From an uncultured Gammaproteobacteria bacterium (GTDB lineage: Bacteria > Patescibacteriota > Microgenomatia > Daviesbacterales > UBA10151), in the NCBI GenBank assembly GCA_964522265.1, contig CAZFVS010000018.1:1-13644 (forward strand): a DNA stretch of 13,644 bases, read 5' to 3'. Position 1 is the first letter of the stretch. Every line of letters begins with the position of its first letter. Below are positions 1-13,644 of the stretch, in pieces. A program made the translations under genes and the position numbers. A model generated the notes under the pieces. That model worked only from the letters and a program-made list of their open reading frames with translations. It was not told the origin of the DNA and did not search any database.

Positions 1-372
1 GACGTAGCAAATTTAATAATGGATCAAGAAACTACCAAGTCTTTAGGCGGGGTTGTGGTTATAGATCATTATGTAAAACAGCCGGAAAAATTAGATGAGG
101 ATGTGACAAAAATTGCTCAAAAAAGTCAGGGTAAAGTAGTGCTGGGTGAATTTGGGGTTCCAATTCCTGATATTAATGGTGCAATGACAGAGCAGGAGCA
201 GTCTGATTGGGTAAGTAAAGCTTTAACAAAATTATCTCAAAATAATAACCTGATTGGATTAAATTACTGGGTAAATGTTGGCGGTACAACACAACTTTGG
301 ATTAAAGATGGTAAAACTCTTGAGGTTGTAAAAACCTTAACTTATTTTTACAACCTCAGAAAAAAACTTTAA
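1..372 (+). CDS. C-terminal fragment of a putative TIM-barrel glycoside hydrolase (GH5-like); 5' end lies outside the window
   Basis: The frame is open from base 1, with no stop before the ATG at 19. Stop TAA at 370-372. Contains VVLGEFGVP, resembling the GH5 nucleophile-Glu strand, and NYWVNVGG. Family assignment is by eye only. Confidence 0.45.
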   Translation, partial: DVANLIMDQETTKSLGGVVVIDHYVKQPEKLDEDVTKIAQKSQGKVVLGEFGVPIPDINGAMTEQEQSDWVSKALTKLSQNNNLIGLNYWVNVGGTTQLWIKDGKTLEVVKTLTYFYNLRKKL

Positions 373-393
373 ACTCAAAGAAATTAATACCCC

Positions 394-422
394 TTGCAAA
401 TTCATTATAGGACTGCTATAAT
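394..422 (+). promoter_or_regulatory. sigma70-type promoter for the LPXTG-protein/sortase operon
   Basis: TTGCAA (394-399), 17-nt spacer, TATAAT (417-422), about 27 nt upstream of the ATG at 449. Confidence 0.55.
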
Positions 423-448
423 TCACAAGATATTTTTTTGTCAATCTA

Positions 449-1039
449 ATGCAATACCTAATATTATTACTATCAGCTATAATATTGTTCTTAACTGCTT
501 CTATATCTGAAGTCTTTGCGATTGAAACGCCGAATTTCCCATCGTGTTCAAATCCTCAGGGGACAATTAAAAGTGATTATCCTGCAGGTACTCATGGTAT
601 TGCCGGAGACAGCAGGCAATTTTCAGGTAGTGATAAAGTTTACAGCTTGTCTGACAATACCCTTCAACAATGTTTTTGCTCAATCAATGGTGATGGAATC
701 CAGACAAACTGGTGGAAGATAGAATCTCTGACAGAAGATCAGATAGAGATTCTAAAAAGGGATGGATGGGTTTTTATCCCCAACGGCAGTCTTTGGGGAC
801 TGGAGGAAGCGTCGTATTTGGCCAAAAACAGCAATTACAGCTGCGGTGGGGGCGGAAATAATAGTGGCAGCAGCAATTCGGATTCATCAGGCAGTACCGG
901 GGGCGGAGAGGTTTTGGGAGCATCAATCAGTCTGCCAAAAACCGGGGCAGACGCCCGCTGGTTAATTATTGCTTCAGTTTCACTGATCTCAGGTCTGGTA
1001 ATACTTTTCAAGGGGTTAAGGTCAAAAAAGTCCCCTTGA
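449..1039 (+). CDS. secreted cell-wall-anchored surface protein (sortase substrate)
   Basis: N-terminal signal peptide (MQYLILLLSAIILFLTASISEVFA). Gly/Ser/Asn-rich linker. C-terminal sorting signal LPKTG (932-946), then a hydrophobic segment and the basic tail RSKKSP. Four Cys in the mature part. Confidence 0.85.
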   Translation: MQYLILLLSAIILFLTASISEVFAIETPNFPSCSNPQGTIKSDYPAGTHGIAGDSRQFSGSDKVYSLSDNTLQQCFCSINGDGIQTNWWKIESLTEDQIEILKRDGWVFIPNGSLWGLEEASYLAKNSNYSCGGGGNNSGSSNSDSSGSTGGGEVLGASISLPKTGADARWLIIASVSLISGLVILFKGLRSKKSP

Positions 1040-1611
1040 AAACCGTGTCTCTAGGTATTATTCTAATTCTTTTTTCACTTACTATTGCAGGACTTACTTT
1101 TTATCCCATGTTTATAGCAGAGCTTGGTTATCAGACCAGAACCCTGGTAAGCCAGTACCCACAAGATATTAATCCTATAAGTTCAGATTTTGGTATTGTG
1201 GTGCCCAAAATAGGGGCTAATTCACGCATCATTGCCAATGTTGACCCTATAAACGAGAAGGAATATCAATGGAGTTTAACACAGGGTATAGCCCATGCTA
1301 AAGGTACAGCCTTCCCTGGTCAAAACGGCAATGTTTTTTTATTCTCACACTCAGCCGCAAATTTTTATGAGGCAAGCCGTTTTAATGCAATCTTTTACCT
1401 GTTAAGTAAACTGGATAAAAATGATGAGGTAGACCTGTATTATAAAGGGGAAAAGTTTAAATACCGGGTTTCGGATAAAAAAATAGTTGACCCGAAAGAT
1501 GTTCAATACTTAAGAGGTGATTTTAACAGGCACACAGTAACTTTGATGACCTGTACTCCGCCCGGTACAAGCCTAAAAAGACTGCTGGTGATTGGAGAGC
1601 TTGGGAAATAG
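1036..1611 (+). CDS. sortase family transpeptidase
   Basis: N-terminal TM anchor. Has the FLFSHS His region, the TLMTCTP catalytic-Cys motif (TLxTC) and a downstream LKRLLV Arg. The TTG start overlaps the upstream TGA (TTGA, 1036-1039). A GTG at 1045 is an alternative start. Confidence 0.9.
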   Translation: MKTVSLGIILILFSLTIAGLTFYPMFIAELGYQTRTLVSQYPQDINPISSDFGIVVPKIGANSRIIANVDPINEKEYQWSLTQGIAHAKGTAFPGQNGNVFLFSHSAANFYEASRFNAIFYLLSKLDKNDEVDLYYKGEKFKYRVSDKKIVDPKDVQYLRGDFNRHTVTLMTCTPPGTSLKRLLVIGELGK

Positions 1612-1620
1612 CCTTTAACA

Positions 1621-1653
1621 TGAAAAAGGGCGCCGGAAAAATTCCCGGCGCCC
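1621..1653 (-). terminator. intrinsic terminator of the GC-rich mini-gene
   Basis: On the minus strand: GGGCGCCGG (1653-1645), 8-nt loop, CCGGCGCCC (1636-1628), followed by TTTTT (1627-1623). On the plus strand the stem is followed by GAAAGC, so it is a weaker terminator for the sortase operon. Confidence 0.7.
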
Positions 1654-1669
1654 GAAAGCTGCGGCTATA

Positions 1670-1861
1670 TCAATCCAGAAACTGTCCCGATGGATTCCTC
1701 CACCGGGGCAGTGAGGAGAGAGCTTCCCAATCCGGTTCAACTCCTTCGTACAGGAGTTCCTCCGGGAACTCGTCCCCTTCGGGCCAGTGGCCCTCCTCGG
1801 GTCCCAATGACCCCCAGATCTCATCCGAGATCTGCTGCGGTTCCCGACTCTCTGCGGACAT
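1670..1861 (-). CDS. hypothetical 63-aa hyper-acidic, Trp-rich small protein; coding status uncertain (could be a structured RNA)
   Basis: ATG at 1861 is preceded by AAAGGAGG (1873-1866) with a 4-nt gap. TGA at 1672-1670 lies 17 nt before the terminator stem. It has its own promoter. Product: MSAESREPQQISDEIWGSLGPEEGHWPEGDEFPEELLYEGVEPDWEALSSLPRWRNPSGQFLD. The ORF track starts 21 nt upstream at a TTG (1882), which lacks an SD. Confidence 0.5.
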   Translation of the reverse strand: MSAESREPQQISDEIWGSLGPEEGHWPEGDEFPEELLYEGVEPDWEALSSLPRWRNPSGQFLD

Positions 1862-1891
1862 GACGCCTCCTTTACTCCGCAACCTTTGATA

Positions 1892-1921
1892 AATATACCA
1901 AAACTATGGGTTGAATGTCAA
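1892..1921 (-). promoter_or_regulatory. near-consensus extended -10 promoter of the GC-rich mini-gene
   Basis: On the minus strand: TTGACA (1921-1916), 18-nt spacer ending in TGG, TATATT (1897-1892). It starts immediately after the stop of the upstream membrane-protein gene. Confidence 0.6.
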
Positions 1922-1922
1922 G

Positions 1923-2453
1923 TCAGCGGTAATCGAGATCGAGGAGTATAAAAAACACTACCATCCCGATTGTGACAAAAAACAACTGAAGCGGAAATCT
2001 TTTTTCTTTCACTACAACTTTTATGGAAGTAAAATAAAAATAAACAAGGAAGCTGGCAACGCAGTACATGTAGATTGCATGCCAAAGCCCCAATAAATTC
2101 CAGTGCCAGGGGGTAGGCATCGCCCAATTCACCAGTCCTTTTACAGCCTGGGTGATATTAAAATAAGCTGTCACGAAACCTCCTGAAATCAACGCATAAC
2201 CCAGGATTGTTTTCGTTAAATATTTTTTATGATTAATCAAAAAATATGCCGCTGTCATATTAACAACCGGTAAAATAATCCCGTCCCCAAAAATCGCCGA
2301 TTTGAAGGTTAAAGAGGTCCGAAGTGTTGCAACTATCGGTGAATCTGTCAAAATCAGATAATAATTATAAAGCGCCCCAGCGCCAAACCCGAAGAAAAAA
2401 GTAGCTGCTCCAACAGAGATTATAAGTGCCGGGTTTTTAAAGAAATTGGCCAT
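1923..2453 (-). CDS. hypothetical polytopic membrane protein
   Basis: 176-aa ORF with several long hydrophobic segments (for example ALIISVGAATFFFGFGAGALY and LFFVTIGMVVFFILL). No motif I recognise. Confidence 0.7.
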   Translation of the reverse strand: MANFFKNPALIISVGAATFFFGFGAGALYNYYLILTDSPIVATLRTSLTFKSAIFGDGIILPVVNMTAAYFLINHKKYLTKTILGYALISGGFVTAYFNITQAVKGLVNWAMPTPWHWNLLGLWHAIYMYCVASFLVYFYFTSIKVVVKEKRFPLQLFFVTIGMVVFFILLDLDYR

Positions 2454-2481
2454 AAAGATACTTTACAACAGTGGAAACTAG

Positions 2482-2509
2482 TTTACAAAGACAAAGTTTC
2501 TGGTATATT
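2482..2509 (+). promoter_or_regulatory. promoter of the ketoisomerase-like gene
   Basis: TTTACA (2482-2487), 16-nt spacer ending in TGG, TATATT (2504-2509). An AAGGA Shine-Dalgarno precedes the ATG at 2521. Confidence 0.5.
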
Positions 2510-2520
2510 TGTAAGGATCA

Positions 2521-2934
2521 ATGAAGGAAAATGAACTGGTCTGTTTCATTGCTCTGCCGGTTGTAAAAGACGAAGGTCTTCTGATGTTTGGTCAAACCCC
2601 TGACCACATCCCTTTTACAATAAAAAGGATTTATTCAATATTTAATGTAGGCCCCGGTTCCTCCAGAGGTTTTCATGCCCATAAAGAAAACCGCCAGGTT
2701 TTATTTTGTTTAAATTCTGATATTCAAATTATAGTTGATAATGGTAAAAAAAGGGAAGAAGTTTTTTTGGACACGCCTGAAAAAGGGTTATTCTTGGATA
2801 AAATGGTCTGGCATGAGATGCACGGATTTAAAAAGGATACTATCCTGCTGGTTCTTGCCTCACATATTTATGACCCGGATGACTATATCAGGGATTACCA
2901 GCAGTTTTTAAAACTTGCTAAACAACACAGATGA
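2521..2934 (+). CDS. FdtA/QdtA/WxcM-like cupin (dTDP-4-keto-6-deoxyhexose 3,4-ketoisomerase family)
   Basis: 137 aa. IKRIYSIFNV...SRGFHAHKENRQVLFCL...MVWHEM matches the RGxHAHK His-pair core of the FdtA-type sugar isomerase cupins. Confidence 0.75.
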   Translation: MKENELVCFIALPVVKDEGLLMFGQTPDHIPFTIKRIYSIFNVGPGSSRGFHAHKENRQVLFCLNSDIQIIVDNGKKREEVFLDTPEKGLFLDKMVWHEMHGFKKDTILLVLASHIYDPDDYIRDYQQFLKLAKQHR

Positions 2935-2971
2935 AAAAAGAAGGGCAGCCCGGCATTTTGCCGAACTGCCC
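2933..2971 (-). terminator. intrinsic terminator of the candidate sRNA
   Basis: On the minus strand: GGGCAGTTCGGCA-AAA-TGCCGGGCTGCCC, a 13-bp stem. Two of the pairs are G.U only in minus-strand RNA and would be C.A mismatches in plus-strand RNA. The stem is followed by TTCTTTTTTC. The U-tract overlaps the TGA of the convergent gene. Confidence 0.7.
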
Positions 2972-3112
2972 TGATAGAAAGTTTTGGTGCCTATACTAGA
3001 TCCAGGCACCCTCCTTTCTTCACCCCCATCTGGGGGACGGACTCGGATGTGATGGTCTCGAACCCTTCAGAAGAAGAATGCATGCAATTGATTTGCACTC
3101 GCTTCTGAATGT
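2935..3112 (-). ncRNA. candidate orphan small RNA, about 175 nt, family unknown
   Basis: Bounded by a near-consensus promoter and a strong terminator, with no SD-preceded ORF and no downstream gene on that strand. GC-enriched, with stable local hairpins: TTCAGAAG/CTTCTGAA (3103-3064), CCCCC-AGAT-GGGGG (3036-3023) and GGTGCCT/AGGCACC (3010-2986). Ends are estimates. Confidence 0.45.
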
Positions 3113-3117
3113 TGCAT

Positions 3118-3146
3118 AATATAACATAATTTATACCGGTTGTCAA
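3118..3146 (-). promoter_or_regulatory. near-consensus extended -10 promoter of the candidate sRNA
   Basis: On the minus strand: TTGACA (3146-3141), 17-nt spacer ending in TGT, TATATT (3123-3118). It lies 19 nt downstream of the SDR gene end. Confidence 0.6.
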
Positions 3147-3164
3147 GTGTTACTATGGGGCGAA

Positions 3165-4025
3165 TTACGAAAGAAGAACACCGCCATCCACTACGATCTG
3201 AGCGCCTGTCATATACGAGGACATCTCGGACGCCAGAAACAGGGCTGCTTTACCAATGTCATCTGCTTCTCCCATCCTATGCATCGGTATTTTTGCCAGG
3301 AATGTTTCCATCATCTTTGATGTGTCAACTCCTGCCGGAATATCTGTTTTTTTCTGAAATTCCTGTACCCCCGGAGTTAAAATTCCTCCGGGTGCTATGG
3401 CATTTACCCAAATTTTGTGCGGTGCCAGCTCCAGGGCAACATTTTTGGTAAACCCCCAGACGCCGTGCTTTGATGCGTCATAGTGGGCAAGACCAATTGA
3501 AGACGGATGGATAGCATCGATTGAGGTAATGTTGATGATTTTGCCTCCCATGCCCTGTTTGATCATCTGTTCTGAAACATACTTGGTGCAGAGAAAAACA
3601 CTTTTTAAGTTTACAGATAGAACTCTGTCAAAATCTGCTAAGCTCATCTGGGATAAGGTAATATTAGGGTAGATCCCAGCGTTGTTTACTAAAATATCGA
3701 CTGAGCCGAAAGCATTGACCGCTTTCCCAATCATTGTTTTAACTCCCTCCTCATCTGATACATCAACCTTGATAACCTTGGCCTTAAAACCTTTTGAAGA
3801 CAGACCCTGTTCTGATTTTTGGGCTTCCTCTTCCTTAAGGTCAGCAATAACCACATTGGCCCCTGCTTCCGCCAATCTGTATGCTATACCAAAGCCGATG
3901 CCTAGCGCACCACCTGTTACAATAGCAGTTTTCCCTGAGAGGTCAAATAATTTATCCAATGATAATTTAATATTTTGTTCTTCCATACTTGTTCTGAGTA
4001 TATGCTGATGAAAAAGAATATTCAA
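3165..4025 (-). CDS. short-chain dehydrogenase/reductase (SDR) family oxidoreductase
   Basis: TGGALGIGFG (TGxxxGxG Rossmann motif), NNAG, and the YDASKHGV catalytic YxxxK. C-terminal VVDGG. The track start at 4025 is TTG; the ATG at 3986 (MEEQNIKL...) is an equally plausible start. Confidence 0.9.
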   Translation of the reverse strand: MNILFHQHILRTSMEEQNIKLSLDKLFDLSGKTAIVTGGALGIGFGIAYRLAEAGANVVIADLKEEEAQKSEQGLSSKGFKAKVIKVDVSDEEGVKTMIGKAVNAFGSVDILVNNAGIYPNITLSQMSLADFDRVLSVNLKSVFLCTKYVSEQMIKQGMGGKIINITSIDAIHPSSIGLAHYDASKHGVWGFTKNVALELAPHKIWVNAIAPGGILTPGVQEFQKKTDIPAGVDTSKMMETFLAKIPMHRMGEADDIGKAALFLASEMSSYMTGAQIVVDGGVLLS

Positions 4026-4033
4026 TACCCCCG

Positions 4034-5485
4034 CTACTGCTTGATATAAAAATTATAGATGAAGCCTCCTAAATCCAATCTCTTCAGGTTTGGTAAATTA
4101 GCTTGTTTTGACAGCAAAATCCCCTTTTCCGGTAATTGAGCATTCTGGTCATCTAAAACAGAAGGCAGTTTAGGGAAATAGATTGCTCTAGAAAAAAGTT
4201 CAAGATCATTTATATTTATTCCATCTAATTGAGCCACATCGGAGGAGATATAAGGAATAAGCCCTCTATTTTTAGACTGTTTGTAGAACTCACGATACAC
4301 CTTGTTAAAATCATCTAAATGGTAAAAGATGTGGTAAGTGTCTTTTGGGTAATCGAACATATAATATTTCCAAAAATCCAAAAAATTAATAAACAAAAGA
4401 ATAGCTATAAAAAATCCGAAATATTTTAAATAAGCTTGTCTGTTTTTTAGGAGTTCCAAAAACCCCAGGGTAAAAAATATAGAGTAAAACGGGATCATAT
4501 ACATTAGTCGATGGGCAAAAAAAGCAGAACCAACAAAGCCAAAAAGAAATGGAGAGGTCAAATAAGTGATAGCAAGTAATATGAAATAGTCATCTCTTTT
4601 TCTAAAAGACAGATAAATCCCCATTAAAAATAATGGTAGGCTGGTAACAAGAAACATACCGTGACGGCCAGTCGATTGGACCATCAGTTTATCACCGGTC
4701 ACAAATAAAAAAGATATGTCAAAACTGGCGAGGTAGTAATAAAGAAAACTGTAGATTGAGTTTATTTGAAATCTTTGATGGTTAAATACTGCACCTGGAT
4801 AATGAGCTTCCAGTATAGGAATAATTGCAAAAAAAGGCAGAGCTGTTAGGACAAAAATTACTAATGGCTTCAAAAAAGAGCTATGTTTCGGCCAGTTTAA
4901 ATAGGCTATATAGACAATGCTTATTACAATCCAAACAGCTATCTGTGGTCTTATTCCGGCATATGAGTAAATTCCTGTTCCAAGACTCAAGGCAGCAAAA
5001 ACCAGATATTTATAATCAGAGCGCAACTTGTATTTTAACAAGCAGATTAGCCATAGGAGGACAAAAGGCACAACAATGATGTGTTCTAGAGCGGTATGGG
5101 TTTCAATCATTACCTCAGGAGTTATCAAAAAGGCAAAAAATGCTATTAACGCTCCTTTTAGATCAAAAATCATTCTTGCTAAATAAAAAATTAAAAAGGC
5201 TGAGAAAATTGCAATTATTACATTTGGCAGCCTTAATGCAAATATAGATGGTCCGAATAATTTAAAAGATAAGGCAACAGCATACTGCAGATATGGCGGA
5301 TACCAAGTTACCCCATCAGACCCCAAAATAAAAAACGGGAGAAAACGTCCATTTTGGTCGCGTAAGGAGTGAGCAAGTAAAATTCCGTTATATCCGTAGG
5401 ATGCCTCGTCTCCGTTGATACCGTTTGGGGTGTCTGCAAGCCTGAACGCAAAAAAAGTAAAAAGAGAGACTGTGTAAACTAACAA
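4034..5485 (-). CDS. GT-C fold membrane glycosyltransferase (GT39 / ArnT / PMT-like, polyprenyl-phosphate-sugar dependent)
   Basis: 483 aa with more than 10 hydrophobic segments. A GDEASYGYNG loop motif (the DE of the first extracytoplasmic loop) follows TM1. The start is uncertain: the track start is TTG, and the frame stays open upstream to a stop at 5548-5546 without an ATG/GTG/TTG. Confidence 0.8.
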   Translation of the reverse strand: MLVYTVSLFTFFAFRLADTPNGINGDEASYGYNGILLAHSLRDQNGRFLPFFILGSDGVTWYPPYLQYAVALSFKLFGPSIFALRLPNVIIAIFSAFLIFYLARMIFDLKGALIAFFAFLITPEVMIETHTALEHIIVVPFVLLWLICLLKYKLRSDYKYLVFAALSLGTGIYSYAGIRPQIAVWIVISIVYIAYLNWPKHSSFLKPLVIFVLTALPFFAIIPILEAHYPGAVFNHQRFQINSIYSFLYYYLASFDISFLFVTGDKLMVQSTGRHGMFLVTSLPLFLMGIYLSFRKRDDYFILLAITYLTSPFLFGFVGSAFFAHRLMYMIPFYSIFFTLGFLELLKNRQAYLKYFGFFIAILLFINFLDFWKYYMFDYPKDTYHIFYHLDDFNKVYREFYKQSKNRGLIPYISSDVAQLDGININDLELFSRAIYFPKLPSVLDDQNAQLPEKGILLSKQANLPNLKRLDLGGFIYNFYIKQ

Positions 5486-5571
5486 ACATAAAAGGACTTT
5501 CGGCTTAATGCGCAGTACCCTTTCATTATCCAGATAGAAAAAAATTTATCAAGTATTTCAGAAAGCCCCAG

Positions 5572-6381
5572 CTAAAATTTAGCCAAAATCCTCTGCACCC
5601 CCTGCATATACTTTCTGAAGTAATGTATTAAAAATGATTTTGCATGCTGGTTGCCGATGCTTCTTACTCTTTGTTTGATATCATCTACGTTTTTTAGCCT
5701 GATAAGTTGCCTGATTTTTAGATAATCTTCCAAGGAACCTCCTTCAATTTTGGCAACCTCGATGGCGATTTCAATACTTTCCCTGATATATTCTTTTATC
5801 CCCTCCTCCACCCCCCTTTTTTTATATTTAGGTGGGTTGTACAGGCCGTCAAGTATTGTTAACCGGGTGTCTTTTTTGCTGAAAAGTGAATTTAGCAGTA
5901 TCTCTACACCATAACGGCTGCTTCTCATTTTAGGTAAATGCTGCAGAAGGGAATCTTTGTAATACGCCCTTTGGCCGGCAATATTAAAGCGCAGGGGGAT
6001 ATAACAATTGGCTTTTTCAAACGAGCTGACACCAATAACAGCTTTGCACAAGCCATTTTTTAACGGGGTAATAAGACTTGAGATATGCACAGCGGAAAGG
6101 TTTTTCAGGTCGCTGTCTATAAAAAGGACGATTTCACCCGAAGCCTCTTTGATTCCGGAAGCCAGTGCAAACCCTTTGCCGTAATTTTTCGAATAATTAA
6201 TTAATTTAATTCTGCCTAAAAACCGGCCGAGTATTTCCAGGCTTTCGTCTGTGGAACCGTCATTTATACAGATTACTTCACCTATAGACTTAAATGATAA
6301 AAGCTTTGCAAGCTCGTCTTCCAGATTCTCTTCCTCATTGAAAATCGGTACAACTGCAGAAACAATTTGATTACTCCTCAT
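5572..6381 (-). CDS. GT2 family glycosyltransferase (polyprenyl-phosphate hexose synthase-like)
   Basis: VSAVVPIFNEEENL, INDGSTDES and the FIDSDL (DxD) motifs typical of GT-A/GT2 Dpm1/GtrB-like enzymes. No TM segments. Confidence 0.85.
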   Translation of the reverse strand: MRSNQIVSAVVPIFNEEENLEDELAKLLSFKSIGEVICINDGSTDESLEILGRFLGRIKLINYSKNYGKGFALASGIKEASGEIVLFIDSDLKNLSAVHISSLITPLKNGLCKAVIGVSSFEKANCYIPLRFNIAGQRAYYKDSLLQHLPKMRSSRYGVEILLNSLFSKKDTRLTILDGLYNPPKYKKRGVEEGIKEYIRESIEIAIEVAKIEGGSLEDYLKIRQLIRLKNVDDIKQRVRSIGNQHAKSFLIHYFRKYMQGVQRILAKF

Positions 6382-6445
6382 CTTAAATTACCCATTTAAA
6401 AAAGTCTATATTAAATTTGCCAAAAAAACAATTATAATAATAAGC

Positions 6446-6868
6446 ATGGATAAAGTGAAAAGGAATATTTTATATATAGTCTGGTTTCAGGTCCTGCTTG
6501 CTATAGGCGGCAGCCTATTTTTTAGTGAGATCAAGCACTTTCCGCCCTGTGTTTTATGTTGGTACCAGAGGATATTTATGTATCCACTGGCTATTATTAT
6601 AGCTGTAGGGATATTAAGGAAGGATAAAAAAGTCTACTATTACGTGCTGCCGCTAGCTATTGCGGGTATGGCTGTGGCTTTTTACCAAAACCTTTTATAC
6701 TATAAAATTTTGCCTGAAAGCATAGCCCCTTGTACAGCAGGGGTTTCCTGTACCACAAGATTTATAGAATGGTTTGGATTTGTCAGCATACCCATGCTGT
6801 CTTTAATATCCTTTACTTTTATTACTATTGGCATGCTTGTTTACAAGAGATATAATGGCGGCAAATGA
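6446..6868 (+). CDS. bdbC: disulfide bond formation protein, BdbC/DsbB family
   Basis: 140 aa with 4 TM segments. PPCVLCWYQRIFMYP (CxxC) and a second Cys pair CTAGVSC, closely resembling Bacillus BdbC. Its stop overlaps the next start (ATGA, 6865-6868). Confidence 0.85.
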   Translation: MDKVKRNILYIVWFQVLLAIGGSLFFSEIKHFPPCVLCWYQRIFMYPLAIIIAVGILRKDKKVYYYVLPLAIAGMAVAFYQNLLYYKILPESIAPCTAGVSCTTRFIEWFGFVSIPMLSLISFTFITIGMLVYKRYNGGK

Positions 6869-7518
6869 AACAAGAAGCAAAGGTCTTAGTCGGGATTGGA
6901 GCAATAACGATTGCAATCTTAGCCATTGCCGCATTGATGTTTAACAGCAGCTCCACTCCAGCGGAGTCTACAGTTTCTTCGGCAGGGGAAAAGTTTCTGC
7001 TTAGGGATAATAGCCACCAGACAGCCTCAGCATCCGCAAAAGTCAATGTAATTGAATTTGGGGATTACCAGTGTCCGGCCTGCAAGGCAGCCTACCCGGT
7101 AGCAGAGCAGATCATTAAAGAATATTCCGGTAAAATAAACTTTGTTTTCAGGAATTTTCCTCTGGCTCAACACAAATACGGGTTACTTTCTGCCGAAGCA
7201 GCAGAAGCAGCGGCAGCACAAGGCAAATTTTGGGAGATGCATAAAATATTATATGAAAATCAGGAAATTTGGTCAGAAAGCCCGCAGGCAGGGGATTTTT
7301 TGGTAGGCTACGCTAAAGATCTTGGGCTGGATGTGAATAAATTTAACGAAGATATAGATGCCAATAAATACTCAAACATAATTTCGCAGGATCAGACAGA
7401 CGGTTTCTCACTCGGGGTGAGGGTCACACCAACCTTTTTTATTAACGGTAAAAAAGCAGAAGGCGTCCCTGAGTATAGTGATTTTAAAAAGAGGATCGAC
7501 CTTGAGCTTAATAAATAA
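6865..7518 (+). CDS. bdbD: membrane-anchored DsbA/BdbD-family thiol:disulfide oxidoreductase
   Basis: N-terminal TM anchor. EFGDYQCPACK (CPxC thioredoxin fold) and the cis-Pro region VTPTFFING. Translationally coupled to bdbC. Confidence 0.85.
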   Translation: MKQEAKVLVGIGAITIAILAIAALMFNSSSTPAESTVSSAGEKFLLRDNSHQTASASAKVNVIEFGDYQCPACKAAYPVAEQIIKEYSGKINFVFRNFPLAQHKYGLLSAEAAEAAAAQGKFWEMHKILYENQEIWSESPQAGDFLVGYAKDLGLDVNKFNEDIDANKYSNIISQDQTDGFSLGVRVTPTFFINGKKAEGVPEYSDFKKRIDLELNK

Positions 7519-7528
7519 TTCAATATAG

Positions 7529-8212
7529 ATGAACTTTGCAGTTATTGTTGCAGCAGGTTCATCATCCCGGATGCGGGGTGTAGACAAAATTTTATTAAAG
7601 ATTAACCGCTATCCTCTCATATACTGGACACTGGGCTGTTTTGAACAATCAAAATCCGTCAATTCCATTATCCTGGTGGTAAAGAAGTCAGATATACGGC
7701 TTTTTAACAGATTGGTAAAAAATTGGGCTTGCCGTAAAATAGCTTCTATTATCCCCGGAGGCGATAATCGGCAGAGTTCGGTAATAAACGGAATCAAAGC
7801 AGCCAGTAGAATCAGTACCCGCAGGCAGGATATTGTTATAGTTCATGATGGCGCCCGCCCTCTGGTTAAACCTCAGCTTTTGGAATCAGTTATCCTATCA
7901 GCGAAGCAGTTTGGTGCTGCGGCAGCAGCAGTCCGGTCTCAAGATACGCTCAAAATGGTTGACAGTGATCTTATGGTCATTAAAACCATTGAGAGAGAAA
8001 ATATCTGGCTTTCACAGACCCCACAGGCAGCCACCCTGAAAAATTTTATCAGAGCCATTAAATTGAGCCAGGAGAAGCATGCAACTGCTACGGATGAAGC
8101 AGGGTTATTTGAACATGCCAAAATACCTGTTAAGGTTGTGGAGGGAGACCGATCAAACATCAAGGTTACTACCCGAAACGATTTAGAAATAGTAAAAAGA
8201 ATCGCGCAATAA
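7529..8212 (+). CDS. ispD: IspD/TarI-family sugar-phosphate cytidylyltransferase
   Basis: VIVAAGSSSRM...DK N-terminal nucleotide-binding loop, GGDNRQSSV and VHDGARPLV motifs of the IspD family. The substrate (MEP versus ribitol-5-P or similar) cannot be decided from sequence alone. Confidence 0.8.
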   Translation: MNFAVIVAAGSSSRMRGVDKILLKINRYPLIYWTLGCFEQSKSVNSIILVVKKSDIRLFNRLVKNWACRKIASIIPGGDNRQSSVINGIKAASRISTRRQDIVIVHDGARPLVKPQLLESVILSAKQFGAAAAAVRSQDTLKMVDSDLMVIKTIERENIWLSQTPQAATLKNFIRAIKLSQEKHATATDEAGLFEHAKIPVKVVEGDRSNIKVTTRNDLEIVKRIAQ

Positions 8213-8230
8213 TCACGCAAATTATTGCGC
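8204..8230. terminator. hairpin between convergent ispD-like and fic genes (possible bidirectional terminator)
   Basis: Perfect 10-bp inverted repeat GCGCAATAAT (8204-8213) / ATTATTGCGC (8221-8230) with the 7-nt loop CACGCAA. The arms contain the last codons and TAA stops of both genes (both end ...AQ*). There is no clean U-tract, so termination activity is uncertain. Confidence 0.45.
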
Positions 8231-9277
8231 AAGCAGGTAGTAAGTGCTGGGACCCTTACCGCAGGATTTGATGAGTTTTTTAAAAACAAGGCTCTTAAGT
8301 TTAAGCTGAGCAGTACGCTTGGCTATGCCTAAAACATCTTGGACGTCACTGCTGGTGATTTTTCCTGTTGTTGTCAGGAAATCCATGATTTGAAGTTCGT
8401 CTTTTGAGAGAAATACCTGTTCAGATTCGTCAGAAGCCCTGCCAAAACCTATTGAGGTGATCGCTTCCTCAACTTTTTGTGCCTCCGCCAAAAACCCCTG
8501 CACAAAATATTCAAGCCAGGATGTAATGTTTTCACCCTCATGGTATTTCCTGCCTTGAGCTGCATTCAGGGCATTATAATAGCTTAACCTATCACGGTTG
8601 TAATAATCCTCTAAAACTAAAATTTTACGGAAGTCCCAACCTTTTTGATAAAGGATTAATTGGGTCAGCAGCCTAGTCAGACGGCCGTTGCCATCAGAGA
8701 AGGGGTGAATGGTGACAAACTGCAGATGAAAAATCCCGGAAATTAAAATCGGGTGTATCTGCTCTTGCTCCGCCCTCTTGAGCCACTCCAAAAGCTCGTT
8801 TAAAAGAAAAGCTACTTTTTTTGAATCAGGGCCCCTGAAGCGCAGATGTTCTCTCCCGTCCCCCAGGTCATCCACCACAAAAATTGACCCGGGACGGAAA
8901 TGCCCGGTTTTATTGGGTTCCAGAAGGTTTTTCATTAAAATTTTATGGAGTTTTAGTATGAAAGAAAGCGATAAGACATGTGCATTAGAAAATTTCTCAA
9001 TTTCCATTAAAGCCTCCTGGTAGTTTTTCACCTCTAAAATACTTTTGTGGTCAGCAACCACTGACATTCCGGATAACACCTTGCCTACCTGAAACTCCGC
9101 CAATTTATTACCCTCAATAGAAGTAGAGGTATGGGCCATTCTTACTATTGCCTGCCTTCTTAGTTGGGCCTCGTTTAGGGGGAGCACCCGCGACCGTTCT
9201 ACTATAGCCTTGATCTCAGTTATTCCGGAGATGGAGTTCAGAAGCGTTGGGGTGATTATAAAATTAGGCCGGAACAT
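8222..9277 (-). CDS. fic: Fic family protein (class II, with N-terminal inhibitory motif and C-terminal winged-helix)
   Basis: HPFSDGNGRLTR matches the Fic core HxFx(D/E)GNGRxxR. STSIEG upstream matches the auto-inhibitory (S/T)xxxE(G/N) motif. The C-terminal about 70 aa (LQIMDFL...GKITSSDVQDVLGIAKRTAQLKLKSLV) looks like a wHTH. AAGGAG lies 3 nt before the ATG. Confidence 0.9.
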   Translation of the reverse strand: MFRPNFIITPTLLNSISGITEIKAIVERSRVLPLNEAQLRRQAIVRMAHTSTSIEGNKLAEFQVGKVLSGMSVVADHKSILEVKNYQEALMEIEKFSNAHVLSLSFILKLHKILMKNLLEPNKTGHFRPGSIFVVDDLGDGREHLRFRGPDSKKVAFLLNELLEWLKRAEQEQIHPILISGIFHLQFVTIHPFSDGNGRLTRLLTQLILYQKGWDFRKILVLEDYYNRDRLSYYNALNAAQGRKYHEGENITSWLEYFVQGFLAEAQKVEEAITSIGFGRASDESEQVFLSKDELQIMDFLTTTGKITSSDVQDVLGIAKRTAQLKLKSLVFKKLIKSCGKGPSTYYLLAQ

Positions 9278-9280
9278 AAA

Positions 9281-9321
9281 CTCCTTATATTATATCACAA
9301 ATCACGCAATTATCACGCAAA
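9281..9321 (-). promoter_or_regulatory. fic promoter region with tandem operator-like repeats
   Basis: On the minus strand: TGATATAAT extended -10 (9297-9289) and AAGGAG SD (9286-9281). Two copies of TTGCGTGAT (plus strand ATCACGCAA, 9301-9309 and 9312-9320) are spaced 11 bp apart over the -35 region. Confidence 0.5.
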
Positions 9322-9368
9322 AAATCGTGCAGCCTGAGTTGCTTTGGGACTTGTTTTCTTATGTAAAT

Positions 9369-9809
9369 ATGGGGTATATTGAATCTCTTATGGATGATCA
9401 ACAGGTTAACGCGGCCCAGATAATTATTAATCTGGAAGGGCTTATCAAAAACCATATTTCTTCAATTGACAAATCTTCTGAAGAGCTAAAAAAGCTCAAA
9501 GAGATGCTGGAAGATATCTTTAAGAATGATCCCACCTATCAGGATCATTTTAAACAGGCAAAAGAGGCAAACCAGATCAAACAAAAGACCAAAAAAGAGA
9601 TTTTAAAACGTCCTCAGCCGGCTGAACTGGACAGCAAGATAAAATACCTCAGGTCACAAATCAAAGAAAGCCGGGGTTCTCTCTCAGATTACCTGCAGGA
9701 ATACCGAAGAATGTCCGGTGTGGATGAAATAGAGGGAGATGACGGAGAGGTTAGAGAGATAGTGTATGTTGCTAAGCTGGTTAAAAAAACACCCAAAATG
9801 CAGCTATGA
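9369..9809 (+). CDS. hypothetical coiled-coil protein
   Basis: The track ORF begins at 9210 but would overlap the fic start and promoter. In-frame ATGs at 9369 (MGYIES...) or 9390 (MDDQQV...) are more plausible. The product is charged and heptad-like (EELKKLKEMLEDIF, KIKYLRSQIKE). No motif recognised. Confidence 0.6.
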   Translation: MGYIESLMDDQQVNAAQIIINLEGLIKNHISSIDKSSEELKKLKEMLEDIFKNDPTYQDHFKQAKEANQIKQKTKKEILKRPQPAELDSKIKYLRSQIKESRGSLSDYLQEYRRMSGVDEIEGDDGEVREIVYVAKLVKKTPKMQL

Positions 9810-9813
9810 TTAC

Positions 9814-9842
9814 TTGATTATTGCAAACCCTCTGGTTATATT
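9814..9842 (+). promoter_or_regulatory. promoter of the DUF1003 gene; possibly gives a leaderless or near-leaderless mRNA
   Basis: TTGATT (9814-9819), 17-nt spacer, TATATT (9837-9842). The ATG at 9851 is only 8 nt past the -10 and has no SD. Confidence 0.4.
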
Positions 9843-9850
9843 TAAACTGT

Positions 9851-10474
9851 ATGCCCAATAATTCAGAGCGTAGGAGACAGTTTTTTAAATCGTTTGAGGC
9901 TAAATCGTTGAGATCCAGATCACTTCTGACCCAGATCGCTGATGATTTGACCAATATCTGTGGGTCAACAAAATTTTTGCTTTTCCATGTTCTGATTTTT
10001 GCTGTTTGGATAGGGGTAAATACAGGTTTGGTTATAGATTTTATTGCCCCCTTCGATCCCTTCCCTTTCGGACTCCTGACAATGGTTGTATCCCTGGAAG
10101 CAATTTTTTTATCCATATTTGTTTTAGTGTCTCAGAACAGGTCTTCTTATATAGGGTCAATCCGGGAAGAGGTGCATTTAAGAGTCAACTTAATTGCCGA
10201 GGAGGAGATTACTAAAATACTCAGTATTTTAGCAGATATGCGTAAACAAATGGGGATTAAACACAAGGATCAGGAGTTAGAAGATATGCTCCAAAGGACT
10301 GATACAAATTATATAGAAAAATCAATTTTGGAACAGATGGAAAGAGCGAGTAAGCCGATTTCGGAGCAGCTGAAAAAAGAGTTTCCGGAGCTGCTTCTTT
10401 ATCCTGTCAAGAAACCAATTGAGATGATGAAGGATTTCGCAACAGGAAACGAATCTAAACCCAACCCCCAGTGA
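9851..10474 (+). CDS. DUF1003 family membrane protein
   Basis: Two TM segments flank FDPFPFGLLTMVVSLEAIFLSIFVLVSQNR, followed by VNLIAEEEI. This is the pattern I recall for DUF1003. The start is set at ATG 9851 because the TTG at 9821 lies inside the putative promoter. Confidence 0.75.
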   Translation: MPNNSERRRQFFKSFEAKSLRSRSLLTQIADDLTNICGSTKFLLFHVLIFAVWIGVNTGLVIDFIAPFDPFPFGLLTMVVSLEAIFLSIFVLVSQNRSSYIGSIREEVHLRVNLIAEEEITKILSILADMRKQMGIKHKDQELEDMLQRTDTNYIEKSILEQMERASKPISEQLKKEFPELLLYPVKKPIEMMKDFATGNESKPNPQ

Positions 10475-10481
10475 TCCAAAC

Positions 10482-10510
10482 TTTCAATTAACATCCCGGT
10501 TTGGTAAAAT
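10482..10510 (+). promoter_or_regulatory. promoter of tRNA-Gln
   Basis: TTTCAA (10482-10487), 17-nt spacer ending in TGG, TAAAAT (10505-10510). This places the transcription start close to tRNA position 1. Confidence 0.45.
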
Positions 10511-10518
10511 TTGCATAT

Positions 10519-10589
10519 TGCGGGATCGTCTAATGGTAGGACAACAGACTCTGGATCTGTTTATCTAGGTTCAAGTCCTAGTCCCGCAG
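10519..10589 (+). tRNA. tRNA-Gln (anticodon CUG)
   Basis: Hand-folded cloverleaf. Acceptor TGCGGGA/TCCCGCA with U1-A72 and discriminator G73. D stem GTCT/GGAC. Anticodon stem ACAGA/TCTGT with loop CTCTGGA. T arm CTAGG-TTCAAGT-CCTAG. CCA is not encoded. Confidence 0.9.
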
Positions 10590-10681
10590 CAAAAAATTTT
10601 CAATTTTTTGCAAGGGACCAGACGAGTAAAACGAGACTGAGTCCCGCAGCAGGGACGGCGTGTTGTCCCGCAGCAAAAAAA
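10581..10681 (+). repeat. three direct copies of the tRNA-Gln 3' end (att-like or scar repeats)
   Basis: GTCCCGCAGCA occurs at 10581-10591 (in the tRNA), 10641-10651 and 10665-10675. The first and third copies share 16 nt, GTCCCGCAGCAAAAAA. A 23-nt AT palindrome (10589-10611) follows the tRNA. Confidence 0.85.
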
Positions 10682-10718
10682 GGAAAGGTATCAGATTAAA
10701 TCAATTTGGAGATACTTG

Positions 10719-10734
10719 TTTTTGATATCAAAAA
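10719..10734. promoter_or_regulatory. perfect 16-bp palindrome upstream of the repeat-containing ORF
   Basis: TTTTTGATATCAAAAA lies 19 nt upstream of the ATG at 10754. An operator or hairpin role is speculative. Confidence 0.25.
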
Positions 10735-10753
10735 GCAGTAGCATGAAAAAACT

Positions 10754-11083
10754 ATGACTGATAAAGATTTCAAAAAGATAGGCAGCTTGCTTGATGAGAA
10801 GTTAATGACATCTGAAAAAAGAATTATGGGTGAGTTAATGACATCTGAAAAAAGAATTATGGGTGAGTTAATGACATCTGAAAAAAGAATTATGGGTGAG
10901 ATAGCAGATTTTATAGATCAGAATCTGCTTCCTCAAATAGCAGAAAAGGCAGATAAAACTGATATCGACCGTTTGGAGAGAAAGCTGGATAAAATATTTG
11001 ACAAGGATTTTGAACAAGACAGGAGATTAGATGAAATTGAGTCTGTTTCCGTCGTTGCTCATGAACTAAAAATTAAAAAATGA
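10754..11083 (+). CDS. hypothetical small coiled-coil protein with an internal 11-aa x3 repeat
   Basis: 109-aa ORF. LMTSEKRIMGE is repeated three times, followed by a charged helical tail (DIDRLERKLDKIFDKDFEQDRRLDEIE). Confidence 0.7.
   Translation: MTDKDFKKIGSLLDEKLMTSEKRIMGELMTSEKRIMGELMTSEKRIMGEIADFIDQNLLPQIAEKADKTDIDRLERKLDKIFDKDFEQDRRLDEIESVSVVAHELKIKK
10801..10899 (+). repeat. perfect 33-bp tandem repeat, 3 copies, in frame
   Basis: GTTAATGACATCTGAAAAAAGAATTATGGGTGA at 10801-10833, 10834-10866 and 10867-10899, with no mismatch. Confidence 0.97.
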
Positions 11084-11117
11084 TCAAACTCCTTAATTCT
11101 AGCTGAAAGGTGTATAC

Positions 11118-11174
11118 GATCCGCTAGCTCACCTACACATATCTATTGACTTTAATAATCTAAAGTGATTAAAT
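11118..11174 (+). promoter_or_regulatory. promoter module copy A (conserved 11-mer plus promoter)
   Basis: GCTCACCTACA (11127-11137), 8 nt, TTGACT (11146-11151), 17-nt spacer ending in TGA, TTAAAT (11169-11174). Lies upstream of the ORF at 11185. Confidence 0.5.
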
Positions 11175-11184
11175 CTAATCAAAT

Positions 11185-11880
11185 ATGGTTGAAACTGGTA
11201 GAAAGCCAAATCCTTTAATAGATCAAGTTTTTCAACAAAACAAAGCACAAGAAGCTCAAAGACAAAGCGAAGTACAAGCAAAGCAGATGCTTCCAGATTT
11301 CAAAACACAACTTGGTGGCTTGATTACTACAAAAGTTCCCGCACCCGAGGTAATTATCGAACAGGTTACTCGTTTTAATTATAGAGATGACATGGATGAC
11401 TTTAGACAAAGTCGTAGAAAAAGGCAACTAAAAACAAAGCTAACTGCGGCAATTCCTTTAGAAGATGGTGAGGTAGTAAAAGTTACAATTTCAGCTTCGG
11501 CTTACCCAGAAGCAGACAACCCTGGATCTGCAAAAAGTTTAGACTATCAAGTTGATGTAGAAGACTTAGGTAAAATCTTAATTATTGAAGGTTCACAAGC
11601 AATTTTACAGTCAAAGAGATGGGAGAGTGAACATCTTACTATTCACACACCTATTGGTGTTCCATTGCCAAATTGGCCTGCGTGGGAGCATCCAGTAAGA
11701 GCAGAAGATATTCAGGAATATCAAGCACTATTGGAAAGTTTGAATCAAGAAGGAGTAACATTTGAAGGGTCAACACCTCCAATTATCAATAGAGATTATT
11801 CTGAAATGAGAGCTCAAATTAAACTCCCAAACGCACAACAGCAATATAGGCAATCTCCTAAAAAACAACGCTATTTATAA
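11185..11880 (+). CDS. hypothetical protein, no recognisable domain
   Basis: 231-aa ORF with a Gln/Lys-rich N-terminus, no TM segment and no signal peptide. Codon usage is strongly A/T-ending. Confidence 0.65.
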   Translation: MVETGRKPNPLIDQVFQQNKAQEAQRQSEVQAKQMLPDFKTQLGGLITTKVPAPEVIIEQVTRFNYRDDMDDFRQSRRKRQLKTKLTAAIPLEDGEVVKVTISASAYPEADNPGSAKSLDYQVDVEDLGKILIIEGSQAILQSKRWESEHLTIHTPIGVPLPNWPAWEHPVRAEDIQEYQALLESLNQEGVTFEGSTPPIINRDYSEMRAQIKLPNAQQQYRQSPKKQRYL

Positions 11881-11909
11881 ACTCAAACTCTAGTTTGTAT
11901 TATAAAAAT

Positions 11910-12335
11910 ATGGGTGAGCAAGAGGAAGAAATGAAACAACCATCACTAGAAGAAAGGTTGAGAGGTGTAGGTATTGAAATGTCAATACAAGAACCGAAAA
12001 GCACTTTAAATGATGGATATATTCGACTCATCGGAGAAACAGGGAGAATCTTACAACTCGTAGAAGAATTGATAGATACTCCCGCGTACAGTCAATCTCG
12101 TAAAAAAGGAATTAAACAAGAGCTAACACGAATTTTTAGGAGAAATGGTGCAGGTAGTATTGATCTATTAATTCTCGACGACAATAGTCGAAGGTATATG
12201 GTTCGACTTCTTACACAAAAAGTCGATAATAAAATGATTACGGCGTCCTTTGGTGGGGGTGGAAATTTAACACACTTTAGTGATATGAGGAAAGTATTCG
12301 AAACATCAGCTGAAAATTTCCTTAAGAAAAAATAA
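11910..12335 (+). CDS. hypothetical protein, no recognisable domain
   Basis: ORF open from TTG 11895. Candidate starts are ATG 11910 (MGEQEEE...) and ATG 11931 (MKQPSLE...), the latter preceded by GAGGAAGAA. It lies 15-50 nt after the previous stop, so it is probably co-transcribed. Confidence 0.6.
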   Translation: MGEQEEEMKQPSLEERLRGVGIEMSIQEPKSTLNDGYIRLIGETGRILQLVEELIDTPAYSQSRKKGIKQELTRIFRRNGAGSIDLLILDDNSRRYMVRLLTQKVDNKMITASFGGGGNLTHFSDMRKVFETSAENFLKKK

Positions 12336-12350
12336 GAATTCTATAATAGT

Positions 12351-12409
12351 GATTCGACTATGCTCACCTACAAATCTGCATTGATTTATTAGATTATATG
12401 ATCCATAAT
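12351..12409 (+). promoter_or_regulatory. promoter module copy B (conserved 11-mer plus promoter)
   Basis: GCTCACCTACA (12362-12372), 8 nt, TTGATT (12381-12386), 17-nt spacer, CATAAT (12404-12409). Lies upstream of the GH1 gene. Confidence 0.5.
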
Positions 12410-12422
12410 AACCACATTAAGA

Positions 12423-13644
12423 ATGGAAAAGCTTGTATTTCCTGAAAAGTTTTTTTGGGGGGTTGCCACATCAGCTTATCAAATTGAAGGGGCTGTTTCT
12501 GAGGATGGTAAGGGCGAGTCTATTTGGGATAAATTCTCTCATACCCCAGGGAAAATTAAAGATTCATCAACAGCTGATATAGCCTGTGATCATTACCACA
12601 GATACCTTGAGGATATTGAGCTTATGAAAGAGCTGGGAGTAAATTCCTATAGATTCTCTATTTCCTGGCCAAGAATTCTCCCTTCTGGATATGATAAGGT
12701 AAACCAAAAAGGGCTTGATTTTTATGACAGACTAACAGATTCACTTCTAAAAGCTGGAATTACCCCATTTGCCACCCTCTATCATTGGGATCTTCCCCAA
12801 AACCTTGAGTATAAAGGTGGATGGACAAATAGAATAACCCCATTTTATTTTTCAAATTATTCAGATATTGTCAGCAAAAAACTTGGGGATAGAATAAAGC
12901 ATTGGATAACTTTAAATGAGCCCTTGTGTTCCTCTATGCTGGGTTATTATGAAGGTATACATGCCCCAGGAGAAAAGGATCTAAAAAAAGCCCTCCAAGC
13001 CTCCCACAACCTACTTTTAGCTCATGGTCTCTCGCTTTCCTCTATCAGATTAAACTCTCCTGATAGTGAGGCAGGTATAGCCTTAAATTTATACCCTGTT
13101 TACCCCAAAACAGTTCTTTTAAAAGATGGTAAAGCTGCATCTAACTGTGATGGTTATATGAATAGATGGTTTTTAGATCCTTTGTATAAGGGTAGTTATC
13201 CACAAGATTTGTTGGAAATATATGGGAGCTATTTTTCTCAAATTATGCCCTATGATTTAAAAATTATCTCAGCTAAAACAGATTTTTTGGGTGTAAATTA
13301 TTACACCTCTGCCTGGGTTGAATATTCAAATTCAAATCCTCCTTTAAATTTTTCTTTTTCAACCCCAAAATGGGTTCAAAAAACAAACTTTGGTTGGGCT
13401 ATCTACCCAAAAGGACTAAGCGAGGTTTTAGAAAGGTTAAAAGCCTTTGATATTAAAAAGATTTATATCACAGAGAATGGTGCAGCTTTTAAAGATAAGC
13501 TCATTGCTGGTAGGGTTAAGGATAACAAAAGATTAAAGTTCCTCAGGGATCATCTAAAGGTTTTAAGTCAGTCTATACAAAATGGTTCACCTGTTGAAGG
13601 TTTTTTATTGTGGTCCTTCATGGATAACTTTGAATGGCAAGAAG
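12423..13644 (+). CDS. GH1 family beta-glucosidase, 3' end outside the window
   Basis: Not in the ORF track because it has no stop in the window. My hand translation is open from ATG 12423 to the end. Contains FPEKFFWGVATSAYQIEGA, RFSISWPRI, the acid/base ITLNEP (Glu codon 12918-12920), the nucleophile ITENGAA (Glu codon 13473-13475), and WSFMDNFEW at the very end. Confidence 0.93.
   Translation, partial: MEKLVFPEKFFWGVATSAYQIEGAVSEDGKGESIWDKFSHTPGKIKDSSTADIACDHYHRYLEDIELMKELGVNSYRFSISWPRILPSGYDKVNQKGLDFYDRLTDSLLKAGITPFATLYHWDLPQNLEYKGGWTNRITPFYFSNYSDIVSKKLGDRIKHWITLNEPLCSSMLGYYEGIHAPGEKDLKKALQASHNLLLAHGLSLSSIRLNSPDSEAGIALNLYPVYPKTVLLKDGKAASNCDGYMNRWFLDPLYKGSYPQDLLEIYGSYFSQIMPYDLKIISAKTDFLGVNYYTSAWVEYSNSNPPLNFSFSTPKWVQKTNFGWAIYPKGLSEVLERLKAFDIKKIYITENGAAFKDKLIAGRVKDNKRLKFLRDHLKVLSQSIQNGSPVEGFLLWSFMDNFEWQE

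What the first reader, a model, noticed from the sequence alone, without database searches (positions are those of the whole stretch)
1621..1921. Autonomous 60 % GC mini-gene in AT-rich DNA: hyper-acidic Trp-rich 63-aa protein or a structured RNA
**Gene signals.** A complete transcription unit fits into about 300 bp:
- promoter TTGACA-18-TGgTATATT
- AAAGGAGG 4 nt before the ATG at 1861
- TGA at 1670
- a 9-bp GC stem plus T5 terminator

**Composition.** By hand count the 192-nt ORF is 115/192 G+C. Of the 62 codons after the ATG, 41 end in G or C. Flanking genes are clearly AT-rich. All three frames listed in the ORF track are open here.

**Predicted product.** It has 16 D/E against 3 R, no K, 4 Trp, no TM segment and no signal peptide.

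**Hairpins inside the ORF.**
- 1681-1689/1704-1712: 9 bp. One pair is G.U only in plus-sense RNA.
- 1739-1745/1752-1758 and 1754-1760/1765-1771: these share GAGTT and are mutually exclusive.
- 1815-1822/1827-1834: 8 bp.

**Interpretation.** One possibility is a horizontally acquired small acidic protein. Its charge profile is in the range of DNA-mimic or anti-defence proteins, which is pure speculation. The other is a structured RNA whose ORF is incidental.
Basis: partly seen in the sequence, partly recalled or inferred. Interest (0 to 1): 0.7.

Follow-up and report, generated by a model that had tools for sequence, protein, structure and literature searches.

The report
Small acidic protein gene, hairpin-rich mRNA
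This is a real gene for a tiny, very acidic, mostly unstructured protein found so far in only four closely related groundwater-type bacteria (Candidatus Daviesbacteria); its unusual G+C richness goes with a hairpin-packed messenger RNA, and its function is unknown.

Summary
These are the near-consensus promoter, the strong ribosome-binding site, the 63-codon ORF (1861-1670, minus strand), the terminator, 60 % GC, the acidic Trp-rich product and the hairpins.

The ORF is not incidental and not a true orphan. Single-sequence searches found nothing, but synteny found three orthologues in related Daviesbacteria contigs. All lie in the same slot, after a conserved membrane-protein gene and before a convergent sortase gene. 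They share the core LGYGPxFDEFPEELxYEGxxEPDWGALSQF.

Evidence for coding:
- Synonymous differences exceed non-synonymous ones only in this frame.
- All indels are whole codons.

The high GC, including GC3 of 0.63-0.71 against 0.22-0.47 in host genes, is kept in all four orthologues although synonymous sites are saturated. Each mRNA folds more stably than codon-permuted versions of itself (z -2.5 to -3.5; host controls average -0.3). A helix joining the 5' UTR to the region just after the stop codon recurs with different sequences.

So this is a protein gene whose mRNA structure also appears to be selected. Recent horizontal transfer and a DNA-mimic or anti-defence role have no support. Function is unknown; I infer a disordered partner-binding protein, possibly envelope-related.

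The parts
1892..1921 (-). Sigma-70-type promoter: -35 TTGACA (1921-1916), 18-nt spacer containing CCCATAGT, extended -10 TGgTATATT (1900-1892). It starts 1 nt after the stop codon of the upstream membrane-protein gene.
   Evidence: Scores 11/12 with TG. The -35, the spacer motif CCCATAGT and the -10 are conserved in L001, L004 and L030, and partly in L027.
1877..1886 (-). 5' arm of the closing helix (AAGGUUGCGG), ending 3 nt before the ribosome-binding site.
   Evidence: Pairs with 1664-1655 in both the MFE and centroid folds, with pair probability 0.93-0.99. The equivalent helix in L001 is 15 bp at z -6.3, and in L030 p = 0.01. In the window alone it is not significant against shuffles (p = 0.14).
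1866..1873 (-). Shine-Dalgarno sequence AAAGGAGG, 4 nt before the ATG.
   Evidence: Read from the sequence. Predicted mostly unpaired, mean 0.72. Orthologues have AAGGAGG or GGAG at the same distance.
1670..1861 (-). Coding sequence of the 63-aa acidic protein MSAESREPQQISDEIWGSLGPEEGHWPEGDEFPEELLYEGVEPDWEALSSLPRWRNPSGQFLD, stop codon included.
   Evidence: Translation. Orthologues are L001 4788-4988, L004 2841-3044 and L030 1140-1346. In the core, pS is 0.55-0.96 against pN 0.28-0.38, and shifted frames show no such excess.
1703..1792 (-). Conserved core of the protein, residues G24-R53: GHWPEGDEFPEELLYEGVEPDWEALSSLPR. It holds the acidic-aromatic motif and the only predicted helix (residues 45-49).
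   Evidence: Alignments A2 and A5 and the manual colinear alignment. AlphaFold gives pLDDT 71-77 here and 52-56 in the N-terminal 30 residues.
1655..1664 (-). 3' arm of the closing helix (CCGCAGCUUU), 5 nt after the stop codon.
   Evidence: It occupies the same position as the conserved 3' element CAACAACTGAATA of L001, L004 and L030.
1623..1653 (-). Intrinsic terminator: 11-bp stem GGGCGCCGGGA/TTCCGGCGCCC (9 G-C pairs), 4-nt loop, T5. It faces the convergent sortase gene, which ends at 1611.
   Evidence: Equivalent GC hairpins follow the gene in L001 and L004 and in L030 (sequence).
1923..2453 (-). Context: upstream 176-aa multi-pass membrane protein of unknown family (P0005). It has no terminator of its own, so the small gene may also be reached by read-through.
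   Evidence: 188 homologues in Microgenomates-type genomes and no Pfam match. It is the anchor for the synteny.

Best explanation
The unit at 1921-1623 (minus strand) is a genuine monocistronic gene in a Candidatus Daviesbacteria (Microgenomates/CPR) genome.

**Shown**
- It encodes a 63-aa, strongly acidic, Trp/aromatic-rich cytoplasmic protein. This belongs to a previously unrecognised family with four members so far.
- The family is defined by the core LGYGPxFDEFPEELxYEGxxEPDWGALSQ[FL]xR and is kept by purifying selection on the protein.
- Its mRNA is unusually G+C-rich at synonymous sites. It folds into a chain of short GC hairpins.
- In every orthologue this mRNA is more stable than the protein sequence and codon composition require.

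**Predicted**
- A helix pairs the 5' UTR, just upstream of the ribosome-binding site, with the sequence just after the stop codon and next to the terminator.

**Inferred**
- The structure mainly protects both ends of a strongly transcribed short mRNA. It raises the message's stability rather than blocking translation, because the ribosome-binding site is predicted to stay accessible.
- The protein is largely disordered. It probably acts by binding a partner through its two short conserved motifs: the acidic DEFPEEL stretch and the short EPDW-ALS helix.
- The most plausible partners are envelope-associated. Candidates are the small membrane peptides that share the operon in two relatives, the conserved upstream membrane protein, or the neighbouring sortase system.
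For: **Gene signals and their conservation**
- establish the signals. Searches show they are conserved.

**Orthologues in one syntenic slot**
- Found in L001, L004 and L030.
- A profile of the family hits only these among six-frame ORFs of 70 sequence records, the loci plus the window.

**Coding signature**
- Core pS 0.72/0.96/0.55 against pN 0.28/0.38/0.36.
- Third-position differences are about twice those at first or second positions.
- Shifted frames give pS <= pN in eight of nine comparisons and a much smaller excess in the ninth. All indels are whole codons.

**Composition**
- GC 0.57-0.60 and GC3 0.63-0.71 in all four orthologues, against 0.22-0.47 in host genes, despite saturated synonymous sites.

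**mRNA structure**
- Dinucleotide-shuffle z of -3.1, -4.7 and -3.0 for the coding regions, and -5.1, -7.4 and -5.2 for whole transcripts.
- Synonymous-codon permutation z of -2.57, -2.45, -2.76 and -3.5. Twenty host-gene control segments averaged -0.31 (sd 1.0, minimum -2.48).
- Hairpins fall at homologous codons. GGGCC-ACU-GGCCC, UUGGGC-UACG-GCCCAA and CUGGGC-UACG-GCCCGG lie over the G-[HY]-[WG]-P codons. GAGUUCC/GGAACUC, GAGUUCC/GGAGCUC and GACGAAUUCC/GGAAUUCGUC lie over D-E-F-P-E-E-[LF].
- End-to-end helix: pair probability above 0.9 in the window and 1.0 in L001. The arm sequences differ between the two.

**Disorder**
- Mean pLDDT 63, with one helix at residues 45-49.

**Operon partners**
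- Small TM ORFs precede the acidic gene in L004 and L030. L027 has a small TM ORF alone.
Against: - Only four family members are known, so the selection tests rest on six pairwise comparisons of short, saturated sequences.
- The codon alignment was guided by the protein alignment, which favours low pN.
- There is no expression, proteomic or ribosome-profiling evidence.
- The window's own closing helix is not significant against shuffled partners (p = 0.14).
- Hairpin positions are only partly shared, and L001 differs.
- A mutational process that creates local palindromes could mimic selection for structure.
- The proposed partner binding and envelope link are inference from context only. The acidic gene and the TM-peptide genes each also occur alone.
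Confidence: 0.6

Rival explanations
1. Dual-function RNA. The transcript is both an mRNA for the acidic protein and a structured regulatory or scaffold RNA with its own activity, for example base-pairing or protein sequestration.
For: GC3 and excess folding stability are conserved in all four orthologues beyond what the protein needs. The closed, hairpin-rich architecture resembles stable RNAs. Some amino-acid changes extend hairpins; L->F and Q/L->V in L030 make a perfect 10-bp palindrome.
Against: No Rfam family matches. No conserved single-stranded loop or seed sequence was identified. Hairpin positions are only partly conserved. mRNA stabilisation explains the structure more simply.
Confidence: 0.15
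2. Part or remnant of a type-I-toxin-like small-gene cassette. The ancestral unit is a locked, stable mRNA for small membrane peptides. The acidic protein is an accessory such as an immunity or neutralising factor, and it has been retained alone in the window.
For: The cassette frame is shared: promoter, 5' element GCACATTCACA, 3' element CAACAACTGAATA and terminator. The ORF content is modular. L027 has a 31-aa TM peptide only, L004 has a TM peptide plus the acidic protein, and L030 has two TM peptides plus the acidic protein. A 5'-3' long-distance pairing is a hallmark of hok and aapA1 toxin mRNAs (PMC5416894). In L030 the 5' arm overlaps the first ribosome-binding site.
Against: The window and L001 carry no hydrophobic peptide. 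No conserved antisense promoter or sRNA was found. The ribosome-binding site of the acidic gene is predicted accessible. Toxicity is untested. Small TM peptides are common and not necessarily toxins.
Confidence: 0.1
3. Structured non-coding RNA whose ORF is incidental.
For: Strong folding z-scores on both strands. High GC in an AT-rich genome is typical of structured RNAs. The protein has no detectable homologue outside four genomes.
Against: The same frame is open, with a good ribosome-binding site and start, in all four orthologues. Other frames are not consistently open. Differences concentrate at third codon positions, indels are whole codons, and amino-acid motifs are kept through synonymous changes. 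There is no Rfam match.
Confidence: 0.05
4. Recently acquired foreign gene from a phage or mobile element, encoding a DNA-mimic or anti-defence protein.
For: Atypical composition. Net charge is about -13 (16 D/E against 3 R). The family has a narrow distribution.
Against: It has a fixed syntenic position with no mobile-element genes nearby. The composition is maintained across saturated divergence. No relative was found in phages, plasmids, IMG/VR or PHROGs. There is no PDB homologue and no confident fold. The net charge is not conserved; by count from the sequences it is about -10 in L004 and -4 in L001.
Confidence: 0.05

Closest known systems
Type I toxin mRNAs with 5'-3' long-distance interaction (hok/Sok; aapA1/IsoA1 of Helicobacter pylori, PMC5416894)
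   Same: A short, strongly transcribed, highly structured mRNA of 250-330 nt. Its 5' UTR pairs with the extreme 3' end next to a terminator. Relatives of the cassette encode 31-58-aa single-pass membrane peptides.
   Different: The window's product is acidic and soluble, not a hydrophobic toxin. The ribosome-binding site is not predicted to be sequestered. No antisense RNA gene was detected. No sequence homology was found.
Small acidic DNA-mimic / anti-restriction proteins (Ocr, ArdA, Ugi, and acidic anti-CRISPRs such as AcrIIA4)
   Same: Small size and a large excess of Asp/Glu over Lys/Arg in the window protein.
   Different: Those proteins are compactly folded with ordered arrays of carboxylates and are carried by phages or plasmids (my own knowledge). 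This protein is predicted to be mostly disordered and has no PDB or PHROG match. It sits in a chromosomal syntenic slot, and its net charge varies from about -13 to -4 among orthologues (counted).
GC-rich intergenic structured RNAs of AT-rich genomes (the class targeted by GC-content/IGR-length searches; my own knowledge)
   Same: A 60 % GC island of about 270 nt with its own promoter and terminator in a 39 % GC genome. Folding z-scores are strongly negative.
   Different: It is translated sequence by every comparative criterion available. No Rfam family matches.
Lineage-restricted small proteins / intrinsically disordered acidic adaptor proteins acting through short linear motifs
   Same: About 65 aa with low-confidence structure. 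The N-terminus evolves fast, while two short motifs and a narrow phylogenetic range are conserved.
   Different: No partner is known. The conserved synonymous GC enrichment and the excess mRNA structure are not usual attributes of such genes.

Membership tests
Protein-coding gene (generic comparative criteria) | The same frame is open with start and ribosome-binding site in orthologues, and indels are multiples of three. | tested here: met
   Four orthologues of 63-68 aa, each with AAGGAGG or GGAG 4-6 nt before the start. All alignment gaps are whole codons.
Protein-coding gene (generic comparative criteria) | An excess of synonymous over non-synonymous change, specific to the annotated frame. 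| tested here: met
   Core pS 0.55-0.96 against pN 0.28-0.38. In the +1 and +2 frames pS <= pN in eight of nine comparisons. Caveat: the alignment was guided by the protein.
Any Rfam RNA family | A covariance-model score at or above the gathering threshold. | tested here: not met
   Only a tRNA elsewhere in the window passes. The best local match is ctRNA_pGA1 at 19.7 bits against a threshold of 45, and it lies over the terminator.
Type I toxin-antitoxin system | A small hydrophobic membrane-active toxin peptide. | tested here: not met
   The window ORF has no hydrophobic segment. TM peptides exist only in the relatives L004, L027 and L030.
Type I toxin-antitoxin system | An antisense or overlapping sRNA antitoxin gene. 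| tested here: inconclusive
   No conserved antisense promoter was found in the window, L001, L004 or L030 by consensus scan. A scan cannot exclude one.
Type I toxin-antitoxin system | A 5'-3' long-distance interaction that sequesters the Shine-Dalgarno sequence. | tested here: inconclusive
   The helix is predicted, with probability above 0.9. However, the SD has mean unpaired probability 0.72 in the window. In L030 the arm does overlap the first SD.
DNA-mimic / anti-defence proteins | Sequence or structural homology to a known member, or a confident fold displaying a DNA-like charge array. | tested here: not met
   No match in PDB sequences, PHROGs, Pfam or NCBIfam. The AlphaFold model has pLDDT 63 and pTM 0.24 with one 5-residue helix.
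DNA-mimic / anti-defence proteins | Binding to and inhibition of a DNA-binding defence enzyme. | not testable with these tools
   This needs biochemistry.
Recently horizontally acquired island | Atypical composition together with patchy or non-syntenic distribution, or mobile-element neighbours. | tested here: not met
   Composition is atypical. But the position is syntenic in four or five related genomes with no mobile-element genes next to it, and the GC3 is maintained across saturated divergence.

The most novel reading that the evidence does not exclude
A subclade of Daviesbacteria carries a modular 'locked-mRNA' small-gene cassette. The frame is conserved: a consensus promoter, a 5'-3' closing helix and a terminator. 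Small membrane peptides and/or a disordered acidic protein are exchanged within it. Selection acts at once on the peptide sequence and on the RNA fold. The acidic protein would be the soluble partner (neutraliser or regulator) of the membrane peptides. This would be a protein-plus-RNA-structure-controlled relative of type I toxin systems in CPR bacteria.
Probability: 0.12. Interest if true: 0.7.

Novelty: new variant of a known kind. Interest (0 to 1): 0.4.

Why it matters
The finding adds a conserved small-protein family in CPR bacteria, whose genomes are full of unannotated small ORFs. Single-sequence searches of 5.8 and 1.8 billion proteins called it an orphan. Synteny recovered the family, which is a useful caution for orphan calls on proteins of about 60 aa.

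It is also a clean natural example of a coding sequence under double constraint from the peptide and the mRNA secondary structure. GC-rich synonymous sites are maintained against the genome's AT bias. If the cassette idea holds, it would point to RNA-structure-controlled small-peptide modules in an uncultivated phylum. As it stands, the biological role is unknown and the family is tiny, so the impact is modest.

Tried and rejected
**Searches that found no relative or known family**
- Rfam at gathering and at permissive thresholds gave nothing relevant.
- A single-sequence search of 5.8 billion proteins returned only the query itself.
- An exhaustive phmmer of 1.84 billion representatives returned the query plus three repetitive proteins (P0002-P0004). 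Their E-values come from summed weak repeats and they are not homologues.
- The exact-sequence contig look-up for the window protein is not on record.
- A profile search of the protein database returned only the three already known members.
- Pattern and tblastn scans found no relatives in JGI metagenome contigs, IMG/VR, GenBank phages or PLSDB plasmids.
- Pfam, PHROGs, NCBIfam and PDB sequences gave no match.

**Structure**
- It was rerun with A4 and gave a low-confidence model. I therefore did not run fold searches, which would have been meaningless.

**Wider sampling**
- Twenty more distant Microgenomates loci carry the membrane-protein homologue. Several others have an MFS transporter or other genes downstream. 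None has the cassette.
- A metagenome scan with the promoter pattern returned 37 loci. None holds the acidic protein or the membrane protein.

**Other checks**
- Consensus scans found no conserved antisense promoter.
- The automatic DNA alignment of the three cassettes was not codon-aware, so I replaced it with a manual colinear codon alignment.
- The first MAFFT protein alignments placed an 8-residue gap that is not needed. The QIS tripeptide and the G-x-x-P motif align colinearly without it.
Full report
**1. Observation**

- **Promoter.** TTGACA (1921-1916), an 18-nt spacer, then TGgTATATT (1900-1892). It scores 11/12 with an extended -10 and is the best promoter-like site in the region.
- **Translation signals.** AAAGGAGG lies 4 nt before the ATG at 1861. 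The ORF has 63 codons and ends at TGA 1672-1670.
- **Terminator.** The hairpin 1653-1628 has 11 pairs, 9 of them G-C, followed by T5.
- **Composition.** The ORF is 59.9 % GC with GC3 of 0.66, in a window of 39 % GC. Fifteen larger host ORFs have GC3 of 0.22-0.47.
- **Codon choice.** With host codon usage for the same amino acids, 22.8 of 58 degenerate codons should end in G/C. The observed number is 37 (p = 1.5e-4).
- **Product.** 16 D/E, 3 R, no K and 4 W.
- **Hairpins.** The named hairpins exist.

**2. Organism and context**

The upstream gene (1923-2453, minus strand) encodes a 176-aa multi-pass membrane protein without a Pfam family. Its closest relatives are annotated as Candidatus Daviesbacteria or Microgenomates.

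Downstream, a sortase gene (1036-1611) converges on the unit. Before the sortase gene lies a gene for a protein with a signal peptide and an LPKTG sorting signal. No gene suggestive of a mobile element lies next to the unit.

**3. The protein is not an orphan**

Single-sequence searches returned only the query itself, or the query plus three repetitive false positives.

Following the membrane protein into related contigs gave a different picture. In GCA_016186955.1 (L001, membrane protein 76 % identical), a small ORF sits in the same slot between the membrane-protein gene and the sortase gene. The same holds in Logan contig L004 (73 %). In Logan contig L030 (66 %) the ORF follows the membrane-protein gene, but the contig ends before any sortase gene could be seen.

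The products are 63-68 aa and share this core with the window protein: LGYGPxFDEFPEELxYEGxxEPDWGALSQ[FL]xR.

The family appears confined to one Daviesbacteria subclade:
- A profile of the family hits only these ORFs among all six-frame ORFs of 70 sequence records (the loci plus the window).
- The same profile finds nothing more in the 5.8-billion-protein database.
- JGI metagenome contigs, IMG/VR, phages and plasmids gave no relatives.
- More distant relatives of the membrane protein (<= 63 % identity) have other genes downstream, such as an MFS transporter.

**4. Coding or RNA?**

I built a colinear codon alignment. In the 30-codon core, the proportion of synonymous differences is 0.72, 0.96 and 0.55 for three pairs. 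The non-synonymous proportions for the same pairs are 0.28, 0.38 and 0.36. Third positions differ about twice as often as first or second positions.

When the same columns are read in the +1 or +2 frame, the excess disappears. All indels are whole codons.

Only this frame is open, with a ribosome-binding site, in all four genomes. The other long ORFs of the region are not conserved. They are the expected by-product of GC-rich DNA, because stop codons are AT-rich.

No Rfam family matches. I conclude that the ORF is translated and under purifying selection. That selection is weak outside the core, where overall pairwise identity is 25-44 %.

Caveats: there are four sequences, the sites are saturated, and the alignment was guided by the protein.

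**5. The composition is maintained, not imported**

All four orthologues have GC of 0.57-0.60 and GC3 of 0.63-0.71. Their neighbours have GC3 of 0.34-0.43.

Synonymous sites between the orthologues are saturated. An un-ameliorated foreign composition would have decayed by now. Something therefore keeps G/C at silent sites. Together with the fixed syntenic position and the conserved promoter, this argues against recent horizontal transfer.

**6. The mRNA is selected for structure**

| Test | Result |
|---|---|
| Dinucleotide-shuffle z, coding regions with short flanks | -3.1, -4.7, -3.0 |
| Dinucleotide-shuffle z, whole predicted transcripts | -5.1 (window), -7.4 (L001), -5.2 (L004) |
| Synonymous-codon permutation z, four orthologues | -2.57, -2.45, -2.76, -3.5 |
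| Same permutation test, 20 host-gene segments of equal length | mean -0.31, sd 1.0, minimum -2.48 |

The permutation test is the stricter one. It permutes synonymous codons among positions of the same amino acid, so the protein sequence and the codon composition are both kept.

Several hairpins sit at homologous codons:
- **Over G-[HY]-[WG]-P:** GGGCC-ACU-GGCCC (window), UUGGGC-UACG-GCCCAA (L004) and CUGGGC-UACG-GCCCGG (L030).
- **Over D-E-F-P-E-E-[LF]:** GAGUUCC/GGAACUC (window) and GAGUUCC/GGAGCUC (L004).
- **In L030:** a perfect 10-bp GACGAAUUCC/GGAAUUCGUC. Here the amino-acid changes L->F and Q/L->V lengthen the stem.

L001 has hairpins of similar quality, but they are shifted.

The antisense strand folds equally well, as palindromes must. 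Folding alone therefore does not identify the strand. The promoter, the terminator polarity and the ORF do.

**7. A closing helix**

In the window, AAGGUUGCGG (1886-1877, just before the SD) pairs with CCGCAGCUUU (1664-1655, just after the stop codon). This pairing appears in both the MFE and the centroid fold, with pair probability 0.93-0.99.

- **L001:** a 15-bp helix of different sequence (GCAUAUUCAGUUGUG/CAACAACUGAAUAUGC) occupies the same topological position. Its z is -6.3 against shuffled partners and its pair probability is 1.0.
- **L030 and L004:** the conserved 5' element GCACAUUCACA pairs with the conserved 3' element CAACAACUGAAUA-UAGUG (p = 0.01 and p = 0.05).
- **Window alone:** the duplex is not significant (p = 0.14). 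I rate the helix as probable rather than proven.

The SD is predicted to be mostly single-stranded (0.72). I therefore read the architecture as protecting the transcript ends and stabilising the message, not as a translational lock.

**8. A modular cassette**

The frame is conserved across the orthologous loci: the promoter with spacer motif CCCATAGT, the arms and the terminator. The ORF content varies.

| Locus | ORF content |
|---|---|
| Window, L001 | acidic protein only |
| L004 | 44-aa single-pass membrane peptide, then the acidic protein |
| L030 | 58-aa and about 52-aa membrane peptides, then the acidic protein |
| L027 | 31-aa membrane peptide only |

This modularity recalls type I toxin mRNAs such as hok and aapA1, together with the end-to-end pairing. 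In the full-length aapA1 mRNA a 5'-3' long-distance interaction sequesters the SD, and 3' processing activates the message (PMC5416894).

The defining features of type I systems are not met here. The product is not hydrophobic, no antisense promoter is conserved, and the SD is accessible. I keep this reading as a low-probability rival and as the 'novel case'.

**9. The protein**

AlphaFold with the three admissible sequences gives mean pLDDT 63 and pTM 0.24. The only secondary-structure element is a helix at residues 45-49 (W-E-A-L-S). The N-terminal 30 residues have pLDDT 52-56.

No match was found in PDB sequences, Pfam, PHROGs or NCBIfam. By count from the sequences, net charge is about -13 in the window protein, -10 in L004 and -4 in L001. 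L001 has a basic N-terminus. Extreme acidity is therefore not the conserved property. The two short motifs are.

The best mechanistic guess is a disordered protein that binds a partner through those motifs. Genomic context suggests the partner is envelope-related. This step is inference. The DNA-mimic or anti-defence idea has no support.

**10. Verdict**

It is a real, lineage-restricted small-protein gene and not an incidental ORF. It shows no sign of being a recent import. It has an unusual and apparently selected hairpin-rich, end-paired mRNA. Function is unknown. Interest is moderate at 0.4.

Noticed in passing
window 1892-1921 (-); L033-L069: The promoter has a specific spacer: TTGACA-NNNA[AC]CCCATAGT-N4-5-TATANT. 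This pattern has 37 exact matches in JGI metagenome contigs, and none lies next to the acidic protein or the membrane protein. One subgroup shares TTGACAAnnAACCCATAGTnnnTATATAATCCGCnnCAATATG, with ORFs starting almost at the transcription start. One 66 % GC contig (L041) appears to drive an SRP-RNA-like sequence, and L061 a cobalamin-riboswitch-like leader. It may be a general promoter flavour or partly chance.
   Followed up: partly
window 449-1611 (+): This is a sortase (Pfam PF04203) preceded by its probable substrate. The substrate is a 196-aa protein with a signal peptide, a Gly/Ser-rich 48-52 % GC segment (about 700-1000) and a C-terminal LPKTG + TM + RSKK sorting signal. The pair is conserved next to the cassette in L001 and L027.
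   Followed up: partly
L030 777-1111; L004 2670-2804; L027 2201-2296: Small single- or double-pass membrane peptides (31-58 aa) are encoded inside the same promoter-terminator frame, upstream of or instead of the acidic gene. The L004 and L030 peptides look related (MD...TM...IL-D-I/L-K...PD tail).
   Followed up: partly
L030 about 700-735: The 5' leader of the L030 cassette holds a terminator-like hairpin, AACCCA-N9-TGGGTTTTTT. It lies between the promoter and the first small ORF and could be an attenuator.
   Followed up: no
L001 4565-4645: In L001 an extra GC-rich segment of about 90 nt separates the membrane-protein stop codon from the cassette promoter. It carries an 11-bp inverted repeat (CACCTGGAAGG...CCTTCCAGGTG). 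The other genomes lack it.
   Followed up: no
window 10754-11083 (+): This 109-aa ORF has three perfect tandem copies of LMTSEKRIMGE, a 33-nt repeat, just downstream of tRNA-Gln(CTG) at 10519-10590.
   Followed up: no
window 8222-9277 (-): This 351-aa ORF carries the Fic motif HPFSDGNGR and a C-terminal winged-helix-like tail. I identified it by eye from the translation only.
   Followed up: no
window 1859-1834, 1664-1655 (-): The hexamer CCGCAG occurs three times in the transcript: at codons 2-3, at codons 8-9 and just after the stop codon. Each copy can pair with the 5' UTR GUUGCGG, so alternative pairings are possible. One of them would place the SD and AUG in a 17-nt loop.
   Followed up: partly
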